DNA from: an uncultured Cytophagia bacterium
GTDB lineage: Bacteria > Zhuqueibacterota > Zhuqueibacteria > Thermofontimicrobiales > Thermofontimicrobiaceae
Length of the DNA stretch: 64,000 bases
Assembly (NCBI GenBank): GCA_964647995.1
Contig: CAZYNP010000004.1
Span: 124,422-188,421 of the forward strand
Direction of reading: 5' to 3'
Shown here: one piece after another, positions 1 through 64,000 of the stretch
Layout: the number at the start of each line of letters is the position of its first letter
Numbering within the stretch: the first letter of the stretch is position 1
Notes under the pieces: generated by a model
Database searches by the model: none
The model's input: only the letters and a program-made list of their open reading frames with translations
What the model was told of the DNA's origin: nothing
Position numbers and translations under genes: made by a program

Positions 1-795
1 GATATTTTTTTGCGCATCCCAGAGCAAGGTAGCCGGATCGACCGGTCGCCCGGCCTCAATGGATTCTCGCTGCCGCTCGATCTCATAGGTCAGAGCTCTG
101 GCGACGCTGCGAAAAGAATTCAGATTCTTGATTTCGGTCCTGCTGCTGGCATGCGCCTGTCCCACCACCGCAAGCGAAATATTGGCATCGCAACGGAGAT
201 GCCCTTGCTCCATATTGCCATCGCAAATCCCCAGATAAATTAGCATCCGGCGCAGCATCTTCAGGTACGCTACCGCTTCCTGTGGCGAACGAAGCTGCGG
301 CTCGCTGACAATTTCCAGCAGCGCCACGCCACAGCGATTCAGATCGATCAGCGTTTGATCCGGCGGCAGCCAATCTTCCTGATGAATCGATTTTCCCGCA
401 TCCTCTTCCAGATGAATGCGCTGAATGGCGATGGTTTTGCGCTCATTTCCAACCTCAAATTCGAACAGCCCCTGTCGACACAGGGGCTGTTCGTATTGGG
501 AGATCTGATAGCCCTTCGGCAAATCCGGGTAAAAATAGTTTTTGCGCACAAAAATGGTCCTCGTGGCAATCTGGCCGCGCGTGGCCAATCCCATTTTGAT
601 GGCCATGGCCACTGCCTGCCGATTCAGCACCGGCAGGGACCCTGGCAAGCCCAGGCAGACGGGGCAAACATGGGTATTGGGCGGAGCACCAAATTCGGCA
701 CCACAAGAACAAAAGATTTTCGATTGGGTTGTCAGTTGCGCGTGAACCTCAAGCCCAATGATCGCTTGCAGAATGCTATTCATGGCGCTATTCAT
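1..795 (-). CDS. gatB: Asp/Glu-tRNA amidotransferase subunit B, N-terminal part; runs off the window start
   Basis: Hand translation of the minus strand from ATG at 795 gives [19 protein letters not shown]...[24 protein letters not shown]...[17 protein letters not shown] with no stop before position 1. These are GatB signature motifs. The ORF is missing from the supplied track because it has no stop inside the window. Confidence 0.85.
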
Positions 796-953
796 CCCCA
801 ATCACACCAGGCGTTCTGCCCGGCGCTTCGAGGCAAGACGTTGTTCCCCCAGGACGCAAACAATTTGAGCATGGATTTTTGGGCATTGATCGTAACTTGC
901 AATACGTTCAGACAGATGGATTCGAGCAATATTTTCATTTTTGGAGATAAAGT

Positions 954-2417
954 TTAGCGTGATGTAATGCCAGCGTATGCCAGAAGTTTTTCCAGAGAAT
1001 AGCCAACTTGCAAAGCTGTCGCTTCGTGAAATGGTTTGGCTAATAGTTGAATACCAATTGGCAGGTGTTGCGAATCAAATCCAGCCGGCAAAGCCAGCGC
1101 CGGTAATCCCGCCAGGCTTGCCGCTACCGTGTAAACATCCGACAGATACATTACCAGCGGATCAGCCACTTTTTCACCGATCGCGAATGCCGTCGTCGGT
1201 GTCGTCGGCATTAAAAGACAATCGCACAGCTCAAAGGCGCGCCCGAAATCGGACCTGATCAGCGTACGCACTTGCTGGGCCCGACGATAGTAAGCGTCGT
1301 AATATCCGGCTGAAAGAACGTAGGTCCCCCACAAAATTCTTCGCTTCACTTCCTCACCGAACCCCTGGCTGCGACTCTCCGCATACATCTCCTCCCACTG
1401 CGTGGCTGCGGCCGCTCGATGGCCATAGCGCACACCATCATAGCGCGCCAGGTTTGATGAGGCCTCTGCCGTGGCCAGAATATAATAGGCAGCAACCGCA
1501 TACTCGGAGTGCGGCAAAGAAACGGGCACGACAGGGATCCCGGCCGTTTCCAACAATTCGGCACAACACTCAACCCGGGCTCTCACTTCAGCGTTCAAGC
1601 CAGGGCCAAGATATTCCACCGGCAAACCAATTTTGAGCTGACGGATAGGCTCTTTCAGCGCTTCCGTGTAGGCAGGGACAGGTTCAGCGATGGCCGTGGC
1701 GTCGCGCACATCCGGCCCGGCAATGATCTCCAGCACAGCCGCGCTGTCGGCCACGCTGCGCGCCAGAATTCCAATCTGATCGAAGGACGATGCATAGGCC
1801 ACCAGCCCGTAGCGAGAGACACGGCCATAGGTCGGTTTGAATCCCACCAGACCACAAAAGGCCGCTGGCTGCCGGACCGATCCACCGGTATCAGAACCAA
1901 GCGCAGCCAGGGACATCCCTGCAGCCACTGCGGCAGCCGAACCCCCGGACGAGCCACCAGCAACACGCGATAGATCAAATGGATTACACACTGCGCCAAA
2001 ATATGAGTTTTCATTGGAAGAACCCATGCCAAATTCATCCAGGTTGGTTTTGCCAATGATGATGGCGTCGGCAGCCTCCAGACGTTCGATGACCGTGGCC
2101 TGATATGGCGCGATGAAATTGGACAACATTTTTGAGCCACAGGTAGTCCGCTCGCCTTGCACCAGGATATTGTCTTTGACTGCGATCACCAATCCCGCCA
2201 AAGGACCAGCGCGGTTCTGCCGGATTTTTTCATCGATGGCATCGGCTCTGGCCAGTGATTGGATGGCAAAAACAGAAATGAAGGCATTTAACGCGCAGCC
2301 TTCATCTATTCTGGTTAAATAGTGCTCAACTAACTGGCGACAGGTTATCTTCTGCTGCCGTAGCAGGTGTTGAATGGCATGGAAATCCAACGCAGCCAGA
2401 TTCAACCCATGGGTCAC
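954..2417 (-). CDS. gatA: Glu-tRNA(Gln) amidotransferase subunit A
   Basis: The 487-aa ORF carries the amidase signature GGSSGGSAAAVAAG and aligns over its full length with GatA. It sits immediately upstream of gatB. Confidence 0.93.
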   Translation of the reverse strand: MTHGLNLAALDFHAIQHLLRQQKITCRQLVEHYLTRIDEGCALNAFISVFAIQSLARADAIDEKIRQNRAGPLAGLVIAVKDNILVQGERTTCGSKMLSNFIAPYQATVIERLEAADAIIIGKTNLDEFGMGSSNENSYFGAVCNPFDLSRVAGGSSGGSAAAVAAGMSLAALGSDTGGSVRQPAAFCGLVGFKPTYGRVSRYGLVAYASSFDQIGILARSVADSAAVLEIIAGPDVRDATAIAEPVPAYTEALKEPIRQLKIGLPVEYLGPGLNAEVRARVECCAELLETAGIPVVPVSLPHSEYAVAAYYILATAEASSNLARYDGVRYGHRAAAATQWEEMYAESRSQGFGEEVKRRILWGTYVLSAGYYDAYYRRAQQVRTLIRSDFGRAFELCDCLLMPTTPTTAFAIGEKVADPLVMYLSDVYTVAASLAGLPALALPAGFDSQHLPIGIQLLAKPFHEATALQVGYSLEKLLAYAGITSR

Positions 2418-2608
2418 GATTGGGAAATTTCCGTTTTGGAAGTTTCTAATTTTTTGGGTTCTTCCTCATCCACTCCGCGACTGGCGCGTTTGAACTCCCT
2501 AATTCCCTTGCCCAATCCCGATGCCAGCTCGGGCAATTTTTTGGCGCCAAACAGCAGGATAATAATAAAAAAGATGATGAGCAACTCTTGTATGCCTAAT
2601 CCAAACAT
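2414..2608 (-). CDS. tatA: twin-arginine translocase subunit TatA/E
   Basis: 64 aa, MFGLGIQELLIIFFIIILLFGAKKLPELASGLGKGIREFKRA. One N-terminal TM helix, the FGxxKLP hinge and an amphipathic helix. It overlaps the gatA start by 4 nt. Confidence 0.85.
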   Translation of the reverse strand: MFGLGIQELLIIFFIIILLFGAKKLPELASGLGKGIREFKRASRGVDEEEPKKLETSKTEISQS

Positions 2609-2729
2609 TTTTCGCCTCCATAATTTTCAATTAATGCCGTCTGACAAAAGTTACTTGCCAGAGTGGAATCGCCGTCAGACGTGCGTGCCTGCTTTCGTCA
2701 CTGCACGCGGCCGATCAGTGGTCTGCCAA

Positions 2730-2918
2730 TTATCCTTTCAATTGACGATCGATATCATTGAGGTTGATTTCATCCTTGACATCTTCCATGGCTTTCCGAA
2801 ACTGCTGAATCCCTTTGCCGATGCCCCTGGCCAGTTCGGGCAATCGTTTGGAACCAAACAGTAGCAGAATCACAAAAAATATCATAATCAACTCGGGAGT
2901 ACCAATTGCACCAAACAT
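2730..2918 (-). CDS. tatA: twin-arginine translocase subunit TatA/E, second tandem paralog
   Basis: 62 aa, MFGAIGTPELIMIFFVILLLFGSKRLPELARGIGKGIQQFRKA, with the same TatA architecture. Confidence 0.85.
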   Translation of the reverse strand: MFGAIGTPELIMIFFVILLLFGSKRLPELARGIGKGIQQFRKAMEDVKDEINLNDIDRQLKG

Positions 2919-3260
2919 AAACTCTCACCTCGCCAAAAAAATGTACCTTGCATTGTTAATGGGAATGGGATGCAACTCCCGTTCTTCATTGTTGCAATTT
3001 GGTAGCCAACAACAGCAAATAATCGACAGGGAATACTACCTTGCATCCGATTTTGCTTTCGCATTGTTGAGTTGCCAATGCCAGAAAAAGCAACGTCCTT
3101 CACCTGACAATTAGGTTTATCACCAAACCGCCATTGGCCACAGCGCCGGATGGCTTGCACCGCCTTAATGTCCATCAGCGTTGTTAGTTGGGCACGATCT
3201 CAACGAGCCATTTATCCGCCTGGATCGAATTTGCCGGAATTGCTAACGTGCGTTCGGTTG

Positions 3261-3536
3261 TCAAAATCGTTCCCGGTGATACCAGCGCAGCACATAGGCA
3301 GCAAGAGCAATCCCGACCACGCCGATGACATTCAAAATGAATTTGAAACCCAGTGTAAAACTAATAATTCCGAGGTTCAAGGTAAACGGATCAAAGCCGA
3401 TCGTCGCCGATCGCAAGAAAAAATCATGCACCACACCAGCAGGCAGCAGCAGTGCCAACAACTCGGACAATGCCGAACCAATGATGGCGCCAAGAAACAG
3501 AATCACCAGCACGAATGCTAAGGATATTTTGCGCAT
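3261..3536 (-). CDS. small membrane protein, possibly DUF4321-like
   Basis: 91 aa with two predicted TM segments and a C-terminal RWYHRERF. Family assignment is from memory only. Confidence 0.45.
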   Translation of the reverse strand: MRKISLAFVLVILFLGAIIGSALSELLALLLPAGVVHDFFLRSATIGFDPFTLNLGIISFTLGFKFILNVIGVVGIALAAYVLRWYHRERF

Positions 3537-3654
3537 GGTTCAAAACAGGTCCATTTGATTTTGGGATATTGCGCCAATTCTCGAATCCAATATACAGAAA
3601 AAATATGAAAAAGACAATAACTTTTTCATGTCCGGCGATCATTTTGTTTTTCGG

Positions 3655-4353
3655 TCAGCCGCGAATCATGCGAAAGATATATCGCACCACGCCCCACAAA
3701 ATATAAATCGTGCTCAATGGAAAAAATGTCTCCTGAGGGAAGAGCGCGAGAATTATCGTCGCCAAAAACATCAAGCCGATGCCGAAAAGCCGCTTTTTGC
3801 TCTGCCGCAGAGTAAATTTGGGCATGGTGTAATATTCCACGGTGCTGACCATTAGCACGCAAACCAAAAACAACTGGGGAATTAATAAGCGGCTCAATTC
3901 CAATTGGCCCCAAAAATGATAATTCCAGATCACAAACGCCGCGATGTTCAGTGCGGCGTGAGGAATGGGCAAGCCGGTAAATTTCGTCTTTTCTTTGCCC
4001 CCAAACAGGACATTGAATCGGGCCAGACGGACACTCCCAAAAAACAGGGGCAAGAAACTGATGATAATTCCCAGAATGCCCATGGTGCTAAAATGTAACC
4101 TGAACAGCAATACCGAGGGAGCCACTCCAAAGGAAACAACATCCGCCAGCGAATCAAATTCGACACCAAAACTGCTGCTCGATCCCGTCAGTCGAGCCAT
4201 CTGGCCATCCAGTAAGTCCAACACCGCCGCCAGCGAAATCAGCCAACTTGCGGTGACCAATTTGCCATCCAACGCACTAATAATTGCCAGGAAGCCGCAG
4301 AAGATATTCAGGGTAGTAAAAATATTGGGGATGACGCTTTTGCTATTCTTCAT
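3655..4353 (-). CDS. pssA: CDP-diacylglycerol--serine O-phosphatidyltransferase (CDP-alcohol phosphatidyltransferase family)
   Basis: 232-aa polytopic membrane protein with the CDP-alcohol phosphatidyltransferase motif DLLDGQMARLTGSSSSFGVEFDSLAD. Confidence 0.8.
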   Translation of the reverse strand: MKNSKSVIPNIFTTLNIFCGFLAIISALDGKLVTASWLISLAAVLDLLDGQMARLTGSSSSFGVEFDSLADVVSFGVAPSVLLFRLHFSTMGILGIIISFLPLFFGSVRLARFNVLFGGKEKTKFTGLPIPHAALNIAAFVIWNYHFWGQLELSRLLIPQLFLVCVLMVSTVEYYTMPKFTLRQSKKRLFGIGLMFLATIILALFPQETFFPLSTIYILWGVVRYIFRMIRG

Positions 4354-4997
4354 TTCGGTCCATAGGTTCCTATAATGGTTATGCCAGCGGTGACTTTTTG
4401 CTGCAGTTCGATCTGCAATGGCACCGATACCGGCAAAAATAAATCCACCCGCGAGCCAAATTTGATCATGCCAAAGCGTTCGCCAGCCTTGACCTTATGT
4501 CCTTCCCGAAGGTGGCAAACAATCCGCCTGGCAAAAATGCCCGCAATCTGCTTCATGAAAATTTGCACGCTATCGTTTCGAATCCCGATGGCACTCTGTT
4601 CGTTGGAGAAACTGGCCTCGTCTTTGTATGCAGGGTGATAGGTGCCCTGGCGATAATTAAAATAGACCACCTGGCCAGTGATGGGCGCTCGATTGACATG
4701 GACATTGAACGCCGACATGAAAATGCTTACTTGAATCGCCTCCCCCTTAAAAAACTCCGGCTCATTGACCTTTTCAATCACGATAACTTTGCCATCAGCG
4801 GGGGCCAGGATCATGTTAGCACCGGAGGGAATAGTTCGTTGGGGATCTCGAAAGAAATAACCGGAAAACAGGATGAGTGCACCGCACAATGCCACCAGCA
4901 CCCATAGCAGCCCATTATGAGTCAGCGTCGCACCCACCGCCAACACCAGTAGGATCAACAGCAATAAAAGAATAATCGGAATACCTTCTTTTGCCAC
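4350..4997 (-). CDS. psd: phosphatidylserine decarboxylase family protein (short archaeal/Asd-type)
   Basis: 215 aa with an N-terminal TM anchor and the Psd C-terminal GERFGMIKFGSRVDLFLP region. It overlaps the pssA start by 4 nt, consistent with a psd-pssA operon. Confidence 0.8.
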   Translation of the reverse strand: MAKEGIPIILLLLLILLVLAVGATLTHNGLLWVLVALCGALILFSGYFFRDPQRTIPSGANMILAPADGKVIVIEKVNEPEFFKGEAIQVSIFMSAFNVHVNRAPITGQVVYFNYRQGTYHPAYKDEASFSNEQSAIGIRNDSVQIFMKQIAGIFARRIVCHLREGHKVKAGERFGMIKFGSRVDLFLPVSVPLQIELQQKVTAGITIIGTYGPK

Positions 4998-5235
4998 GTC
5001 GACCTCGAATAAATGGTCTGAATACCGCCTGAATAATTTCTAAATCCTGAACGATAATGTCAATGTTGTTTTGCCGCGCAGCGGGCATCGCAGCAACCGC
5101 CAGCCATCAACTTAGCAACCAAAAGCTCGTGCACCATTGCTTTTGAAATTCAACGCCAGATGCGATGCTTTGACTTGTCAGTGTGTTGTTAGATTTGTGC
5201 CGCAGCAACGAATTGGCAAGCCAGCCAGGCAGCGG

Positions 5236-5955
5236 TTATGGCTTCGAAAAAATACGATTTTTGATTTCCTCGTAGTCCAACTCCAGCTCACTCAATTTCT
5301 GCTGGGATCGATCTTTGCCGATCTGAGTCGCCTTCATTGCATCCCAGAGATAGCAGGTAGCTGGCGATAGTTCATCCCCCAACATGATTTTATTCTTGAA
5401 ACGCCCATATTCGATCGTAAAATGTACCAATAGCAATTTGCGCCGCAGAAAGAAAGATTTTAGAATGGCATTGATCTTGGAAGTGAGGCGTTCGATCATG
5501 TGCATCTCATCCGATGTCGCCAGATTGAAGGCGATGATGTGGCTTTGATTGATCATGGGATCGTTTCTTTTCTCATCTTTTAAATAGAACTCCATGACCG
5601 GACAGTTCAATTCTTTGGTGGCATCAATACCGTAACGCTCGTCCAGATTGCCCGCGATCAGGTTGTACATTATCACTTTAATCGGAATCATCTCCAGTTT
5701 CCGCACCAGCAGATCCCTGGCATTGAGACTTTTTATCAAATGCGTCGGGATGTGAAATCCTTCCAGGTAGTCAAACAGATACGCCGATAAGTCTTTATCG
5801 ATGGCACCTCGGCCTTTGGCAGCAGCAGTTTTACCACCTTCAGCCGCTGATGGGTCATCTTTGAATTCCAGAATTAATTGGTCCGCCTCGGTTGTGGCAT
5901 ATAATTTTTTTCTCCGCCCCTCGTGCAATTTTCTCGTCTTTTTCAAGTTGCTCAC
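5236..5955 (-). CDS. purC: phosphoribosylaminoimidazole-succinocarboxamide synthase (SAICAR synthetase)
   Basis: 239 aa, KKLYATTEADQLILEFKDDPSAAEGGK...GKGAIDKDLSAYLFDYLEGFHIPTHLIK, a typical PurC N-terminus. Confidence 0.9.
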   Translation of the reverse strand: MSNLKKTRKLHEGRRKKLYATTEADQLILEFKDDPSAAEGGKTAAAKGRGAIDKDLSAYLFDYLEGFHIPTHLIKSLNARDLLVRKLEMIPIKVIMYNLIAGNLDERYGIDATKELNCPVMEFYLKDEKRNDPMINQSHIIAFNLATSDEMHMIERLTSKINAILKSFFLRRKLLLVHFTIEYGRFKNKIMLGDELSPATCYLWDAMKATQIGKDRSQQKLSELELDYEEIKNRIFSKP

Positions 5956-5987
5956 CCCGCTGATTTTTGGTTAGGAACTCCAGGTTA

Positions 5988-7286
5988 TTATGCTACAATT
6001 CCGACACGCTCGAAGATTTTATCAATATTCCTTAAATGCGTCTTCAGGTCAAAACAGTCATCAATCTCCGCCGGCGTTAATACCTGTGTAATCTCTGGCT
6101 GCATCAGCAGCAGTTGCTTAAACTCCTTGCCGCTCTGCCACACTTCCATGGCACTCTGCTGAACTAATCGATAGGCTGTTTCGCGCAACATCCCTTTGCG
6201 GGTAAGTGCCAGCAATACCATTTGCGAAAAAATCAGCCCTTTCAATTGTGCTAAATTGCGGAGCATGTTGTCAGGATACACCAGCAGCTTGGTAATAATT
6301 TTGGTCAGCCGCTGCAACATGTAATCGATCAAAATGGTGCTATCGGGAATAATAATGCGTTCGACCGACGAGTGCGTAATATCTCGTTCGTGCCACAAAC
6401 TGACATTTTCAAGGCTGGCCAGGGCATTGCTACGCAGAACGCGGGCGAGCCCGCAAAGCTGCTCGCAACTGACCGGATTACGTTTGTGCGGCATGGCTGA
6501 GGAGCCCTTTTGGCCACGGGAGAAAAATTCTTCGACTTCCAGAATTTCGGTACGCTGCAGATTTCGGATTTCCGTGGCAAATTTTTCCACCGAACTGCCA
6601 ATCAACGCCAGGGTGGTGAGGAATTCGGCATACCGATCGCGCTGGATGATCTGTGTGGAGGCCGGAGCTGGTCGCAGCCGCAATCTTTGGCAAACCCGTT
6701 CTTCGATGACGGGATCCAGATGGGCAAAGGTGCCCACGGCGCCGGAGATTTTGCCGACAGCTATCGTCGCCAATGCATGCTGCAGCCGTTCGATGTGCCG
6801 GCCCACCTCATCGTACCAGACCGCCAGCTTCAACCCAAAGGTGGTGGGCTCTGCATGAACACCATGGGAGCGCCCGATGCAGATCGTATATTTATGTTCC
6901 AAAGCTCTCGTTCGAATGGCCGAACGGAGCTGCGCCAGGTCTTCCAGAATAATTTCTCCTGCCTCGCGCAATAACAATGCCATCGCCGTATCCAATAAAT
7001 CCGACGAAGTCATCCCCAGATGGATGTAGCGCGCCGCATCACCAACATATTCGCCCACATTGGTCAAAAACGCGATTACGTCGTGTTTGACCTCCTGTTC
7101 GATCTCCAGAATTCGTTGTTTCTTAAACTGTGCTCGGGTGCGAATTTGTTCCACTGCCGATGCCGGGATGAGACCCAACTCCGCCTGGACTTCACACACG
7201 CAGATTTCGACCTCCAGCCATTTCTGGAATTTATTTTCGTCCGTCCAGAGGGCGGCCATGCGCGGGCAAGAATAGCGCTCGATCAC
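5988..7286 (-). CDS. purB: adenylosuccinate lyase
   Basis: 432 aa showing full-length similarity to PurB (RYSCPRMAALWTDENKFQKWLEVE..., fumarate-lyase fold). Confidence 0.9.
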   Translation of the reverse strand: MIERYSCPRMAALWTDENKFQKWLEVEICVCEVQAELGLIPASAVEQIRTRAQFKKQRILEIEQEVKHDVIAFLTNVGEYVGDAARYIHLGMTSSDLLDTAMALLLREAGEIILEDLAQLRSAIRTRALEHKYTICIGRSHGVHAEPTTFGLKLAVWYDEVGRHIERLQHALATIAVGKISGAVGTFAHLDPVIEERVCQRLRLRPAPASTQIIQRDRYAEFLTTLALIGSSVEKFATEIRNLQRTEILEVEEFFSRGQKGSSAMPHKRNPVSCEQLCGLARVLRSNALASLENVSLWHERDITHSSVERIIIPDSTILIDYMLQRLTKIITKLLVYPDNMLRNLAQLKGLIFSQMVLLALTRKGMLRETAYRLVQQSAMEVWQSGKEFKQLLLMQPEITQVLTPAEIDDCFDLKTHLRNIDKIFERVGIVA

Positions 7287-7295
7287 GACTAAACC

Positions 7296-8501
7296 TCATT
7301 TAAGTTCTTCTAACTGCAATGGTATGTTCAGGTATTTGCCTTTGCGTATAATCTTTAGTGCCAGCACATCCCCACCCTTGGCATCCGTATCTTCGATGAC
7401 CCGCCAGATGTCACGAGTATTCTGAATTACATGATCGTCGATGCCAATGATGACGTCGCCCACCTGCAAATGCGCTCGTGCAGCCGGACTGCGCGATTCG
7501 ATATTCGAAATAATCACACCTTTAGTACTATTCAATCCCAGGTATCGGGCCAGCGAGTAATTCAGGTTCTCCACTTCCAGGCCGGTCCAAAAACGCCGAT
7601 TGACTCCACCGTATTGCCGCAATTCGCTGACTATTTTTTTGGCGCGATTGATGGGGATCGCAAACCCCAGGCCGATATTGGTGGCATTGCTTTCGCTGCC
7701 CGAATAGATAAACGCATTAATGCCAATAACCTCTCCCAGGCTATTTACCAGCGGCCCGCCGCTGTTGCCGGCATTAATTGCCGCGTCGGTTTGGATCATA
7801 TCTTTGTACACGCGGCTGTCGTCCTGTCGCCCAAAATCCCGGTCGGTGGCGCTAATTATGCCTTGCGATACCGAAGGTTGCCCCATGTCAAACAGGCCGA
7901 AAGGATTGCCGATCGCAATCGCCCATTCGCCAATGATCAAATCATCGGAATCCCCCAGCATGGCATACGGCAGTGATTCTTTGGGATTGATCTTCAACAG
8001 TGCAATATCCGAAATATAATCGCTGGCGACCAATTGAGCATTATACTTTTGTCCATTCGGAAGCGTAACCACGATTTCGGTGGCGCGATTGACTACGTGC
8101 TCATTGGTGACAATATATCCATCCGGCGAAATGATGAAACCCGAGCCCAAACCTTTCACCTGTTGCCGTTGTTCCGGAAAGAAAAACCGGAAAAAGTCGT
8201 CATCATAAACCCATTCCGGTGAGCGCGATTCTCTGATCTGCAGCACATTGATTCCCACCACCGCCGGGCTAACTGCTTTGACCGCTTCCGTAATCACCGT
8301 TTGGCGGGAATTGGCTAATTGCTGACTATTCACCTGGCGCATGGCGACAGATCTGGTGGCAGCTTTACCGCTATTGACTTGCGGTGCGCTGCTCCAATAA
8401 AAAACCGGTTCGCGCATCCGATCCAGCCAGTACGACCAGATCAATATGCCCACCGAGGTGCCAACCACAAAAACCAGGAGATATGATAGGAATTTTTTCA
8501 T
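7296..8501 (-). CDS. HtrA/DegP-family serine protease with PDZ domain (catalytically intact)
   Basis: 401 aa with an N-terminal TM/signal, trypsin-like triad motifs TNEHVV (His), DIALLKI (Asp) and GNSGGPLVN (Ser), and a C-terminal PDZ domain. Confidence 0.9.
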   Translation of the reverse strand: MKKFLSYLLVFVVGTSVGILIWSYWLDRMREPVFYWSSAPQVNSGKAATRSVAMRQVNSQQLANSRQTVITEAVKAVSPAVVGINVLQIRESRSPEWVYDDDFFRFFFPEQRQQVKGLGSGFIISPDGYIVTNEHVVNRATEIVVTLPNGQKYNAQLVASDYISDIALLKINPKESLPYAMLGDSDDLIIGEWAIAIGNPFGLFDMGQPSVSQGIISATDRDFGRQDDSRVYKDMIQTDAAINAGNSGGPLVNSLGEVIGINAFIYSGSESNATNIGLGFAIPINRAKKIVSELRQYGGVNRRFWTGLEVENLNYSLARYLGLNSTKGVIISNIESRSPAARAHLQVGDVIIGIDDHVIQNTRDIWRVIEDTDAKGGDVLALKIIRKGKYLNIPLQLEELK

Positions 8502-8595
8502 GGATCACGGTCCTTATCCAACATTTCGTCCATTGATTGCCGCTGAAGAATGGCGGCATCGGCGGCTTCAATTTGACGCATGCCAGCACGCAACG

Positions 8596-9243
8596 TTAGC
8601 GACTCTTGACCTTTTCCCAGTCCTTCAAAAAATTCTGGATGCCAATATCGGTGAGCGGGTGCTTCACCAACTGCTCGATGACTTTGAACGGAATGGTAGC
8701 AATATGCGCGCCAGCCAGCGCCGCTTCGACCACATGCAATGGATTTCGAACACTGGCCACAATAATTTCGGTCTTGAAATCATAGTTCTTGAAAATCGTC
8801 GCAATGTCTCGCACCAAATCCATTCCCCAATCGCTGATATCATCGATTCGGCCCACGAAGGGGCTGACGAAACTGGCGCCGGCTTTAGCCGCCAACAGCG
8901 CCTGCGATGGGCTAAAAATCAGTGTGACATTCACCCGGATCCCTTCCGTTTCCAATTGCTTGATGGCCTTCAAGCCCTCTCGGGTGATGGGGATTTTGAT
9001 TACAATATTCGGATGAATTTTGGCCAATTCGCGACCTTCGCGAATCATTCCTGGCGCATCCAGGCTAACTACTTCTGCGCTAACCGGGCCCTGAACCACG
9101 TCACAAATCGAGCGCAAAATATCCTCGAATTTTCCGGGCACTTTTGAAATCAACGATGGATTGGTAGTAACGCCATCCAAAACACCCAACTCCGCGGCCT
9201 GCTTTATTTCTTGAATATCCGCTGTGTCAATAAAAAACTTCAT
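8596..9243 (-). CDS. fructose-6-phosphate aldolase / transaldolase (TalC/Fsa type)
   Basis: The track ORF 8596..9390 starts inside truA. The internal Met at 9243 ([14 protein letters not shown]...GVTTNPSLI) gives a ~216-aa product of typical Fsa/TalC length. Confidence 0.85.
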
Positions 9244-9268
9244 CGCAACCTCCGGTTTCGGTTCAAAA

Positions 9269-9997
9269 TCAGTAATAGATTCTTTCCAGACACAATCCTT
9301 TCGCCGGAACGGTGGGGCCGGCATTATTTCGATCGCGTGACTCCAGAATACTGGGTATATCGTCGACGGCAGTAAATCCCCGTCCGACATTGATCATCGT
9401 TCCCACAATAATCCGCACCATGTGATGCAAAAAACGATTGGAGACGATATTTAAAATTAATGTAGTTGCCATTTGTTCCCAATCGATCCTTTCAATACAG
9501 CACCGCTGCCCTTCTTGCGGATCATCCACCCGACAAAAAGCCCGAAAATCATGTTCCCCCAATAGATAGTTCGAAGCTTCCTGCATCCGGCCGACATCCA
9601 GCGGCGAACGGTACGTCCAGCAATAAAACCGATTGATCGCTCGTTCCTGCCGGGTAATGGTATAGCTATAATGCCGTCTGATGGCATCAAAGCGCGCATG
9701 AAACGCAAGCGGCATCTCCGCAGCCGATAGGATTCTAATGTCGCGCGGCAGATTGCCATTCAGCGCGGCCATGATTTTTTCGGGCGGCATGGGGTGGTCG
9801 AGCCTGAAATTAGCCACCTGCCCCCGGGCGTGAACACCGGTATCGGTTCGGCCTGCGCCAATGACGGCAATATCGCTGCGGAAGATCTTTTTTAGAACAT
9901 CCTGCAAATCGCCCTGAATTGTGCGCAATCCCGGTTGGTATTGCCAGCCGTGGAAATTAGTACCATCGTATTCGAGCAGCAGTTTGATATTTCGCAT
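9269..9997 (-). CDS. truA: tRNA pseudouridine(38-40) synthase
   Basis: 242 aa, [23 protein letters not shown]...[18 protein letters not shown], with the catalytic-Asp region typical of TruA. Confidence 0.9.
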
Positions 9998-10018
9998 GGC
10001 GCCAGTTGCTACTGATTA

Positions 10019-10867
10019 CTAAAAGTAAATGAACAAAAACGTTAAGCCCAGCGCGCTGGCCAGGAAATAATAATCCTCGCGGCCGAACGCCAACGCCTGG
10101 TAATTGGTTCGGCCCTGACCCCCGTTGTAGCAGCGCGCATCCATGGCCAGGGCCAGTTCATCGGCACGCCGAAACACGGATAGGAACAGCGGGAGCATCA
10201 ACGGAATCACGCTCTTTATTCGCCGAATGATATTTCCTTCGAACGTTGCGCCTCGAGAGATCTGAGCCTTCTGAATCTTATCGGCCTCCTCGATCAGGGT
10301 CGGAATAAAGCGCAGCGACAGGGTCATCATCATGGTTATTTCATGCGTTGCCAGGCCCCATCTTTTTTGTAGTGGCCGCAAAAAACGATCCAACGCATCA
10401 GTAATCTCCATGGGTGAAGTGGTCAGTGTTAAAATTGCCGCCAACAGAATTAAAATTACCAGCCGAATAGAATAGAGGGTGCCGTTCAGCAAGCCACGGC
10501 TGGATATGCCAATCCCCACATACGGAATGGTGATAATTTTCGAATCCTGATCACTCAAAAACAGGTGTAGCCCGATGGTCAACAATAGTAGCCATAAAAA
10601 CGGGCGCAGATTTTTCAGCACCAGCATCAGGGGCAAATGAGCCATGCCGATCAGCGCCAGAATGATTATCAGCGAAACCAGTAGCTTAATAATGCTGTGG
10701 GTAGCCACGAACAACATCATGGCGACCAGGATTACCAAGATTTTGGTGCGTGGATCCAGGCGATGCACGAATGAATCGACCGGGTAATATTGCCCCAGAG
10801 TAATGTTGTTTAAAATGGCCATGTTATCTTTTAAGTATTGGGCGGAATATACGGATTTTTTTTGCAA
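10019..10867 (-). CDS. ecfT: energy-coupling factor transporter transmembrane component (EcfT/CbiQ family)
   Basis: 282-aa polytopic membrane protein with a conserved GQYYPxDSFVHRLDPRTKI N-terminus and the A-x3-RG loop (ISRGATFEG) of ECF T components. It lies adjacent to truA, as is common. No ecfA genes are in the window. Confidence 0.7.
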   Translation of the reverse strand: MQKKSVYSAQYLKDNMAILNNITLGQYYPVDSFVHRLDPRTKILVILVAMMLFVATHSIIKLLVSLIIILALIGMAHLPLMLVLKNLRPFLWLLLLTIGLHLFLSDQDSKIITIPYVGIGISSRGLLNGTLYSIRLVILILLAAILTLTTSPMEITDALDRFLRPLQKRWGLATHEITMMMTLSLRFIPTLIEEADKIQKAQISRGATFEGNIIRRIKSVIPLMLPLFLSVFRRADELALAMDARCYNGGQGRTNYQALAFGREDYYFLASALGLTFLFIYF

Positions 10868-11014
10868 AATGCAAGCCCTGTGGTTGGCAATATTTCCGCT
10901 GAATTATTTTTTTCTTGACATTTTGCCGTTTTTATTTTATTTTGCATGGCAACTAATTCGCGTAGATTTCGAAAACTGGTTTATCACATCGATTCTTAAG
11001 GAGTAGGAGGAAGC

Positions 11015-13078
11015 ATGGCAGAAATCAAAAGCAGTTCTTCCGCAACAGGTCCTCGTTATCAACCCTATGTCCCCGCCAGCACCAGCATGAAGGAATTCAC
11101 CCTCCGCGCATTGCTGATCGGTTTAGTGATGGCGGTGGTTCTTGGCGCGGCCAACGTGTATCTGGGATTGAAAGCCGGTATGACCATCGCCGCGACCTAT
11201 CCTGCTGCAGTGATTGGCATGGCCATTCTGCGAGTGGTAAAAGGCAATATTCTTGAAGAGAATTTTGCCCGTACCGTCGGTTCCATCGGCGAATCAGTGG
11301 CCGCAGGGGCCATCTTTACCATCCCGGCGTTTTTCCTGGCGGGCATCTGGAAGGAGTTCGTTACCACCGGGCACTACCTGCAATCCGCAGCCATCATGCT
11401 CGTGGGTGGCGTCCTGGGCATCATGTTTGTGGCGCTGCTGCGCCGGGTGATGGTGGAAGACGCCGAATTACCCTTCCCGGAATCGGTCGCAGCCGCGGAA
11501 ATCCACAAGGCGGGTCGTGCGGGTGGCACCGGCGCCAAATTTCTGTTCAGTGCCATGGGTATTGGTGCGTTCATTCAAACGCTGGCTTCGTTGAATCTAT
11601 TCAAGACTACCTGGGAACACTTCGTACCTTTTGCCAAAAAAAGCATCGGTTTGCTCTCCAGTGGCAGCGCAACCGGCCAGAGCGGTTTGTTGCTTAGTTC
11701 TCCCGGCGTAAAGCCGGCCTACATTGGCGTGGGCTACATCATCGGTCCCAAACTTGCATCACTGAACTTTAGCGGCGGCCTATTGGCGTGGGGACTTTTT
11801 GTGCCCATTCTCACCTATTTCATCGGTCCTTCCCTGTTCCCTGAAGGTGCTGCGGAAGCTACCTGGGTGGCCATGGCCAATAACGTGTGGAGCCGCATCG
11901 TCCGCCCCATTGCCATCGGCGGCATGCTCATGAGTGCGGGCTATACCCTGTTCCGGATGCGCAACAGCCTGGCGATTGGCATCAAGCGCTCCATCGGTGA
12001 CGTGAAAAAAGCTGCCACAGGCGAGCAGGTGGTGCTCCGGACCGAGCAGGATTTAAAGTTGCAACAGGTGATGATCGGCATTCTGCTCACTGCTGTTGCC
12101 ACCTTTTTTATCTATTACTTTTTTGCTCAAAACGTCGTTGCGGCGCTGGTCGCCATGATTGTGATGATCATTGCTGGCTTTTTCTTTGCCGCAGTATCGG
12201 GCTACCTCGTCGGCATCATCGGGTCGAGCAATAATCCCATCAGCGGCCTGACCATTTCTACGCTGCTGGTTGCGGCCATCCTGATGGTCGTGCTGGGGAT
12301 GAAAGGCGACTTTGGTGTCGCCGCTGTGCTGGGCGTGGCCGCGGTCGTGTGCGTCTCCGCAGCCGTTGCTGGCGAGATGTTGCAGGATTTAAAAGTGGGA
12401 CATATCCTGGGTGGTACCCCCTGGAAAATGCAGGTGGGTGATCTATTAGGTGTCGGGCTATCGGCGCTGGTCATGTTTGTGCCGTTGTTCATTTTGCACC
12501 AGGGCGATATCAATCAGGGCAAATTGGCTGATTCACCGTACGAAGGTGGCTTTGGCAGCGCCAAATTACCAGCCCCGCAAGCCGGGTTGATGGCATTGTT
12601 GGCCAAAGGCATTGTCGGCGGTGAGATGGCGTGGCCGTTGATCATTGTTGGAATGTTTATGGGATTTGGTTTTATTTTGATGCAGGTCAAAAGCCCCATG
12701 CTGGTCAGCGTCGGCATGTATCTGCCCTTGGAAACCACCTTCGCCATTTTCATTGGTGGCTTGATCAAAGGCATCGTCGAAAAAATCAGTTCGGCCCGAC
12801 AGCACAATGACGCGCAGAAAGCACGCATCGAAAATATTGGCATCCTGCTGGCAGCAGGTTTGATTGCTGGGGAGGCGTTGATCGGATTAATCTTCGCCGC
12901 ATTGGCGGTGGGCGAAGTCGATTACGGCAACTTTTTGCCTCGTATTTTCTCGTTCCTGCCGCTGCCGTTTTCGGTCAGCTTGTTGGTTTTCATTTTTATC
13001 GGCTGGATCTTGATCCAATTTCCATTGAAAAACGCCGGCAAAGCGGATGAACCCGCGCCACCAAGTGCAGTGATGTAG
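11015..13078 (+). CDS. OPT-family oligopeptide transporter
   Basis: 687 aa with about 16 predicted TM helices and an OPT-like N-terminal segment (EFTLRALLIGLVMAVVLGAANVYLGLKAGMTIAATYPAAV). An RBS-like GGAGG sits 8 nt upstream. Confidence 0.8.
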   Translation: MAEIKSSSSATGPRYQPYVPASTSMKEFTLRALLIGLVMAVVLGAANVYLGLKAGMTIAATYPAAVIGMAILRVVKGNILEENFARTVGSIGESVAAGAIFTIPAFFLAGIWKEFVTTGHYLQSAAIMLVGGVLGIMFVALLRRVMVEDAELPFPESVAAAEIHKAGRAGGTGAKFLFSAMGIGAFIQTLASLNLFKTTWEHFVPFAKKSIGLLSSGSATGQSGLLLSSPGVKPAYIGVGYIIGPKLASLNFSGGLLAWGLFVPILTYFIGPSLFPEGAAEATWVAMANNVWSRIVRPIAIGGMLMSAGYTLFRMRNSLAIGIKRSIGDVKKAATGEQVVLRTEQDLKLQQVMIGILLTAVATFFIYYFFAQNVVAALVAMIVMIIAGFFFAAVSGYLVGIIGSSNNPISGLTISTLLVAAILMVVLGMKGDFGVAAVLGVAAVVCVSAAVAGEMLQDLKVGHILGGTPWKMQVGDLLGVGLSALVMFVPLFILHQGDINQGKLADSPYEGGFGSAKLPAPQAGLMALLAKGIVGGEMAWPLIIVGMFMGFGFILMQVKSPMLVSVGMYLPLETTFAIFIGGLIKGIVEKISSARQHNDAQKARIENIGILLAAGLIAGEALIGLIFAALAVGEVDYGNFLPRIFSFLPLPFSVSLLVFIFIGWILIQFPLKNAGKADEPAPPSAVM

Positions 13079-13090
13079 CAGAGTTTCGTT

Positions 13091-13126
13091 ATCATCAGAG
13101 AGGCAGCGCTGCCTCTCTGATGATAA
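13091..13126. repeat. perfect 16-bp inverted repeat (hairpin) directly after the OPT gene
   Basis: atcatcagagaggcag-cgct-ctgcctctctgatgat. No T-tract follows on either strand, so it is not a canonical intrinsic terminator. It may be a protein-binding palindrome or a REP-like element. Confidence 0.5.
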
Positions 13127-13320
13127 AAATTAGATCCCAAACCATGCCTCCAGCTACTGGAGATCTTAATTCCATTTTTTAATTTTAAATGGGGCGTTCA
13201 TTCTATCAATAAGCCTATTCTGGAATCGGTCGGACTGGGACAGAGAGCGATAGACTTGAGCTACCACAGTGAAGGCAAGGAAAGTAATTCAGCAGCGCAG
13301 TTCATGCAACACCCTATCAA

Positions 13321-13734
13321 GTGAATCGCAATCAAGCGGGCCATCATCGTATTGCCATGAGACAACCGACAAGGAACCTTTTCGATCTTATCCCAATCAC
13401 AACTATTCCAAGCGAAACCGCCAGCGATGGCCGGGTCACACTGCTTAAGCCGAAATTCCGCCATCGACTGCTGGTAAAATATCTGCTGCCGCGACTGAAA
13501 GCACCTTATTTCAAGATCACCCTGGATCGATATGGCAGCTTTGTGTGGCAGCAATGTAACGGCAGTTTTAATGTCAAACAAATAGCGAATCTCTTTCAGG
13601 AAAAATTTCCGGAAGACGCAGCGCAGGCCGAGGAGCGCGTGGCCATGTTTCTGCAACATTTGCAGCGCTTGCAAGCAGTAGAATTTCGCTCCGGTCAAAT
13701 TCAATCATTGACCAATAATTCATCAACCAACTGA
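13321..13734 (+). CDS. PqqD-family protein (RRE-type peptide chaperone-like)
   Basis: 137 aa with a PqqD-like core LDRYGSFVWQQCNGSFNVKQIANLFQEKFPEDAAQAEERVAMFLQHLQRLQAVEF. The true start may be the internal Met (MRQPTRNL). Confidence 0.55.
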   Translation: MNRNQAGHHRIAMRQPTRNLFDLIPITTIPSETASDGRVTLLKPKFRHRLLVKYLLPRLKAPYFKITLDRYGSFVWQQCNGSFNVKQIANLFQEKFPEDAAQAEERVAMFLQHLQRLQAVEFRSGQIQSLTNNSSTN

Positions 13735-13800
13735 TTAACTTAACTGATTTCGATTCGGCAAACTCCTCCTTGGGGGGAGGAAAATCAATTCGTAGCAGCA

Positions 13801-14754
13801 ATGGCCAAATTAGAAAAAGCCATCCATAAACTCTTCGCCGACTGCCTAAAAATAGTTCCTGGCGATTCCTGTTTGATTCTGGTGGACCCGGGCACCTGCC
13901 AACTGGGGGAGATGATATTCAAAAATTTCCCGCGCATCAGGGCTGAGGTGGCGCTGTTGGAAGTTCAGCCCTTCAACGCGAATCAGATCGAACCGCCCGC
14001 CGCCATCTTGAACATGCTCAAGCAAATGTCGGCGATCGTGGCTTTTACTTCTAACTCGTTGATCCATTCCAACGCGTTGAAACACCTCTGTCATAACGGC
14101 GCGCGCGTGCTGTGTCTGGAGCCCATGTCGTCCGAAGCCTTTGTTCGCGTCATTAATACCGATTATCAATTTATCGAACTCAAAAGCCGGCGCCTGGCCG
14201 ACCTCTTTTCCATCGGGCACAAGATTCAAGTGCTTACCGCAGCCGGCACCGATCTGACCATTCCCATCGCCCGACATCGGGGGATGGCCAATACCGGTGT
14301 GGTTCATGAGCCGGGTAATTTTAGCCTGTTGCCCGCAGGTGAAGCAGCCATCACTCCCGATCTGCATGGGACAGAGGGGGTCATCGTGGTGGATGGTTCC
14401 ATTCCAGCATTGGGATTGCTGCAAAATCCCATTGAGCTCAAAGTCAAAAGCGGCTATACCTATCAAATTACGGGCGGCGAGGAAGCTGAAAAATTGCGCA
14501 AGATCCTGAAACCATTTGGGAAGCTGGGCCGCAACATCGCCGAATTCGGCATCGGAACCAATCCCCACGCCCTCCTGACCGGGCAATCGCTCGAAGATGA
14601 AAAGGTGCTGAGCACTGCGCATTTTGCCCTGGGGCATCACGTCTACGAAGGGGGACGATTGAAAGGAAAACTCCATCTGGATCTGATCATCAAAACACCG
14701 ACCATCACCATCGACGGCCGAATTATCATGGACGCCGGCAAGTTGTTGATCTAA
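13801..14754 (+). CDS. M29-family aminopeptidase (AmpS/PepS-like)
   Basis: 317 aa. The C-terminal region EFGIGTNPHALLTGQSLEDEKVLSTAHFALG...KLHLDLIIKTPTITIDGRIIMDAG resembles aminopeptidase T/S. Confidence 0.7.
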   Translation: MAKLEKAIHKLFADCLKIVPGDSCLILVDPGTCQLGEMIFKNFPRIRAEVALLEVQPFNANQIEPPAAILNMLKQMSAIVAFTSNSLIHSNALKHLCHNGARVLCLEPMSSEAFVRVINTDYQFIELKSRRLADLFSIGHKIQVLTAAGTDLTIPIARHRGMANTGVVHEPGNFSLLPAGEAAITPDLHGTEGVIVVDGSIPALGLLQNPIELKVKSGYTYQITGGEEAEKLRKILKPFGKLGRNIAEFGIGTNPHALLTGQSLEDEKVLSTAHFALGHHVYEGGRLKGKLHLDLIIKTPTITIDGRIIMDAGKLLI

Positions 14755-14819
14755 TTCCGATCGAACCCCCCGCCTTCTGTGCCAATTTCAATCGAATTTT
14801 CGCCGTCAATAGCCCACGC

Positions 14820-16253
14820 TCACGGTTCAAACGGCTGACTTTGGTCCAGGCAACGATCACATTCACCCCGCCGACAGTATAGTTTGAATAGATGCAGCAG
14901 TCCCTGCTGCAACGCAGCGGTTTGGATCGGCCGGTTCGCTTTCTCTTCAGCACTGAACAAGGTGTTGATCATCTGGGTGACAATGGAATTATTCGATTGA
15001 CGCGGATAGAGCTCGTAAATATGCCAGATTTTTTCCATCAACGCCGATGCGCCGATCTCTTTACCATGTGCCAATAGCACTGGCAGCACCACATTGATCA
15101 CGATTTCGCGGGCACGCTCCGGACCAACCAGCGTCGCAGATCGACCATCTTCGAGTGGCGATAGATTGTCCTCAAGCTGATAGTGATTGGCCCAATAGCC
15201 ACTCGTTTGACAAATAAAACACTTCTCCAGGCGATTGATCAACTGTCGGGGCTGTTGCTCAGCGTTGGCTACCAAACGATATAATGGTTCCAGGATGCCA
15301 GTGGCCAGAAACGGCTGCAGAATCAAACAGGCGCCAGCCAGCCTTCGGGTGGGAAAATTCGAAGGCCGCATTCTAAAAAATTGCCACTGCTCGCGGCGCA
15401 TCGGTTCCAGGCCCAGCCGTTCTGAAAATTCCCGCCAGGCTTCCTCCAATTGGGGAATGTACTCCTGCGTTTCGCTGTCCTTGATTTTTCGCCAGTCAAA
15501 CGTGGGATCCTGACTGGGCAGCAGTCCCGCCAGCCCCAGCAAAATCCCCAGCGGCCGTCCCAGCATGCCCTCGGCGGAAAGCGGTTGAAATTCCAGCGCC
15601 ACGGCTTCGAAGGGAAATAGATGTGCCAATTGCCGAAATGGTACTTGATTTTTCACATAGCCTAATGCTTCCATCATGCCAACATATAGAATCTGATTCC
15701 AGGAGCAGGTCTCTCGCAGTTCGGCAAAGCGATCGGCCTTGTCCTGCAGGCGCTGGTGCCCCCAATATTCAATCAATTTCAATTTATAGTCGATGCTTTT
15801 TAGGCGATGTGGACAGGAGCGTGCGGGCAAAGTTGGCGAGACGCCCAACTGATACTGTTGGTGCAAGGCAAAAAATTTCTCTTCGGGGATATCAACAAAC
15901 ACCTGGGCGACCACCGCATGTCGGTTCAAGCGAATGGCAGGCTCCGACGTATCCACCGGCCCGATGACCAGATGCATGATAACATTGTTATAAGCGGGAT
16001 CGGCATGATGGCTATGCTGATACCAGTCATCTGGCGCCCGATGTATCTCCAGATCGCCCTGATAAAGCGTATCGTCAAGTCGTATGGTGATGTTTTTGAA
16101 ATCCGGGCCAGCATCATCATTCCGTTGGCCCAGCGAAACAATGCCCACGATCTGTCCGTCGATCGTGGTGAGAGGAATCGAGGCAAAATAGCCGCGCTCC
16201 CATAATTGGTAGATCAACTGCTCGGCAATCACACTGCGATCATCCACCTTCAT
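14820..16253 (-). CDS. conserved hypothetical protein, DUF2851-like
   Basis: 477 aa ending in a CxxC...C cluster (CRRGECDRCLDQS). Family recalled from memory; function unknown. Confidence 0.5.
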   Translation of the reverse strand: MKVDDRSVIAEQLIYQLWERGYFASIPLTTIDGQIVGIVSLGQRNDDAGPDFKNITIRLDDTLYQGDLEIHRAPDDWYQHSHHADPAYNNVIMHLVIGPVDTSEPAIRLNRHAVVAQVFVDIPEEKFFALHQQYQLGVSPTLPARSCPHRLKSIDYKLKLIEYWGHQRLQDKADRFAELRETCSWNQILYVGMMEALGYVKNQVPFRQLAHLFPFEAVALEFQPLSAEGMLGRPLGILLGLAGLLPSQDPTFDWRKIKDSETQEYIPQLEEAWREFSERLGLEPMRREQWQFFRMRPSNFPTRRLAGACLILQPFLATGILEPLYRLVANAEQQPRQLINRLEKCFICQTSGYWANHYQLEDNLSPLEDGRSATLVGPERAREIVINVVLPVLLAHGKEIGASALMEKIWHIYELYPRQSNNSIVTQMINTLFSAEEKANRPIQTAALQQGLLHLFKLYCRRGECDRCLDQSQPFEP

Positions 16254-16658
16254 GGCGTTCCTTACCTCCGGCTAAGTCTGGAACATACCTGAAAATCTTT
16301 TTCGGGTGATTGACTTTTATCAAACAGATCTCCCGGCCGTCAGATCACAACGATTATGCGAAAAGTAACCAACGACCCGGCTTCTTTTGCTAAGCACAGT
16401 AAGCGATAGCAGGATTTTTTTTCGATATCGCTGCTATCCATTCGTCCATTGGCTTGAGGCTACTTGCAGTCATGAATTAGTTACTTTTTCTGGCCGCGCA
16501 TCTCACTCAATCGCTCAACCAGAATAGCAAAAAATTATGAATTAAACGAGCAAACGTCAGTTAGCGCTGATTGCCCATCACTCAGCGGGAGGATAAACCG
16601 ATATAGCTACCCACCGAAACCCAATGGGATGGTTCATGAAATTCATGCCAGAAAAATA

Positions 16659-17834
16659 TCAATGAGAACCAACGCCACTCACTCGGGTGGTATCGACGGC
16701 AGTCGTTTGCGCCGTAACCAAGCCAGTGTGACCGGAAATATAGCCGCGCTCATTGATGACCGCCGGATTTTTGAGCGGTGCTGAAAACCTTCGCAACTGC
16801 GCTAAAACTGTATCCGCTTCGGCTCCCGCCAATCGCCGCGGTTGAAAATGAATCCGCTCATTGTTGACACAAACCGGAATCGCTTTGGCATACAACAAGC
16901 CATTTCGGGTCAAGAATGCTTTCAGAATAATGCTCTCGGTGGTTTTGCGGCTATAGGATGAAAACGTGAAGTTGCCCAGACTATAGGCGATCAGCCGATT
17001 GTTATAGATCTCCAGTCCCTGCAGGACGTGGGGATGATGTCCAATCACCAGGTCTGCGCCGTAATCAATGGACTTGTGAGCGATCTGTTTCTGATAATCT
17101 TTGGGATAATTCGCCAATTCGGCACCCCAATGGAAGGTTACGATGGTGATATCGGCCAGAGTATCGCATTGCTGAATGCTTTTTTTCAACAGATGTTCAT
17201 GAGGGAAAACCGTGCCGCCATGCTGTCGGTTTGCCCAAAACTCCTCCGGAAAAGTGAGGGAATAACCGAGTACCGCTATGCGATAGCCATTTCGTTCCAA
17301 AATGGCGGGTTTGATTGCCTCCGCATAGGTCGCTCCCGCCCCGCAATGGGCAATGCCCAGCGAATCCAGGGTGCTGATAGTATTTTTCAGCGCCTCCATG
17401 CCAAAATCGAGAATGTGATTATTGGCCAGAGTTACCACATCGATACCGGCGTGAAGCAAGCTCGGGGCATATTTGGGCGGCACCTTGAAAGTAAATTTTT
17501 TATCAAAACGGGTGCCGGTATTGGAGAAGGCCGCTTCCAGGTTGCCCATGGTCAAATCGGCTTCGGCCAGTATCTGCCGGGTGCTATCGAAGGGATAGTT
17601 GACGCCATATTGCTCCATGTATTGAGGCGTTACTTCGCCCAGCATAATGTCGCCAACCGCAGCAATCGAAATGAACGGCGGTGATAGCTTCTCGAACAGA
17701 AGCGGCAGACGTCGCGGCGGTTCTTTCCCCTGCGGCTTGAAAACAAAAGGTGGCGCCAGTTGAACAACTGGTTTCACATTGTGGCATGCCCAAACAACCA
17801 GCATTATTATCAGAACCAGAATGTTCTTTTTCAT
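16659..17834 (-). CDS. CapA-family protein (PGA_cap metallophosphatase-like)
   Basis: 391 aa with an N-terminal signal/TM, then AAVGDIMLG...ADLTMGNLE...GIDVVTLANNHILDFG...VIGHHPHVLQGLEIY, characteristic of CapA/PgsA. Confidence 0.8.
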   Translation of the reverse strand: MKKNILVLIIMLVVWACHNVKPVVQLAPPFVFKPQGKEPPRRLPLLFEKLSPPFISIAAVGDIMLGEVTPQYMEQYGVNYPFDSTRQILAEADLTMGNLEAAFSNTGTRFDKKFTFKVPPKYAPSLLHAGIDVVTLANNHILDFGMEALKNTISTLDSLGIAHCGAGATYAEAIKPAILERNGYRIAVLGYSLTFPEEFWANRQHGGTVFPHEHLLKKSIQQCDTLADITIVTFHWGAELANYPKDYQKQIAHKSIDYGADLVIGHHPHVLQGLEIYNNRLIAYSLGNFTFSSYSRKTTESIILKAFLTRNGLLYAKAIPVCVNNERIHFQPRRLAGAEADTVLAQLRRFSAPLKNPAVINERGYISGHTGLVTAQTTAVDTTRVSGVGSH

Positions 17835-17861
17835 AGCTCACTTTTTCGATTAATTAAAAGC

Positions 17862-17890
17862 CCCACTCGATGAATCCGTGGGGCGCAATT
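17862..17890 (-). terminator. putative intrinsic terminator downstream of the 123-aa coiled-coil gene
   Basis: On the minus strand: gccccacggattcatcgagtggggc followed by ttttaatt. Confidence 0.5.
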
Positions 17891-17962
17891 CAAATAATAA
17901 GCAACACTAACTTAGCTGAAGAGCTGAAAATTCACCAGAGCAGGCCTGCGGCAAGGGTTATT

Positions 17963-18334
17963 TTACCCCTTGGCCTTGCCTTCTTCGGCTTCGGCATCTT
18001 TTTTGACCAACTCATCAAGGTCTTCGGGTGGTTTGCCATACTCGGCCCGAACGCGGTCCAGCTCTTCTTTTTTCTGTTTGAGCTGTTCATTCAAATTCTG
18101 GATGCCCGTGATGAGTTGTTGCACTTCGTCATTGGCGGCAATTTTGGTATCTTTCAGTTCGACCAGCAATTGATAGGTTTTGCCACCGAGCTCATTGAAC
18201 TTTTTGTCGATCTCTCTTTTGATGCCGATAATATCCACTTTGATTTTACCGATCTTGGTATACTCATCGGTTTTGCGAGCCAGAACGCCAATGCCCTTTT
18301 TGAATGCATTGGTCAGATCATCAACAAGTCCCAT
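17963..18334 (-). CDS. hypothetical coiled-coil protein
   Basis: 123 aa, charged with heptad character. It has a good RBS (GGAGGAG), a TTGACA-17-TAAATT promoter-like element about 60 nt upstream, and its own terminator. Confidence 0.6.
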   Translation of the reverse strand: MGLVDDLTNAFKKGIGVLARKTDEYTKIGKIKVDIIGIKREIDKKFNELGGKTYQLLVELKDTKIAANDEVQQLITGIQNLNEQLKQKKEELDRVRAEYGKPPEDLDELVKKDAEAEEGKAKG

Positions 18335-18539
18335 AATCTCCTCCTCTCAAAAGGTATTTAGGGGTCACCAGTGAATAAATGAGTCTTCATTTTTCCACCA
18401 GACAACTTGGCTTTTGAAGCGCTGCAATTTAATGAGAAATCTCCTAAATGTCAAGCTAAAAAATGAGATCACCATCTTTCGCTCTTGTGGCAGATGAATG
18501 GTGGAGATGGTTCGCAACATCCGTTTCAAACTCAAGCAG

Positions 18540-18720
18540 CCGCTGGTTGCATTCATCCGCCCGGCAGAGGGGTGCTTTTTCCCCAAATTCATCGCTAAAA
18601 AACAGAGCCACCAGGCGCGCGCTCTGATCAGGCGCTGAGCGGTGGAGCATCCTGAGTGGGTCAAGCCACCAGGCGCTTCGGTGTTACGGATCATTCTTTT
18701 AGAATCACGATTGCCTCGAA
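18540..18720 (-). ncRNA. candidate structured small RNA or terminator element in the 410-nt cdsA/coiled-coil-gene intergenic region
   Basis: GC-rich and palindrome-rich: a 12-nt direct repeat gccaccaggcgc occurs twice 60 nt apart, the palindrome ctgatcag is present, and on the minus strand the stems end in gctctgtttttt. No long ORF with signals. Not matched to a known RNA family. Confidence 0.2.
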
Positions 18721-18745
18721 CGGTATCTCCCTTTTCAGCATCAGG

Positions 18746-19573
18746 CTAAAAAACGATGTACCGCAGGTACAAATACATCAGTGGGGCGACGAACAGTGGA
18801 GCGTCAAAGCGATCCAGAAAACCACCATGGCCTGGCAATATGGCCGCCGTATCCTTCACCCCGGCATCGCGTTTGAACACCGATTCCACCAGATCACCGA
18901 TTTGGCTCAGCACTCCAATGGCGGCACCAATGATCAAACAATGGATCAAGCTGATCGACTGCACATAAGTTACATGCAACACATACGCGGTGAGAATGGC
19001 AAATAGGAAGCCGGCCACCGCTCCCTCGACGGTTTTGTGCGGACTGACTCGCTGGTACAGCTTATGTTTGCCCAGGGTAGAACCCACAAAATAGGCGGCA
19101 GTATCGCAAATCCAGATCGTGAGCAGCATCAACAACAACCAACTCCCACCGACCGCGTAGTCCAATTGTAGCGAACGGGGCAGCTCGCGAATAAGGATAT
19201 GGAAACCAAAGAAACATGCCGGATAGAAAAAGCCCCAGGTTGTTGCCGCAACATTTAATATCGCTGAACCGTTATTGCGGAACAGCTCTAACAACAGCGT
19301 GACATAAAAAAGCAACGTGATGATCAACCACAGCTTTTCCAGGCCAAACAGATAGAACGAAATGGTGATCAGAACTGTGCCGACCAAACCCAGGATTTTG
19401 AAGGGCCGCATTTGTTTGGACTCGGCCAGGCGATAGAACTCATATTGCGAACGCAAATTAATCACCAGCACCAGTATCACCAATGGCCACCCACCCTTGA
19501 GAATCAGCAAGATGATCAGTGGCGCACCAAACACCGCCACCAGAACCCGTTGCCCCAATTTCCTGAGATCCAA
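18746..19573 (-). CDS. cdsA: phosphatidate cytidylyltransferase
   Basis: 275-aa membrane protein with the CdsA signature SPHKTVEGAVAG...PGHGGFLDRFDAPLF. Confidence 0.85.
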   Translation of the reverse strand: MDLRKLGQRVLVAVFGAPLIILLILKGGWPLVILVLVINLRSQYEFYRLAESKQMRPFKILGLVGTVLITISFYLFGLEKLWLIITLLFYVTLLLELFRNNGSAILNVAATTWGFFYPACFFGFHILIRELPRSLQLDYAVGGSWLLLMLLTIWICDTAAYFVGSTLGKHKLYQRVSPHKTVEGAVAGFLFAILTAYVLHVTYVQSISLIHCLIIGAAIGVLSQIGDLVESVFKRDAGVKDTAAILPGHGGFLDRFDAPLFVAPLMYLYLRYIVF

Positions 19574-19622
19574 TAGTATTTTCCTCCTGTTAGTTTTGGT
19601 TGGATGCAGCTACCAGACGTTG

Positions 19623-19722
19623 AGCAAAGATTAGTATTAGCAATCTTTCACCCCGGAACTGAAGGCAAAATCGAACCAATAATACGTGACCTTGCAAAGA
19701 TTAGTATTCGCGATCTTTCACC
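19623..19722. repeat. two copies of a 28-nt hairpin element (gcaaagattagtattRgcRatctttcac)
   Basis: Copy 1 is at ~19625-19652 and copy 2 at ~19695-19722; copy 2 overlaps the rlpA stop codon. Each contains the inverted repeat aaagatt/aatcttt. They may be tandem terminators or a small repeat family. Confidence 0.5.
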
Positions 19723-20303
19723 ACTTCAATCGAGACCTGAGTGATTCCCTGTTTGATGAAATCCAGTTTTTCGGCGGCTGCGTAGGATAAATCAATGATA
19801 CGCGACTTCACCCGAGGCCCGCGATCATTGATCCGAACGATCACGCTCTGCTGATTATAGAGGTTGGTGACACGAACCATGGTACCAAATGGAAGCGTTG
19901 GATGAGCCGCGGTCAATTTGGTGGGATCATAAATTTCACCGCTTGCCGTGCGGTTGCCTTTTAACTCCAGCGCATAGTACGATGCCCGGCCCGTCTCGAT
20001 GCCCTGGCTGGGTTTAAATGGCTGGTTGGGCATTTCTTTCGCCTGATCTTCGTCGCTCAAGAAAATAATGCCCTCGCTCTTTTTAAAATCACGCAGCTCT
20101 TCGGGGGGTATTTCGATTTTCTTGCTTTTGGTCTCGGCCTCGCTGGTGCTCTTGGCGACACGCGCCTTTTGCTCTTTCACTCCGGGTTCATCCTTCGCCA
20201 AATAGATGATCCCATCAATTTCGCGGTTCTCTTTTGGCTTTCGGTTGAAAAAAGCACAATTCACCACCAGCAGCATCATGAGCAACATTGCAATTTTGCG
20301 CAT
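19701..20303 (-). CDS. rlpA: septal ring lytic transglycosylase RlpA-family protein (DPBB domain)
   Basis: The DPBB core GRASYYALELKGNRTASGEIYDPTKLTAAHPTLPFGTMVRVTNLYNQQSVIVRINDRGP is present. The start was moved to the internal Met at 20303 (MRKIAMLLMMLL signal peptide), which has a GGAGG RBS; the track ORF began at 20336. Confidence 0.8.
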   Translation of the reverse strand: MRKIAMLLMMLLVVNCAFFNRKPKENREIDGIIYLAKDEPGVKEQKARVAKSTSEAETKSKKIEIPPEELRDFKKSEGIIFLSDEDQAKEMPNQPFKPSQGIETGRASYYALELKGNRTASGEIYDPTKLTAAHPTLPFGTMVRVTNLYNQQSVIVRINDRGPRVKSRIIDLSYAAAEKLDFIKQGITQVSIEVVKDREY

Positions 20304-20432
20304 TGCAACCTCCGTGCACATTGTAAACCAGATCATTTGCTCTCTCGTTGATGGTTAGATTTGGAATTTTCAATTGATAACAGGCGGAGCTGGGTAGCTC
20401 AAATATTCGCCATCACCTCAGTTCCATCCTAC

Positions 20433-21347
20433 CTATGTCAGCTCAATGCTGCCGATGATGTCCTTCACATCCGGTATGCCCTGCGCTTCCAGGTACAGTT
20501 CCAGATCCCTCACCATTTGCTCGGCAGCATGTGGGTCAATGAAATTAGCCGTTCCCACTTCGATGGCCGTGGCACCAGTAATCAGAAATTCCAGCACATC
20601 CGCCGCATTCATAATGCCGCCAATCCCGATCACCGGTATCGCCACCGCCCGAGTGACTTCGAACACTTTGGCGATAGCAATCGGTTTGATCGCTGGCCCG
20701 GACAGCCCGCCGGTGACCGTCGCCAATTTCGGCCGCCGTCGCTGAATATCAACCGCCATGCCGACCAACGTATTGATTACGGCCAGCGCATCGGCGCCAG
20801 CCGCTTCCGCCGCACGGGCAATCTCTCCAATCGAAGTAACATTGGGACTCAGCTTGACGATCAAACACCGCTGAGTAGCTTTTCGGGCAGTTGCGGTAAC
20901 CTCGGCCGTAATCTTTGGGCTGGCACCAAAAGCCATGCCCCCTTCTTTTACATTCGGGCAGGATACATTCAACTCATAGCCGTCCGCGCCGCCGGCCGCC
21001 TCGATCGTTGCGATCACCCGACCGAATTCATCGATGGTTTTGCCGGCAATATTGACGATTACCGCGGTTTGCAGCGTTTTCAAAAACGGCAGTTTCTCCT
21101 GGATAAACTCTTGAACGCCAACATTGGCCAAGCCAATGGAATTGAGCATTCCCGCGGCGGTTTCCACAATTCGCGGCGGCGGATTTCCGGGACGCGGCAA
21201 TTCGGTGATGGCTTTGGTGACCAGACCGCCGAGGCGATTTAAATTTAGAAATGGCGAAAATTCAGCCCCATAGCCGAAAGTTCCGGATGCAGTTAGGATC
21301 GGATTTTTTAATTTTAATGGACCGAGTTTGACCGAAAGGTTAATCAC
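20433..21347 (-). CDS. pyrD: dihydroorotate dehydrogenase (class 1B) catalytic subunit
   Basis: 304 aa, MINLSVKLGPLKLKNPILTASGTFGYGAEF..., a TIM-barrel flavoprotein with the PyrD signature. Confidence 0.9.
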   Translation of the reverse strand: MINLSVKLGPLKLKNPILTASGTFGYGAEFSPFLNLNRLGGLVTKAITELPRPGNPPPRIVETAAGMLNSIGLANVGVQEFIQEKLPFLKTLQTAVIVNIAGKTIDEFGRVIATIEAAGGADGYELNVSCPNVKEGGMAFGASPKITAEVTATARKATQRCLIVKLSPNVTSIGEIARAAEAAGADALAVINTLVGMAVDIQRRRPKLATVTGGLSGPAIKPIAIAKVFEVTRAVAIPVIGIGGIMNAADVLEFLITGATAIEVGTANFIDPHAAEQMVRDLELYLEAQGIPDVKDIIGSIELT

Positions 21348-22182
21348 TGAAATCTATCTCGCTTGAAAAAAATACGGGGCCATCTTTGCATACATATTTA
21401 AATGAATTTGTGGCGGTAGCCGATTTGACGACGCAGCCCAGACAGACTCCAAAGCCACAGGCCATCATGGTCTCCAGCGATACCTGGCAGGGGATCTGCG
21501 CCGCGGCAGCCATCATGTTCACCTGCTGCAACATGGCATTTGGTCCACAAGCATAGATCATCGTGCGCGGCATCTGCCAGAGCTCCGGGTGGGCCAGGGC
21601 CAGGTCGGTCACTTTTCCAATAAAACCGAGCGACCCATCCTCCGTGGCGATCCAACTCTGGACTCCCAATTCGTTGAATTCATCCTGACAACAGCAGCCG
21701 GTTTGCGATTTATTGCCATAGAGCAGCGTTACGGCCATCTGTTGCTGCCGGAGTTCCTGGGCTAAAAACAGCAGCGGCGCAATTCCCAACCCCCCAGCTA
21801 TCAACACCGCCTGGCGGAATTCTTCCTGCACCTGAAAAGCGTTTCCCAGTGGCCCCAATAAATCCAGTTCATCCCCCACCGAGCAGCGACTGAGCCATTC
21901 CGTGCCGGGTCCCAGGATTTTAAATAGTATCTCCAACCAGCCGGCGTTTCGATCGACACGATGAATGCTGAACGGCCGCCGCAACAGAGGGAAGTAGCCC
22001 TGCCCCACTTTGATATTTACGAATTGTCCCGGCAACGAGAACCCTACCAATTCAGCCGCCGAAATCCGCAATCGAACGATATCGCGGTTCAATCGCTCAT
22101 GCCGGATGATGCGCTGTTTGCTGAGCCGGGGGGATTGAGCAGCAGGAATTTCAAATTGTCGGTCATTCATGGCGCTTACCAC
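21340..22182 (-). CDS. pyrK: dihydroorotate dehydrogenase electron-transfer subunit
   Basis: 280 aa with FAD/NAD-binding domains and a C-terminal 2Fe-2S cysteine cluster CGFGVCLGCVV. Overlaps pyrD by 8 nt. Confidence 0.85.
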   Translation of the reverse strand: MVSAMNDRQFEIPAAQSPRLSKQRIIRHERLNRDIVRLRISAAELVGFSLPGQFVNIKVGQGYFPLLRRPFSIHRVDRNAGWLEILFKILGPGTEWLSRCSVGDELDLLGPLGNAFQVQEEFRQAVLIAGGLGIAPLLFLAQELRQQQMAVTLLYGNKSQTGCCCQDEFNELGVQSWIATEDGSLGFIGKVTDLALAHPELWQMPRTMIYACGPNAMLQQVNMMAAAAQIPCQVSLETMMACGFGVCLGCVVKSATATNSFKYVCKDGPVFFSSEIDFSD

Positions 22183-24380
22183 CGTTTGGGCGTTTTCCGT
22201 CGCGGATCATTTTTTTGCATCTCCTGACGCAAAAAGAGCCGATATTTTTCCTGCTCCAGGGAAGTCACTTCCGCCACCTGGGTCGTATCACTGGCAGCAA
22301 TGACCTTTTCTCGGTCGATATCGCTCTCGGCCAGCGCCAATGAATCGGCCGATTCCCCTTTCGCGGCAGCCGCTCGCGCCTGGCGAACCTTTTCGACCTT
22401 AGCCTTTACGCGTTTGGCATAAATGGAGGCTGGATAATTCTCCAGCAGGTTTTCATAGGCCTGAAATGCTTTATCCGGCTGGCGCATGCTATGTTCATAT
22501 ACCCAGCCCGCTGCCAGCAGCGCTTTGGGTGCCCACTCCGATTGCGGAAAATTTCGGAAGATAGACTCGAAGGTATCGATAGCGTAGTCATAATTCTGAG
22601 ATTCGAGATAGGCCTTCTCCGCTGTACGAAATTTTTCCGCCAGCGGCGCTTCGTAATCGGTCACTGGCAACGTTCTGATTTTTTTGCGGGCATGACGCGC
22701 CAGGGGATCATCGGGATATAATGTGACCAGACGCTGATAGACCGAATCGGCCAGCGAGGTGTCTTTTTTATAAGTTTCACAAATGAAGCCAATGGTAAAC
22801 AGTGTTTTGGGGATAATCGTTCGCGAGGTATCCATTTCCAAAACGTCGATGAATTCCTTCAATGCCGAATCGGGTTGATTGAATTCAAACAAATACAGCT
22901 CGCCCAGCAACAGCTTATCTTTAACCAGTTCCTGCTGGGGTGTCCCCAGTTCGCCGGTTTTAAGCAACATTTTCTGATTCTGATTCAGCGGCTGCGGTTG
23001 CCGCAGCGACCGCTCCGACCCTTCCTGATCCCGCAATCTGGTCATTGAAGCTGTTGGATCTCGCTCATTGGCCAGCGTATCGGCGAGCGCCAGGCTGCTA
23101 TCGGCCCGAGCGCTGTCGCCCAAAGCGGGATCGAGTATTGGATTTGGTACCCGACCGACATCGACGCTATCCATCGCTGCGGCAATGGAATCACCTTTGG
23201 CGATCTTTTCGCGCTGGGCAGCGATATCAGCTTTCAATGCCAGCAAGCGTTGGATGCTCTTGCTCATGGCCGTCGCGCTGGCATTGGTCTCGGCTCTGGA
23301 ATTCTCAGCGACGGATTTGTCGTAATAATCTTTGGCAAATTGATATTCGGCCTTCTGCTCCTGATAGATTTTCCCCAAATAGAAGTATGCCGCAGCGGCT
23401 TCCTCGGTGCGCGGATGCTGGGTGGTAATGTCCAGATACCAGCCAATCGCGCTATTAAAGTCGCCTTTCAGTCGATAACAGTGGCCGATCTCGAGCCGAC
23501 AAAGCGGCCAGTTGGGTTCATTGACCGCATCCCCCAGGAAGTTGGAAAACAATTTGATTGCCTCATCATATTTTTCCATCTCTTTCAACGCTAAGCCGGC
23601 TCGCAGCATCACATTGAATTCGAATTTCTCATCGGGACTAAATTTGCGCGCTTGCTTGAAACTCTCAACAGCTTTGGCAAAATTTTTTAACTTGTAGTAG
23701 CATTCGCCCATTTCATAAAATGCATTGGCCCGCAACTCTTTTTTCCGGGCACGTTTGGCAGCCGTTTCATATTCACTAATGGCCGTAATATAATCGCCCT
23801 TGTGCTTGAACAAGCCGCCGAGCAGCAATTGGGCTTCGTCGCGCACATCATTGGGCACATCACTATTGAGAATATCATGAAAATTCTTCTCAGCCGTTTC
23901 ATAATCCTGAAGTTCGATATTGGTCTTTCCCAGCCACAATCGAGCTGCCGGAACAAATTCGCTGGTTCCGAAATTCTCAATCAGCTCCAGAAATTTCCGC
24001 TTGGCCTTATTGTAATCTTCCTTTCTAAAAAAACACTGACCCAACAAAAACAATGCATCATCGACATACTTGCTTTTGGGATAAAGCTCCAGCACCTTGG
24101 ATGCTTTCTCAATCGATTTATCATAATTTTTGATTTCCGAGGGGGTCACCTGGCTGCCACCCGAATTTACCGCCTGACCTCGTTTGCGAACATCACTTTC
24201 GCGTTTTAGTCGCTCCTTCTCAGCATCGCTGTAAAATTTTTTGGCATTGAAAAAAGTGTTATAATAGGCACAGCCGAAATTGCCGACCAGAAAAATAAGC
24301 ATGGCAGCAAAAATAAAGGCGCGCGGCCGAAATTGGCGCAGCAGCTTGAATGCAAATGTCGAGGTAGGGTGATTCATCAC
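22176..24380 (-). CDS. large tetratricopeptide-repeat lipoprotein
   Basis: 734 aa with an N-terminal signal plus Cys (FGCAYY) and many TPR units (AxxYYxLG, A..F..L). The C-terminal region is basic. Confidence 0.8.
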   Translation of the reverse strand: MMNHPTSTFAFKLLRQFRPRAFIFAAMLIFLVGNFGCAYYNTFFNAKKFYSDAEKERLKRESDVRKRGQAVNSGGSQVTPSEIKNYDKSIEKASKVLELYPKSKYVDDALFLLGQCFFRKEDYNKAKRKFLELIENFGTSEFVPAARLWLGKTNIELQDYETAEKNFHDILNSDVPNDVRDEAQLLLGGLFKHKGDYITAISEYETAAKRARKKELRANAFYEMGECYYKLKNFAKAVESFKQARKFSPDEKFEFNVMLRAGLALKEMEKYDEAIKLFSNFLGDAVNEPNWPLCRLEIGHCYRLKGDFNSAIGWYLDITTQHPRTEEAAAAYFYLGKIYQEQKAEYQFAKDYYDKSVAENSRAETNASATAMSKSIQRLLALKADIAAQREKIAKGDSIAAAMDSVDVGRVPNPILDPALGDSARADSSLALADTLANERDPTASMTRLRDQEGSERSLRQPQPLNQNQKMLLKTGELGTPQQELVKDKLLLGELYLFEFNQPDSALKEFIDVLEMDTSRTIIPKTLFTIGFICETYKKDTSLADSVYQRLVTLYPDDPLARHARKKIRTLPVTDYEAPLAEKFRTAEKAYLESQNYDYAIDTFESIFRNFPQSEWAPKALLAAGWVYEHSMRQPDKAFQAYENLLENYPASIYAKRVKAKVEKVRQARAAAAKGESADSLALAESDIDREKVIAASDTTQVAEVTSLEQEKYRLFLRQEMQKNDPRRKTPKRW

Positions 24381-24462
24381 TGGGACTAAAAGTTATGCCA
24401 TGGTTCTTTGCGCATCCATCGGAACAAGGCGCCATCTGGAAGCCACTTCATTCAAGACCGCC

Positions 24463-25257
24463 TCAATCCGCGGTCTCGGCCAGAGCAGTCATCAAACGCG
24501 GCAGAATTTCGCCCGACTTTCCCATAATACTTTCATCGACCACAGTGGAGATCGGTGTGGGCTCCAGGTTAATTTCAACCACATAGGCTCCGGCATATTT
24601 GGCTTCGATCGGCAACGATGCCGCTGGCTGCACAATAGCCGAGGTTCCCACACAGAGAAAAACTTCTGCTCGCCGGGCTGCTTCGAACGCCAGCCGCAGT
24701 TCTTGTTGCGGCAACGCTTCACCGAACCAGACCACATCCGGTCGGATCAGGCCCCCGCACTCGCAGCGCGGCAGCTCCGCGTCAGCCGCGAAGGATACCT
24801 CAGTCACTTGTTTATTACAGTCAACGCAACGGCTGCGCATAATGTTCCCATGCAGTTCATAGATTCTCTGGCTGCCAGCCAGGCGATGCAGGCCATCCAC
24901 ATTCTGGGTGATGAGATGAAACTCCGGGAATCGAGCTTCCATTGCCACCAGCGCATAGTGGCCAGCATTGGGTTTGACCTGGCTGATGAGATGTTTCCGA
25001 TAATTATACCACTCCCATACCAATCGGGGATTGCTGATGAACGCATCGAAGTTGGCCAACTCCTCGGGACGGAACTTTTTCCATAGCCCTTCGTCGCCAC
25101 GAAAAGTCGGCACCCCGCTTTCGGCGGAAATACCTGCTCCCGTCAGCACGCAGACCGCGTTTGCCTGTTTGAGTTTGGTTATCAATTGCGCTGAAAACAT
25201 ACCTTGCTCCTCAATATTCGTCGCTTCAAAAATAGGATAATTATCGTTCAGATGCAA
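24463..25257 (-). CDS. cobB: NAD-dependent protein deacylase (Sir2/CobB family)
   Basis: GAGISAESGVPTFRG, QNVDGLH, and a Zn ribbon CVDC...CECGG. The true start is probably an internal Met (MFSAQL) near 25200. Confidence 0.85.
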   Translation of the reverse strand: MHLNDNYPIFEATNIEEQGMFSAQLITKLKQANAVCVLTGAGISAESGVPTFRGDEGLWKKFRPEELANFDAFISNPRLVWEWYNYRKHLISQVKPNAGHYALVAMEARFPEFHLITQNVDGLHRLAGSQRIYELHGNIMRSRCVDCNKQVTEVSFAADAELPRCECGGLIRPDVVWFGEALPQQELRLAFEAARRAEVFLCVGTSAIVQPAASLPIEAKYAGAYVVEINLEPTPISTVVDESIMGKSGEILPRLMTALAETAD

Positions 25258-25446
25258 GGCTTTTGTTTAAAATTTTGTGATTTTCAACCAAAGGGAATAA
25301 TTTTTGTTGATCCATTGATTGTGCCTGGGATGATAAAGCGTCCTCTCGCCACCGATTATGACCGGTCTCAGCCTGGTTCAGCCGGTGGTAATTTTCCGGC
25401 CAGGCAATAAATTACAGTGAGTTTCAGATAAATACCATATTTTAAC

Positions 25447-25475
25447 TTGACCTTTTTAAAATTTATCGTTATAAT
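25447..25475 (+). promoter_or_regulatory. sigma70-like promoter, TTGACC-17nt-TATAAT
   Basis: Near-consensus -35 and -10 hexamers with a 17-nt spacer, about 35 nt upstream of the 25512 ORF. Confidence 0.5.
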
Positions 25476-25511
25476 ACAGCTAAATTTTCGTTCTGCAAGT
25501 CTCAAGCTGCA

Positions 25512-26048
25512 ATGCAATCATTCCAGTATGATGGAGGTGTTATGAGGTTATTTGTGAGGGTGATGGGCGCGTGGTTACTGGTTCTTCCGATTATCTTGCT
25601 ACTGAATCAGCCGCCTCTCCTGGGGCAGGATCAAAATTATCCGCGTGGGGCACAGTACTTTTTAGGCACCGACGACCAACTACTGATCAAAGTGAATATC
25701 TGGGGTTTTGTTGCCAAGCCCGGTCAGTATCTGGTGCCGCGCGATACTGATCTGATTTCGCTCATCTCCTTTGCCGGTGGTCCGCGTGAGGGTGCCAAAT
25801 TGGGCCATATCAAACTGATCCGTGCCAAGAAAACTGCCGATGAAAAGGACAAAATCATCCATATCAACGTCGACAAATATATCAAAAGTGGTCAGGAATC
25901 GCTAATCCCCCAATTAGAACCCAGCGATACCATTATTGTGAGCGGCTCCACCTGGTATCATGTCAATAACTTTCTGGCATTTGTAACCAGAGTCGCAGCC
26001 CTGGCTCAAATTTATTGGTGGATCGTTTACTATAGCAATCTCGATTGA
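25512..26048 (+). CDS. SLBB-domain polysaccharide-export-like periplasmic protein (Wza/GumB-like)
   Basis: 178 aa with a signal peptide and a beta-grasp motif LLIKVNIWGFVAKPGQYLVPRDTDLISLISFAGGPREGAKLGHIKLIR. Confidence 0.6.
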   Translation: MQSFQYDGGVMRLFVRVMGAWLLVLPIILLLNQPPLLGQDQNYPRGAQYFLGTDDQLLIKVNIWGFVAKPGQYLVPRDTDLISLISFAGGPREGAKLGHIKLIRAKKTADEKDKIIHINVDKYIKSGQESLIPQLEPSDTIIVSGSTWYHVNNFLAFVTRVAALAQIYWWIVYYSNLD

Positions 26049-26199
26049 TTATTCTTCAGCAGTTATATCCGATTAAGATGTTGTAACAACCAAAATATCT
26101 ATTGACAATTTATAAAAAAGAAGTAAATTAAAGTCATCAAACCGAAGTTATTTGGTACTGCTTCTTTTGAATTAAGACATCAACTTGGAGGTTTGAATT

Positions 26200-27366
26200 A
26201 TGAAATTACGCCGAATCGCTGGTGGGGGGATCATTTGGGTGTTGCTGTTAGCAGCCGTGCCGCTGACTTATGCCAATAACTTGAATGGCGGCAATGGTCT
26301 GGTCTATGTGAAGTCTGCCTGGAATTTAAAGCCCGGCTATCTCACCTTATCGGCCCGCACGCGCTTCTTTGGCAAAGTCGCCGCTTTAGCCCCCAATCAA
26401 ACCCAGGCCGTCACCTATTGGGATGTTCAGGGGGCGCTTAGCCTGAATTACGGCATTGGCGATCATATCGAATTCGCCCTGTCGCCTATCATGTATCAGG
26501 ACAATCACAAAGGCGGCAAAGGCTACAATCTGCCGGACGATCTATTTCTCGGCTTAAAATTGGGCTCCTATCCCATCAAAGGGACGTCACTAACCTGGGC
26601 GGTCAGTCTCAATTCTCGATTTCCCACTGCCAAATATCACAATGTCCCGTTCGAACCGTATTCCGCCGGCAGCGTGGAATGGGGATTCACTGGCATGCTA
26701 ACTTATTCGAAAGATCCCCTGTACCCTGAAGACAATCTCAATGTCCATGCCAATTTGGGCTACATCAATCACAATGACGTTGGCAAACGACTGACTCGTT
26801 ACAGCAATGACAATATCAGTGTCACGGCCATGAGCCAGCAACTGATCTATGGCCTTGGCTTCAAGATCCCGACATCCGATTTCGATTTCTCCATCGAATT
26901 ATTTGGGAATAAATTTCTCCAGCGCCCGCCCCTGGCTACTGCCTATAGCGTGGAGGACTATCTTTATCTTACGCCTGGAGTGCATTTCAAAGCCTATCGT
27001 TGGTTGACGCTGATCTTTGCTACCGACCTTAGGCTAACCGAGGATAAAGACAATACACTCTATACCTACGGCTGGAAAATCTATGATATGCCCAATTATC
27101 CTGCCTGGCGGATTAATTTAGGCCTGAATATGGTTCTGCTGCCAACCAGCGTCTACCGATTGAGCGATAAAGACATTCTAATGAAGAAGGCCGAAAGTCG
27201 CCGGGAGCTGTTCGAGCAAATCATCAAAGAACAGCGGGAAACCGAATCGGCCGAGGAAGAGTTAGAGCGAATCAAAGAAGAACGGCGCAAAGCCGAACGT
27301 GAGCTGGAACGGCTGCGACGTATTCTTGAAGGCGATGCCAAGAAAAAGAAAGACGACAATCAATAA
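26200..27366 (+). CDS. putative outer-membrane beta-barrel protein with a charged coiled-coil C-terminal tail
   Basis: 388 aa with a signal peptide and alternating amphipathic beta-strand pattern. The C-terminal ~60 aa are KE/R-rich (ERIKEERRKAERELERLRR). Strong RBS GGAGG. Confidence 0.55.
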   Translation: MKLRRIAGGGIIWVLLLAAVPLTYANNLNGGNGLVYVKSAWNLKPGYLTLSARTRFFGKVAALAPNQTQAVTYWDVQGALSLNYGIGDHIEFALSPIMYQDNHKGGKGYNLPDDLFLGLKLGSYPIKGTSLTWAVSLNSRFPTAKYHNVPFEPYSAGSVEWGFTGMLTYSKDPLYPEDNLNVHANLGYINHNDVGKRLTRYSNDNISVTAMSQQLIYGLGFKIPTSDFDFSIELFGNKFLQRPPLATAYSVEDYLYLTPGVHFKAYRWLTLIFATDLRLTEDKDNTLYTYGWKIYDMPNYPAWRINLGLNMVLLPTSVYRLSDKDILMKKAESRRELFEQIIKEQRETESAEEELERIKEERRKAERELERLRRILEGDAKKKKDDNQ

Positions 27367-27390
27367 CATTTAGCAACCGATTTCTTTGTG

Positions 27391-27430
27391 AAGCTCCTTG
27401 TCCTGTCATTTGGGCAAGGAGCTTTTTTGT
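27391..27430 (+). terminator. intrinsic terminator
   Basis: aagctccttg...caaggagctt stem followed by TTTTTTG, directly after the 26200 ORF. Confidence 0.7.
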
Positions 27431-27503
27431 TGTCTTCTGTCAACCATCGCCAGGAAACGGCTACCATTTCGCGCTTGAAAATTTTATAAAAATAAAGATT
27501 CGG

Positions 27504-27532
27504 CTTGACTTTTTACGATTGTTGGCTTATAT
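27504..27532 (+). promoter_or_regulatory. sigma70-like promoter TTGACT-17nt-TATATT with a ~250-nt leader
   Basis: Hexamers and spacing read directly. It would give the OmpA-family gene an unusually long 5' UTR. Confidence 0.4.
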
Positions 27533-27786
27533 TCTTACCCAGAATAGCGGAACAATATAGCGAATTCCGGATCTCAGCAATCAGAATTGCCGCCGGCAAA
27601 TTTCTGACCAACGACAATCGATCACTGAGAAATTACTTCTGTTTTCGATGCAGGATCAGTTCCTGCCACGGACAAGACACGATTTACCTATATTTTTTTG
27701 AACCAAATTGCATCTTCCTGAGCACTTATCGATAGCAACAGGGTTTAGACATCCTTTGTCGACTGTCAAACGGATACTTCAAAATT

Positions 27787-29286
27787 TTGGGAGACTGTGC
27801 TATGAACAAGTGTTATCCTCGTTGTCTACCTTCTAACAAAATGAACCATATCTTCTGGCTATCACTGCTGCTGGCCCTGGGAGTTGTCCTGCTTTCTGCT
27901 GCTGCCCATGCCCAGGACAACATCAAAGCGCGGGTCTTTCAACGGGTCACCGATCTTCTGAACGAGGCCAAAGCCGAACAAGCCGACCTGCTGTCGCCAA
28001 CCACATTTACCAAAGCGATGCAGGAATATGAACAGGCAGCGAAGGATTTCGATCGTGGGAAAAATGTCCAGAAAAAAATTGGCGAGGTGAAAACGCTGCT
28101 GGAGTCGGCAGTGGAAAACGCCAAACTGGCCAAGATCACGCTGCCACACCTGTTGCAGGCTCGTGAGGATGCTCTCGAGGCCAATGCCACCGAATTTGCC
28201 AAAGCTGCCTATGATAAGGCAGAGATGCTGTTTTATGAGACAACCACCACCCTGGAAAAAGGGGCTCTGGATAAAGCCAAAGAAAGAGCATTGACCACCG
28301 AAAAACTCTATCGAGAGGCCGAGTTGCTCGCTATCAAAGCCAGCATCATTGGCAATGCCAAACTGCGACTGCAACAGTCACAGGAGCAAAATGTCAATAA
28401 GTTTGCGCCCATTACCTTCAAAAATGCGGAGACACTACTGGCAGAAGCCGAAAAAATCCTGACCAGTGACCGTAGCGCCAAATCCGAAGCGCGGCAGAAG
28501 GCTGAGGCCGCCGCCTACGAAATCGAACATGCCATTTATCTGTCCAAGATCATCCAGGCATTACGAAAAGACGAAGCCAATTGGGAAAAGCTGATCTTGC
28601 AAAATGAGAAATATCTTTCTCAGATCATTGCTCAATTGGGATTTGCACCTGAATTCAATGAGGGCTTCGACCGGCCGGTTAAGTCCGCCGTCGATGCCAT
28701 TATTAATTTGCAAAAAGAGAAACAGAAGCTGGCCAATGAAATTTCCAGCCAGGATCAAACCATTGAATCACTCAATGGGACGATCATGAAACTCAGGGCG
28801 GAACTGGATCAAACCAAGGAACAGGAAGCCGGTTTGAAGGCGCGGCTGGCACTGGAACAGCAAAAACGGGAGCGCTTTCAGAAAATCGAATCGATCTTCG
28901 AGCCAGAAGAGGCGGCTGTGTTGCGCGAAGGCGATCAAATCCGGATTCGATTGTTGAAATTGAATTTTCTCAAGGGCAAAGCCGTGATCGAGCCAGAATA
29001 TTTCCAGTTGCTGACCAAGTTGCAGCGCGTGATTCGGATGCTGGATGAATATCATGTGGCCATCGAAGGTCACACCGATAACATCGGAGATGATCGCGTC
29101 AATCAGTCGCTCTCCCTGCAACGCGCCAAAGCAGTAAAAGCCTATTTGATGGCCAATATGGCATTGACCGAGGATCAAATTTCGGCCATCGGCTATGGGG
29201 AGAGCAAACCTATCGCTTCCAATGATAACGAAGCCGGTCGCGCTCAGAACCGTCGCATCGATGTGGTGTTCACACCCAATCAATAA
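27787..29286 (+). CDS. OmpA-family protein (coiled-coil N-region, C-terminal OmpA/peptidoglycan-binding domain)
   Basis: C-terminal HTDNIGDDRVNQSLSLQRAKAVKAYLM...GYGESKPIASNDNEAGRAQNRRIDVVF. The likely real start is Met 27841 (MNHIFWLSLLLALGVVLLSAAAHA signal peptide). Confidence 0.85.
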   Translation: MGDCAMNKCYPRCLPSNKMNHIFWLSLLLALGVVLLSAAAHAQDNIKARVFQRVTDLLNEAKAEQADLLSPTTFTKAMQEYEQAAKDFDRGKNVQKKIGEVKTLLESAVENAKLAKITLPHLLQAREDALEANATEFAKAAYDKAEMLFYETTTTLEKGALDKAKERALTTEKLYREAELLAIKASIIGNAKLRLQQSQEQNVNKFAPITFKNAETLLAEAEKILTSDRSAKSEARQKAEAAAYEIEHAIYLSKIIQALRKDEANWEKLILQNEKYLSQIIAQLGFAPEFNEGFDRPVKSAVDAIINLQKEKQKLANEISSQDQTIESLNGTIMKLRAELDQTKEQEAGLKARLALEQQKRERFQKIESIFEPEEAAVLREGDQIRIRLLKLNFLKGKAVIEPEYFQLLTKLQRVIRMLDEYHVAIEGHTDNIGDDRVNQSLSLQRAKAVKAYLMANMALTEDQISAIGYGESKPIASNDNEAGRAQNRRIDVVFTPNQ

Positions 29287-29350
29287 CCATTGCCTTGCGA
29301 CCTGAAGCCCGATAGGCCAGCGACACTATCAATCGAACGAGCAAGCCAGC

Positions 29351-29887
29351 ATGATTCGAAAGCGATTATTATTACATACCTGTTGTGCGCCATGCGTGGT
29401 GGTGCCGGTGGAGCGATTGGCCGCGCAATACGACATTACCTGTTTCTTTTTCAATCCCAATATTCAGCCGGCCGAAGAGTATCACCGGCGGCTGGCTGAA
29501 CTGGAACGAATCCGTGAGCGCTTGAATGTCGAAATGATCGTTCCGGCTTATGATCCCGATCGGTGGCTGGAGTTGGTGCGCGGCCTGGAAGCTGAGCCCG
29601 AAGGCGGCAGGCGCTGCGCCATTTGCTTTCAGGTTCGGCTGGAGGCTACCGCACAGGTAGCAAAAGAACGACAATTTGATGTGATGACCACTACTTTGAC
29701 GATCAGTCCCCACAAAAATGCTGCGCTGATCAATCAAATTGGCCAAACGCTCGGCGAAACGTATGGCGTGGCGTTTCTGGAAGAGAATTTCAAAAAGAAA
29801 GATGGTTACAAACGAAGCATCGAACTGAGCAAACTCCATCAGCTCTACCGGCAACATTACTGCGGTTGCATCTTCAGTCAACCATGA
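29351..29887 (+). CDS. queH: epoxyqueuosine reductase QueH (DUF208)
   Basis: 178 aa, LLLHTCCAPCVVVP...RRCAICFQVRL...YRQHYCGCIFS, the QueH Cys motifs. Confidence 0.85.
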   Translation: MIRKRLLLHTCCAPCVVVPVERLAAQYDITCFFFNPNIQPAEEYHRRLAELERIRERLNVEMIVPAYDPDRWLELVRGLEAEPEGGRRCAICFQVRLEATAQVAKERQFDVMTTTLTISPHKNAALINQIGQTLGETYGVAFLEENFKKKDGYKRSIELSKLHQLYRQHYCGCIFSQP

Positions 29888-29897
29888 GCGTCAGGAA

Positions 29898-30929
29898 TTG
29901 GAGGAGCGGGGTATGAGAGAAGCCATGTTTTATCGCCAGTTGGAAGAGGACCGAGTGATCTGTGAGTTGTGTCCTCATTTCTGCAAACTAAAAACCGAAC
30001 AAATTGGGATTTGCGGTGTTCGTAAAAATATCGCAGGCCATTTATATTCGCTGGTCTATGGCCATGCCATTGCCGTTCATGTCGATCCCATCGAAAAAAA
30101 ACCGCTGTTTCATGTAATTCCGGGCACGGGGTCTTTCTCCCTGGCAACCGTTGGTTGCAACTTCCATTGCAAATTTTGCCAGAACCATGACATTTCTCAG
30201 GTGAATAAAAACGGCGACTTGAAATACTATGGCCAGGAAATCAATCCAGAAGACATTGTGACCATGGCCCGGCGCAATGGTTGCCGTTCCATTGCCTATA
30301 CCTACACCGAGCCGACGATCTATTTTGAATATGCCTATTATTCAGCCCGGCTGGCCCACGAAGCAGGATTGCTGAATGTGTTGGTGACCAATGGGTATAT
30401 CAATCCAGAGCCGCTGCGGTTCATCAGCGAATTTATCGATGCGGCGAATGTCGATCTCAAAAGTTTCAGCGATAATTTCTACAAAAAATTTGCCGGCGCC
30501 AAAATTGCTCCAGTCCTGGAGACACTCAAACTGATGAAACAACTCAATATTTGGGTTGAAATCACCACCCTGGTTATTCCCGGCGAAAATGATTCGCCAC
30601 AAGAGCTGCAGCAAATAGCGAGCTTTATCAAGAATGAACTGGGGCCGGAGACGCCCTGGCACATCAGTCGTTTTTATCCCCAATATCAGATGCATGATCA
30701 TCCGCCGACCCCGCAGGCAACGTTAGAAAGGGCCCACAGCATCGGACGGGAACAGGGACTGCGATATGTTTACCTGGGCAATGTGCCCGGCAATGCTGCA
30801 GAAAACACTTATTGTTATGCCTGTGGCAAGCTGCTGATCGAGCGATTTGGTTATCAGATAATCGAAAATAATATCCAATCTGGTACCTGTAAATACTGTC
30901 AGACCACCATCGATGGCCTGTTTAGCTAA
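29898..30929 (+). CDS. AmmeMemoRadiSam-system-type radical SAM enzyme (PFL-activase-like)
   Basis: 343 aa, REAMFYRQLEEDRVICELCPHFCKLKTEQIGICGVRKNIAGHLYSL...DPIEKKPLFHVIPGTGSFSLATVGCNFHCKFCQNHDISQ, with an N-terminal Cys cluster plus CxxxCxxC. Starts 10 nt after queH. Confidence 0.8.
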   Translation: MEERGMREAMFYRQLEEDRVICELCPHFCKLKTEQIGICGVRKNIAGHLYSLVYGHAIAVHVDPIEKKPLFHVIPGTGSFSLATVGCNFHCKFCQNHDISQVNKNGDLKYYGQEINPEDIVTMARRNGCRSIAYTYTEPTIYFEYAYYSARLAHEAGLLNVLVTNGYINPEPLRFISEFIDAANVDLKSFSDNFYKKFAGAKIAPVLETLKLMKQLNIWVEITTLVIPGENDSPQELQQIASFIKNELGPETPWHISRFYPQYQMHDHPPTPQATLERAHSIGREQGLRYVYLGNVPGNAAENTYCYACGKLLIERFGYQIIENNIQSGTCKYCQTTIDGLFS

Positions 30930-30964
30930 TCTTACATCAATACAAACCAAAGGAGACCACCCAC

Positions 30965-31807
30965 ATGGCCAGCACCAATCTGCTGCCACCAATGACCGCT
31001 ATTCGCATGGTCTGGGCTCAGACAGGGAAATTTTCCAATGACGAACAATCACGCGAAACCGCAACCCTGGTCGACGCCAGCCTGAAGGATATCATCGATC
31101 AGGCGGAAGGCGATGAGAAAAAGTACATTACCAGCGCTGTCGCCACTATGAACGCATGTCTGCGCAGCCTGGATATCGTCTATAAAGGCCGGGAACTCAA
31201 TTTTCAAGAGAATGAAAAGCTCCGGTTGGCATACCTGGAGTCCATCAAAGAGAGCCTGACCTTTGGCGAAAAAGCCAAAGACTTTATGCAATCCATCCCC
31301 ACGATGACCATCAGTGCGGCTGGCGGTCTGACCATTGGCCAGCTTATGGGCGTCCCGCCGATTACGCTGACGGGGATTGCGCTGGTTTTGGCTGCCGCCG
31401 GTTATCTGTTCAATCGCTTGATAGTCAAACGCGCACGACGCAAAAGCCAACTGCTCTATATCGCCCAGGACTATGAGCGCAGCCTATATTACAATCATTA
31501 TGTTTCGCGCGTTTCTTCCATTTTGACCTCGCTCTATCTGGACCTTGATCGCATTCACAAGAATATTTTTCAAACCTCCTATCCCATCGATGGCATCGAG
31601 CTGAGCAAAATGATCAAAGAATTGCTGGATGGCGTGCGGCCCTCATTCTGCCCGTATATTCATAAACACATATTGGAAAAAAAGATCACCCCGGAAATTT
31701 GGGCAACCTGCGAAACCGGTGGCAAAGAGGCTATCAAATATTGTCCCCATTGGAACTACGAAACTGGGGTGAATAAACTAAAAGCGGTAGTAGAAAAACG
31801 GGTCTGA
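30965..31807 (+). CDS. hypothetical protein with a central double TM hairpin and a Cys/His-rich C-terminus
   Basis: 280 aa. Hydrophobic stretch PTMTISAAGGLTIGQLMGVPPITLTGIALVLAAAGYLF, then C-terminal SFCPYIHKH...WATCETGG...KYCPHWNYE. No family recognised. Confidence 0.55.
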   Translation: MASTNLLPPMTAIRMVWAQTGKFSNDEQSRETATLVDASLKDIIDQAEGDEKKYITSAVATMNACLRSLDIVYKGRELNFQENEKLRLAYLESIKESLTFGEKAKDFMQSIPTMTISAAGGLTIGQLMGVPPITLTGIALVLAAAGYLFNRLIVKRARRKSQLLYIAQDYERSLYYNHYVSRVSSILTSLYLDLDRIHKNIFQTSYPIDGIELSKMIKELLDGVRPSFCPYIHKHILEKKITPEIWATCETGGKEAIKYCPHWNYETGVNKLKAVVEKRV

Positions 31808-31870
31808 TATCTTTGTGCTATCTACTGACAATTGATTTTTCCAAAACACTATTGAAAGGAAAAAACGAAG

Positions 31871-33595
31871 ATGACAGATCAAATTCGGCATGTTGTCATC
31901 ATTGACATTGACGGCTTGCGCCGCGATGTACTTTATAATACGCTGGCCGAGGACAGCCTGCGCGATGAGACCAACAAGCGTTTGCCCAACCTATCACGAA
32001 TTGTCGGCCAACTCAGCCTGGAAAAAATCACCTCACCCGACGCCATTGCAGTGTTTGGTGATTACGATGTGTCGCAGAGCGAATCCATTGTCGTCAATCG
32101 CTGCGTCACTGCTTTTCCATCCTATACCTACCCCTGCCAGACATCCATTTTCACCGGTCTTTTTCCCAAACACCATGGCATCACCGCCAATTTTCATTTC
32201 GACCGCAGGGGGCAATCGCTGGGAGCCAAAGGCAAAACCGAAAACTACTCCAAATTTGAAGCGCTGAGCTTTTTTATAAACGAAGGCAGCGGCAGCCGCA
32301 TGATGAACAAAGGCACCCAGACCATCTACGATTACTTGCATGAACAGTACAAATGCGCCGTTTGCTACAACCTTTTCGTGTCACAAGATAAAGCGGCCGT
32401 AAACCACATCGTCGGCGTTTTCCCCTGGCGTCTGCCCTGGCGCTTCGATGGCGCCGATCCCAAAGCCATCGATTGGATTATTCCCAATATTTTCAACCAG
32501 ACACAATTCCTCACTGAACGTGCGGCGGATGGCATCGGCGACTATCGCGAAAATTTCGATGAGGAAATGATGGATGATGCCATTCGCTACTTAGAAGATT
32601 TTGTGCGACACAAGCATGCGCCGCCCAATCTATTCACCCTCTATTTTGGAGGGCACGATCACCAGGCACACATCAATTTACGGGGCGCATTGCAGGATCA
32701 TGGCGATATCATTGCCCAGCGAGACTACCTGATCAACACTGTCGATACCCAATTGGGACGCTTCTTGAAAACCTGGGCTAACTTATCCAAATTTGAGCCG
32801 CTCAATGACACACTATTCGTCATCTGTTCGGATCATGGCCATACCGGCGCTGAATTGAACGATGCCAAACGAATCACACGTGCCGAAATGAAAGCGCTGT
32901 TGAAACGCTGCGGCTATGATATATTGGGCAAAGGGGAATTTGGGGAAATTGAATCATCCTGCAATGCCATTATTACGATCACCGCAGCCGCCGCTCAAAT
33001 CTATATTCGTAGAGGCATCTTTGGTTATCGAACACGGGGTGAAAAAATCGATTGGCCAGAACAACCAACCTTCAAAGACCTGCGCGAATTGTTGCAGCAA
33101 CTCAGCCAGGCCAATCAGGCGACTCCCAGCGGCAGCAATTTTTTAGCCGATGCCCTGGATTATATTCTATTCAAAGATTATGAAAAAAATGCTTATCAGA
33201 TCTACCACTACGATCACCATCGGGCTGCTGATCGCATCGCCGCGCTGACCTCCAATTTTGGTAAAGAAAAAGGATACATTTTAGCTCAGGACCGACTGCA
33301 AGAGATGTACGGTGACAATAGCGGCGACATTATTTTATTGATCAACTATCAACAGGACTTTCGGTTTGAAAAAAGTCATCGCATGCGATCGACCCATGGC
33401 AGCTTGTTGCCCAGCGATTCCTATGTACCCTTGATTTTTGCCACACCGTTCAACCGCAAGCTGCTGAAAAAAGCCGCCGCGGGTAGCTATCCCAAAGGCG
33501 TCATCCAGCAGGCACGAATTTATGACATCACGCCGACCATTGTTGGTCGATTCGGAATCCATCCGGCTAATCTGGATGGGAAGGAACTCTTTTAG
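31871..33595 (+). CDS. type I phosphodiesterase / nucleotide pyrophosphatase (alkaline-phosphatase superfamily)
   Basis: 574 aa, VVIIDIDGLRRD...YPCQTSIFTGLFPKHHGI...ICSDHGHT, with metal-ligand and catalytic-nucleophile motifs of PF01663-type enzymes. Confidence 0.7.
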   Translation: MTDQIRHVVIIDIDGLRRDVLYNTLAEDSLRDETNKRLPNLSRIVGQLSLEKITSPDAIAVFGDYDVSQSESIVVNRCVTAFPSYTYPCQTSIFTGLFPKHHGITANFHFDRRGQSLGAKGKTENYSKFEALSFFINEGSGSRMMNKGTQTIYDYLHEQYKCAVCYNLFVSQDKAAVNHIVGVFPWRLPWRFDGADPKAIDWIIPNIFNQTQFLTERAADGIGDYRENFDEEMMDDAIRYLEDFVRHKHAPPNLFTLYFGGHDHQAHINLRGALQDHGDIIAQRDYLINTVDTQLGRFLKTWANLSKFEPLNDTLFVICSDHGHTGAELNDAKRITRAEMKALLKRCGYDILGKGEFGEIESSCNAIITITAAAAQIYIRRGIFGYRTRGEKIDWPEQPTFKDLRELLQQLSQANQATPSGSNFLADALDYILFKDYEKNAYQIYHYDHHRAADRIAALTSNFGKEKGYILAQDRLQEMYGDNSGDIILLINYQQDFRFEKSHRMRSTHGSLLPSDSYVPLIFATPFNRKLLKKAAAGSYPKGVIQQARIYDITPTIVGRFGIHPANLDGKELF

Positions 33596-33612
33596 CTGCA
33601 AGGGGAATACCA

Positions 33613-34221
33613 ATGCCACCTTCAAAATTATCGTTAGAATTGAACCTGGACCTGGCCAGCCTCTCATGGCCGCAAAAGATCGAATTGCCTTACTTTGAGG
33701 GCGAAATGGGCGGCTTTCATTATTCACAGCATCCCACGGATCCCCTGAGCATCGAAGCGATCGAATTGGGCATTGCCGCCGCTAACCGGCTGCGCCTGTC
33801 GCTGCGGGGCACCGGCCGACTGAACGTGAACAATGCGCCAGATCTTCGCATTGGGGGCACCAAACTGCAATTGGAGGCCACGCTAATTTTAGCGAATGGC
33901 CGGCTGCAACTGACGCAGCCGGAACTGGTAAAATTGGATCTGCCCAACCTGCCCCCTTTTGGCGACAATATGCTTCGCGCCATCTTCAATCGGCATCTGA
34001 TCGCAGCATTAACTGAGAATCTAACCATCGATCTGCAGAGCATTCTGGATAAAATTCAGGCCGATCTGAACCAGCCCATCCCGCTGATCGCCTCGCCAAA
34101 TCAATTTTGGCTCCGGCTCAACTTGGACACAGTGACGCCGGAAATTCAGATTGGCCACGAAGGAATTTCGGTCATACTCAATTTAACTCTCCATCCGGCC
34201 GTTAGCCGGGAATGGACATAG
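33613..34221 (+). CDS. hypothetical protein
   Basis: 202-aa ORF starting 17 nt after the phosphodiesterase gene. No recognisable motifs. Confidence 0.45.
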   Translation: MPPSKLSLELNLDLASLSWPQKIELPYFEGEMGGFHYSQHPTDPLSIEAIELGIAAANRLRLSLRGTGRLNVNNAPDLRIGGTKLQLEATLILANGRLQLTQPELVKLDLPNLPPFGDNMLRAIFNRHLIAALTENLTIDLQSILDKIQADLNQPIPLIASPNQFWLRLNLDTVTPEIQIGHEGISVILNLTLHPAVSREWT

Positions 34222-34240
34222 CTATTCAGCCCAAAGCTGA

Positions 34241-35131
34241 CTATGGTTTTGGCGATTGGCGGGATACGGTGGCTGCTGGCGTGACGGCTTTCATTTGATA
34301 GAGCACAATGCCATCGCAAACTGGAGTGAGGATATGCTTTTTTCGCTTGCGCGTGTACCGATAGAAATCTTCGCGCACCACGCGGCGGGTATATTTGGAA
34401 GCATGGACAAAATCTTTCCCGTCGATCAGGATGCCCTCATGCCCGACAATGATTCCACTTTTGAACAATTCCTTTGGTATCACCGCAACCCCACAGACCG
34501 CTGGCAGTTGCTGCAACAGTTCGCGCGTAATATGCGCTTTGGGGAGATATGCCAGTTCCACCTTCTTTTCCCAATCGATTGGTAGAAAATGGGTGCCGTC
34601 TTCCTGCCGGTTCAGGACCAGCCGCACAGTGTCCAGCCTGGTGGGATCAGCCACGGCTGAGGTTATTATTTCGAAATAAGGCGAGGTAAGCAGTCGATCC
34701 GAGGTGAAATGAATGCGGTTGCGATACGAAATCGGGTTTTGTCCAACGGACGGCGGATAGTAGTTCAAAAAAGTCATCAGCGACTCGGCCTCATGATAAC
34801 TTTGGGCACTGGCCAGCGCCATCGTGGTTAAAACGAACGCGGTGCAGTTGGTTTTATCGAGGCGGAAGATCGGTGCCGGTTCGATGCCACTGCCCTCGCC
34901 GATGGCTTGCCAATCGAATGGCGTTCCCAGCCGTGCCAGAGCAATCAGCCGAATCCGGTCTTCGAATTGCGGCTGTTCTCGCTGCAGGGTCTGTAACAAT
35001 TGATCGATTTCCTGAATCGAGAGCTGCTGCAAATTTTTATGAAGGTGCAGGGAATTGGAGGAATTTTTCATTGCGGACGCGGGAGCGAACAGATACATCA
35101 TTCCAGCGATCAACCATACAAATCTACCCAT
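34241..35131 (-). CDS. DUF1460-like putative amidase/transglutaminase-fold protein
   Basis: 296 aa with a signal peptide. DKTNCTAFVLTTMALA resembles the catalytic-Cys region of DUF1460/NlpC-like proteins. Assignment is tentative. Confidence 0.45.
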   Translation of the reverse strand: MGRFVWLIAGMMYLFAPASAMKNSSNSLHLHKNLQQLSIQEIDQLLQTLQREQPQFEDRIRLIALARLGTPFDWQAIGEGSGIEPAPIFRLDKTNCTAFVLTTMALASAQSYHEAESLMTFLNYYPPSVGQNPISYRNRIHFTSDRLLTSPYFEIITSAVADPTRLDTVRLVLNRQEDGTHFLPIDWEKKVELAYLPKAHITRELLQQLPAVCGVAVIPKELFKSGIIVGHEGILIDGKDFVHASKYTRRVVREDFYRYTRKRKKHILTPVCDGIVLYQMKAVTPAATVSRQSPKP

Positions 35132-35165
35132 AACGTCTCAAACTTTTCGAATTCAGAAACAAAAA

Positions 35166-35190
35166 ACCCATCGGTTCGCGATGGGTTTGA
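35166..35190 (-). terminator. intrinsic terminator after tRNA-Pro
   Basis: Minus strand: caaacccatcgcgaaccgatggg followed by tttttt. Confidence 0.55.
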
Positions 35191-35199
35191 CAAATTTGC

Positions 35200-35277
35200 T
35201 GGTCGGGGCGCCGAGATTTGAACTCGGGACCTCCTGCTCCCAAAGCAGGCGCGCTACCCGGACTGCGCTACGCCCCG
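35200..35277 (-). tRNA. tRNA-Pro (anticodon TGG)
   Basis: Reverse complement is CGGGGCGTAGCGCAGTCCGGGTAGCGCGCCTGCTTTGGGAGCAGGAGGTCCCGAGTTCAAATCTCGGCGCCCCGACCA. It has a 7-bp acceptor stem, D loop, anticodon loop TTTGGGA, T-loop GTTCAAATC and an encoded CCA. Confidence 0.9.
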
Positions 35278-35439
35278 GGCGTGAAACCGAAAAAATATAA
35301 TGTATTTCGTGGCCAAATGCAAGACTTTTTTTGAAGCATCCTTATGACCAAATCTTTGCCAACCACTTCCAGTCCTGATCAAATCAGCACGGTCTTGATC
35401 GAGATCGGTAGCTTTCACAGGCATTTCAGCAATGGCTGA

Positions 35440-36042
35440 TCATTGCTGTGAGCTTGCAAGCCACTGCTCTAAAATGACGCGTGCCTTTTGCAGTGCCAGC
35501 CCGCGATGACTGATATCATTTTTGAGGGCCAAGGGCATTTCAGCAAAAGTTTGTCCCAGTTTGGGGACATAAAACACTGGATCATAGCCGAATCCACCCT
35601 GGCCCCGCCTTTCTTCGCTAATAATTCCCTCACAGACCCCTTCGACAACCTGCTCCATCGTCGGACTTACTAACGCCACGACACAGCGGAAGCGTGCGGT
35701 TCGTTGCTGGCGGGGAACGCCGTTCAGCCGTTGCAACAATTTTTCGACATTGTCATCGTAGGTCGCATCCGGACCGGCAAACCGACTGGAATAAACGCCA
35801 GGCGCACCACCCAAAAAATCCACCTCTAATCCCGTGTCATCGGCCAGACAGAGCAGTTGAGTATAATCACATACCGCACGAGCTTTTTTTATGGCATTTT
35901 CGGCCACCGTTTGACCATCTTCGACCAGGGCCGGAATTTCTGGGAACCGATCGAGGGTTAACATTTCCATGTTCAAGCCCTCCAGTGCGGCCCGGATTTC
36001 ATTTATCTTGTCAGCATTGCGTGTGGCCAGAACCAGCTTCAA
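35440..36042 (-). CDS. rdgB: non-canonical purine NTP pyrophosphatase (RdgB/HAM1)
   Basis: 200 aa, MKLVLATRNADKINEI...GFGYDPVF...SHRG, the HAM1 signature. Confidence 0.9.
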   Translation of the reverse strand: MKLVLATRNADKINEIRAALEGLNMEMLTLDRFPEIPALVEDGQTVAENAIKKARAVCDYTQLLCLADDTGLEVDFLGGAPGVYSSRFAGPDATYDDNVEKLLQRLNGVPRQQRTARFRCVVALVSPTMEQVVEGVCEGIISEERRGQGGFGYDPVFYVPKLGQTFAEMPLALKNDISHRGLALQKARVILEQWLASSQQ

Positions 36043-36127
36043 TCTATCCTCTTCGTTGGCAAAATATCTTTCACTTCATTGGGGTCGGCTTGCAATCAAA
36101 AGCAATTGCACTGCCGTGATGGCTTCA

Positions 36128-36325
36128 TTAAGCGTATACTTCTTTCTCGTTGCACTTGCAAACGAGAACAAATTTCTCCTTAAAGCGCCAGGTAGTGGCA
36201 TTTTTCTCGGAATCCACCAGTTTGATAACCGTGGCCACTTCGCCGCATTTGGGGCACTGCCTGGATTTGAGAGCTTCTTTGGTTCCTTTGGCAAGTTTTG
36301 CTACAAAACTTCGATCTTTCGCCAT
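36128..36325 (-). CDS. small zinc-ribbon protein
   Basis: 65 aa with CPKCG...CKC. Uncharacterised. Confidence 0.45.
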   Translation of the reverse strand: MAKDRSFVAKLAKGTKEALKSRQCPKCGEVATVIKLVDSEKNATTWRFKEKFVLVCKCNEKEVYA

Positions 36326-36500
36326 AATGATTCTCCGTTCAAAATTACAATCATCATCGTTCCTAATTTTAGCCCACTAATTTAACAAAAAATATGAAAA
36401 AGTCAATCAAAATTTCTAACGTCCTCGAATCGCTAATGAAATTCTGGGATATTTTCTTGCAGTAGATGTCGAACCAGCAACGCAGCAAGTTACGCTAAGG

Positions 36501-37730
36501 CTATCGAGGCGACGCCTGTTGCAGTTGGCTCTTGAGACTGCGAATCTCGTTCTCCATCTGAATCATGCGTGAGTTCATCTGCTGGAATCGAGTCGGAGAG
36601 AGAATTATCGGATATGGTGGAACGGTCTCGCTACTGGGACTTACTGGCCGGGAGGCAAGCTGTCGAGGCTTTTGGGCATTAAAACCGAGCGGCCACTTTT
36701 TTTCGATGCAGGGAAAAACTTTGAGCTGACGATTGTCACGGCTAAAATTTATGGACACGTGGGTTCCGGGCTTGGTTTGCTCGATCAATGTCCGGGCGAT
36801 GTCGATCGTGGCCAGGTCAGATTCATTAAATTGGAGCAAGCGATCGCCTTTTTTCAAGCCGACGCGTGCAGCAGGTGATCCCACTTTCACATCTTTGACC
36901 ACCAGACTGTTATTGCGAATGGAATCCGGATCGAATTCGACGCCCAACCAGCCTTTTTGCTCCCGATGCATCTGAATAACTTCATTCACCATCTGCCTGA
37001 CTTGATTGATGGGCAATGCCATGCCGGTCTGCCCCCCATAATCGAGATATTTGGGTGCCAAAGTGGCGGCATCGGTCTCCAATTGGGCGGTGACAATCCC
37101 AATAATCTCCCCTTTGATATTGAAAACAGGACCGCCAATGTTCCCGGGATTTACCGGTGCCGAGAAAATAAAAATGCCGTCGGCCGTGTAGCCATTGATC
37201 AAGCCAAACGAGGCAAACGGCGAAATCCCCATCGAATTACCTAATACCATGACCAATGAATACAGCAACACCTTGTCCGAATCACCAATGGTAGCAGGCG
37301 TTATATTTTCAGCCGCAATTTTCAGTACCGCCAGACCGGTGGCTTCGTGAACGCCGATATATTCGGCATTAAATTCCCGACCGTCCCACACGGTGACCCG
37401 GATGCTTTCAAATTCTGCCAGAATACTACCGCGTGTAATTATGTAGCCATCCGCATTGTAAATAATTCCGGAGCCAACGGTCCAGAGGTTATCCTTCTTT
37501 TCCTGGCGATTATCTTTCAAAAACGAGAGTAATCCCTCATCTCGATCGATCACATACGAATGCGATGATTTGGCGGAAACCGTGACCACCGACAATTTGG
37601 TGAGATCGATCAGCGCTGAAATTTCTCCCTGCATTTTTTCCAACATCGAAACATTTTGGGAAAAAGTGGGCGAGACCAAATTCGCGACCGCAATGATATT
37701 AACGAAGACCACGATAATCAGCTTTTTCAT
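36501..37730 (-). CDS. HtrA-like trypsin-fold + PDZ protein with all three catalytic residues substituted (predicted pseudo-protease)
   Basis: 409 aa with a signal peptide. Aligned to the intact HtrA at 7296-8501: TNEHVV is ITRGSIL here (His to Ser), DIALLKI is GLAVLKI (Asp to Gly), and GNSGGP is GNIGGP (Ser to Ile). The PDZ region is retained. Confidence 0.75.
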   Translation of the reverse strand: MKKLIIVVFVNIIAVANLVSPTFSQNVSMLEKMQGEISALIDLTKLSVVTVSAKSSHSYVIDRDEGLLSFLKDNRQEKKDNLWTVGSGIIYNADGYIITRGSILAEFESIRVTVWDGREFNAEYIGVHEATGLAVLKIAAENITPATIGDSDKVLLYSLVMVLGNSMGISPFASFGLINGYTADGIFIFSAPVNPGNIGGPVFNIKGEIIGIVTAQLETDAATLAPKYLDYGGQTGMALPINQVRQMVNEVIQMHREQKGWLGVEFDPDSIRNNSLVVKDVKVGSPAARVGLKKGDRLLQFNESDLATIDIARTLIEQTKPGTHVSINFSRDNRQLKVFPCIEKKWPLGFNAQKPRQLASRPVSPSSETVPPYPIILSPTRFQQMNSRMIQMENEIRSLKSQLQQASPR

Positions 37731-37880
37731 ACCAATCTGCAGGTTACTCTATATATAGCCTAAACCCTGAGTTAATGAAGCAGTACCAAAGCAGCACATA
37801 CATTAACCCAGGGTTTAGAAAATTATGTTAAGCATTCGCGTTCATTGAACATTTGAAGAATATAACAATCATTAGTGACA

Positions 37881-38483
37881 TCAATAGACGATTTCCGCTC
37901 TTCTCTCGATCGTACCGGTGCGGGTGGCGATGGATCGGCTGGAGTCTGCCGGCAAACGTTGATCAAACTGCTGATAGGCGCCAGCGCTGACCTGCACAGG
38001 ATTCTGGGTGGTTATACGGGTAGCAGGTTGCTTTTCGAGCATATAAAAAATGACATTCACTGAGTCGACCTGCTGGTAACGACCGCCATAATATTCGGGA
38101 TTGACGTAAGCATCAGGAGGATACAGTTGACGTTGCCGGTTCAATTGCGAAAAGATGGTGAACACCGCCAGCACGATCAGCGTCATAGCCACGGCATAAG
38201 CTGGTACGCGAAACTTCCAGGAAGCAAAAAAACGATCGTGTTGTCGACGTGCCAGGCCATTTTCCAGTCGGATGCGGGCGCGCAAAATGGTATCAAAATC
38301 GGGTGATACCGCGACCTGAGGCAATGCCTTCAATTCCGAGATCAGGTTGCGCAGTTCCTTCGTCGTGCTGCTACAGCGGACACACTCGTTGAAGTGATAT
38401 TCCATCTCCTGCTTGCTCTGCGGGTCAAGCCCTCCCTCGATATAGTCAGACATCAACTCTTTGAACCGTTGACAACTATCCAT
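37881..38483 (-). CDS. zf-HC2 anti-sigma factor (single-pass membrane)
   Basis: 200 aa. N-terminal zinc motif CQRFKELMSDYIEGGL...HFNECVRC (HxxxCxxC) and one TM helix (VPAYAVAMTLIVLAVFTIF). Sits directly downstream of the ECF sigma gene. Confidence 0.65.
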   Translation of the reverse strand: MDSCQRFKELMSDYIEGGLDPQSKQEMEYHFNECVRCSSTTKELRNLISELKALPQVAVSPDFDTILRARIRLENGLARRQHDRFFASWKFRVPAYAVAMTLIVLAVFTIFSQLNRQRQLYPPDAYVNPEYYGGRYQQVDSVNVIFYMLEKQPATRITTQNPVQVSAGAYQQFDQRLPADSSRSIATRTGTIERRAEIVY

Positions 38484-38631
38484 TTTCTTTCCTCAAGATT
38501 TTGATTTAGGGTTCTAATAATTTCTATTTCAATATCATCAATATGCCAGAATCTCCTGGCACAACCAATTCACCTGTTACTTAGATACCCTCACCTCAGC
38601 AGCATTTTCCATCATCTAAAAGGATCGAATG

Positions 38632-39216
38632 CTAACGCTCTAAGAGACTTTTCAACCGCTCTTGCAATTTCAGTCGACCGCGATTGACTCGCGACTTCAC
38701 TGTCCCCAGCGGAATATCAACTATCTGACTGATTTCTTCATAAGAAAGCTGTTGCACATCCCGGAGCAAGATAACCTCCCGGAACTTAGGAGAAAGGTCA
38801 TTAATCTCGCGATGAATGATTTCCTCTTTCATGCGACTATCGACATCTTTTTCGGGATTGAACGCTTCATCCGAGATGTCATAATCTTTCTCATTATATC
38901 CCAGGTCTGATATCGAAAAAAATTTCCTCCTTTTCCGTTTTCTGAGTTCTGTTTTGGCTAAATTACCAGCAATGGTATAAATCCACGTAGAAAACTTGGC
39001 AACTTTCTGGTACGCCCTTCGATTACGATAAACTCGAAGAAACGTCTCTTGAACCAGATCCTCGGCTTCCTCGGCATTGCCGAGAAAACGGTATACAAAA
39101 TTCATCAGTTGGTTCTTATAGCGTTTGACAATTAAGTCAAAGGCATATAAATCGCCATTCTGGAATCGTTCAATTAAATCTTCGTCTGTAGGTTTTACAC
39201 CCTTTTCTTCTTCCAT
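38632..39216 (-). CDS. ECF-type RNA polymerase sigma factor (sigma-70 family)
   Basis: 194 aa with region 2 (DLVQETFLRVYRN...FSTWIYTIAGNLA) and region 4 (SYEEISQIVDIPLGTVKSRVNRGRLKL). Confidence 0.9.
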   Translation of the reverse strand: MEEEKGVKPTDEDLIERFQNGDLYAFDLIVKRYKNQLMNFVYRFLGNAEEAEDLVQETFLRVYRNRRAYQKVAKFSTWIYTIAGNLAKTELRKRKRRKFFSISDLGYNEKDYDISDEAFNPEKDVDSRMKEEIIHREINDLSPKFREVILLRDVQQLSYEEISQIVDIPLGTVKSRVNRGRLKLQERLKSLLER

Positions 39217-39290
39217 TCGCTTAACCTACCAAAGTTTTTAACACAGTCCTAGAATCAAAAGTTCCCGAACATTGCAACTTGAAAAAATTG

Positions 39291-40316
39291 TCAACGATGA
39301 ATGAGTTTATAAAGCAACAGTTCCATAACCAGCGGACTACGCATATAGCCTGTCTTTAGATGATAATCGGCCTCGCTTAAGCAATGAAATGACGCTCTCA
39401 GTTGTTCTGGCGTAAAGTTCTTTACCTGCCGCAGCAAATCATTTACAAAGTAATTGGCAAGTCCGGTCACCTTCGCCAGCTCAGCGGGTGTTCGTTTTCC
39501 CTGCGCCACACACTCGCGCACCTTGAGCAAATTGACAAAATGCCGCACGAGTTGAATGACTATGCCCGTAGGTTCATCGCCTTGCTGGAGCAAATGCTGC
39601 AAAATTGTTATCCCCCGTGCCAGATGCCGCTCACCTATCGCATTGCAGAGCTCGAACACATTGAATTGTTTGGAAATGCTGGAGACGCTTTCGACATCGG
39701 CGACGGTGATGCGGTTGCGTGGCAGAATATTGATCTGGATCTTTTCTAATTCATTCACCAGGTTTTGCAAAGAATTGCCGATCTGCGCCTGCAGCAATGT
39801 CATCGCCGGAGCCTCGATCTCCAGCTTTCTGACTTTTAAATAATTTTGAACCCATCCCACGACTTCGCTATCGTATAGCTGGCGACAATCAATTGCTGTC
39901 GTCTGGGCCGCCAACGTCGACAGCGTCTTGTTCGAGCGCAATTTCTCCGCCATGGTCATTATCAAGCAGGAGGTTGCCGACGGGCTGGAAATATAATTCA
40001 GTAAATGTTTCAAATCCGCCGGTTTGAAATCCTGGATTTCCTTGATTATGACCAATCTTCGGCTGTCCATCATCGGGTACGAGCGAACCACCTGGATCAC
40101 CCGCTCGATTTCGACATCATTGGCATAAAATAAGTCCAAATTGAAATCGCGTGTGGATGGATTGACCGCGATTTTTATGATGCGACCGATCAGATCATCG
40201 TGGAGATATTTTTCTTCACCGAAAATAAAATAGTTGTTCGCCAGCACGCCGCTGTTGAGTTGTTCGACCGCGGCGGCGTACGTAAGCGCATTTTTTGTCG
40301 ATTGCAGTGGTGGCAT
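39291..40316 (-). CDS. holA: DNA polymerase III subunit delta
   Basis: 341 aa with a clamp-loader delta-like N-terminus (YFIFGEEKYLHDDLIGRI) and overall architecture consistent with HolA. Confidence 0.75.
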   Translation of the reverse strand: MPPLQSTKNALTYAAAVEQLNSGVLANNYFIFGEEKYLHDDLIGRIIKIAVNPSTRDFNLDLFYANDVEIERVIQVVRSYPMMDSRRLVIIKEIQDFKPADLKHLLNYISSPSATSCLIMTMAEKLRSNKTLSTLAAQTTAIDCRQLYDSEVVGWVQNYLKVRKLEIEAPAMTLLQAQIGNSLQNLVNELEKIQINILPRNRITVADVESVSSISKQFNVFELCNAIGERHLARGITILQHLLQQGDEPTGIVIQLVRHFVNLLKVRECVAQGKRTPAELAKVTGLANYFVNDLLRQVKNFTPEQLRASFHCLSEADYHLKTGYMRSPLVMELLLYKLIHR

Positions 40317-40845
40317 ATTATCTTCTTAAACTCGCTCGGTAGCACCTCCAAACGCCTACCGTAATAGATGCGGCTGGCCATCGAATGGTGCGATTCCATC
40401 CCAAACCATGAATACCTGATAGCTGGTTTTTTGCTGCTTAACATTCAGACGCGTCAGCGGTGATAACAAGATCGGTCCAATCTAATTGTTGGTCATTGGA
40501 AGCCAATCGGGACACGCCAGCCCCGAAACAATTCAAGCATCACCGGTGGCTCCTCCCGCCGCTGCGAATCGGGATCATTTTATTAGTTAACTTTTCAGGG
40601 CTAATATAGGTTATTTGTGGGAATATTGCAAGAAAAAAAACTGATCTGATCAATCCTCAGGCCACTCTAAATTTACGGGGCAGTTGGTCAAGAACTATTG
40701 GTCAATCCGTCAAATGAGAGGAAACGGCTATCCCCGGCCCATTCATCTTCCTCGGCGCTGCCCCAATTCGCCTGGCGTCAATACTACGGCGCAAATTTTC
40801 GAGCCAATTTTCGCACCCCAAAAGCTCCGTCGCACCAAAATCGAT

Positions 40846-41574
40846 CTATAATTTTTGGGCATAAACCAGAATTTCAAAGTCATCCAGTTCAATAGCCCGC
40901 GACTGAAAATTGCCAGCCTGGCAGCCATAGCCATCGATAACATCGAAACCAATTGTTTCCAGAATAAACTTGATTTCGGAAAAAGTGTAGTACCGATTGG
41001 AGCAGCACAGTTCCTCCGGCTGGCCACTTTCATTGATAAATTTTTCCGTCCAATACCCCATGCAGGTTTTAGGATCAAAATATGAGTCTTGCTCCGGATG
41101 TCGGAAAATATATGACGCATGCAACACGTTCAGCAATAGTTTGCCCCGACTTTTTAGCGATTCATAGAGGTTGGTTAAGATGGCGACATTTTCGGCATCA
41201 TTGTCCATAATACCAAAGGCGCCCTCACAAAGAGAAAACGCTGCATCGTAGCATGCTGGAAAACGCATGGTGCGGGCATCGGCATGAATGAACTCCACCG
41301 CCACGTTTTCCTGCGCAGCTCGCTCACGGGCCAGGGCGATCATGCGCGGGGAAATATCCAGCCCCGTGACCTGAAAACCGCGTCGAGCCAGCTCAATAGC
41401 ATGACGGCCTGGTCCGCAGCCGACATCCAGGATTCGCTGCGGAGGTGTTAATTGTAGCAACTGAACGATGAAGTCAACCTCTTGCGCTGTTCCTTGAGTA
41501 AAGGGATAAGCAAGGTAATTTCGGCCTAATTTTTCGAATAGCTCTAAATACCATCGTGGAGTGACCTGGCGCAT
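40846..41574 (-). CDS. class I SAM-dependent methyltransferase (small-molecule/UbiE-like, not a DNA MTase)
   Basis: Motif I ILDVGCGPGRHAIELARRGFQVTGLDIS. The start was moved to Met 41574 (MRQVTPRW), which has RBS AGGGGAG; the longer track ORF would overlap the upstream gene by 26 nt. No DPPY/NPPY motif. Confidence 0.8.
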   Translation of the reverse strand: MRQVTPRWYLELFEKLGRNYLAYPFTQGTAQEVDFIVQLLQLTPPQRILDVGCGPGRHAIELARRGFQVTGLDISPRMIALARERAAQENVAVEFIHADARTMRFPACYDAAFSLCEGAFGIMDNDAENVAILTNLYESLKSRGKLLLNVLHASYIFRHPEQDSYFDPKTCMGYWTEKFINESGQPEELCCSNRYYTFSEIKFILETIGFDVIDGYGCQAGNFQSRAIELDDFEILVYAQKL

Positions 41575-41650
41575 GATCGTATCTCCCCTTTTTGGAACCG
41601 GTCCTTTTGTCGTTGTGCTGCAATTGTCGCTGAGGCAGTTCCCTCGACGG

Positions 41651-44600
41651 TCAGAATAATTGCAATTGTGCATCATCGACTGGCGTTTCTTTGTCTCGGG
41701 GTCGGTCCTTGAGCTGTGCCTGACGTTGTTGCTTTAGCGCTTCTTCGATGTCGGCTAAAAATCGCGAGGGTCGATTATTTTTTCTCTCACCAAATAGGAA
41801 GCGGCTTTTGGTATACAATAGAATCAATCGTTGTTTGGCGCGGGTCATTCCCACGTAGAATAGCCGCCGCTCTTCTTCGATGTCGCCAGTAGTAGCCTGC
41901 GGGTGCCGATAAGGAATCAGCCCTTCCTCACAGCCGGCAATAAAAACAACCGGGAACTCTAAGCCTTTGGCGGCATGCAAGGTTAACAACGCCACTTTTT
42001 CCGCTTGCGGATTGTAGACATCCGTCTCTCTCTGAAGCGCGATCTGCTCCAGGAAATCACTCAAATTCACGGCTGCCGCATCGGCATATTCCCGCAACAA
42101 TTGCCAATAATATTGTCGCCGTCGGTCTTTTTTATAATACGATAGCAATCCGAATTGCGTCATTATGCGGGAGAGAATTTCGCCAACCGGGGCATCAGGA
42201 ACGAAAGCCATTATGTCCTTCATTCGACCGACCCAGCGCTCGATCGGCTGCTTCTGGGCTGCACTCAGCGGCGCAATCTGGCGACAGCGCTGCATGGCTT
42301 CCCAGAGCGACAGCGCATTGGTACGTTGGTAGCTCACCAATGATCGCAAAGTCGACTCGCCAATGCCGGTTGGCGCAATCTGGAGTATCCGCTGCAAATC
42401 CAGATCCGCCTGGGGCTGCTGCAGCACCTTCAAAAACGAAACCATTTCTTTCACTTCGGGAATTTCATAAAACGGCTGTTCGCCAACCGTCTGGTAGGGA
42501 ATCCCGGAACGAAGAAATGCCTCTTCCAGCGCAGCGACCTGGGCCCCCAATCGATAGAGTACCGCAATCTCGGAAAAACCAGTACAGGTTTGGGATTCCT
42601 CGTCGCCAGCACGACCAGAATCTACCGAAAAGAAGCTGGTGGCCCCCATCATCTTCTCGATCTGATGCACGATAGTCTCGGCTTCGGATTTCTCAGTTGG
42701 CGTCTGAAAAATGTCAATTTGAGTCCGGGAGATCAGGGGTGACCAGAGATGGTAATTCTGATGGTCTGGATTTTTGGAAATCACCTGCGTCGATGCCTTG
42801 AGAATCGTTGCCACCGACCGATAGTTCTTTTCCAGCCGAATGACCCGGCAGGCCGGAAAGTCCTGTTCAAATTGCAGGAAGAAACGACGGTCCGAGCCGC
42901 GAAAACCATAGATCGCCTGATCGGGATCGCCAATGGCACAGATGTGGGTCTCCGGAGTCGTCAGCGAGCGTAACAATTCATATTGCGGCCGATTGATATC
43001 CTGATATTCATCGATAAACAACCATCGATACCGCTGTTGATATTTCTTGAGCACGGCAGGCTGCGCTTGAAATAGGCGGATGGGCATTAAAATCAAATCA
43101 TCATAATCAAACGCCTGTTGCGCGTGGAGCGCTTGCTGATATTGATCGCACCAGGAACTCAACCGCGCATCAGTTGACGCAGGTGCTTCCGGGTCAGAAT
43201 GGGCAGGAGACAGGCTGTTTTTGAACCGGGAAATTTGATCGGCCAGCTCTCGTATCTCTTTGTTGGATAATGTCGGTGCGATTGTTTTTAGCAAATTTAT
43301 CACGTCGCTCTCGCCGTAGATCAAAAAGCTCGCCGGATAATTTATCGTTCGCGCCTCCTGCCTCAAAATGGAAGCTCCCAGAGCATGGAATGTTTTAATG
43401 GTTATGGCGCTGGTGGTGCTCTCACCCAACACCGCCAGCAGTCGCGACCGCATCTCCTGAGCGGCACGATTGGTAAAAGTAATTGCCAATATCTGATCCG
43501 GCGGGACACCCTTGTTTTGAATCCAAAACGCGATGCGCTGCGTGAGGGTATGAGTTTTGCCGGTGCCGGGCCCGGCAACTATCAATAACGAAGAACCGTC
43601 ATATTCTACTGCCTCCTGCTGGCGGCGATTGAGGCCGGTCGCGCCTTCTTCATCAGATTCGTGCGGCGCCGCAATTGCGGCCTCTGGAGTAACCTCCGGC
43701 GGGGGTTGTTGCTGACCGTAGGCCAACTCCTGATCTTTTATCCCCGACGGCGCGGGTTGATCGCCTGCGGTTGGCAACACCGAGGCATCATCGCCAAAAA
43801 AGAAGGATTGCGATAAAAACCGCTGTCGCTCGTCATCCGAGAAGAGTTTGATGGTGCCAAACTCGCCATCATAGCCGGCAGCAATCTGGACCTCTTTCTG
43901 GCGCATACGTCGAATTCCCTCGGCCAACAAGCTCCCGCCGGCTCGCTGGAGTTCACTGAGCGGAATCTCCGTCAGGATCGTTATTTCGGAACCGAATTGG
44001 CGCAGTAGCTTTTCCAGCTTTGCCGCGACCGCCTTGGTGCCCGCACCGACCGCTAAGATCTCCGCCAAAACTTCCGGCAACGGTATCAGGCTATGGAAAG
44101 GCCTGGCAGCAGACGGTTGTGAGCCGAACGGACGGTCGGCCAATGCTTCCACGCGATTGAGGACGCCAACGGTCACGCGCTTGCCGCAAACCGGACAGTG
44201 GCCCTGATGCGCGGCAGTCTCAGCCGGAGTGAGCCGCACCTGGCAGCTCCGATGACCATCCAGATGATACTTGCCCTCCTCCGGGAAAAATTCAATCGTA
44301 CCTAAGAAGTGTCCCGAACTGCCGTTTTTTAACGCTGTTAGCATCGCAGGATAGGAAAACTCACCATCGAATATATTTGCCTCGCGTCCCAGCTTTGCCG
44401 GTGAATGGGCATCCGAATTCGAGACCAGGGTGAATCGATCCAGTTGGGAAAGCATCCAATTCATCGGCGGATCTGACGAGAGACCGGTTTCCAGGGCGAA
44501 AATTTGCGGCGTGAGGTCCTCGAAGCAATCACCAATGGAATCGAAGCCGGATTTTGAGCCCAGCACGGAAAACCAGGGCGTCCAGATATGCGCGGGAATT

Positions 44601-45079
44601 AAAAACGACCATTCGTGCGATTGGAGCACCATTTCCAGCAGATCCCGAGCATCGAGCCCCAGGATGGGCCGGCCGTCAGATCGGATATTGCCGATTTTTT
44701 CCAATGCCACTTGAAATTTTTGGGCAACATCAAGGGAGGGAAAAAAGACGATGTTATGAATTTTGCGGACGTGATCGCCTTTTTTATAAATATTGCTAAT
44801 CTCGCCCGACAGCACAAAACGGACCTCGCGGTGACATGCTGCTGGGACGGTGGCATCGATGGCGCGGGCATAATCAGATTTCAGGCGAAAGAAACCCGGC
44901 TCGGCCGGTTCCAATTTGGTTTTGATCTCATCCAACCAGCCCGGATGCGTGATATCGCCGCTGGCAACCACCTGAATCCCCTTTAGCTGTGCCCAGCGGT
45001 GCAACTGTTCGAATGTCAGATCCTTGCTGGTAGCTCGGGAAAAGTGAGAATGAATATGCAAATCAGCGATGAATTTCAT
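41651..45079 (-). CDS. fusion protein: N-terminal EndoQ-like PHP-domain endonuclease + Zn ribbon (~aa 1-430), Pro/Gln-rich linker, C-terminal UvrD/PcrA-like SF1 helicase (~aa 500-1142)
   Basis: N-terminus: MKFIADLHIHSHFSRA, GDITHPGW, IPAHIWTPWFS, SNSDAHSPAKLGREANIF, GKYHLDGHRSC...CPVCGKR, RPFHSLIPLPEVLA and FGSEITIL match EndoQ/TIGR00375 as I remember it. C-terminus: Q-motif LNRRQQEAV, Walker A AGPGTGKTHTL, FTNRAAQEM, Walker B DEYQDI, GDPDQAIYGFRG, NYRS, TLHAAKGLEFPVVFIAG and YVGMTRAKQRL, i.e. SF1 motifs Q through VI. Confidence 0.85.
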   Translation of the reverse strand: MKFIADLHIHSHFSRATSKDLTFEQLHRWAQLKGIQVVASGDITHPGWLDEIKTKLEPAEPGFFRLKSDYARAIDATVPAACHREVRFVLSGEISNIYKKGDHVRKIHNIVFFPSLDVAQKFQVALEKIGNIRSDGRPILGLDARDLLEMVLQSHEWSFLIPAHIWTPWFSVLGSKSGFDSIGDCFEDLTPQIFALETGLSSDPPMNWMLSQLDRFTLVSNSDAHSPAKLGREANIFDGEFSYPAMLTALKNGSSGHFLGTIEFFPEEGKYHLDGHRSCQVRLTPAETAAHQGHCPVCGKRVTVGVLNRVEALADRPFGSQPSAARPFHSLIPLPEVLAEILAVGAGTKAVAAKLEKLLRQFGSEITILTEIPLSELQRAGGSLLAEGIRRMRQKEVQIAAGYDGEFGTIKLFSDDERQRFLSQSFFFGDDASVLPTAGDQPAPSGIKDQELAYGQQQPPPEVTPEAAIAAPHESDEEGATGLNRRQQEAVEYDGSSLLIVAGPGTGKTHTLTQRIAFWIQNKGVPPDQILAITFTNRAAQEMRSRLLAVLGESTTSAITIKTFHALGASILRQEARTINYPASFLIYGESDVINLLKTIAPTLSNKEIRELADQISRFKNSLSPAHSDPEAPASTDARLSSWCDQYQQALHAQQAFDYDDLILMPIRLFQAQPAVLKKYQQRYRWLFIDEYQDINRPQYELLRSLTTPETHICAIGDPDQAIYGFRGSDRRFFLQFEQDFPACRVIRLEKNYRSVATILKASTQVISKNPDHQNYHLWSPLISRTQIDIFQTPTEKSEAETIVHQIEKMMGATSFFSVDSGRAGDEESQTCTGFSEIAVLYRLGAQVAALEEAFLRSGIPYQTVGEQPFYEIPEVKEMVSFLKVLQQPQADLDLQRILQIAPTGIGESTLRSLVSYQRTNALSLWEAMQRCRQIAPLSAAQKQPIERWVGRMKDIMAFVPDAPVGEILSRIMTQFGLLSYYKKDRRRQYYWQLLREYADAAAVNLSDFLEQIALQRETDVYNPQAEKVALLTLHAAKGLEFPVVFIAGCEEGLIPYRHPQATTGDIEEERRLFYVGMTRAKQRLILLYTKSRFLFGERKNNRPSRFLADIEEALKQQRQAQLKDRPRDKETPVDDAQLQLF

Positions 45080-45587
45080 TTTCAGATTGATACGTTCGTT
45101 GTTAACTTTTGGCTAATCAATGTCTACAGATAATCGATTTTTGACCTGGAACTGGCAGAGAGACGATGGTGACAGTTGACAGTTGTCAACCGAATCAGAA
45201 TGATCCAATGACCGCCACGCCACCACGACGATCAGGCGGCGTCTGCCATTGCGTGTTGAAAACGCCGCCAAAAATCTGGCAATCGCATCCAGATGCTTCG
45301 GGTTTTGTTCGCTCAGCGGCCTGTTGTCCTGGAAGTTAGAATGCCGGTTGACTCCGAGATAGCCATTCATCACCTCCCCATTCAGGCTTACGAGCACTAA
45401 TACTATAATTAAATAAAAGGAGAAAGTCAAGAAGATTGTGGGAAAAGGTTGGTGATATTTTGTCATTTCTGGCAGGAGGAAAAAAACTATCTCCGCTTGT
45501 CGAAAAAGCGATTTCGACAAAAAATGTTCTGACCCATGGCAAATGTGACTGGCAGCGTTGGTCAGCAATGTCCTGGTCGCGGTGCAG

Positions 45588-45875
45588 TTATTTTTTCGAA
45601 GATGACCGGGATGATTGTTTCCATAAAATATATCCAGTGACCAGAATGGCTATCACCAGATTGGTGATAAAGATGGCGTTCCAGAATGTGACATTGTAAA
45701 AAAATCTGCCCAGTCGCATCCGAAAAATCAGGATGAGAACTCCCAAAAGAGCGTAGATAAATGCATAGATGTAGTACAGGAAGATGTTGCCATGATTGTA
45801 GTCCTCGAACAGCGCTCTGAGGATGAAGAACAAAAGTGCGCTGCATAGTATGCCGAAAAAGACTGGAAGTAGCAT
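45588..45875 (-). CDS. small 3-TM membrane protein (hypothetical)
   Basis: 95 aa, strongly hydrophobic, with AAGGAG RBS 8 nt upstream. This is the only ORF in the 45.1-47.2 kb stretch with reasonable signals. Confidence 0.4.
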   Translation of the reverse strand: MLLPVFFGILCSALLFFILRALFEDYNHGNIFLYYIYAFIYALLGVLILIFRMRLGRFFYNVTFWNAIFITNLVIAILVTGYILWKQSSRSSSKK

Positions 45876-46686
45876 GACTTTTGCTCCTTATTTTTGTACT
45901 GGATTGCAGTGGCACATCCACCATTTTCAAAAAATGAATTGGCAAATTGAAATTCATTGACAGCTTAAATGGCAGAAATTCGTTCCAAAGTGGGTAGTGG
46001 CTGGAGAGCAATGCAGCACGAAATGCGATTCTGTTTCTTGGGCAGCGGTGAATATTTTCGGTTATTTGGTATAACGATCCAATCGATGCTCAGCCTCCGA
46101 GGTAGAAGAGCAGGCAGCCCCGAAAGGCCGGGCGCTTGCCAGCAGAGAGAGGGCATTGACGATTTTACAGCCAATGTCTGACTTCGGATTGAATTAAAAT
46201 ATAGCTATCACCTCCTGAATATTTATTTGACGGCATAAATTTCGACAACATGTTACACCAATAATATAACCAGATTTTCTTGAAAGTCAAGTAGATTTTA
46301 TACTCAAAAAAAATAACCAAACAGAACAATGCCCAATGGAGGGCTAACTCGACTATGAGCTGACAATTGGCAATTCTTGACGGCCATCGGCTATTTTTCG
46401 CCGGCAGGGTCACACGCACCAAGTGCGGCAAAGAAATCCCTCGTCGAGGGAAAACTGCAAGGCATTTTGCGTTCGTTGACGGCTGAAGCGTAGGCTGATC
46501 CATAGGGTTCTAATAAGCAGAGCAAACAATTGTCCTTATGCAAATACGGCCCAGGGATCGATGGCAGCATCTAATCTGAGTTTTCTAAACTAAATTATAA
46601 TCTGTCGGAAAAAATCCAAACGCCTTCCGGCCGCTGGTGTTGACCAGATCAATAAGTCACAAAAATCTCATCAATACCAAATTGGC

Positions 46687-46870
46687 GAGCGACCGGTCAG
46701 TAACTTGGTCCACTCATACGTGAGGTTTTTCAGCTCATTGAAAAAAATCAGTTATAGGTGGACTGACCAGTCGCTTAAAAATGGAATGCTTCCAAAATCT
46801 CAAAAAGTTGAGCGACCGGTCAGTAACTTGGTCCACTCATACGTGAGGTTTTTCAGATCATTGAAAAAAA
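46687..46870. repeat. two 61-bp direct repeats (1 mismatch) flanking a partial inverted copy
   Basis: gagcgaccggtcagtaacttggtccactcatacgtgaggtttttcagMtcattgaaaaaaa occurs at 46687-46748 and 46810-46870. Between them lies ggtggactgaccagtcgc (46757-46774), an inverted partial copy of the repeat's 5' end. The track ORF 46705-46935 is an artefact of this repetition. Confidence 0.7.
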
Positions 46871-46873
46871 GTC

Positions 46874-46902
46874 TTGACATCGAAAAAATTTATTTCTATA
46901 TT
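46874..46902 (+). promoter_or_regulatory. sigma70-like promoter TTGACA-17nt-TATATT immediately after the second direct repeat
   Basis: Hexamers and spacing read directly. It points toward the lytic transglycosylase gene about 310 nt downstream. Confidence 0.4.
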
Positions 46903-47215
46903 CGGCGCTTTATTTTTAAAAACGAAATTCGATAAAATTAGCTTTTAGGCATATTCATTGAAACTTGACCTAAATCACAGCTATATTTTCGAAAAAAAGT
47001 TACATTTGACCAACAAAAAAGGATATTGACTATCGTCAACGAATAGTTGGGCAGTCCATCTCCTCATTCCCAAAAACGGTCAACGATGAAACCTAAACTG
47101 AGATGGATCGTTTAAAGCAGAGTTTTTAACGGCGCCATTAGAGCCTAACGAGAATTCAATTTCAATGCTATACGGGACCATAATTAGTTATTCAATTACA
47201 TAAGGAGAAATCAGG

Positions 47216-47920
47216 ATGAAGAAAGAGAACCTACTGTACAAGCACATCCGATTGCCATTGAAAATTTTGTTAATCGTTTTCATGTCGATTACCGTCATAG
47301 GGTTCACCTATAAGTATTTCGACACGACCGATGAAACAAAAAAGAAAATGAGCGATCTGGAGCGTTCTCTGCAAGACCTGAGAGCCGCGATGAGTGTGGA
47401 TAGCGTGCGACAATATAACATCCAGAAGATCATGGCGATTATTGACAAATACAACAAAACGATGTCGTCAGTTGAGAAATACGAGATTGCGAATGAGATT
47501 TATAACATGAGTCTGAAGTATACCAATCTGGATGTCGATTTGATTTGCGCCACGATCACACACGAGTCGGCCAAGACCTGGGATCCAAAGGTCATCTCGC
47601 AAGCGGGTGCTATTGGGTTGATGCAGATTATGCCGGCAACTGGCATGTATCTGGCTGAATACGAAGACATCACCTGGACCAGCCCCGAAGAAGTGCTGAT
47701 GAATCCCATCTACAATATCCGCATGGGCACTCGCTATCTGTCGACGCTGGTCTCTTATTACGGCGTGGACGGCGGGTTGGCCGCTTATAATGGCGGTGAG
47801 AAACAGGCTGCCCTCTGGCTAAAGAAAAACAAGCAAAAAGGCATCCTGTGGGCGGAAACTGAAAACTACATCCCGGCAATCATTAAATTATGGGATCAAT
47901 ATCGCGAAAAAGCTCTGTAA
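47216..47920 (+). CDS. lytic transglycosylase domain (SLT) protein, membrane-anchored
   Basis: 234 aa with an N-terminal TM and an SLT catalytic region ITHESAKTWDPKVISQAGAIGLMQIMPATG (catalytic Glu in HES). RBS AAGGAGA. Confidence 0.8.
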   Translation: MKKENLLYKHIRLPLKILLIVFMSITVIGFTYKYFDTTDETKKKMSDLERSLQDLRAAMSVDSVRQYNIQKIMAIIDKYNKTMSSVEKYEIANEIYNMSLKYTNLDVDLICATITHESAKTWDPKVISQAGAIGLMQIMPATGMYLAEYEDITWTSPEEVLMNPIYNIRMGTRYLSTLVSYYGVDGGLAAYNGGEKQAALWLKKNKQKGILWAETENYIPAIIKLWDQYREKAL

Positions 47921-47942
47921 CGACAACAGGGTTTGACATCGA

Positions 47943-47971
47943 AAAGGCTGCTCACCAGAGCAGCCTTTTTT
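47943..47971. terminator. bidirectional intrinsic terminator between convergent genes
   Basis: aaaaggctgctc-acca-gagcagcctttttt, with a T-run on the plus side and A/T-run flanks on the minus side. Confidence 0.65.
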
Positions 47972-48035
47972 ATTTTCTCCCCCAAAATTATTCCTGCACT
48001 TACCGATCGCTGGTGAGCGAGCGGTCCATTGAGCA

Positions 48036-49040
48036 CTAATTTTTCCGCTGGCGACGCTTGCGGAAGTAGTCTCGCGCCAGGTCGTTCCACAATTGACTCC
48101 AGGTCATTTCGGTATTGGCACGAAGCGGCACGTAGCATGCGCCGCAGGTATTGTGATTGGTGAAATTCGTCACCAACGCCCGTCGATTCTCAAACCTGAT
48201 CTTATGCATGGCACACGGAGCCAGGGTACCATCTGGATTGACGACCAGATGCCGAATACCGGTGCGGCAATTGGGGATGTGGTTGGTCTCGAAGAAATCG
48301 ATCATGCGACGAAAAACGGCCTCGGTATTCACGATTGGTGCGCCCTGCCGCCGCATCGCGATCAACTGCTCGATTTGATGACGCAACAATTGCAGCTCTT
48401 GCGTTGTTTTCAGGGAATGCGCATCGCTCTGGGTCCGCAATTGCGTGTAGGAACTAAACGTCAATGAGGCGCCCCAGCGAAACGCGGTGTTGGCAATATC
48501 CAGCAGATAGGGCAAATTTTCTCGCCGAATGACGGAGATCATGGCAATATCATGATAACCCAGTGCGGTCATGCGCGGGATGATTTCCGAGAGATGCTTG
48601 AAGAGCCCCGGAATCTGCCGATTTTTGTCATGACGCTCGTCGGGCATGTCCAGTGAAAATGAAAATTGATCGACGCCGGCCTGTTTGAGCTCCACGTATT
48701 TCTCCACGGTCATCAGCGAAGCGTTGGAGACAAAGGCAATCATGGGCAATGTTCCATGACTCCGAAACAATCGTACCACATCGAGATAATCCTGGCGCAG
48801 CAATGGCTCGCCGCCGGACACCTGGGCAAACAGGGGTCTCAATTGGCGATAGATCTGATCGAATTTTTCTGGTGGCGCCAATTTTTCGTTGGGGATGATG
48901 CCGTCCTTGTCGCAATGGGAACAATTGGCATTGCAGGAGTGCGTGATCTCGAACGATATTGCCAGTGGTTTTTTCATGAGCAGATTGGCAACGCCACGGA
49001 CAAATAGCCCGCGGGCCAGCTTCGGCGAAATATTTTTCAT
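48036..49040 (-). CDS. radical SAM protein with a SPASM/twitch-like C-terminal Cys cluster
   Basis: 334 aa. CNANCSHC (Cx3Cx2C) near the N-terminus and a C-terminal NCRTG...PCAMH...CGACY. RBS GGAAGGAGAGG. Confidence 0.8.
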   Translation of the reverse strand: MKNISPKLARGLFVRGVANLLMKKPLAISFEITHSCNANCSHCDKDGIIPNEKLAPPEKFDQIYRQLRPLFAQVSGGEPLLRQDYLDVVRLFRSHGTLPMIAFVSNASLMTVEKYVELKQAGVDQFSFSLDMPDERHDKNRQIPGLFKHLSEIIPRMTALGYHDIAMISVIRRENLPYLLDIANTAFRWGASLTFSSYTQLRTQSDAHSLKTTQELQLLRHQIEQLIAMRRQGAPIVNTEAVFRRMIDFFETNHIPNCRTGIRHLVVNPDGTLAPCAMHKIRFENRRALVTNFTNHNTCGACYVPLRANTEMTWSQLWNDLARDYFRKRRQRKN

Positions 49041-49266
49041 ATATTTTCCTCTCCTTCCAAATGAAATACCGCCAGCCCAATTTATCGGCTGACTCCAATG
49101 TAGTGTCGGGGTCTATGGACTACTCTTGACGAATTAACTTTTCAGTTTTTAACGAGTCAAGCAAATAATGCCACCATATTATCCTTCGAATTTAAGTGTT
49201 CAACTTCTGAATTATCAAAAACGCTCCCCCAGTACTCCGATGGCAATGGCTTCGAACCATAGTCTT

Positions 49267-50223
49267 TTACTTTTTTAGCTTCGCACTCAATTTAGTCAGC
49301 ATATCCTGGGTCATCGTTTCCAGAGTATATTTCGGCTGCCAGCCCCACTCCTCTCGGGCCGCACGATCATCCAGGCTATTGGGCCAGGAATCGGCGATGG
49401 CCTGACGCACCGGATCGATCTGATAGTCTATTTTGAAGTCGGGAATATGCCGCCGAATAGCAGCCGCAATGCTTTCGGGATCAACGCTCATGGCGGTGAT
49501 ATTGAACGCATTGCGATGTTTCAGTCGCGTGGGATCGGCTTCCATCAATGACATGGCGGCGCTCAGGGCATCGGGCATGTACATCATGTCCAGGAAGGTA
49601 CCTTGCTTCAAGTAGCAGGTGTATTTTCGATTTTTGATGGCTTCATAATAGATTTCGACGGCATAATCGGTGGTGCCGCCGCCGGGCAAAGTTTGGTAGG
49701 AAATCAGGCCCGGATAGCGCAGCCCTCGGGTATCGACGCCAAAACGATGAAAATAGTAGTCGCACAACAATTCGCCGGCGACTTTGGTGACGCCGTACAT
49801 CGTCTGGGGACGTTGAATGGTGTCCTGCGGCGTGCGATCGGCCGGTGTGGTCGGACCAAATGCGCCAATAGAACTGGGAGTGAAAACGCTGCAATGGTAT
49901 TCGCGAGCGACTTCCAGCACGTTATAGAGACCGTTCATATTTACCTGCCAGGCAAGCTGCGGCCGGGCTTCGGCCACCGCCGAGAGAATGGCCGCCAGAT
50001 GATAGATCGTTTTCACCTGGTACTGTTTCACAATTTCGGCAACCTTACCAGCATCCAGACAATCCAGGAGATGAAATGGACCGGCCGCGAGAACGCTTCC
50101 ATTGGGGTTGGGTTTAATATCGGAAGCGATTACCTGATCATTCCCATACACTTTTCTCAATTCAGTTGTCAATTCGGACCCAATCTGTCCCAGAGCACCG
50201 GTTACCAGAATCATTTGTTGCAT
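49267..50223 (-). CDS. NAD-dependent epimerase/dehydratase-family protein, L-threonine 3-dehydrogenase-like
   Basis: 318 aa. Rossmann motif ILVTGALGQIGSEL, YxxxK (YGVTKVAGE), and overall similarity to SDR-type TDH. Confidence 0.75.
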   Translation of the reverse strand: MQQMILVTGALGQIGSELTTELRKVYGNDQVIASDIKPNPNGSVLAAGPFHLLDCLDAGKVAEIVKQYQVKTIYHLAAILSAVAEARPQLAWQVNMNGLYNVLEVAREYHCSVFTPSSIGAFGPTTPADRTPQDTIQRPQTMYGVTKVAGELLCDYYFHRFGVDTRGLRYPGLISYQTLPGGGTTDYAVEIYYEAIKNRKYTCYLKQGTFLDMMYMPDALSAAMSLMEADPTRLKHRNAFNITAMSVDPESIAAAIRRHIPDFKIDYQIDPVRQAIADSWPNSLDDRAAREEWGWQPKYTLETMTQDMLTKLSAKLKK

Positions 50224-51060
50224 TGTGCCTCCATGCTTTTCATTTTCAGATCAAAAAACCTAACCATGCTAATTTAACAGTGCCAACTTTTTGCTGATAT
50301 ATATTCAAGCGATTAATTCTACTCCGATAGTTCATCTCATTCCAAACGGCACGGCGTCTGGCCCGGTGCGTTGGATAACAATCGATTCTCTCTGAGAATA
50401 CCGACAGGATCATTTCGAACCCGAAAATCCGCGCTTGCAACAACTTACTCGGGTTCTTTATCCGGCAATAGATCCACTTCATTTAGCTGAGCCAAATGCA
50501 GCCCTAAATCTATCGGATATATTGGTAAAAGTCAATCTTTTTTTGCAAGCGGAGAATATTTTTATCTCATTGCCGTTATCGAACATCTTTTAATTTCGGC
50601 TCTAAAAGGGGGATTGGAATTGGAAAAATTCAGCGCATTGGAGGTAAATAAAGCTTAAGGGAGCCGTGACGAACCACTTTTGCAGTGCTTGCAGTTGCCA
50701 ATTCACCAAATCAAAACGAAACCCAAATTGATATAACTGGCACGGACGGCCTGGCGGCTTGAATTTATGTTCGATATCCAGCGGCTATGTACTCCCGACC
50801 CCCTGGGGTTTTGGTGACTTCGTGGCTAACCAATTGGTGTCCAATTGCAGAAAATAACTCCATGCTTTTGGGAGGTTACAATGGTGGTACTTACAAAACC
50901 AAATTTGGCCAATAATGACCAAACTGCTAATTGAATGCAGAACGCAGCAATTTAAAATTTGAAATTCGCTTCGTCCTCCGTGCCAGATTGACAAGAGAGG
51001 AAGTGAGGGCAGCGAAGCAGCTACAAGATCCTGGACGACCAGGCAATCAAGCCCCTCTTG

Positions 51061-53576
51061 CTACCGCCTGGTTAATATCACCCCTAAATTGATTCGTCGT
51101 CCAACATCGAACGCACTGGGATCACCCAATTCGCCGCCAATTTTTCCATCGGAGGCAATCCATAGCACATTGTATTTGTCAAATAAATTACGCACATCCG
51201 CGTATGTCTGGATCGTTACATCTTTGGCTAAACGCCAGTTCTTGAACATCTTGATATCAACATAGGCAACCGTTCTCATGCGAGCATTGTTCGGCTTCAT
51301 TTCGACACTCAAGTCCGGGACATAGCCGGTGCGAGAAGGATAATAGGTGTACGGTCGCGGGGAATGCCAGCGCCAGATTAAGCTCAGACCCAATTTCTGA
51401 GGAATCCCGACAAAAATGTCCCCGACCAGCGTCTGCCGTTGATCCCAGCTTAAATAGAATTCCTCATTGGGGACAGCAAATCCCCAGACAAAATAGTTCA
51501 GCCCCTGGTCAATGCTGCCGCTGAGGCCTTTGGCATGCATGTGCGTGTAGCACAATTTTCCAGAGACAAAATGACCATATTTTTTTCCAGCAGCAGCTCA
51601 AATCCGTTGGAGTTGCCGCCAGCCAGGTTGACGAATTGGGAGTAACCGTCGTCTTCGGCTTTGCTGTCCGAGGCTAAAAAAGTTTTAGTATCCACCAGGC
51701 CCGAAATGTCTTTATTAAAATAGGTGAACGACACCAACCAGGTATTCCACAAGGTACGTTTGTAGCTGAGCTCTATGGCGCTGGTGCGCTCGGGCTTTAA
51801 GTCGGGATTACCATACTGCGCCTTGATGCCTTTCTTGAGATCGAAATTCAAACCGGTGAACATATAATCGAACATGGGCACCTGAAAAAAGAAGCCATAG
51901 TTAATGAAGAAAAAATCGTTTTTGGTGATGGGAAATGAAAATCCAAAGCGTGGGCTTAATTGCGACTTAATCGAAGCGGGCACCAAGTTTTTGATCTCTT
52001 GTTTATAATCTTCTGCCGTGATAGGAATCCATTCGACGACCGGGCGCCGGGCGCGGGGATTGAGGAATTCATATCGCAACCCCAGGTTCATTACTACAAT
52101 ATCATTATCTATTTTATTTTAAATAAACAATGCACCCTGATAGGGTCGATAATGATAGTAGCTGCTGTAATTGAGCAACTCCCGATCGAGCAATGGCTTG
52201 ACCCAGAACGACTTCTGTGGCTCATACTTGACTAAATCATTCTCTAAATCAAAATATTGAAATTCGAATCCCATCTTCAATTGCGAAACGGGATGATACT
52301 GGGCGGTAAAATCACCTTTTGCCAGATAGCTAATCTCCCTCGCATCCTGCCACCACAGACGATTGCCAGCGAAAACGAAATAGTACCACGGCAATTCATA
52401 CTGAAACGGCTGCATCGCCTCCACATCGTTTTTATCACCCTGCCCCAGGTAATGCTCAATTTGATAGCGACTGAAATAGAGAGAATAAAAAGTGCGGGGC
52501 GACAGCGTATGCACCAACGTACCGCTCAATTGCAGCGAACGCCTGGATTGCGGCGGCAGTCCGGTCAAATTGTAGCGCCAGCGATATTCATAAGGCTTAA
52601 TGTCCCAATCGGAAAAAATCGCCTGAGTAATGAACCTAATATTGTGAGTGAGATCGAAATTAATTTTTCCCATGAGATTGATGTTTTTTTACATGGGCGA
52701 ATCAAAGTACTGTCGCAGATCCTGCCACCAGCGGGTGTCAGAAACCAGCAGATGGGAAGCGAAGAAATAGCGGATTTGGTCACGATAGATCGGACCGGAT
52801 AGCATTAATTCGGCTTCACTTTTTTTATCGCTTTCTTCAATGCCAATGTGATCGTCCAGCAATCGGGCCAGGACCTCATGCTTGTTTCCGCCCGATTTGG
52901 TCACGATATTGATGATGCCGGACATGGCGTTGCCATATTCCGCATTGAATCCACCGGTTTGGACCGTCATTTCGGCCAGCGAGGCGTGTGGGATTTCAGA
53001 ACCAGCGCCGCCTTCCATGGATTGCTGGATTGGCAAGCCGTCAACAAGATAGAGGACTTCGGTAGCTCTTCCGCCCCGGATGTGCAGATCCGATGTCACG
53101 CCTGGCTGCAACGCAATCACTTCTCTATAGGAATTTACCGGCAGGTCATTGATTTTGGAACTGCCGATTGAGTGCGTTGTGCCGGTGATGTCCTTGGGAA
53201 TCAGTGGTCGCTCGGCTGTGACGACAATTTCCTTGTCTATATCCACCGCGGTCTCGATCATTTCCATTTTGACTTCGGTTTTCAGATCCATGATGATGCG
53301 GACATTTTCGATGACATAGGGCTGATATCCAATCATCGGCGCAGTCACCCGATAAACTCCCGCAGCCACATGATAAACCACAAATTTGCCATCTTGATCT
53401 GTGGCTGCCCCAAATTTGGTACCAACGATGATAACGTTGACCCTCACCAGCGGTTTGCGGCTTTTCTGGTCCACCACTTCGCCCTTCAGCGTACCGGTGG
53501 TGCTTGAATGAAGAGCCGCCGAAATTGAAAAGCATACGGCGATGCCAGTTAAGATGATTAGTGGTTTCATGTTCAT
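51061..53576 (-). pseudogene. TonB-dependent receptor interrupted by two frameshifts and one in-frame stop
   Basis: Four consecutive minus-strand ORFs cover an N-terminal carboxypeptidase-regulatory-like domain plus plug (52689-53576), then barrel segments (52119-52673, 51498-52091, 51061-51555). Frame changes fall in T7 homopolymers at 52684-52690 and ~51577-51583. There is an in-frame TAA at 52117-52119, read as ...GALFI*NKIDNDIVVMNLGLRYEF. Confidence 0.6.
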
Positions 53577-53634
53577 ATTCCAGGACCTATTGCACCATCA
53601 ATAAATTCCTCTACGGACTATGAATCGCCAGCTC

Positions 53635-54429
53635 TCAAAAGGGACAGGGCGGATCGCCTTGCATTGTAGCTCCTTCACGACACCAGAATTTTCGCCGAAA
53701 GCCATCAGCGGGCATAAAATAGTGAATTCTGAATTCCAGGGTATCGGACATTACCCGGTGATAATTTTTAAAGAGCTGAACTTCAGCTTGTGCCAGGATG
53801 GTTTTGGGCGGCGAGAACGCGATTACAGTATCCACCGGAGCCAGCATCGTGGTATCGCAATGCCGCCAGCGGATTAATTCTGGTGGTTTCGTTCCAGCTA
53901 TCAAGGAATCAAATTCAATGCAGTCGATCCAGATCGGGGTATAGCTATCGGTTTGATGGATGCTGTTCCCGCTCATGTCTCGCTGCTCCCAGGTCAAACG
54001 GTTCCCGGCATACAGCAACAACGAATCGTGAGGAGGGATCGTCATATTTCGGTTCGATACTGTATCCGCGTAAATCAGTTGCGCATGCCAGGTATCGGCA
54101 GGATGCGCCGACCAGATATTTACCTTCAAAACCAACCACTTTTGGCCATCCATGGCTTCATCAAAATCGTTGTACGCGGTAATTGTGAATGGCACTCGCC
54201 ATTTAGCAAGCTCCTCGAACTGTTGCTGAGTCATGTTGTTCGGAGGAATTTTGTAGCGATTTTCCCAATTATTTTCCTGGGCAAAATCGTATCGGTTATC
54301 TTTGATCGCCAGCCTGATTTTCAGGATTTCTGTTCTACCCGGTCCTTCAGGAATTTTTTCGGTGCACCAATAAATCAGACACCAGCTTAATAGGATCAGC
54401 AGCAGAAGCTGTCTTTTTTGATGGTTCAT
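53635..54429 (-). CDS. hypothetical secreted/lipoprotein
   Basis: 264 aa with an N-terminal hydrophobic signal containing Cys. No recognised domains. Confidence 0.5.
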   Translation of the reverse strand: MNHQKRQLLLLILLSWCLIYWCTEKIPEGPGRTEILKIRLAIKDNRYDFAQENNWENRYKIPPNNMTQQQFEELAKWRVPFTITAYNDFDEAMDGQKWLVLKVNIWSAHPADTWHAQLIYADTVSNRNMTIPPHDSLLLYAGNRLTWEQRDMSGNSIHQTDSYTPIWIDCIEFDSLIAGTKPPELIRWRHCDTTMLAPVDTVIAFSPPKTILAQAEVQLFKNYHRVMSDTLEFRIHYFMPADGFRRKFWCREGATMQGDPPCPF

Positions 54430-54521
54430 TTTTCAACCACCCCTTTTTTATAAATATCTAAAATCAACCTTCCAAATTAATTTTTTGGATTTTATTATTT
54501 GACAGTTGAGATTTTTACCGC

Positions 54522-55019
54522 TTACCTCAAAATCACAAATTTCCCGGTCGCCGCTGCGCCATTTTTAGTCTCCACTACGAACAGATACAACCCATAGCTT
54601 ACTTTCAAATTGCTGTGATTCAGCAAATCCCAGAACTCATAATCGGTATTGGGATCATCATGCACCAGCGTCCGCACCTGGTCGCCGCTCAAGGTGTAAA
54701 TATGAATTTGGCACTGTGTCGGCAAATGGATGAATTGGATTTTCGATTCATTGCGATCCAACTCCCAGCCAGCCGCAACAATGTAGGGATTGGGCACAAC
54801 TTTGACTTCCTTCAAATCCAAACCGCGGATTGGCTGTGGCTGCATTGCAGTGGTTTTGATGCGAAATTGATCGCCGGTCAGAAATGGCCGTTTCAAAGCA
54901 ATATGGGCCACATCGCCGGGCTGCGGAGGAAATTGTCGGCGTGGCATCGGAAAATTCGGTGATGATGATCGGCCGCATAGGTTGATAATTGCTTCAAAAT
55001 TATCCCGAAGGGAAATCAT
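54522..55019 (-). CDS. T9SS C-terminal sorting-domain-containing protein (short; possibly a gene remnant)
   Basis: The C-terminal ~80 aa (IHIYTLSGDQVRTLV...YEFWDLLNHSNLKVSYGLYLFVVETKNGAAATGKFVILR) match the Por-secretion-tail pattern. There is no signal peptide, and an in-frame stop lies 9 codons upstream of the Met. Confidence 0.55.
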   Translation of the reverse strand: MISLRDNFEAIINLCGRSSSPNFPMPRRQFPPQPGDVAHIALKRPFLTGDQFRIKTTAMQPQPIRGLDLKEVKVVPNPYIVAAGWELDRNESKIQFIHLPTQCQIHIYTLSGDQVRTLVHDDPNTDYEFWDLLNHSNLKVSYGLYLFVVETKNGAAATGKFVILR

Positions 55020-55283
55020 GCTGCTGGCTCGAGTTGGTTTCGAGTCATCTGTAGAATCACCGACTAACGCATAGTTACGATTCTAACAGGAAACACATTA
55101 GCAAGCCTTGCCCCCAAAGCAAACGAAAATACAAGAAAAGCGTTTTCCAAATTTATGCTTTGTGTCGTTCCGTGTATTTCAAGGGCAAGAGCATAAGAAT
55201 TTTTGGTGCCATAATCCATTTCAGAAATTTGGGCTATAATTTATCCCCCAAAGTTTTTTCGCTGATGATCTACTTTGCCCCCG

Positions 55284-56384
55284 TCAATCCCGGGCATAAC
55301 ACGAAAAACCAGCCTCGCGAATCAGTTGCACCGCCTGTTGCCGTTCGGTTTCATTTTCAAACGCCAAGCGAATTGTGCCCCCTTCGCCCTCGCGCACCTT
55401 TAGCACTTCGATATCTTTGATATTGATGTTATTCTTAGCCAGCACGGCAGAAAACTTAGCAATAACGCCAGGCTCATCTTCCACGGCGATGGAAACATCA
55501 TATAGTGGCCGAATGAAACCCTTGCTATCCTTGGGGATGGCCAGGCGGGTTATCGCCGCCTGATTGAAATAAGCCTCCAGGGTCTCTTCCTGCAAGTATT
55601 TTTTGATGCGCTGGAGTTCAGCGATATATTCATCGATAAAATTAGCAATTTGGTCCTTGTTGGTCCGACAGATATCTTTCCAGATCGAAAAGGGACTGGA
55701 AGCAATGCGGGTCATGTCCCGAAAGCCGCCAGCGGCCAATTTCAGAAAATTGGCATCCTCCTGATGAAACCGAGCGATCAAATTGACCAAGGACACGGCG
55801 GCAAACTGCGGCAGATGGCTCACAGCGGCGATGATGCGATCGTGCATTTTGGGGGTCAGCATCAGGATCTTGGCGCCCATTCCCTCCAGCAACGCCCCCA
55901 GTCTGCGGATCATTTTATCCGGCACACGATGCCCCGGCGTCATCACCCAAATGGCATTTTCAAATAAAAAAGGATCGGCCGATTCGATGCCTCTGGTCTC
56001 GGCACCGGTCATCGGATGCGTGCCCAGAAAATATTTTTTATTCACAAAATGGTTGTTGGCCTCATTGACAATGAATTCTTTGCTGCTGCCCACATCACAC
56101 ACCAGAACATTTTCCGGTGCCGATTTCGCGACCACGGGTAGCAGATCGATGATCTGTTGCACGGGGGTGCAGAGAAAAATAATTTCGGCATCCTTCACCG
56201 CCTTTTCGATCTCGGAACGATTAAAACCTTCAACGATTGCACCACGTTCCAATGCGCGATGGACAATGGAAAACTCATCCACGCCAACGACGGTATCACA
56301 CAGTTTGCGACGCTTCAAAGCCAGGCCAATAGACCCGCCAATCAAGCCCATACCAATAATAACAATGCGACAATATTTTTCCAT
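55284..56384 (-). CDS. tyrA: prephenate dehydrogenase with C-terminal ACT domain
   Basis: RIVIIGMGLIGGSIGLAL Rossmann motif, a PDH core and a C-terminal ACT-like region. The start was set to Met 56384 (MEKYCRIVIIG), which has RBS AAGGAGA. Confidence 0.85.
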   Translation of the reverse strand: MEKYCRIVIIGMGLIGGSIGLALKRRKLCDTVVGVDEFSIVHRALERGAIVEGFNRSEIEKAVKDAEIIFLCTPVQQIIDLLPVVAKSAPENVLVCDVGSSKEFIVNEANNHFVNKKYFLGTHPMTGAETRGIESADPFLFENAIWVMTPGHRVPDKMIRRLGALLEGMGAKILMLTPKMHDRIIAAVSHLPQFAAVSLVNLIARFHQEDANFLKLAAGGFRDMTRIASSPFSIWKDICRTNKDQIANFIDEYIAELQRIKKYLQEETLEAYFNQAAITRLAIPKDSKGFIRPLYDVSIAVEDEPGVIAKFSAVLAKNNINIKDIEVLKVREGEGGTIRLAFENETERQQAVQLIREAGFSCYARD

Positions 56385-56981
56385 GGCTGTCTCCTTAACA
56401 AGTGACTTTTGAATCCACTCTAACAACTGTTAATTCCATCGTCCTCCGCCAGCGATGAACACCAACCGAAAAATCATTCGAACGCCGATAGCGCCGTGGG
56501 ACGCAAAGCCGGCAAAATTGTTTAGACTTCAATTGCTGGCTCTCCCTGGAAAATGCCACTATCGCGCTTGCTTTGCTCTCAGGAGGACCGAGATTTCATC
56601 GGAATCGATCGAACATGAACCAATTTGCTTGGGTTGACACCAATGACCAGCCAATTGACAGCTTCACTAATTTGAACTTCAACCAATCTATTGCTCAAAT
56701 TGGCGATCAAGGTCTGGTCACTTCAGGCCGAACCTTCCATTTTTTATTCGGATGCCTGTTCCGACTATTCATTGGGATAAACTGGAATCGCCAAAAAATT
56801 AACCGTCGGCATTATCAGGAAACCAGCCGCCTGACTCTGCCGAGCCATAAATGATCAATTCCGAGTCAGCGAGCGGCTGAAAACCAGGGCGCCAGGCCAG
56901 TTACCAACCGCCAATCCCGGATAGCGCTCTGGCCGCAGCTTTCGTCCGGCCGATGGTCATTTTTTTCGTTGCCTGGAACCA

Positions 56982-57995
56982 TCAAACCGTCCGCCCAATC
57001 GCCCAGGCGATGACCTTTAATTCTTCCATTAACCGCTGAAATTGATCGGGAAAGAGCGATTGTGGGCCATCGGACATGGCTTTGTCGGGATCATGATGGA
57101 CTTCGATGATCAAGCCATCGGCGCCGGCGGCAATGGCGGCTCGGGCCATAGGCGCTACAAATTCCCGCTTGCCGGTACCATGACTGGGGTCGGCAATAAT
57201 CGGCAAATGGCTCAGCTTTTTGACAATGGGGATGGCAGAAATATCCAGCGTGTTACGGGTATAGGGCTCGAAGGTACGGATGCCGCGTTCGCAGAGGACC
57301 ACCTTGTAATTGCCGCCAGACATGATGTATTCTGCGGCCATCAGAAATTCCTCGATGGTCGCCGACATTCCCCGCTTCAGGAGTACCGGTTTATCGGTAT
57401 GACTAAGTGCTCGCAGCAAAGGGAAATTCTGCATATTGCGGGCGCCGACCTGGAACATGTCGATGTAGGGATAGATGGCGTCGATCTGGCTCGGCTCCAG
57501 GATTTCGGTTACGATCGGCAGTTTGAATTCATCGGCGGCCTGGCGCATCAATTTCAAGCCGTCCATGCCCATGCCCTGAAAGGCATACGGTGACGTCCGG
57601 GGCTTGAACACTCCGCCGCGCAGAATGGTGGCACCGGCCTGAGCCACCGCCTGGCTGATCCTATAAATCTGGTCTTCGCTTTCGATGGCGCAGGGACCGG
57701 CCATGACGATGATCCGATCACCACCCAGTTGCAACCCGTTGAAACTGATGACCGAATTTTCCGGATGAAACGTGCGACTGCACAGTTTGTAAGGTTCCAT
57801 GATGCGCACAACATTGAGCACGCCATCCATATTTTCAAAATCTCGAATATCCACTACTGTGGTGTCGCCGATCGCACCGAGAATGGTGCGGATTGCACCA
57901 TCGACACGATGAACTCGCAATTTAGCGGCGGTGAGCCGCTCTTGCACCGCTTCGATCTGTTCGGCAGTGGCTTTTTCTTTCATGACGATGACCAT
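56982..57995 (-). CDS. aroF: 3-deoxy-7-phosphoheptulonate (DAHP) synthase, type I-beta with an N-terminal regulatory domain
   Basis: Core motifs GPCAIESEDQ, KPRTSPYAFQG and ADPSHGTG (KDO8P/DAHP synthase family). The start was set to Met 57995 (MVIVMKEK) to avoid overlap with the chorismate mutase gene. Confidence 0.85.
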   Translation of the reverse strand: MVIVMKEKATAEQIEAVQERLTAAKLRVHRVDGAIRTILGAIGDTTVVDIRDFENMDGVLNVVRIMEPYKLCSRTFHPENSVISFNGLQLGGDRIIVMAGPCAIESEDQIYRISQAVAQAGATILRGGVFKPRTSPYAFQGMGMDGLKLMRQAADEFKLPIVTEILEPSQIDAIYPYIDMFQVGARNMQNFPLLRALSHTDKPVLLKRGMSATIEEFLMAAEYIMSGGNYKVVLCERGIRTFEPYTRNTLDISAIPIVKKLSHLPIIADPSHGTGKREFVAPMARAAIAAGADGLIIEVHHDPDKAMSDGPQSLFPDQFQRLMEELKVIAWAIGRTV

Positions 57996-57999
57996 GGCT

Positions 58000-58266
58000 T
58001 TATCCTTTCTGAATTTGCTGAAGGTTTCGACAGGATTGGATAATGAGGCGGAAAATGTCTTGCAGTTGTTTATCCGATAACGGGCCGGGGTTGGCGCTGG
58101 CAACTTGTCCCAGCACCGCTTGCTCGCGCTGCGGATCGTAAACGGGTCGATTCAACTCCTGCTTTTGTCGAAGTATCTCCAGGCTAAGTTGTGCCCGCTG
58201 GCTCAACAATTGCACCAGTTTCGTGTCGATCGCATCAACCTGTTGTCGTAATTGCTCCAATGACAT
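58000..58266 (-). CDS. chorismate mutase (AroQ class)
   Basis: 89 aa from Met 58266 (MSLEQLRQQVDAIDTKLVQLLSQRAQLSLEI...), which has RBS GAGGTGGAG. An all-helical AroQ-like sequence. Confidence 0.7.
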   Translation of the reverse strand: MSLEQLRQQVDAIDTKLVQLLSQRAQLSLEILRQKQELNRPVYDPQREQAVLGQVASANPGPLSDKQLQDIFRLIIQSCRNLQQIQKG

Positions 58267-58769
58267 GCTCCACCTCGCTAAAAATAAAAAACCCACTGTT
58301 TCATCAGAAAGAGTGGGTCGGAAGCTACAAAGGAAATATTAATATATTTTCATCCGCCCACTGCTTCTAAAATAATAAAAATAAAAATAGTGCATGCTAA
58401 TATTAATAGAATAGTCGTTTGTTTTGAACGTAGTTTTCATTTTCGTCTTCCAATAAAAAAGCATGGGCTTAATATATAAATATTTTTCTTTATGTCAAGC
58501 GAATTTTTCAGAATGATAAAAAATCTATTGACCCCAAATGAGACACATGTCCTGTTTGCATAGCAATAGTGACGAACCGGACATTTTGCAGAAAAAATTA
58601 TTTGTTTTCTTTCTCCCGACAACTGCTGGCCGGTGTCGGAGCACTGGCGACAGCCGTTTGCGCCGGCAAACAACTGCGTTCAGGATCGCCGCAGCAATCG
58701 GTTCAAATGCTCCACGAGGGATTGGCTCGTAATTTGCTTCCTCTTTTCTAATTCTGCATTTGCTTTGAC

Positions 58770-60134
58770 TTGTCAATATTATCGAGGTACAACATAATTC
58801 AACCATCACTTCATTATTTCGAGCGCAACATGATCAGGCAAAACTGGTTTGGAATCCTCATCTTGCTTTCACTAAGCTGGCAGGGTTGTACGACCTTGAA
58901 TTATCAGCAAAGTCCGGCCCAATTGGAGCGCGACATCGCTGGTTTTCAAGCACGGCTGCGCAACAATCCCCATGATGTGGAAGCGCTGCGCGAGCTTGGC
59001 GTTAGCTACTATGAACTACAGCAATTTGGGCCAGCGCGAAACTACTTATTGCAAGCCTTCAAGCGAAATCCCCAGGACGGCAAGACCATGACCTATCTAG
59101 GGATGACGCTGGAGGCCGAAAACAAGGACCGGGTTGCGCTGCTGGTTTATAAGCGTTTCACCAAAGTATCCCAGCTTTCGCCCTATCGTCAGACCATGGC
59201 CATGCGTTACCGCCTATTACATCGCCACATGATGCAGGCCGAAATGCGCCAACTGCTAAGCCAGGAAGAGAATTTGAATTCCGCCAATGTGCCCGCTAAT
59301 TCCATCGCGGTTTTCCCACTGACCTACCAGGGTAAAGACCAGAAATTTTCGGCCCTGGGTTTGGGCTTGAGCGAAATGATGATCACCGATTTGAGCCAGG
59401 TGCCGGGTCTCGTGCTGGTGGAACGCGTGCGGCTGCAGGCATTGCTGGAGGAGATGGCGGTGGGGCAATCGGGACTGGTGGATGAAGCCACCGCCCCGCG
59501 GTTTGGCAAATTGCTGAGCGCCGCCAAAATCATTCACGGCAATTTCGACGTGCTCGAATCAGAAAATTTGCATCTGGACATCGCGTTCTGGGATGTGCGA
59601 ACCAACGCAACGCCGGAGTTTAGCATTCAGCAGGACGCCCTGGACAATGTGTTCAAATTGGAGAAAGACATTGTGTTCCGCGTGATCGATGGCATGGGCA
59701 TTGAATTGACGCCGGAGGTGCGGGAGAAGATTCAGCGCATTCCTACCAAAAACATTCAGGCCTTTCTGGCCTATTGTATGGGCCTGGAAAAGGAAGATGG
59801 CGAGCAGTTCGATGCCGCCCTGGAATATTATCGATTGGCAGTGAAATTGGATCCGCAATTTCGAGAGGCCAGTGCCAAAATAGATGAAAGCCGCGCCATG
59901 TTGCAGGCCGAAAGGCCGGACCGACCTGGCCTGAAAGCTGAACATTCGAGGAAAAACGAACTATCACCACACCAGCGATTGGTTCAGCAGCGACTGGGGC
60001 ATTTGAACAATAGCCTGGGTTCCTATTTCATTCCAGGCCGGGAAAGCCGGGAACCCGCCCAGGAAATGCAAAATTCCGGTGCAGAAGTGTTTGAAAACCT
60101 GCCGTTGCCTCCCAGACCACCCATTCGACGATAA
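58770..60134 (+). CDS. TPR-containing CsgG/LpoB-like lipoprotein
   Basis: 454 aa with signal plus Cys (SWQGCTT), TPR units, then SIAVFPLTYQGKDQKFSALGLGLSEMMITDLSQVPGLVLVERVRLQALLEEM, resembling the CsgG-family N-domain. Confidence 0.6.
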   Translation: MSILSRYNIIQPSLHYFERNMIRQNWFGILILLSLSWQGCTTLNYQQSPAQLERDIAGFQARLRNNPHDVEALRELGVSYYELQQFGPARNYLLQAFKRNPQDGKTMTYLGMTLEAENKDRVALLVYKRFTKVSQLSPYRQTMAMRYRLLHRHMMQAEMRQLLSQEENLNSANVPANSIAVFPLTYQGKDQKFSALGLGLSEMMITDLSQVPGLVLVERVRLQALLEEMAVGQSGLVDEATAPRFGKLLSAAKIIHGNFDVLESENLHLDIAFWDVRTNATPEFSIQQDALDNVFKLEKDIVFRVIDGMGIELTPEVREKIQRIPTKNIQAFLAYCMGLEKEDGEQFDAALEYYRLAVKLDPQFREASAKIDESRAMLQAERPDRPGLKAEHSRKNELSPHQRLVQQRLGHLNNSLGSYFIPGRESREPAQEMQNSGAEVFENLPLPPRPPIRR

Positions 60135-60147
60135 TTGAGGTAGCTTT

Positions 60148-63100
60148 ATGAAAGAATTTTCCAAATCAGCGATTGCTCTGCTGCTGCTCAGCCTCGCATC
60201 CAGTTTTTCAATTGGGCAGACGCACGAAAATATAGCCCAGCTTGGCCATTGGACCGAGGGCCAGTGTCAGGCGATCTGTCTTGGCCAATATGCCTTCCTT
60301 GGTAATGACAGCCTGTTGACGATTTTGGACATCTCCAATCCTGCAATGCCGGCCATTATCAGCAACCTGAAACTAACCGATAGAATCGAAGATATTTTCG
60401 TGATCAACGATCGGGCGTATGTTGCAATGGGCTTTGGTGGCGTTCAAATCCTGAATATCAGCAACCCGGCAACGCCCTATCTCCTGGGCAAATATCAGGA
60501 AACGTCAGAGCAAGCACTCGGCGTCTGGGTTCAAAACAATTACGCGTATGTGGCTGCTGGCTACAATGGCCTAAAAATTATCGATATCAGCGATCCAGCG
60601 GCACCGGCTGTGATTGGCGCAGCGCAAATTCAGGGCGAAGTTTTCAATGTACAGGTCGTTAATAACCTTGCCTATTTAGCCTGTTCCTGGGGCGGATTGC
60701 GGATTTATGATGTGAGTTCACCAACAACGCCAATGGAGCTTGGATTTACTGACAGCCCTGGTGACGCCAATGATGTCAAAGTGGTCGGCCAATATGCTTA
60801 CGTAGCCTATTTCGCCGGCGGCCTGCGTATCTACGATGTCAGTTCGGCCCAGGTGCCCCAGGAGGTGGGTTTTTATGAGGTCATCCAGGATGCGCGAGCG
60901 GTGGACGTGGTGGGAAACCTGGCCTATGTTGCTGGTGCAGATACTGGCCTTTTTGTCCTGGATGTGAGCAAGCCTTACGCACCCATCGAGATTGGCTATT
61001 TCGACACCGAGCATCAGGCCCAGGATGTGGCCGTAGCGCAGGACAGAATCTACGTTGCCGATGGTCAGGCAGGCCTGTACCTGCTGCGATTGCAAGCTGA
61101 GCTGGGACTGTCGCAATCCAATTTGAATTTCGGAGCGACGCGCGTCGATCAGGCGAGGAACGACACCCTGATCATCAAAAATATTGGCAGTACTGTTTTG
61201 CACGTGGATAGCACGATGATTCAGGGGAAGAATGGCCAGGATTTTTCCATCATCAGCGGCGGTGGCTATCAGGATGCCTTTACCATTTTGCCGGCGGATT
61301 CGGAAATTGTGATCTTTCAATTCGTGCCTGAAAGCCAGGGCATCAAAACTGCCTTTTACCTAATTTATAGCAACTCCAAAACCACTCCGGACACGGTGCG
61401 ATTAACTGGCCAGGGTTTATCACCATTTTGGACCATTTACAATACTTCCAACTCCAGGCTCCCGACTAATCGGGTTCAATGCCTGGCAATCGACCCATTG
61501 GGGCAAAAATGGATCGGCACCAGCACGGATGGCTTGGCCCAATTCGACAACACCAATTGGACCAACTACACCACCAGCAACTCCGGGCTGCCCAATAATG
61601 ACGTGCGGGCCATTGTCATCGAAGAAAATGGCAATCGGTGGATCGGCACCTTCGGCGGCGGCCTGGCCCGGTGGAAGGCCTCCGGCTGGACGGTCTACGA
61701 TTCTACCAATTCGGGACTTCTATCCAATCGGATTGCAGCCATTGCCCTGGATGATAGCGGCCACCAATGGATCGGCACGCTTGGCGGAGGCCTCGCTCGT
61801 TTCGATGGCACCACCTGGCGCGTCTATCATCAGTCGAATTCCAATCTCCCCACGAACGACATTCACTGCATCGCCATCGACAACCAGGGCATCAAATGGT
61901 TGGGTACCCCGGCGGGATTGGTCCGTTTCGATGGATCGACCTGGACGACTTTCGATACGACCAATTCCGATTTGCCAGACCAGCAGGTGCACGACATTGC
62001 TATCGACGAGCGAGGACGAAAATGGATCGCCACCTTTGACGGTCTGGCGGTGCTCGATGGCAGCAATTGGACTATCTTCACTGCGGCCAATTCGCCCCTG
62101 CCTTCCAATCACCTCATGACCGTGGACATCGACGGCGGTGGCAATGCCTGGATCGGCACCGATGGCGGGGGCCTGGCGCTTTTCGATCAGAGCCAATGGT
62201 CGATTTTTGATCCGATCAACTCCGGCCTGCCGGGCACTCATGTGCGAGCGTTTGGCATCGAAAGCGGCATCGAGAAGTGGATTGGGACCCTGGACGGCGG
62301 TCTGGCCCGATTCAATGAGCCGATTGGTAACATCGTGCCCCGGCTGGTGGTTTCACGGCCGATACTACAATTCCCCAGCGCGGTGGTGGGCGATTCATCG
62401 CACCAGGACCTTGAGCTGATCAATCGCGGCAATGCCGATCTCGTGGTTCAAGGCATGACCATTGCCGGATCGGCTGCCGGCGATTTTGCGATTGTTGACG
62501 GCGGTGGCCCCGCAACATTGGTTCCGAATGCGCGTCGACAGTTACTCCTGCGATTTTTGCCCAAAGCTCCGGGCAACAAGACCGCCCTGTTGATCATCAG
62601 CAACAATGCCGCCACCAGTCCCGATACGGTTATTTTGAATGGCACAGCCCCTGGCGCCAGCATCACCGTCTCGCCACTCACTATCACTTTCAGCCCGACT
62701 CTGGTGGGCACCACCAAAATCGATTCCATTAAAATCAAAAACAGCGGTGCTGCTCGGCTGGATTTTGGCCCCATGCGTCTCAGCGGTGCTGATGCCAAAC
62801 AATTTAAGGCCGACACCAATGCAACCTTTACGCTGATGCCCGGGGATAGCCAATTTTTCAAAATCCGTTTTGCACCCAATGTTGCCGGCAATAAGATCGC
62901 CCGGCTCAATATTCCCAATAACGACCGGGATACCTCCGTGGTCCTGACCGGTCTGGCCATAGCGCCAAAATTGGACATTTCGCGGAACACGCTGGCGTTC
63001 GGAAATGTCCCGCTCGCCAGTTCCCGGACCGACTCGTTATGGGTCAAAAATATCGGTTCTGCAAACCTGAACCTTGGAACGATCACCATCACTGGCCCCG

Positions 63101-64000
63101 AGGCCGCCAGGTTTGCGCTGAACCCCAGCTCATTTTCCCTGGCGCCGGGCGATAGCAGCCCGCTGCGGGTGACGTTTCGACCAGATTCTATCAAGAATTG
63201 CCAGGCAACGTTGAACCTCTTTAGCAATGGCGGGGATACTACAGTGATAGTGACCGGGACCGGCGCAGCCGCCAAAATTTTGGTGACACCGCTCAGCATC
63301 AATTTCCATGAGGTGCTCATCAATCGCTCCAAAACCGATACCGTTTCCATCCGCAACATCGGGAATCTCGAATTGCACGCGATGCGAATCCGACTGGTAG
63401 GCACCGAGGCTGCTCGCTTCGATGTCGATACCACTCGCTTTGTGCTGACGCCAGGTCAGGTTAAAAAGCTGGCCGTTCGTTTTGCTCCGAACCGCCAGGA
63501 TACCATTGGCGTGACGCTGCGCATCGAAACTAACGGCGGGAATGAGAGCATAGCGCTCTTCGGTATTGGCGTCGCGCCACTGATGGCCATCTCGCCGACC
63601 ATTGTGTCTTTTGGCGCGCTGGCACTGGGTGAGGATTCTGTCCGAGTGGTCAAAATTCGCAATGACGGTATGGCTCCGCTGACCATTTTTCAACAGGACA
63701 TCATGGGTTCGGCTGCCAATAGCTTCTCCATCCTGAAGATTACTGGCAACCAGCCCATTGCACCAGCCGATTCCTTGCTATTTGCACTGAAATTTTCACC
63801 CATCACTGCGGGCACTAAATCCGCCTGGCTGGTAATCGCCAGCAACGCCCCCAATAGCCCGGATTCGGTGCAGTTGACCGGCGCCGGTCGGGAAGCGGCC
63901 ATTCGGGTGGAATACGATTCCACCGTTGTCGCCGGCGATAGCCTGAGCTTCACCATCAGCCCGACATCGGGATTTGTGCCCACCGTGAAGCGTCTCTATT
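60148..64000 (+). CDS. very large secreted surface protein (LVIVD-like repeats, two-component-regulator propeller repeats, tandem choice-of-anchor-D/ASH-type Ig-like domains); 5' partial, runs off the window end
   Basis: Hand translation from ATG 60148 (RBS GAGG) gives signal peptide MKEFSKSAIALLLLSLASS, YAYVA/LVIVD-type repeats (AYVAMGFGGVQILNISNPATP...), at least eight NSGLPxNxVxxIAIDxxGxxWIGTxxGLARFDG propeller repeats, then repeated FGxVxxG...IKNIG..L... domains. There is no stop before position 64000. Minus-strand track ORFs here are antisense artefacts. Confidence 0.8.
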   Translation, partial: MKEFSKSAIALLLLSLASSFSIGQTHENIAQLGHWTEGQCQAICLGQYAFLGNDSLLTILDISNPAMPAIISNLKLTDRIEDIFVINDRAYVAMGFGGVQILNISNPATPYLLGKYQETSEQALGVWVQNNYAYVAAGYNGLKIIDISDPAAPAVIGAAQIQGEVFNVQVVNNLAYLACSWGGLRIYDVSSPTTPMELGFTDSPGDANDVKVVGQYAYVAYFAGGLRIYDVSSAQVPQEVGFYEVIQDARAVDVVGNLAYVAGADTGLFVLDVSKPYAPIEIGYFDTEHQAQDVAVAQDRIYVADGQAGLYLLRLQAELGLSQSNLNFGATRVDQARNDTLIIKNIGSTVLHVDSTMIQGKNGQDFSIISGGGYQDAFTILPADSEIVIFQFVPESQGIKTAFYLIYSNSKTTPDTVRLTGQGLSPFWTIYNTSNSRLPTNRVQCLAIDPLGQKWIGTSTDGLAQFDNTNWTNYTTSNSGLPNNDVRAIVIEENGNRWIGTFGGGLARWKASGWTVYDSTNSGLLSNRIAAIALDDSGHQWIGTLGGGLARFDGTTWRVYHQSNSNLPTNDIHCIAIDNQGIKWLGTPAGLVRFDGSTWTTFDTTNSDLPDQQVHDIAIDERGRKWIATFDGLAVLDGSNWTIFTAANSPLPSNHLMTVDIDGGGNAWIGTDGGGLALFDQSQWSIFDPINSGLPGTHVRAFGIESGIEKWIGTLDGGLARFNEPIGNIVPRLVVSRPILQFPSAVVGDSSHQDLELINRGNADLVVQGMTIAGSAAGDFAIVDGGGPATLVPNARRQLLLRFLPKAPGNKTALLIISNNAATSPDTVILNGTAPGASITVSPLTITFSPTLVGTTKIDSIKIKNSGAARLDFGPMRLSGADAKQFKADTNATFTLMPGDSQFFKIRFAPNVAGNKIARLNIPNNDRDTSVVLTGLAIAPKLDISRNTLAFGNVPLASSRTDSLWVKNIGSANLNLGTITITGPEAARFALNPSSFSLAPGDSSPLRVTFRPDSIKNCQATLNLFSNGGDTTVIVTGTGAAAKILVTPLSINFHEVLINRSKTDTVSIRNIGNLELHAMRIRLVGTEAARFDVDTTRFVLTPGQVKKLAVRFAPNRQDTIGVTLRIETNGGNESIALFGIGVAPLMAISPTIVSFGALALGEDSVRVVKIRNDGMAPLTIFQQDIMGSAANSFSILKITGNQPIAPADSLLFALKFSPITAGTKSAWLVIASNAPNSPDSVQLTGAGREAAIRVEYDSTVVAGDSLSFTISPTSGFVPTVKRLY

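Follow-up and report, generated by a model that had tools for sequence, protein, structure and literature searches.

The AmmeMemoRadiSam system combines a radical SAM enzyme of the family TIGR04337 with AMMECR1 (PF01871) and Memo (PF01875). The AMMECR1/Memo/radical SAM system is widely conserved and one of its members is linked to human disease. Comparative work (PMC4075521) has led to the proposal that AMMECR1 participates in an as yet uncharacterised modification of RNA bases. The literature searched yielded no paper on what the system does, in agreement with a preliminary description of the DNA considered here, in which the function of this radical SAM family was given as unknown. Memo contexts are reportedly tied, in an abstract by Burroughs and colleagues of 2019, to nucleotide-base and isoprenoid modification.

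The locus we have analyzed, in a 64-kb stretch of DNA (hereafter the window), carries a radical SAM gene (rSAM) whose product is 49% identical to those encoded beside a Memo-AMMECR1 fusion gene, but it differs from the described system in that the conserved neighbor of its rSAM is queH. The absence of AMMECR1 and Memo genes from the window, claimed from the start, was confirmed by tblastn (best E 0.066, not significant), phmmer and an HMM search, the model for which was made with six sequences of AMMECR1 or of the Memo-AMMECR1 fusion. That neither gene adjoins rSAM is normal for TIGR04337 in our sample (one metagenome scan, in which close relatives are over-represented, together with 12 contig look-ups), because the partners adjoin rSAM in just 3 of the 80 sampled loci.

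Five genes make up the locus, and we think it probable that they are a co-directional string in the core chromosome of a candidate division KSB1 bacterium, a mosaic in which three modules, each inherited independently, lie side by side, and not one system. It is an ordinary lineage-specific gene string that is unfit for inferring the function of the AmmeMemoRadiSam rSAM, and two weak leads come out of it: the lineage-wide pairing of queH with rSAM, and a homolog of the third gene product, P280, encoded upstream of AMMECR1 in the Methanotrichaceae.

Layout of the gene string

The five open reading frames (Table 1) lie on one strand and are separated, as annotated, by gaps of 10, 35, 63 and 17 nt. 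In this the open reading frame coordinates reproduce the preliminary description, and its identifications also stood, namely QueH, an AmmeMemoRadiSam-type rSAM, a 280-residue transmembrane protein with a C-terminal Cys/His cluster (P280), an NPP-type phosphodiesterase (PDE) and a 202-residue hypothetical protein (P202). The true start of rSAM is most likely the ATG at 29913, because GGAGGAG precedes it and homologs align from residue 6; with this start the queH–rSAM gap would be 25 nt, not 10.

Table 1. Features of the gene string and its flanks (window coordinates).
Feature	Position	Strand	Remarks
Terminator-like hairpin	27390..27425	+	strong, 14 bp stem and T run; ends upstream outer-membrane protein (OMP) gene
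Sigma-70-like promoter match	27505..27533	+	10/12 consensus positions; upstream of OmpA-family gene
OmpA-family gene, 499 aa	27787..29286	+	PF00691, 74 bits
queH, epoxyqueuosine reductase (DUF208 family), 178 aa	29351..29887	+	PF02677, full length
rSAM, AmmeMemoRadiSam family, 343 aa	29898..30929	+	TIGR04337 AmmeMemoSam_rS
P280, uncharacterised membrane protein, 280 aa	30965..31807	+	no curated family match
PDE, NPP-type phosphodiesterase (alkaline-phosphatase superfamily), 574 aa	31871..33595	+	PF01663
P202, recurrent PDE partner, 202 aa	33613..34221	+	predicted TULIP fold (YceB/BPI/Takeout-like)
AmiA-like amidase-family gene	34241..35131	-	convergent; present only in window and L001
tRNA-Pro(TGG)	35200..35277	-	conserved right-hand slot boundary

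Sequences resembling ribosome-binding sites stand upstream of the rSAM and P280 starts, no strong intrinsic terminator was found inside 29351-34221, and co-transcription of the five genes is plausible. The terminator-like hairpin probably sets the 5′ boundary of the transcription unit, and the OmpA-family gene is possibly its first gene. The promoter-like site ahead of that gene is a consensus match only, the regional count of such sites being not above shuffled expectation. An Rfam scan for a riboswitch or leader 5′ of queH returned only a tRNA and a sub-threshold PyrG-leader match, which we rejected as merely the terminator hairpin.

Conservation among relatives and the variable slot

The nearest loci and proteins are labeled candidate division KSB1, and in this lineage the genes follow a backbone in the order SIR2, SLBB, outer-membrane protein, OmpA, QueH, rSAM. 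The backbone upstream of the pair is constant across the 19 KSB1-lineage loci in which queH is followed by rSAM, the OmpA gene being syntenic in L001, L016-L022 and L094/95, and the content after rSAM varies between most of the distinct loci. We also noted that the queH–rSAM pair persists despite OmpA loss and many downstream rearrangements, which may exceed passive synteny.

The stretch from rSAM to tRNA-Pro is a variable slot whose content differs among KSB1 sublineages and whose flanking genes are housekeeping genes; the same tRNA-Pro follows a P202-like gene in three sublineages (L001, L094 and L020). As an occupant of the slot P280 is confined to the window and the close relative L001, being missing in L094/95 and L020, and the amidase gene is a second lineage-specific insertion there. 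PDE and/or P202 follow rSAM in three KSB1 sublineages (window/L001, L094/95 and L020), and a neighbor-joining tree of the KSB1 rSAMs, drawn without support values, fits both one gain of PDE/P202 with losses and two gains. A looser association of rSAM with P202 and PDE is conceivable.

The full five-gene order recurs only in L001, a close KSB1 MAG with 75-92% identity, and elsewhere the modules occur separately, so that the functionally linked unit proposed in the preliminary description did not hold up. That proposal had been made to depend on the conservation of the five genes together outside this genome, which is largely missing: other KSB1 loci, and other loci with P280 or PDE, are without the full set. 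Could the string nevertheless encode a single lineage-specific pathway, in which rSAM, P280 and PDE act sequentially, with QueH, on a molecule resembling a nucleotide, a tRNA or a cofactor? The common strand, the short gaps and the lack of a strong internal terminator are consistent with such a pathway, as is the retention of the arrangement in L001, although the latter carries little weight because L001 is a close relative. On the other side, relatives with rSAMs 66-75% identical are without P280 and mostly without PDE and P202, a P202-like gene followed by PDE occurs in L096/97 in an unrelated context that has neither QueH nor rSAM, PDE stands alone in L098, and P280 is otherwise a solo gene. 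Furthermore, the fold predicted for the PDE partner is of a lipid-binding and not a nucleic-acid-binding kind. The neighborhood analysis has already largely refuted a single pathway, and we give it the slimmest of chances.

In the mosaic that we favor, the first module would be queH with rSAM, closing the conserved KSB1 backbone. QueH would presumably perform its usual role, which is to reduce epoxyqueuosine in tRNA to queuosine, and rSAM would presumably be a PflA-like activase or modifier whose AMMECR1/Memo partners are encoded elsewhere. The second module would be P280 itself, a solo and sporadic membrane-hairpin protein with a putative Cys3His metal knuckle, the gene of which was probably inserted between rSAM and PDE before the window and its nearest relative diverged. 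The third would comprise a cytoplasmic NPP-type bimetallo PDE and its TULIP-fold partner P202, which would most likely bind or present a hydrophobic phosphodiester (for instance a polyprenyl phosphate or the head group of a lipid) for hydrolysis by the PDE.

The queH–rSAM pair and the membrane protein P280

QueH of the window is an ordinary member of the epoxyqueuosine reductase family (DUF208): it scores 238.1 bits against PF02677 (gathering score 23.5), the match extends over its residues 6-177 and takes in positions 1-173 of a profile of 175, and the Cys motifs CC..C, CxxC and CxC are present. It is notable solely for adjoining a TIGR04337 rSAM throughout the lineage. The window rSAM scores 389.1 bits against TIGR04337 (NCBIfam cutoff 220) and 87.6 bits against PF04055 and has the cluster motif CNFHCKFC, in accord with the CX3CX2C radical SAM motif; its closest solved structure is PflA only. 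A glycyl-radical motif, which would mark a possible substrate of an activase, was found in none of the window's open reading frames.

The adjacency of queH and rSAM is the only one in the string that is conserved, and within one lineage only. There queH lies directly 5′ of rSAM in 19 of 19 loci (rSAM at least 66% identical), which comprise about a dozen distinct sequences (QueH 58-85%, rSAM 66-92% identical) and in 14 of which the gap is 20-60 nt, making this a clean gene pair throughout the sampled KSB1 lineage. Is the pair functional? The KSB1 rSAM might contribute to the queuosine/tRNA-base pathway, or its target might be QueH, an Fe-S enzyme that it could serve, for example, as maturase or partner, and, if so, the AmmeMemoRadiSam family would be tied to nucleotide-base modification. 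Such a function would agree with the invariable and mostly close adjacency, with the retention of the pair in loci without OmpA or with altered downstream content, and with the RNA base modification proposed for AMMECR1. However, the upstream backbone is common to all 19 loci, which thus count as a single evolutionary observation, one of vertical synteny, and QueH was found within 6 kb of rSAM in 0 of the 66 loci of other lineages (rSAM at most 58% identical). No further queuosine gene or preQ1 riboswitch was found near the cluster, no paper tying QueH to a TIGR04337 rSAM turned up in the literature searched, and QueH is known to work without a radical SAM partner in other bacteria. We therefore consider a functional pair unlikely.

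P280, whose exact sequence is not on record, belongs to a small and rare family (81 close homologs, 197 clusters overall) that is common to bacteria and archaea, very highly conserved across the two domains (45-60% identity) and without a Pfam model. The preliminary description gave it a double transmembrane hairpin and a C-terminal Cys/His cluster. The cluster stood, in the form of a conserved C-terminal knuckle of C229, H235, C249 and C260, and the double hairpin did not, there being one hydrophobic stretch in a two-helix hairpin, long and antiparallel, with a hydrophobic tip at approximately residues 110-157 that is broken by GVPP. No informative fold match was found for P280, and its long family members are fused only to Ig-like domains (DUF11, BatD and TRAP_beta), which give no clear functional clue.

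Two other readings were considered and rejected. For a defense system, PADLOC returned a generic viperin-like similarity of rSAM and no match to any of the remaining four proteins, with none for P280 below E 0.01. For a mobile element, P280 had no relatives in IMG/VR, the PLSDB plasmids or the INPHARED phages, the GC and GC3 of its gene resemble those of its neighbors, and transposases flank the gene in only 2 of 10 contexts.

These ten distinct contexts have no neighbor in common. In one of them, from a Methanotrichaceae archaeon, the gene of the P280 homolog immediately precedes AMMECR1; the two share a strand, lie approximately 57-80 nt apart and are bracketed by genes of the opposite strand, an arrangement that would be unexpected if P280 were unconnected with the AMMECR1-Memo-rSAM system. 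P280 might be an accessory, membrane anchor or substrate of that system, recruited beside different members in different lineages, since its gene comes right after the TIGR04337 rSAM in KSB1 and right before AMMECR1 in the archaeon; by a rough estimate, the a priori chance of an adjacent system gene in one of the nine further contexts is ~0.02. The very high conservation of the family points the same way, as do radical SAM genes outside TIGR04337 at a distance of a few genes in L011, L012 and L101, although such genes are abundant in these anaerobes and the one in L011 has no match to the rSAM of the window. Against this, genes for AMMECR1, Memo or a TIGR04337 enzyme are absent from the vicinity in 8 of the 10 contexts, not one of the 80 metagenome rSAM loci has a P280 homolog, and an informative fold match is lacking. 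An accessory role is, in our estimation, quite unlikely.

That both pairings are functional, with the AMMECR1/Memo/rSAM system acting on a queuosine-type tRNA base or on the Fe-S reductase of that base and P280 as its unrecognised accessory, is very unlikely. If true, it would provide the first experimentally testable handle on the system.

The phosphodiesterase and P202

With 67.5 bits against PF01663 (Phosphodiest; cutoff 23), the PDE has an intact bimetallo core (D12, T86, N107, D263, H267, D321, H322 and H509, all invariant in 12 members). Its Thr nucleophile motif aligns with those of ENPP5 and PhnA, and the metal ligands and the Asn of NPP/ENPP enzymes are invariant in its subfamily, which has 14 database matches, almost all from KSB1. 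It differs from NPP/ENPP enzymes in its 574 residues with large insertions, its pairing with a TULIP-fold protein, its predicted cytoplasmic location (the sequence has no predicted signal peptide or transmembrane segment) and, outside the nucleophile motif, its great distance from solved structures (E ~0.002).

The PDE gene is followed by that of P202 in window/L001 and in L094/95. P202 had no curated family match (only DUF4403, sub-threshold). In the model, which rests on a shallow alignment of six sequences, a long helix lies in a curved antiparallel β-sheet, similar to known TULIP proteins (the comparison set being YceB/DUF1439, botulinum OrfX/P47, Der f 7, SMP/Mdm12, JHBP/Takeout and BPI/CETP), and the protein can thereby be placed with the TULIP fold. 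P202 differs from these proteins in having no sequence-family match to them, and from Escherichia coli YceB in having neither a signal peptide nor a lipobox, and is therefore predicted to be cytoplasmic.

P202 is thus a predicted lipid-binding protein, and its TULIP-like fold, the one ground for proposing a lipid substrate, argues for a lipid-like substrate of the PDE and against nucleotide or tRNA chemistry. Several ENPPs (ENPP2, ENPP6 and ENPP7) act on lipids as phosphodiesterases, in keeping with a TULIP partner for the PDE. The combination of a KSB1-restricted cytoplasmic NPP-type PDE with a predicted TULIP protein suggests that this uncultured phylum has a module for the processing of lipid phosphodiesters.

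Composition and chromosomal setting of the string

We conclude that the five-gene string is a mosaic of three modules, and that its components are of known kinds together with two uncharacterised small families. The first module would be queH and the gene for the radical SAM enzyme (rSAM), a pair conserved within its lineage; the second would be a solo gene for P280, a 280-aa membrane protein, acquired by insertion in the common ancestor of the window and L001, a close relative from candidate division KSB1; and the third would be a PDE-TULIP pair, that is, an NPP-type phosphodiesterase (PDE, 574 aa) and P202, a 202-aa protein with a predicted TULIP fold. P280, PDE-P202 and an AmiA-like gene all fall within a variable slot between rSAM and tRNA-Pro(TGG). 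The preliminary description had read the string as one functional operon, a reading that the comparison of neighbourhoods does not support: when we looked for conservation of the five genes together outside this genome, the check suggested there, the five-gene set essentially did not hold.

The gene calls themselves were sound. The coordinates of five + strand ORFs with gaps of 10, 35, 63 and 17 nt match, and the names QueH, AmmeMemoRadiSam-type rSAM and phosphodiesterase were borne out by profile searches. AMMECR1 and Memo are indeed absent from the 64 kb window: no significant match came from tblastn, from phmmer or from an HMM trained on AMMECR1 and on Memo-AMMECR1 fusion proteins of related loci.

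Features of the window and of related loci
Feature	Location	Strand	Remarks
Terminator-like hairpin, strong	27390-27425		5' of upstream OmpA-family gene
Promoter-like site	27505-27533		5' of upstream OmpA-family gene
QueH	29351-29887	+	full-length PF02677, 238 bits
rSAM	29898-30929 as listed	+	TIGR04337 'AmmeMemoRadiSam system radical SAM enzyme', 389 bits, cutoff 220
P280	30965-31807	+	no curated family above threshold (profile searches)
PDE	31871-33595	+	PF01663 type I phosphodiesterase/nucleotide pyrophosphatase, 67.5 bits, cutoff 23
P202	33613-34221	+	no curated family above threshold (profile searches)
AmiA-like gene	34241-35131	-	convergent, beside tRNA-Pro; present only in window and L001
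tRNA-Pro(TGG)	35200-35277	-	right-hand slot boundary
tRNA-Pro(TGG) in relatives	L001 14237-14312; L094 10465-10540; L020 4130-4205		
Two overlapping ~150-aa ORFs	45113-46011	-	just downstream of 1142-aa UvrD-like helicase gene; no Pfam match
Second radical SAM gene	48036-49040	-	334 aa; PF04055, 57 bits; 17 kb downstream
131-aa protein (example)	L032 8152-8547	-	NrdD-like match
PF01564 membrane protein (example)	L074 6375-8699	+	~775 aa
PDE-TULIP pair and two AAA_35 proteins	L096/L097 9765-14556		

The probable start of rSAM is ATG 29913 rather than TTG 29898, because GGAGGAG lies just 5' and most homologues align from residue 6, and the QueH-rSAM gap would then be 25 nt, not 10. Terminator-like and promoter-like signals precede the upstream OmpA-family gene and we found no strong terminator inside the string; judged from these signals, its co-transcription, possibly from OmpA onward, is plausible.

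The closest relatives of the string's proteins are annotated as candidate division KSB1. The flanking genes (upstream, dihydroorotate dehydrogenase subunits, TPR protein, SIR2, SLBB and an outer-membrane protein; downstream, tRNA-Pro, a Ham1/ITPase-family gene, an HtrA-like protease, an anti-sigma/ECF sigma pair and holA) are housekeeping genes, which places the string in the core chromosome and not in an island, and the five genes show no difference from their neighbours in base composition or GC3. Further downstream the window also holds a second radical SAM gene and two overlapping short ORFs (see table).

The queH-rSAM pair

Neighbourhoods of rSAM were compared in 80 loci from a metagenome scan, with encoded relatives 43-77% identical. 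QueH lies directly upstream wherever rSAM identity reaches 66% or more, and within ~6 kb of rSAM in none of the 66 loci in which identity is 58% or less. Once the KSB1 genome loci L001 and L094/95 are added, adjacency holds in 19/19 loci, with a gap of 20-60 nt in 14 and of 137-234 nt in the other five. These 19 loci have a common upstream backbone of TPR(-), SIR2(-), SLBB, a 388-aa outer-membrane protein, usually OmpA, QueH and rSAM, and represent one lineage with conserved synteny. Genes 3' of rSAM vary among most distinct loci sharing the backbone (for instance MFS-like, ABC ATPase, PpiD/SurA-like rotamase on the opposite strand, Exo_endo_phos protein or PHP-domain protein) and, therefore, rSAM sits at a synteny breakpoint.

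Could the pair in KSB1 be something more than passive synteny? Its adjacency has been kept across about a dozen distinct KSB1 sequences, even though both flanks have been rearranged, and comparative evidence has led to the proposal that AMMECR1 takes part in RNA base modification (PMC4075521). However, the queH-rSAM loci are phylogenetically dependent and count as one observation, which nothing outside the lineage supports, and we consider such a relationship unlikely. Our literature search returned no paper giving the AmmeMemoRadiSam system a function or linking it to QueH. An AMMECR1 or Memo-AMMECR1 fusion gene adjoins rSAM in only three of the 80 sampled loci (L054, L057 and L060), so the missing adjacent partners in the window are the norm in this sample and no anomaly.

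Two other neighbours of TIGR04337-type rSAMs were observed. In a lineage whose rSAMs are 56-58% identical to the window's (L029-L047), 15 loci, all belonging to one syntenic lineage, encode a 131-aa protein two genes downstream of rSAM on the opposite strand; its match to the C-terminal end of the NrdD anaerobic ribonucleotide reductase profile is weak and below threshold (22.9 bits, cutoff 26.2; sequence TRIVGYYSR), and it may represent a mini glycyl-radical protein, a candidate substrate of an activase. Outside the two large syntenic lineages, the neighbour that recurs most often in the rSAM family is a polytopic membrane protein carrying a spermidine/spermine-synthase domain (PF01564), downstream of rSAM in 11 loci (L056, L062-L065, L074, L078, L085, L089, L092), several of which carry two rSAM paralogues in tandem.

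P280 as a solo gene in the variable slot

The right-hand boundary of the slot, tRNA-Pro(TGG), is conserved in three KSB1 sublineages, and the AmiA-like gene beside it is a further lineage-specific insertion. The slot of KSB1 relatives L094/95 and L020 is without P280, which indicates that P280 was inserted between rSAM and PDE in the window lineage.

The P280 family is small, with 81 homologues in a word-indexed search of 5.8 billion proteins and 197 clusters at 50% identity when 1.84 billion representatives were scanned in full with an HMM. Its conservation is striking: members from KSB1, Anaerolineae, Planctomycetes/Kuenenia and a Methanotrichaceae archaeon are 45-76% identical. A conserved helical N-terminal region is followed by two very long antiparallel helices (residues 50-109 and 132-202), with a hydrophobic tip at ~residues 110-157 interrupted by GVPP, and by a small C-terminal domain, where C229, W246, C249 and C260 do not vary in 33 diverse members and H235 is invariant among the closer members. 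The TM hairpin and Cys/His cluster described earlier are thus both present, but there is one hairpin, not two. Long family members (P0162, P0180, P0191, P0192, P0199 and P0202) carry C-terminal DUF11/BatD/TRAP_beta/CARDB-type Ig-like domains; these are usually extracytoplasmic, which puts the topology of the family in question.

No conserved neighbour was found among the ten distinct genomic contexts of P280 that we recovered. It is accompanied by rSAM and PDE in the window and L001; UvrC and a LysM-DUF4015 protein in L002 (Anaerolineae); rubrerythrin(-) and AMMECR1 in L003-5 (Methanotrichaceae); transposases in L006 and L101; a large CarboxypepD_reg-domain protein with a weak GH113 match (-) and formate-tetrahydrofolate ligase (-) in L007/8; a metallo-beta-lactamase-LTD protein in L009/10; unknown proteins in L011 (Kuenenia), with an unrelated rSAM and a metallophosphoesterase further upstream; a B12-binding rSAM two genes upstream in L012/13; and an S8 peptidase and PAS histidine kinase in L099/100. 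A link to the AmmeMemoRadiSam system, a hypothesis already in hand before these contexts were inspected, would be favored by the Methanotrichaceae homologue, which immediately precedes AMMECR1, the two genes forming a unit with opposite-strand genes on either side; by a rough estimate, the chance of such an adjacency among nine further contexts is about 0.02. Eight of the ten contexts, however, are without any link to that system, and none of the 80 rSAM loci has a P280 homologue. We regard the link as improbable, and P280 as a solo module.

The PDE-P202 pair

The PDE subfamily has only 14 database matches, almost all KSB1. Its NPP bimetallo core is invariant (D12, T86 as nucleophile, N107, D263, H267, D321, H322 and H509) and no signal peptide was found, which points to a cytoplasmic, presumably active enzyme; its similarity to solved structures is very remote, and the nucleophile motif alone aligns with ENPP5 and PhnA. 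The order in L094/95 is QueH, rSAM, PDE, P202-like, tRNA-Pro and Ham1, with the AmiA-like gene missing as P280 is. In L096/97 PDE is preceded, at a distance of 30 nt, by a P202-like gene, with no QueH and no rSAM, in a context unrelated to the window's (PfkB kinase, HAD phosphatase, CHAT-TIR proteins); L098 has PDE alone; and L020 has a P202-like gene after rSAM, no PDE, and then tRNA-Pro. PDE and P202 are, therefore, a recurrent pair, in either order, that is separable from rSAM. A neighbor-joining tree of the rSAMs, without support values, is compatible with one or two gains of PDE/P202.

From the fold of P202, as predicted from a shallow alignment, we infer that the pair may act on a hydrophobic phosphodiester. 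Lipid-directed ENPPs exist, and this reading would fit them; it would not fit the nucleotide or tRNA chemistry suggested in the preliminary description. L096/L097 belong to an unrelated lineage, and there the genes that come after the PDE-TULIP pair encode a CHAT-TIR-AAA_35 protein and a 902-aa AAA_35-WD40 protein, architectures typical of NTP-dependent conflict systems.

What the first reader, a model, noticed from the sequence alone, without database searches (positions are those of the whole stretch)
36128..39216. ECF sigma / zf-HC2 anti-sigma / catalytically dead HtrA-PDZ module
An ECF sigma factor, a membrane anti-sigma factor, a 409-aa HtrA-like protein and a 65-aa zinc-ribbon protein lie on one strand (38632-39216, 37881-38483, 36501-37730 and 36128-36325). 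In the HtrA-like protein the His, Asp and Ser of the trypsin-fold catalytic triad are all replaced (Ser, Gly, Ile) while the PDZ domain is kept. An intact HtrA paralogue exists at 7296-8501. In the sigma-E paradigm, DegS, an active HtrA homologue, starts anti-sigma proteolysis. An obligatorily inactive HtrA-like partner suggests a PDZ-based sensor or anti-sigma stabiliser rather than a protease.
Basis: seen in the sequence. Interest (0 to 1): 0.6.

Follow-up and report, generated by a model that had tools for sequence, protein, structure and literature searches.

The report
Dead HtrA partner of ECF anti-sigma
An envelope-stress sigma/anti-sigma gene pair in an uncultivated bacterium (KSB1 phylum) is always followed by an HtrA-type protease homologue that lost its catalytic residues long ago but kept its peptide-binding PDZ domain, and the anti-sigma factor ends in a conserved aromatic residue that looks like a ligand for that domain, pointing to a sensor that binds rather than cuts.

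Summary
All four ORFs are at the stated coordinates. The 409-aa HtrA-like protein has S102/G132/I198 in place of His/Asp/Ser, and the paralogue at 7296-8501 is intact (H135/D165/S247).

The loss is ancient. 86 of 88 triad-less cluster representatives form one pure clade, and the gene is under strong purifying selection (dN/dS 0.04). In every locus with enough flank (about 34, from KSB1/Zhuqueibacterota and Poribacteria) it lies directly after an ECF sigma and a zf-HC2 anti-sigma gene. Three canonical HtrAs do not.

New evidence:
- The anti-sigma periplasmic part is a disordered tail of about 80 aa, and 48 of 50 tails end in Tyr/Phe.
- The PDZ carboxylate-binding loop is conserved.
- A C-terminal helix is specific to the clade.
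- The operon carries a conserved promoter, GGAACTT-N16-GTTAAA.
- A conserved RNA hairpin precedes the dead-HtrA gene.

The 65-aa Cys-rich protein pairs with the downstream Ham1 gene and is not part of the module.

The best reading is a non-catalytic, RseB/MucB-like regulator that holds the anti-sigma tail through its PDZ domain. This is inferred, not shown. The closest known system is the rpoE-rseA-mucD operon, which has an active protease. I rate it a new variant of a known kind.

The parts
39238..39265 (-). ECF-type promoter GGAACTT-N16-GTTAA(A), about 20 nt upstream of the sigma start codon; inferred autoregulatory operon promoter
   Evidence: One exact match in the 64-kb window against 0.00 expected. 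The same motif occurs once per locus at the same distance upstream of sigma in 15 related loci. It resembles the sigmaE-type -35 GAACTT described for rpoE-rseA-mucD operons (PMC4229105).
38632..39216 (-). ECF (group IV) sigma factor, 194 aa; extremely conserved
   Evidence: Sigma70_r2 5e-22, Sigma70_r4_2 3e-15. TIGR02937 108.9 bits against a cutoff of 42.9; below every SigW/RpoE equivalog cutoff. 63-100% identity across KSB1 loci where holA is 34-85%. dN/dS 0.004.
37881..38483 (-). Single-pass zf-HC2 (ZAS-type) anti-sigma factor, 200 aa: cytoplasmic helical domain (aa 1-81, H30-x3-C34-x2-C37), TM helix (aa ~93-118), disordered periplasmic tail (aa 119-200)
   Evidence: zf-HC2 5e-08, 33.3 bits against a cutoff of 22.2. 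H30/C34/C37 are invariant. TM segment by hydropathy in all 28 orthologues. AF2 model: helices 2-15, 21-52, 61-81, 95-118; residues 119-200 have pLDDT 33-48 and no secondary structure.
37884..37895 (-). C-terminal tetrapeptide E-I-V-Y of the anti-sigma factor; proposed PDZ ligand
   Evidence: 48 of 50 non-identical orthologues end in Y (33) or F (15) and 2 end in L, although the tail is only 16-38% identical beyond the closest relative. Six neighbouring protein families show at most one Y each at the C-terminus.
37759..37819 (-). Conserved intercistronic stem-loop (17-19 bp stem, arms ~AAACCCTGGTTTAAT / ATTAAACCAGGGTTT) between the anti-sigma and pseudo-HtrA genes
   Evidence: MFE -41 kcal/mol, z -3.4, 0 of 200 shuffles fold as well. 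Present in at least 12 KSB1-type loci. 17 consensus pairs, 5 with compensatory changes, and several G-U pairs that only work on the sense RNA strand. Only this site in the window. No U-tract follows it.
36501..37730 (-). Triad-less HtrA-fold protein (pseudo-HtrA), 409 aa: signal peptide (aa 1-24, ...TFS/Q), trypsin-like domain (aa ~45-250; S102, G132, I198 at the triad positions), one PDZ (aa ~258-340; loop G260-W-L-G-V264), linker, clade-specific C-terminal helix (aa 379-406)
   Evidence: domains, triad. (AF2 pLDDT 76.9, pTM 0.70). (Foldseek top hits AlgW, DegQ, DegP, DegS, MucD; E 2e-26). (monophyletic triad-less clade). (dN/dS 0.042). (PDZ loop conserved; helix in 63 of 88 clade members against 0 of 60 canonical).
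36128..36325 (-). 65-aa CxxC...CxC protein; a neighbour, NOT part of the core module (travels with Ham1/RdgB at 35440-36042)
   Evidence: Four Cys are conserved. KSB1-only 'hypothetical protein', 36 clusters. Abuts Ham1 by 2-20 nt in L008, L010, L033 and L037, and stays with Ham1 when an OMP gene is inserted after the pseudo-HtrA. Absent from the distant trios L011-L013.
7296..8501 (-). Canonical HtrA paralogue (H135/D165/S247), N-terminal membrane anchor, one PDZ: a candidate active (DegS/AlgW-like) protease of the same cell; not linked to a sigma gene
   Evidence: TIGR02037 343 bits, DegS model 245 bits. Hydrophobic segment aa 4-22 with no obvious cleavage site. Flanked by an adenylosuccinate-lyase-like ORF and another metabolic ORF, with no sigma gene nearby.

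Best explanation
The unit is an autoregulated three-gene envelope-stress operon: ECF sigma, a single-pass zf-HC2 anti-sigma factor, and a secreted HtrA-fold protein that cannot cleave peptides (triad positions S/G/I).

Proposed mechanism. The dead HtrA acts as a periplasmic regulatory partner of the anti-sigma factor, functionally like RseB/MucB. Its PDZ domain captures the conserved aromatic C-terminus of the anti-sigma's disordered ~80-aa periplasmic tail. Other short conserved tail motifs may lie in the inactive protease cleft. Binding shields the tail from a genuine site-1 or tail-specific protease, possibly the membrane-anchored active HtrA paralogue. When competing ligands appear, most plausibly exposed hydrophobic or aromatic C-termini of unassembled envelope proteins, the tail is released and the anti-sigma is degraded. 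The sigma factor is then freed and transcribes its own operon from GGAACTT-N16-GTTAAA.

Shown here: loss of the triad; antiquity and monophyly of the clade; purifying selection; invariant gene order; the conserved promoter; the disordered tail; the terminal Y/F; the intact PDZ loop.

Inferred, not shown: physical binding; the sign of regulation (shield versus presenter); the nature of the signal; the identity of the protease.
For: (1) Dead but maintained. S102/G132/I198. Across 88 triad-less representatives the His position is S in 51 and the Asp position is G in 50, while the Ser position is unconstrained. 86 of 88 form one pure clade. dN/dS is 0.042, tighter than holA at 0.108. No His is conserved anywhere.

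(2) Obligate linkage. Sigma -> zf-HC2 anti-sigma -> pseudo-HtrA in 10 of 10 genome loci, 14 of 14 metagenome loci with upstream DNA and 10 of 10 independently sampled divergent members, including a Poribacteria MAG with unrelated flanks. 0 of 3 canonical HtrAs are so linked.

(3) A matching ligand and receptor. The anti-sigma tail is disordered and poorly conserved at 16-38% identity, yet it ends in Y/F in 48 of 50 sequences, with no such bias in six control families. The PDZ carboxylate-binding loop G-W/Y-L/I-G-V/I is as conserved as in active HtrAs, with the final Gly in 87 of 88. The fold is nearest to AlgW/DegS/DegQ, whose PDZ domains bind C-terminal Y-x-F-type peptides (PDB titles 3gdv and 6ew9).

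(4) Position. The third gene sits where rseB/mucB or mucD sit in known sigmaE-type operons (PMC4229105; bioRxiv 10.1101/2024.05.28.596254).

(5) A conserved ECF-type promoter occurs once per locus, upstream of sigma.
Against: There is no direct evidence of binding.

The terminal aromatic residue could equally be read by another PDZ protein: the active HtrA paralogue, a Prc/Ctp-type protease, or RseP. None of these was found next to the module.

Two distant lineages (L012, L013) end in ...GGGL rather than Y/F, with the N-Y motif 9 residues upstream.

The one beta-barrel OMP I could inspect (in L033) ends ...SYKLK, so OMP C-terminal mimicry has no support from it.

Co-transcription is inferred only from gene order and a single promoter. 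In the window the genes are 148-150 nt apart, and a strong hairpin precedes the pseudo-HtrA gene.

The AF2 model is of medium confidence (pLDDT 76.9).

The sign of regulation cannot be deduced from sequence.
Confidence: 0.5

Rival explanations
1. Regulon output, not regulator. The dead HtrA is a protease-free holdase/chaperone for unfolded envelope proteins, as DegP keeps chaperone activity without its active-site Ser. It is simply co-expressed with the stress sigma factor and does not touch the anti-sigma factor.
For: It lies downstream in a probably autoregulated operon, so it would be induced by stress. The HtrA fold and the substrate-binding loops are strongly conserved. A hairpin before the gene could tune its level separately from sigma and anti-sigma. 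An active HtrA (MucD) occupies the same operon position in Xanthomonas and Stenotrophomonas.
Against: It does not explain why the otherwise divergent, disordered anti-sigma tail keeps a terminal Y/F in 48 of 50 sequences. It does not explain why the pairing is invariant across two phyla with overlapping or abutting genes in many loci. It does not explain why catalysis was lost once and never regained in a quality-control factor. The two roles are not mutually exclusive.
Confidence: 0.2
2. Positive adaptor or presenter. The dead HtrA binds the anti-sigma tail and delivers it to an active protease, for example by forming mixed trimers with the active HtrA paralogue. It would then be required for activation of the sigma factor, not for its inhibition.
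For: The same binding evidence as the main model. An active, membrane-anchored single-PDZ HtrA exists in the same genome. HtrA proteins are obligate trimers (general knowledge), so pseudo/active hetero-oligomers are conceivable.
Against: No evidence for hetero-oligomers. The paralogues are only 27% identical. The pseudo-HtrA has its own clade-specific C-terminal helix, which suggests a distinct assembly. The known third-gene partners in sigmaE-type operons (RseB/MucB, MucD) are negative regulators.
Confidence: 0.17
3. Still an enzyme. The protein retains hydrolytic activity through a non-canonical catalytic arrangement, for example the invariant S166 in GNSMG or another Ser with a Lys.
For: Family-invariant S87, S166 and S285, and near-invariant K45, K137 and K293, exist. 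The oxyanion-hole-like PGNxGxP motif is retained.
Against: No conserved His anywhere. The nucleophile position is freely variable: S, N, A, I, G, V, T. S87 and S285 lie in motifs shared with canonical HtrAs (GSG, GSPA), where they are not catalytic. No trypsin-fold precedent is known to me.
Confidence: 0.03

Closest known systems
rpoE-rseA-mucD operon of Xanthomonas campestris / Stenotrophomonas maltophilia, and algU-mucA-mucB-mucC-mucD of Pseudomonas aeruginosa
   Same: An autoregulated ECF sigma operon in the order sigma, single-pass anti-sigma, then an HtrA-family periplasmic protein. The -35 element is similar (GAACTT). MucD acts negatively on the pathway (PMC4229105; bioRxiv 10.1101/2024.05.28.596254).
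   Different: MucD is an active DegP-type protease with two PDZ domains and an intact triad (from my own knowledge). Here the third gene is a monophyletic triad-less clade with one PDZ and an extra C-terminal helix. The anti-sigma is a zf-HC2 type with a disordered tail ending in Y/F. No RseB/MucB gene is present.
E. coli sigmaE pathway: RseA / RseB / DegS / RseP
   Same: A single-pass anti-sigma with a periplasmic domain. An HtrA-family protein with one PDZ that reads C-terminal aromatic (Y-x-F) peptides. A periplasmic protein (RseB) that binds the anti-sigma's periplasmic domain and shields it from cleavage. The structural neighbours of the model include DegS and AlgW bound to such peptides.
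   Different: DegS is catalytically active, membrane-anchored and encoded elsewhere in the genome. RseB has an unrelated fold, and Pfam gives no MucB_RseB hit for this protein. Here the aromatic C-terminus belongs to the anti-sigma factor itself, and the HtrA-fold protein cannot cleave.
Mycobacterium tuberculosis sigE-rseA-htrA(Rv1223)-tatB locus (from my own knowledge; not verified with the tools here)
   Same: An ECF sigma, a ZAS-type (HxxxCxxC) anti-sigma and an HtrA-family gene lie in a row.
   Different: RseA of M. tuberculosis is cytoplasmic, and the HtrA there is an active, essential protease. No pseudo-protease is involved.
MamO, the degenerate HtrA/trypsin-fold pseudo-protease of magnetotactic bacteria
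   Same: A precedent for a bacterial HtrA-family member that lost catalysis and was repurposed.
   Different: A different clade (NCBIfam MamO model 27.6 bits against a cutoff of 800), a different context (magnetosome island, metal binding) and no link to sigma factors.

Membership tests
HtrA/DegP/DegS family (MEROPS S1C serine endopeptidases) | Trypsin-like protease fold followed by at least one PDZ domain | tested here: met
   Trypsin_2 73 bits and PDZ_2 41.9 bits, both above cutoff. PDB sequence hits to DegQ/DegP/AlgW/DegS at E 1e-18 to 1e-32. AF2 model matches AlgW, DegQ, DegP and DegS at E ~1e-25.
HtrA/DegP/DegS family (MEROPS S1C serine endopeptidases) | Catalytic triad His-Asp-Ser | tested here: not met
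   S102/G132/I198 at the three positions. No conserved His in the family. It is homologous in fold but not a member as an enzyme.
HtrA/DegP/DegS family (MEROPS S1C serine endopeptidases) | Score above the curated cutoff of the NCBIfam Do-family model (TIGR02037) or the DegS equivalog | tested here: not met
   155.9 bits against a cutoff of 416.2; DegS model 111.3 against 422.95. The intact paralogue scores 343.4, also below the cutoff but more than twice as high.
HtrA/DegP/DegS family (MEROPS S1C serine endopeptidases) | Proteolytic activity | not testable with these tools
   Needs purified protein and a substrate assay.
ECF (group IV) sigma factors | Only sigma-2 and sigma-4 domains; matches the sigma70-ECF superfamily model | tested here: met
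   Sigma70_r2 + Sigma70_r4_2, 194 aa. TIGR02937 108.9 bits against a cutoff of 42.9.
ECF (group IV) sigma factors | Co-located cognate anti-sigma gene and an autoregulatory promoter with an AAC-containing -35 element | tested here: met
   The anti-sigma gene is directly downstream in all loci. GGAACTT-N16-GTTAAA is conserved upstream of sigma. This is sequence-level only; transcription was not measured.
RpoE (sigmaE) or SigW equivalogs | Score above the equivalog cutoff | tested here: not met
   SigW PRK09641 157.5 against 209; RpoE TIGR02939 138.3 against 236.15. Related to both, but an orthologue of neither.
zf-HC2 / ZAS-type class I anti-sigma factors | N-terminal anti-sigma domain with the H-x3-C-x2-C motif | tested here: met
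   zf-HC2 33.3 bits against a cutoff of 22.2. H30, C34 and C37 are invariant in 18 orthologues.
zf-HC2 / ZAS-type class I anti-sigma factors | Binding and inhibition of the cognate sigma factor | not testable with these tools
   Inferred from gene pairing only.
RseB/MucB family | Sequence or fold homology to MucB_RseB | tested here: not met
   Pfam scan of the 409-aa protein returns only Trypsin and PDZ families, and the structural neighbours are all HtrAs. Any resemblance is functional and positional, not homology.
rpoE-rseA-mucD-type operon | Gene order sigma / anti-sigma / HtrA-family gene under a sigmaE-type promoter | tested here: met
   compared with PMC4229105.
rpoE-rseA-mucD-type operon | The third gene encodes an active DegP-type protease | tested here: not met
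   The triad is absent.
MamO-type pseudo-proteases | Membership of the MamO equivalog | tested here: not met
   27.6 bits against a cutoff of 800.

The most novel reading that the evidence does not exclude
The system inverts the DegS logic. Instead of a protease whose PDZ domain is switched on by aromatic C-termini of unassembled outer-membrane proteins, a protease-dead HtrA holds the anti-sigma factor by a built-in aromatic C-terminus that mimics such a ligand. Stress is sensed by competitive displacement: free envelope-protein C-termini evict the anti-sigma tail from the PDZ domain, exposing it to degradation. This would be a new class of ECF signal input, a pseudo-enzyme receptor, conserved across at least two candidate phyla (KSB1/Zhuqueibacterota and Poribacteria).
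Probability: 0.27. Interest if true: 0.8.

Novelty: new variant of a known kind. Interest (0 to 1): 0.62.

Why it matters
ECF sigma factors are the largest family of alternative sigma factors, and how their anti-sigma factors sense signals is known for only a few groups.

This is a large (at least 86 clusters at 50% identity), monophyletic family that public databases label 'S1C family serine protease' or 'serine protease Do'. It cannot be a serine protease, and it is hard-wired to a sigma/anti-sigma pair.

If the binding model holds, it adds a pseudo-enzyme receptor to the list of ECF input mechanisms. It also gives a clean natural example of a protease evolving into a binding-only regulator of the pathway its active relatives trigger. 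And it corrects a systematic misannotation.

The hypothesis can be tested directly with two recombinant proteins and one peptide, even though the organisms are uncultivated.

Tried and rejected
(1) Complex prediction. I built a paired alignment of pseudo-HtrA fused through a Gly-Ser linker to its own anti-sigma tail (A2).

(2) Regulon search. The promoter motif, strict or relaxed, has no second copy in the 64-kb window, so nothing can be said about the regulon.

(3) A generic sigma-70 promoter and terminator scan of 35300-40500 found no more sites than shuffled sequence.

(4) Rfam. Only a tRNA in 35000-40500; no known RNA family matches the intergenic gaps. The other two long intergenic gaps do not fold better than shuffles (z -1.3 and -0.3).

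(5) Other RIP components (RseP, Prc/Ctp) were not found among ten large genes of the window.

(6) Literature. Four full-text searches and the ECF reclassification paper (no mention of HtrA, PDZ or peptidase in the main text; supplements not held) gave no description of a dead-HtrA/ECF module.

(7) OMP mimicry check. The single beta-barrel OMP available (L033) ends ...SYKLK, which gives no support.

(8) 'Decaying pseudogene' is rejected: the ORF is full-length in about 70 close clusters, and dN/dS is 0.04.

(9) 'Shifted triad' is rejected.

(10) The 65-aa protein as a module member is rejected.

(11) The hairpin as a dispersed repeat is rejected: only this site in the window. As an intrinsic terminator it is unlikely, because no U-tract follows.


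Full report
**1. What is in the sequence**

Six genes lie in one direction on the minus strand of the window:
- holA (DNA polymerase III delta), 39291-40316
- an ECF sigma factor, 38632-39216
- a zf-HC2 anti-sigma factor, 37881-38483
- a 409-aa Trypsin_2 + PDZ protein, 36501-37730
- a 65-aa Cys-rich protein, 36128-36325
- Ham1/RdgB, 35440-36042

A 100% identical copy of the 409-aa protein exists on a 272-kb JGI contig, and the closest named relative (89% identity) is from a candidate division KSB1 MAG. KSB1 is now Candidatus Zhuqueibacterota, in the FCB group.

**2. The triad is really gone, and has been for a long time**

Alignments to solved DegQ/peptidase Do structures, to the in-window paralogue and within a 122-sequence alignment all agree:
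- His position: S102 (T-R-G-S against T-N-x-H)
- Asp position: G132 (T-G-L-A-V-L against S-D-I-A-L-L)
- Ser position: I198 (G-N-I-G-G-P against G-N-S-G-G-P)

The motifs around each position are retained, so the alignment is unambiguous. No alignment column has His in more than 15 of 27 family members, which excludes a displaced triad.

An AlphaFold2 model (pLDDT 76.9, pTM 0.70) has the HtrA fold. Its best structural neighbours are the site-1 protease AlgW, then DegQ, DegP, DegS and MucD (E about 1e-25).

The paralogue at 7296-8501 keeps H135/D165/S247, has an N-terminal hydrophobic anchor and scores more than twice as high on the Do-family model (343 against 156 bits).

An exhaustive profile search of 1.84 billion cluster representatives shows how large the clade is. 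Among the 150 best hits, 88 lack a canonical triad: the His position is S in 51, the Asp position is G in 50, and the Ser position is unconstrained. In a neighbour-joining tree, 86 of these 88 form a single clade with no canonical member inside. That fits one ancient loss.

The gene is under strong purifying selection. dN/dS is 0.042 against L001, compared with 0.108 for holA and 0.134 for Ham1. It is therefore a maintained pseudo-enzyme and not a decaying gene.

**3. The linkage to sigma/anti-sigma is invariant and specific**

The order sigma, then zf-HC2 anti-sigma, then triad-less HtrA is found in:
- all 10 loci recovered from species-representative genomes
- all 14 metagenome loci that have upstream DNA
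- all 10 divergent clade members whose contigs I looked up individually

The last group includes proteins only 25-33% identical to the query whose flanking genes are unrelated (no holA, no Ham1), and a MAG labelled Candidatus Poribacteria, a separate candidate phylum.

Three canonical HtrAs serve as controls: the window paralogue and two HDS hits from the same search. None is next to a sigma gene. The conserved unit is therefore the trio.

The 65-aa protein is different. It is restricted to KSB1-type genomes. It sits 2-20 nt from Ham1 in several loci, stays with Ham1 when another gene is inserted after the pseudo-HtrA, and is absent from the distant trios. I take it out of the module.

**4. 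New features that bear on mechanism**

(a) Promoter. A motif GGAACTT-N16-GTTAAA lies at a fixed distance upstream of the sigma gene. It occurs exactly once in the window (0.00 expected by chance) and once in each of 15 related loci. It resembles the sigmaE-type promoters of rpoE-rseA-mucD operons (-35 GAACTT; PMC4229105). Autoregulation is inferred.

(b) Anti-sigma architecture. All orthologues have an N-terminal helical domain with invariant H30-x3-C34-x2-C37, one TM segment, and a periplasmic part of 74-112 aa. AlphaFold2 predicts residues 119-200 to be disordered (pLDDT 33-48). That tail is only 16-38% identical outside the closest relative, against 30-70% for the cytoplasmic domain.

(c) The tail's C-terminus. 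Despite that divergence, 48 of 50 non-identical anti-sigma factors end in Tyr (33) or Phe (15), and the other two end in Leu. Typical endings are EIVY, SPIY, VTVTF, YQTSF, ETVEF and RQVSF. The C-termini of six neighbouring protein families show no such bias. The sequences are related, so they are not 50 independent events. But they span lineages below 30% identity and two phyla.

(d) The PDZ loop. The carboxylate-binding loop (G-W/Y-L/I-G-V/I) is as conserved in the triad-less clade as in active HtrAs, with the final Gly in 87 of 88.

(e) A clade-specific helix. A heptad-like C-terminal helix (aa 379-406) is present in 63 of 88 clade members and 0 of 60 canonical HtrAs.

(f) The sigma factor is extraordinarily conserved: 63-100% identity where holA is 34-85%, and dN/dS 0.004. 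That suggests a core, possibly essential, regulator.

(g) An RNA hairpin. A 17-19-bp stem-loop sits between the anti-sigma and pseudo-HtrA genes in the window and in at least 12 related loci. It has compensatory changes at 5 pairs and G-U pairs that work only in the sense RNA. It is not followed by a U-tract. It probably sets the relative expression or stability of the two operon halves, but its role is unknown.

**5. Most likely mechanism**

The data fit a periplasmic, non-catalytic partner that binds the anti-sigma tail, with the PDZ domain holding the terminal aromatic residue. The role would be analogous to RseB/MucB, which shield the periplasmic domain of RseA/MucA from DegS/AlgW (bioRxiv 10.1101/2024.05.28.596254).

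Loss of catalysis is exactly what such a role requires: the protein has to hold the tail without cutting it. Release would expose the tail to an active protease and start degradation of the anti-sigma factor. The trigger could be competing C-termini of unassembled envelope proteins, which is the class of ligand that DegS/AlgW PDZ domains read (PDB entries).

Shown: everything in sections 2-4. Inferred: binding, the direction of the effect, the signal, and the protease.

I put 0.5 on this model as worded. I put about 0.85 on the weaker statement that the protein is a dedicated, non-proteolytic component of this sigma/anti-sigma system.

Rivals:
- A stress-induced holdase that does not contact the anti-sigma factor (0.2). 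It leaves the conserved Y/F terminus unexplained.
- A presenter that delivers the tail to an active HtrA (0.17). It rests on the same binding evidence but predicts the opposite sign.
- Residual non-canonical catalysis (0.03).

Weak points:
- Two distant lineages end in GGGL.
- The one OMP I examined does not end in an aromatic residue.
- Co-transcription has not been measured.

**6. Comparison with what is known**

The architecture matches the rpoE-rseA-mucD operons of Xanthomonas and Stenotrophomonas and algU-mucABCD of Pseudomonas. In those, the HtrA-family gene encodes an active DegP-type protease.

As a working analogy it is closest to RseB/MucB, but it is not homologous to them.

As a family it is an HtrA homologue that fails the defining catalytic test and the curated score cutoffs. 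It should not be filed as an S1C protease, although public databases do file it that way.

MamO is a precedent for a repurposed HtrA-fold pseudo-protease, but it is unrelated in clade and context.

Four full-text searches and the ECF reclassification paper gave no description of this arrangement. That library is incomplete, so prior mention elsewhere cannot be excluded.

**7. Verdict**

I rate it a new variant of a known kind, namely a sigmaE-type operon whose HtrA-family member is an ancient pseudo-protease paired with an anti-sigma factor that carries a conserved PDZ-ligand-like terminus.

Interest is 0.62. It is a clear, widely conserved and readily testable addition to ECF signalling mechanisms, and it corrects a systematic misannotation. 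The mechanism remains inferred and the host organisms are uncultivated.

Noticed in passing
window 37759-37819 (-); also L001-L005, L015-L019, L023/L024: A conserved 17-19-bp stem-loop in the anti-sigma -> pseudo-HtrA intergenic gap. The arm sequences are conserved (AAACCCTGGTTTAAT / ATTAAACCAGGGTTT), 5 pairs show compensatory changes, G-U pairs work only on the sense RNA, and no U-tract follows. It may be an RNase III or processing site, or an mRNA-stability element that uncouples expression of the two operon halves.
   Followed up: partly
window 38632-39216 (-): The ECF sigma factor is far more conserved than its neighbours: 63-100% identity where holA is 34-85%, and dN/dS 0.004. This includes the region 2-4 linker. 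That is unusual for an ECF sigma and suggests a core or essential regulator in KSB1.
   Followed up: partly
window 36128-36325 (-) and 35440-36042 (-): A 65-aa CxxC...CxC protein restricted to KSB1-type genomes (36 clusters, all 'hypothetical'; one JGI label reads 'phage FluMu protein Com'). It is always immediately upstream of Ham1/RdgB, often 2-20 nt away, which suggests translational coupling with the nucleotide-pool sanitising enzyme. Function unknown.
   Followed up: partly
window 36501-36575 (-), aa 379-406 of the pseudo-HtrA: A heptad-like C-terminal helix (…RMIQMENEIRSLKSQL…) found in 63 of 88 triad-less HtrAs and in none of 60 canonical ones. It is much longer in L035 and absent in the poribacterial-type L012/L013. 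It could be a trimerising coiled coil or a second contact for the anti-sigma tail.
   Followed up: partly
window 35203-35277 (-): A tRNA gene (Rfam RF00005, 68 bits) between Ham1 and the AmiA-like amidase gene.
   Followed up: no
window 41651-45079 (-): A UvrD/REP-type helicase of 1142 aa whose helicase domains start only at residue ~483. The ~480-aa N-terminal extension has no Pfam match at E <= 1e-5.
   Followed up: no
L037 3342-3990: In this 2.6-Mb KSB1 contig the anti-sigma gene is split into two overlapping ORFs (138 aa with zf-HC2 and the TM segment; 86 aa ending ...QTVKF). This is either a frameshift or assembly error, or a naturally split anti-sigma.
   Followed up: no
L033 5733-6299: A small OMP_b-brl (beta-barrel outer-membrane protein) gene is inserted between the pseudo-HtrA and the 64-aa/Ham1 pair in one lineage. 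It ends ...SYKLK rather than in an aromatic residue.
   Followed up: partly
window 14820-16253 (-); L012 980-2386; L038 1-1388: A DUF2851 gene lies next to the poribacterial-type trio (L012, L038), and one also occurs about 20 kb away in this window. This is possibly coincidence.
   Followed up: no
P0001-P0074, P0147, P0156, P0204 (database names): Public annotations call members of the triad-less clade 'S1C family serine protease', 'serine protease Do' or 'trypsin-like peptidase domain-containing protein'. This is a systematic over-annotation of enzymatic function.
   Followed up: yes

What the first reader, a model, noticed from the sequence alone, without database searches (positions are those of the whole stretch)
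40846..45200. EndoQ-like PHP nuclease fused to a UvrD-like SF1 helicase, with a SAM methyltransferase immediately downstream
A single 1142-aa ORF joins an N-terminal domain carrying the PHP metal-binding motifs and Zn ribbon of endonuclease Q to a complete UvrD/PcrA-type helicase core, through a ~70-aa Pro/Gln-rich linker. EndoQ is known to cleave 5' of dU, dI and abasic sites. The helicase carries the Q-motif, Walker A AGPGTGKT, DEYQD and motifs III-VI. EndoQ is normally a stand-alone ~420-aa protein, and I do not know this nuclease-helicase fusion as a described architecture. A class I SAM methyltransferase with no DNA-MTase motifs starts ~75 nt downstream on the same strand, and an imperfect palindrome GTTGACAGTTGACAGTTGTCAAC sits ~90 nt upstream of the start. 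Two readings are possible: a self-contained processive repair enzyme for deaminated or abasic DNA, or a nuclease-helicase anti-phage defense module in the style of Nhi/Gabija-type fusions.
Basis: partly seen in the sequence, partly recalled or inferred. Interest (0 to 1): 0.8.

Follow-up and report, generated by a model that had tools for sequence, protein, structure and literature searches.

The report
Clamp-tethered EndoQ–UvrD repair nuclease-helicase fusion
One 1142-residue bacterial protein joins a complete endonuclease Q (which nicks DNA beside deaminated or missing bases) to a complete UvrD-type helicase and carries two sliding-clamp-binding-like motifs; this widespread but undescribed layout looks like a self-contained DNA-repair enzyme, not an anti-phage system.

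Summary
ORF 41651-45079 (minus strand, 1142 aa) has a full EndoQ module (aa 1-413), a disordered linker of about 69 aa, and a full UvrD/PcrA core (aa 483-1124). All tested PfuEndoQ catalytic and base-pocket residues and all helicase motifs are conserved. It is not a mis-join. More than 120 full-length homologues exist. Of the 80 best species-level loci, 61 are fused and 10 have separate EndoQ and helicase genes side by side.

New here: the protein ends in QLQLF, a β-clamp-binding-type pentapeptide that sits at the exact C-terminus in 104 of 120 homologues. A second copy lies at the EndoQ/linker boundary. In most split pairs both proteins end in their own copy. This mirrors the C-terminal PIP box through which archaeal EndoQ binds PCNA.

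The methyltransferase and the palindrome are incidental: both are absent beyond the 82%-identical sister genome, and the palindrome is absent even there. There are no defence neighbours, no PADLOC match to the nuclease domain, and no phage or plasmid carriage.

Best reading: a clamp-recruited enzyme that nicks 5' of dU, dI or abasic sites and then unwinds from the nick. It is a new variant of known kinds, undescribed in the literature searched. Activities remain untested.

The parts
41651..45079 (-). Whole EndoQ-UvrD fusion gene (1142 aa plus stop codon)
   Evidence: ORF listing. 100% identical protein P0001 and more than 120 full-length homologues. GC and GC3 are like neighbouring genes.
44285..45079 (-). 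PHP catalytic domain of the EndoQ module (aa 1-265). Metal ligands H8, H10, E93, H108, H164, D223, plus R137 and H225. Lesion pocket/flipping residues W169, G199, L200, S201.
   Evidence: Alignment to PfuEndoQ. Every one of these residues is conserved in 118-120 of 120 homologues. Roles of the residues are taken from PMC5961232 and PMC8307549.
44084..44284 (-). Zn-binding domain (aa 266-332). Ligands H276, C279, C295, C298; DNA-contact residues K270 and Y271.
   Evidence: Pfu C249 is His in 120 of 120 homologues, and in 78 of 80 loci.
43841..44083 (-). EndoQ C-terminal helical domain (aa 333-413; Pfam PF27218 MJ0043_C)
   Evidence: Precomputed Pfam annotation. Foldseek match to 5zb8 over about 420 alignment columns, TM 0.88-0.90, rmsd 2.2 A.
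43796..43810 (-). Internal clamp-binding-like motif Q424-S-F-F-F428 at the EndoQ/linker boundary (family consensus QLxFF)
   Evidence: Q424 is conserved in 111 of 120 homologues, and positions 427 and 428 are hydrophobic. The strict motif is present in 72 of 120, always 15 aa after GYDGEYG. Most stand-alone EndoQ ORFs of split pairs end at this point in QLxLF.
43634..43840 (-). Flexible linker (aa 414-482)
   Evidence: pLDDT below 50 for 427-475. Length varies from 55 to 127 aa (median 71) and conservation is low.
41708..43633 (-). UvrD/PcrA-type SF1A helicase core (aa 483-1124; subdomains 1A/1B/2A/2B). Walker A at 502-509, DEYQD at 690-694, motifs III-VI.
   Evidence: Pfam and NCBIfam hits. 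PcrA 1pjr residues 12-647 aligned at E 4e-112. Foldseek matches to UvrD-DNA complexes at TM 0.84-0.88. Core motif residues are 90-100% conserved.
41654..41668 (-). C-terminal clamp-binding-like pentapeptide Q1138-L-Q-L-F1142, at the end of a Lys-rich disordered tail
   Evidence: 104 of 120 homologues end in Q[LMIVF]x[LMIF][FLMY], and 112 of 120 have it within the last 12 aa. Split-pair helicases end in it too. Tail pLDDT is below 50.
45402..45430 (-). Candidate promoter TTGACT-17-TATAGT, about 320 nt upstream of the ATG
   Evidence: Consensus scan, 10 of 12 matches. It resembles a cTTGACTTT...TATAGTAT element upstream of the orthologues in L081 and L082. This is a weak, inferred assignment.

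Best explanation
The gene encodes a chromosomal, housekeeping DNA-repair enzyme that carries out lesion incision and strand unwinding in one polypeptide and is recruited through the replication sliding clamp.

Proposed steps:
1. The two QLxLF-type motifs (internal at 424-428, C-terminal at 1138-1142) tether the protein to the beta clamp (DnaN) on DNA. This is inferred from sequence motifs and by analogy with the archaeal EndoQ PIP box binding PCNA.
2. The EndoQ module flips a deaminated base (uracil or hypoxanthine) or an abasic site into its pocket. It cuts the phosphodiester bond immediately 5' of the lesion, leaving a 3'-OH and a 5'-phosphate on the lesion nucleotide. This is inferred from complete conservation of the catalytic, pocket and Zn residues.
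3. The tethered UvrD-type 3'-5' motor loads at that nick, as UvrD does in nucleotide excision repair and mismatch repair. It translocates on the undamaged strand and peels off the lesion-bearing 5' end. It may also displace the product-bound nuclease so the enzyme can turn over. This step is inferred.
4. A 5' flap nuclease or exonuclease, a polymerase and a ligase complete the repair. This step is inferred and those proteins are not encoded at the locus.

What is shown here: the architecture, the intact motifs, the conservation of the fusion and of EndoQ-helicase adjacency, and the motif distribution. No enzymatic activity or clamp binding was tested.
For: EndoQ module. It aligns end to end with PfuEndoQ and the predicted fold matches at TM 0.88-0.90. 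Metal ligands, R114/H195 equivalents, pocket residues G-L-S, the Trp, and K243/Y244 equivalents are conserved in 118-120 of 120 homologues.

Helicase module. It aligns end to end with the PcrA/UvrD core, and the core residues of motifs Q, I, Ia, II, III, IV, V and VI are 90-100% conserved.

Functional coupling. Of the 80 best species-level loci, 61 are fused and 10 have the helicase gene downstream of a separate EndoQ gene: 9 start within about 5-265 nt, and one (L017) is about 1.4 kb away. These forms occur across many phyla and are interspersed in the EndoQ tree.

Clamp motifs. 104 of 120 homologues end exactly in the motif. In 7 of the 9 split pairs where both C-termini can be read, both ORFs end in a Q-type copy, and fused proteins keep an internal copy at the homologous position. 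Archaeal EndoQ binds PCNA through a C-terminal PIP box (KD 55 nM) and is stimulated by it. The same paper reports a beta-clamp consensus at the C-termini of bacterial stand-alone EndoQ homologues (PMC4858679).

A helicase step is already postulated in published EndoQ pathway models (PMC4357722; PMC8438529).

Housekeeping character. Native base composition, variable housekeeping neighbours, and no carriage on the phages or plasmids searched.
Against: No biochemical or genetic data exist for any fused member, so the substrate range, helicase polarity and clamp binding are all inferred. The NCBIfam curated cut-offs are not reached for TIGR00375 (164.9 vs 326.6 bits) or for PcrA/UvrD/Rep (550 vs 911 bits and similar), so neither module is a strict equivalog. 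Short linear motifs such as QLxLF can be misleading: the loose pattern has a background of roughly 0.5 extra occurrences per protein, and only 81 of 121 long 50%-identity representatives carry it in the last 8 residues. The long flexible linker gives no fixed geometry between nuclease and motor (pTM 0.59). The distribution is patchy (at least 592 of 185,579 species representatives, across many phyla), which could reflect horizontal transfer, a trait also typical of defence genes. I could not determine whether these genomes also carry a canonical uvrD/pcrA, ung or nfi.
Confidence: 0.68

Rival explanations
1. It is an anti-phage nuclease-helicase defence protein in the style of Gabija or Nhi. 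It would recognise and destroy invading DNA that contains uracil or other non-canonical bases, with the helicase feeding DNA to the nuclease.
For: The helicase part scores well against PADLOC GajB and RTasHel models. Bacterial EndoQ has been suggested to take part in antiviral defence, for example against uracil-DNA phage PBS1 (PMC8307549). The phyletic distribution is patchy.
Against: The GajB/RTasHel hits are generic UvrD-core similarity. The EndoQ domain has no PADLOC hit at E<=1. There is no GajA-like or other defence partner in the window. Among 131 flanking proteins in 69 loci, no defence family appeared in the listed results apart from those generic hits on the split helicases. Neighbours are housekeeping genes such as LeuRS, DnaN, RdgC and holA. 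Synteny is stable with the sister genome and composition is native. There are no phage records and only one plasmid record, a 733-kb replicon carrying a stand-alone form. Conserved clamp-binding-type motifs point to the replication and repair machinery.
Confidence: 0.07
2. It is primarily the cell's PcrA/UvrD-type helicase for replication-fork, transcription-conflict or recombination control. The EndoQ-like domain would serve mainly as a DNA- or clamp-binding or structure-specific accessory module rather than as a lesion-specific repair nuclease.
For: The helicase module is a complete PcrA-like core, and PcrA is the best PDB and NCBIfam match. No second UvrD-type gene lies in the 64-kb window. 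The clamp motifs would suit a fork-associated helicase, as with PCNA-bound Srs2 in yeast (my own knowledge; the title appears).
Against: Every catalytic and base-pocket residue of EndoQ is under strict conservation, which argues for a working lesion-specific nuclease. The helicase lacks the C-terminal domain of PcrA/UvrD (the alignment stops at PcrA residue 647 of 724) and falls far below the equivalog cut-offs. Some lineages keep the EndoQ gene with no helicase nearby, and some partner helicases lack subdomain 2B, so the helicase looks like the accessory.
Confidence: 0.15
3. The helicase unwinds duplex DNA processively and threads single strands past the EndoQ site, so the enzyme scans long tracts (for example nascent DNA behind the clamp) for dU or dI and cuts single-stranded DNA, instead of nicking first and unwinding second.
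For: PfuEndoQ cleaves U and Hx efficiently in single-stranded DNA (PMC11354406). The clamp motifs fit action on newly replicated DNA.
Against: Cutting unwound single strands would create breaks rather than repairable nicks. The 55-127-aa disordered linker gives no channel from motor to nuclease, unlike AddA/RecB. Split versions work as separate proteins.
Confidence: 0.08
4. It is an artefact: two adjacent genes joined by an assembly or sequencing error.
For: The window does contain at least one broken gene, a TonB-receptor with two in-frame stops in the stretch translated, so the assembly is not flawless.
Against: More than 120 independent full-length homologues come from different samples and sources. 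61 of the 80 species loci are fused in frame. The linker is continuous, and an identical architecture is present in the 82%-identical sister genome.
Confidence: 0.01

Closest known systems
Archaeal endonuclease Q (PfuEndoQ PF1551, TkoEndoQ TK0887; PDB 5zb8, 7k30)
   Same: The same three-domain nuclease (PHP, Zn-binding and C-terminal helical domains) with all catalytic and pocket residues. A clamp-binding short motif follows the helical domain directly.
   Different: It is fused to a helicase of about 660 aa. The first Zn ligand is His instead of Cys. There are two insertions in the PHP domain (17 aa and 7 aa, near aa 68-84 and 97-103). The motif is of the bacterial beta-clamp type rather than a PIP box. 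It falls below the TIGR00375 curated cut-off.
Bacterial stand-alone EndoQ (Bacillus pumilus / B. subtilis YqxK type; 'endonuclease Q family protein')
   Same: A bacterial EndoQ with demonstrated dU/dI/AP nicking (cited) and a reported beta-clamp consensus at its C-terminus.
   Different: It is stand-alone. The only such relative I retrieved, on a Brevibacillus megaplasmid, is just 27% identical to this N-domain. No helicase is attached.
UvrD / PcrA / Rep (SF1A helicases; PDB 2is6, 1pjr, 1uaa)
   Same: A complete 1A/1B/2A/2B core with all motifs. UvrD's established role of unwinding from a repair nick in NER and MMR (established knowledge) is the model for the proposed mechanism.
   Different: It lacks the C-terminal domain of PcrA/UvrD and has a Lys-rich tail ending in QLxLF instead. 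It has an N-terminal nuclease. It falls below the equivalog cut-offs.
AddA / RecB / AdnB helicase-nucleases
   Same: A UvrD-family motor and a nuclease in one chain (Foldseek hits at lower TM).
   Different: Those carry a C-terminal PD-(D/E)xK nuclease rigidly docked to the motor and act on double-strand ends (established knowledge). Here the nuclease is an N-terminal PHP-type, lesion-specific nickase on a flexible linker.
Gabija GajB and other defence UvrD-like helicases (and Nhi-type nuclease-helicases)
   Same: UvrD-like core similarity.
   Different: No GajA partner, no defence context, and the nuclease domain is unknown to PADLOC. The comparison with Nhi rests on memory only and was not tested.
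Yeast Srs2 (a UvrD-family helicase recruited to PCNA by a C-terminal motif)
   Same: The concept of a UvrD-type motor tethered to the sliding clamp through its C-terminal tail (my own knowledge).
   Different: It is eukaryotic, carries no nuclease, has an anti-recombinase role, and is an independent evolutionary invention.

Membership tests
Endonuclease Q (TIGR00375 / MJ0043 family) | PHP-fold catalytic domain with metal ligands H8, H10, E76, H84, H139, D193 and essential R114, H195 (Pfu numbering) | tested here: met
   The query has H8, H10, E93, H108, H164, D223, R137 and H225, conserved in 118-120 of 120 homologues. The fold matches 5zb8 at TM 0.88-0.90.
Endonuclease Q (TIGR00375 / MJ0043 family) | Deaminated-base pocket and flipping residues (W144, G169, L170, S171) | tested here: met
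   W169, G199, L200 and S201 are invariant in 120 of 120 homologues.
Endonuclease Q (TIGR00375 / MJ0043 family) | Zn-binding domain with four ligands (C4 in PfuEndoQ: C249, C252, C268, C271) | tested here: met
   Four ligands are present as H276, C279, C295 and C298. The first is His in 120 of 120 homologues and in 78 of 80 loci, so this is an HCCC variant rather than strict C4.
Endonuclease Q (TIGR00375 / MJ0043 family) | C-terminal helical domain (Pfam PF27218 MJ0043_C) | tested here: met
   The precomputed PF27218 hit is on P0001 and all listed homologues. The structural alignment spans about 420 columns.
Endonuclease Q (TIGR00375 / MJ0043 family) | Score at or above the NCBIfam curated cut-off for TIGR00375 | tested here: not met
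   164.9 bits against a cut-off of 326.6, although the match covers model positions 2-374 of 374. This is a diverged bacterial clade, not a strict equivalog.
Endonuclease Q (TIGR00375 / MJ0043 family) | Clamp-interaction motif directly after the helical domain | tested here: met
   QSFFF at 424-428 (consensus QLxFF). Most split-pair EndoQ ORFs end in QLxLF at this position. This is sequence evidence only.
Endonuclease Q (TIGR00375 / MJ0043 family) | Cleavage of the phosphodiester bond 5' of dU, dI or an AP site | not testable with these tools
   Requires biochemistry.
UvrD/PcrA/Rep SF1A helicases | Helicase motifs Q, I, Ia, II (DExQD), III, IV, V, VI | tested here: met
   All are present, and their core residues are 90-100% conserved across the full-length homologues.
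UvrD/PcrA/Rep SF1A helicases | Four-subdomain 1A/1B/2A/2B fold | tested here: met
   PcrA residues 12-647 aligned. TM 0.84-0.88 to UvrD-DNA complexes.
UvrD/PcrA/Rep SF1A helicases | Equivalog-level score for PcrA, UvrD or Rep | tested here: not met
   550.5 vs 911.2 (PcrA), 423.2 vs 1144.45 (UvrD) and 487.6 vs 951.45 (Rep).
UvrD/PcrA/Rep SF1A helicases | C-terminal extension/domain of PcrA/UvrD (partner-binding; its function is from my own knowledge) | tested here: not met
   The alignment ends at PcrA residue 647 of 724 and at model position 652 of 725. The query tail after motif VI is about 56 aa, disordered, and ends in QLQLF.
Gabija (GajA/GajB) and defence-island helicases | Adjacent GajA (OLD-type ATPase-TOPRIM nuclease) or another defence partner | tested here: not met
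   The window neighbours are a SAM methyltransferase, holA, a sigma/anti-sigma pair and SLT. Among 131 flanking proteins, no defence family appeared in the listed results apart from generic hits on the split helicases.
Gabija (GajA/GajB) and defence-island helicases | Nuclease domain belonging to a catalogued defence family | tested here: not met
   No PADLOC family matches aa 1-425 at E<=1.
AddA/RecB-type helicase-nucleases | C-terminal PD-(D/E)xK nuclease domain after the motor | tested here: not met
   The nuclease is N-terminal and of PHP type, and nothing follows the motor except a 56-aa tail.
Beta-clamp (DnaN) client proteins | QL[SD]LF-type pentapeptide in a disordered terminus or linker | tested here: met
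QLQLF lies at the extreme C-terminus. 104 of 120 homologues end in the motif. An internal copy is present, and most split pairs carry a copy on each protein.
Beta-clamp (DnaN) client proteins | Physical binding to the beta clamp | not testable with these tools
   Needs a pull-down, SPR or co-folding experiment.

The most novel reading that the evidence does not exclude
The EndoQ-UvrD fusion (with its split-gene equivalents) is the main natural form of endonuclease Q in Bacteria. It defines a previously unrecognised, glycosylase-independent 'nick-and-unwind' excision pathway in which both activities are recruited by the beta sliding clamp. This would identify the missing helicase step of the EndoQ pathway and overturn the view that EndoQ is essentially an archaeal enzyme found in only 'a few bacteria'.
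Probability: 0.45. Interest if true: 0.72.

Novelty: new variant of a known kind. Interest (0 to 1): 0.6.

Why it matters
EndoQ is described in the literature as an enzyme of Euryarchaeota and 'a few bacteria', and what happens after its incision is still unclear; published models simply invoke 'a helicase'. Here the helicase is covalently attached, or encoded immediately downstream, in hundreds of bacterial species across many phyla. Both partners carry clamp-binding-type motifs that parallel the archaeal EndoQ-PCNA link. That turns an open question into testable predictions: ATP-independent nicking 5' of dU, dI or AP sites; nick-initiated unwinding of the lesion strand; and dependence on DnaN. 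It also offers a compact single-protein lesion nickase-helicase that could be useful as a reagent. Finally, it warns against labelling nuclease-helicase fusions as defence genes on architecture alone.

Tried and rejected
1. Methyltransferase as part of the module: rejected. There was no tblastn hit next to the fusion in any of 80 loci. Only 2 of 131 flanking proteins have a Methyltransf_25 domain. KSB1 relatives at 64-67% identity have an M28 peptidase downstream. The PADLOC 'mad2' hit covers only the generic SAM-binding fold.
2. The inverted repeat at 45175-45190 as an operator: rejected as a conserved element, although it is statistically unusual in the window.
3. Defence-island context: rejected.
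4. Mobile-element carriage: there were no phage hits and one distant stand-alone hit on a 733-kb plasmid.
5. A conserved neighbour of any kind: none beyond the split helicase. The largest neighbour cluster covers 9 of 69 loci at scattered positions.
6. Ham1/RdgB linkage (a dITP pyrophosphatase 5.6 kb away): not found in L001-L080.
7. Rfam and tRNA scans of the gene-poor 2.1-kb upstream region: nothing there.
8. Literature searches for the fusion (EndoQ with helicase, fusion or UvrD; TIGR00375; PHP domain with UvrD; EndoQ with clamp or UvrD-like): no description found. The PNAS 2021 EndoQ-DNA complex paper (PMC7958190) is not held, so pocket details come from secondary sources.
9. Locating the window's own contig through P0001: not on record. 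Source attribution (candidate division KSB1) rests on the nearest named homologues.
10. Relative orientation of the two modules from AlphaFold: not interpretable (pTM 0.59, disordered linker).


Full report
**1. The observation**

The ORF listing shows a single 1142-codon frame on the minus strand, 41651..45079, beginning MKFIADLHIHSH. Pfam places UvrD-helicase at residues 483-742 and UvrD_C up to 1091. NCBIfam matches TIGR00375, the EndoQ family, over residues 5-410 and model positions 2-374 of 374 (E 3.4e-48). It also matches PcrA TIGR01073 over 482-1132 (E 6e-165). Both scores fall below the curated equivalog cut-offs. The N-terminal 479 residues hit only the P. furiosus EndoQ crystal chains in the PDB (5zb8 and 7k30-33, E about 5e-53, query 5-412 against chain 5-382). 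The helicase part aligns to PcrA 1pjr residues 12-647 of 724 at E 4e-112.

The methyltransferase is a generic class I SAM enzyme with no DNA-methyltransferase family hits. Its probable start, M35 at 41574, lies 76 nt after the fusion's stop codon. The orthologue in the sister genome is called at 243 aa. The upstream inverted repeat exists, with core GTTGACA-GT-TGTCAAC at 45175-45190.

**2. It is a real, widespread architecture**

A word-indexed search returned a 100% identical protein and more than 120 full-length homologues of about 1090-1170 aa at 50-82% identity. They come from candidate division KSB1, Zhuqueibacterota, Anaerolineae and unnamed metagenomes. Their only names are 'UvrD-helicase domain-containing protein', 'PcrA' or 'TIGR00375 family'. 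All carry Pfam PF27218, which is named MJ0043_C, the C-terminal domain of the M. jannaschii EndoQ homologue.

The best 80 loci span Chloroflexota, KSB1, Desulfobacterota, Myxococcota (Sorangium), Planctomycetota, Bacteroidales, Actinomycetota (Actinoallomurus, Saccharopolyspora, Kutzneria), Omnitrophota, Peregrinibacteria, Elusimicrobia, Nitrospirota and Neomoorella stamsii, among others.

Classifying those 80 loci gave 61 fused in one frame and 10 with a separate EndoQ ORF of about 427-433 aa followed by a UvrD-like gene. In 9 of the 10 the helicase starts about 5-265 nt downstream; in L017 it lies about 1.4 kb away at the contig end. Seven loci have no helicase hit nearby, though only 4 of these have at least 5.9 kb of downstream sequence to judge from. 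Two are cut by contig ends. In a rough neighbour-joining tree the split and stand-alone forms are nested among fused ones and group by taxon.

An exhaustive HMMER search with the N-domain found 1091 representatives at 50% identity with E<=1e-30 (2555 at E<=1e-10). Of the best 150, 121 are at least 1000 aa, and 117 of those have a Walker A motif. A further 24 of the 28 intermediate-length entries also carry a Walker A, so they look like truncated fusions. The fusion is thus not an artefact. In sequence space near this protein it is the dominant form.

**3. Both modules look catalytically competent**

I rebuilt the PfuEndoQ sequence from the alignment and aligned it with 120 homologues. Every residue shown by mutagenesis to matter in PfuEndoQ (PMC5961232) is conserved. 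These are:
- the metal ligands H8, H10, E76, H84, H139 and D193 (query H8, H10, E93, H108, H164, D223);
- R114 and H195 (query R137, H225);
- the Trp W144 (query W169);
- the pocket residues G169, L170 and S171 (query G199, L200, S201);
- K243 and Y244 (query K270, Y271);
- three of the four Zn cysteines.

These are present in 118-120 of 120 sequences. H139, G169 and S171 are the residues said to exclude thymine and adenine sterically (PMC8307549), so the same U/Hx/AP specificity is the natural prediction.

The one systematic change is that Pfu C249 is His in all 120 homologues (query H276) and in 78 of 80 loci. This gives an HCCC site.

On the helicase side, the core residues of motifs Q, I, Ia, II, III, IV, V and VI are 90-100% conserved.

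An AlphaFold2 model built from 83 sequences has mean pLDDT 83.1. Residues 427-475 (the linker) and 1125-1142 (the tail) are below 50. Foldseek matches the C-terminal module to UvrD-DNA complexes (TM 0.84-0.88) and the N-terminal module to PfuEndoQ (TM 0.88-0.90, rmsd 2.2 A). No solved chain covers both. The helicase lacks the last 75 or so residues of PcrA/UvrD.

**4.

The protein ends ...DDAQLQLF. Of the 120 homologues, 104 end exactly in Q[LMIVF]x[LMIF][FLMY], most often QLKLF, QLSLF or QMKLF, and 112 have the motif within the last 12 residues. The preceding tail is Lys-rich and otherwise variable. This is the bacterial beta-clamp-binding pentapeptide consensus QL[SD]LF (established knowledge; also referred to).

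In the split gene pairs, the motif usually appears on both proteins. In 7 of the 9 pairs where both C-termini can be read, the EndoQ ORF and the helicase ORF each end in a Q-type copy. Examples are L009 (GQMTLF and GQMTLF), L014 (RQMALF and LQMKLF), L021, L022, L029, L058 and L070. L053 and L054 have weaker or partial versions.

In the fused proteins a copy survives at the homologous position, 15 residues after the GYDGEYG motif that closes the EndoQ fold. The query has Q424-S-F-F-F428, the family consensus is QLxFF, Q424 is conserved in 111 of 120, and the strict pattern is present in 72 of 120 at that fixed offset.

This parallels archaeal EndoQ. Its extreme C-terminal PIP box binds PCNA with a KD of 55 nM and is needed for PCNA stimulation. 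The same paper remarks that bacterial stand-alone EndoQ homologues carry a beta-clamp consensus at their C-termini (PMC4858679). Binding itself is untested.

**5. Context: repair, not defence**

In the window the gene is followed by the methyltransferase, holA, an ECF sigma factor, its anti-sigma factor and an HtrA-like protease. It is preceded, divergently, by an SLT transglycosylase, a radical-SAM enzyme and an epimerase. GC and GC3 match the neighbours.

Across 69 loci with flanks, clustering of up to four genes on each side found no recurrent family except the split helicase. The largest cluster covers 9 loci at scattered positions. Scanning the 131 immediate neighbours against PADLOC, the listed results were generic GajB/RTasHel hits on the 7 split helicases. 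Against Pfam the same proteins gave scattered housekeeping families: LeuRS, DnaN, RdgC, SLT and aldo-keto reductases.

The EndoQ domain has no PADLOC match at E<=1. tblastn found it in none of 50,697 phage records and in one of 72,556 plasmid records. That one is a 733-kb Brevibacillus replicon with a 27%-identical stand-alone 'endonuclease Q family protein'.

The methyltransferase is syntenic only in the 82%-identical sister genome, where the whole region is collinear. At 64-67% identity the downstream gene is an M28 peptidase, and none of the 80 loci has the methyltransferase next to the fusion. The inverted repeat is not conserved even in the sister locus.

**6. Mechanism proposed**

Shown here: the architecture, intact catalytic motifs in both modules, evolutionary coupling of EndoQ and the helicase through fusion or adjacency, clamp-type motifs on both, and housekeeping context.

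Inferred: the protein is recruited by DnaN. The EndoQ module nicks immediately 5' of dU, dI or AP sites. The UvrD-type 3'-5' motor loads at that nick, as UvrD does after the 5' incision in NER and at MutH nicks in MMR (established knowledge). It tracks the intact strand and displaces the lesion-bearing 5' end for flap or exonuclease removal, resynthesis and ligation. It may also strip the product-bound nuclease, since PfuEndoQ stays on its nicked product.

Published EndoQ pathway schemes already call for an unidentified helicase. I put this reading at about 0.68. The rivals are a fork-helicase role with an accessory N-domain (0.15), a scanning single-strand cutter (0.08), anti-phage defence (0.07) and an artefact (0.01).

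**7. Comparison with what is known, and novelty**

Each half is a clear relative of a known family, but neither reaches the equivalog cut-off. The combination differs from AddA/RecB-type helicase-nucleases, where a C-terminal PD-(D/E)xK nuclease acts on double-strand ends. It also differs from Gabija, where a separate GajA nuclease works in a defence context.

I found no curated model for the fusion (NCBIfam release 20, Pfam, PADLOC). I found no paper mentioning it among 7.7 million PMC papers and bioRxiv. [quoted passage not shown]

The proteins are already in public databases under generic names, so this is not a new sequence family. It is an uncharacterised variant architecture of known kinds, with a specific and testable mechanistic implication. 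Interest is 0.6.

**8. Caveats**

All functional statements are inferences from sequence and predicted structure. The 80 loci and 150 representatives are the ones most similar to the query, so the fused fraction applies to this clade and not to all EndoQ homologues. The loose motif pattern has a background of roughly 0.5 extra occurrences per protein. The neighbour-joining tree is crude. I could not examine whole genomes for other repair genes. The primary EndoQ-DNA complex paper was not available.

Noticed in passing
L009:11451-12977 (also L021:11384-12907, L054:11311-12858, L029:11531-13006, L014:4412-5863, L022:3556-5007): In several split pairs the partner helicase is only about 483-515 aa. 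BLASTP of the L009 helicase against the query shows that residues 387-544 of the query's helicase module are missing, which I take to be the 2B subdomain, while the C-terminal QMTLF is kept. Naturally 2B-less UvrD-type helicases would be interesting because 2B is regarded as autoinhibitory in Rep/UvrD (my own knowledge).
   Followed up: partly
window 35440-36042 (-): A Ham1/RdgB-type dITP/XTP pyrophosphatase (Pfam E 7.8e-65) lies 5.6 kb downstream on the same strand as the EndoQ fusion. Both deal with hypoxanthine in DNA. The linkage is not seen in L001-L080, so it is probably coincidental.
   Followed up: yes
window 51061-53576 (-): The TonB-dependent receptor gene is broken. The frame translated (51498-53576) contains two in-frame stop codons, and from the ORF coordinates the next ORF (51061-51555) lies in a different frame. 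The sister genome encodes one 839-aa product. This is either a pseudogene or a sign of assembly errors in this record.
   Followed up: partly
window 45080-47215: A stretch of about 2.1 kb between the fusion gene and the divergent SLT gene has no convincing gene (the sister locus has no gene call there either), no Rfam hit and no Pfam hit for its ORFs. It contains a hydrophobic 95-aa ORF (45588-45875, minus strand) and a promoter-like TTGACT-17-TATAGT at 45430-45402.
   Followed up: partly
window 45170-45190: A perfect 7-2-7 inverted repeat GTTGACA-GT-TGTCAAC overlaps a tandem TGACAGT TGACAGT and a TTGACA hexamer. It is unique in the window (0.01 expected) but absent from the orthologous upstream regions, so its function is unknown.
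   Followed up: yes
window 44795-44878 and 44771-44791 (aa 68-84 and 97-103 of the fusion): Relative to PfuEndoQ, the bacterial clade has two insertions in the PHP domain (17 aa and 7 aa). They contain residues invariant in the family (C82, Y98, K99). Their role is unknown.
   Followed up: no
L024:5084-6458: This is a 'stand-alone' EndoQ whose closest relative in the tree is the fused L008 protein. It ends without a clamp motif (…QKNPPDRR), with only 1.6 kb of contig left downstream, so it may be a truncated or decaying copy.
   Followed up: no
window 35200-35277 (-): tRNA-Pro (anticodon TGG) is the only RNA gene detected in the window.
   Followed up: yes
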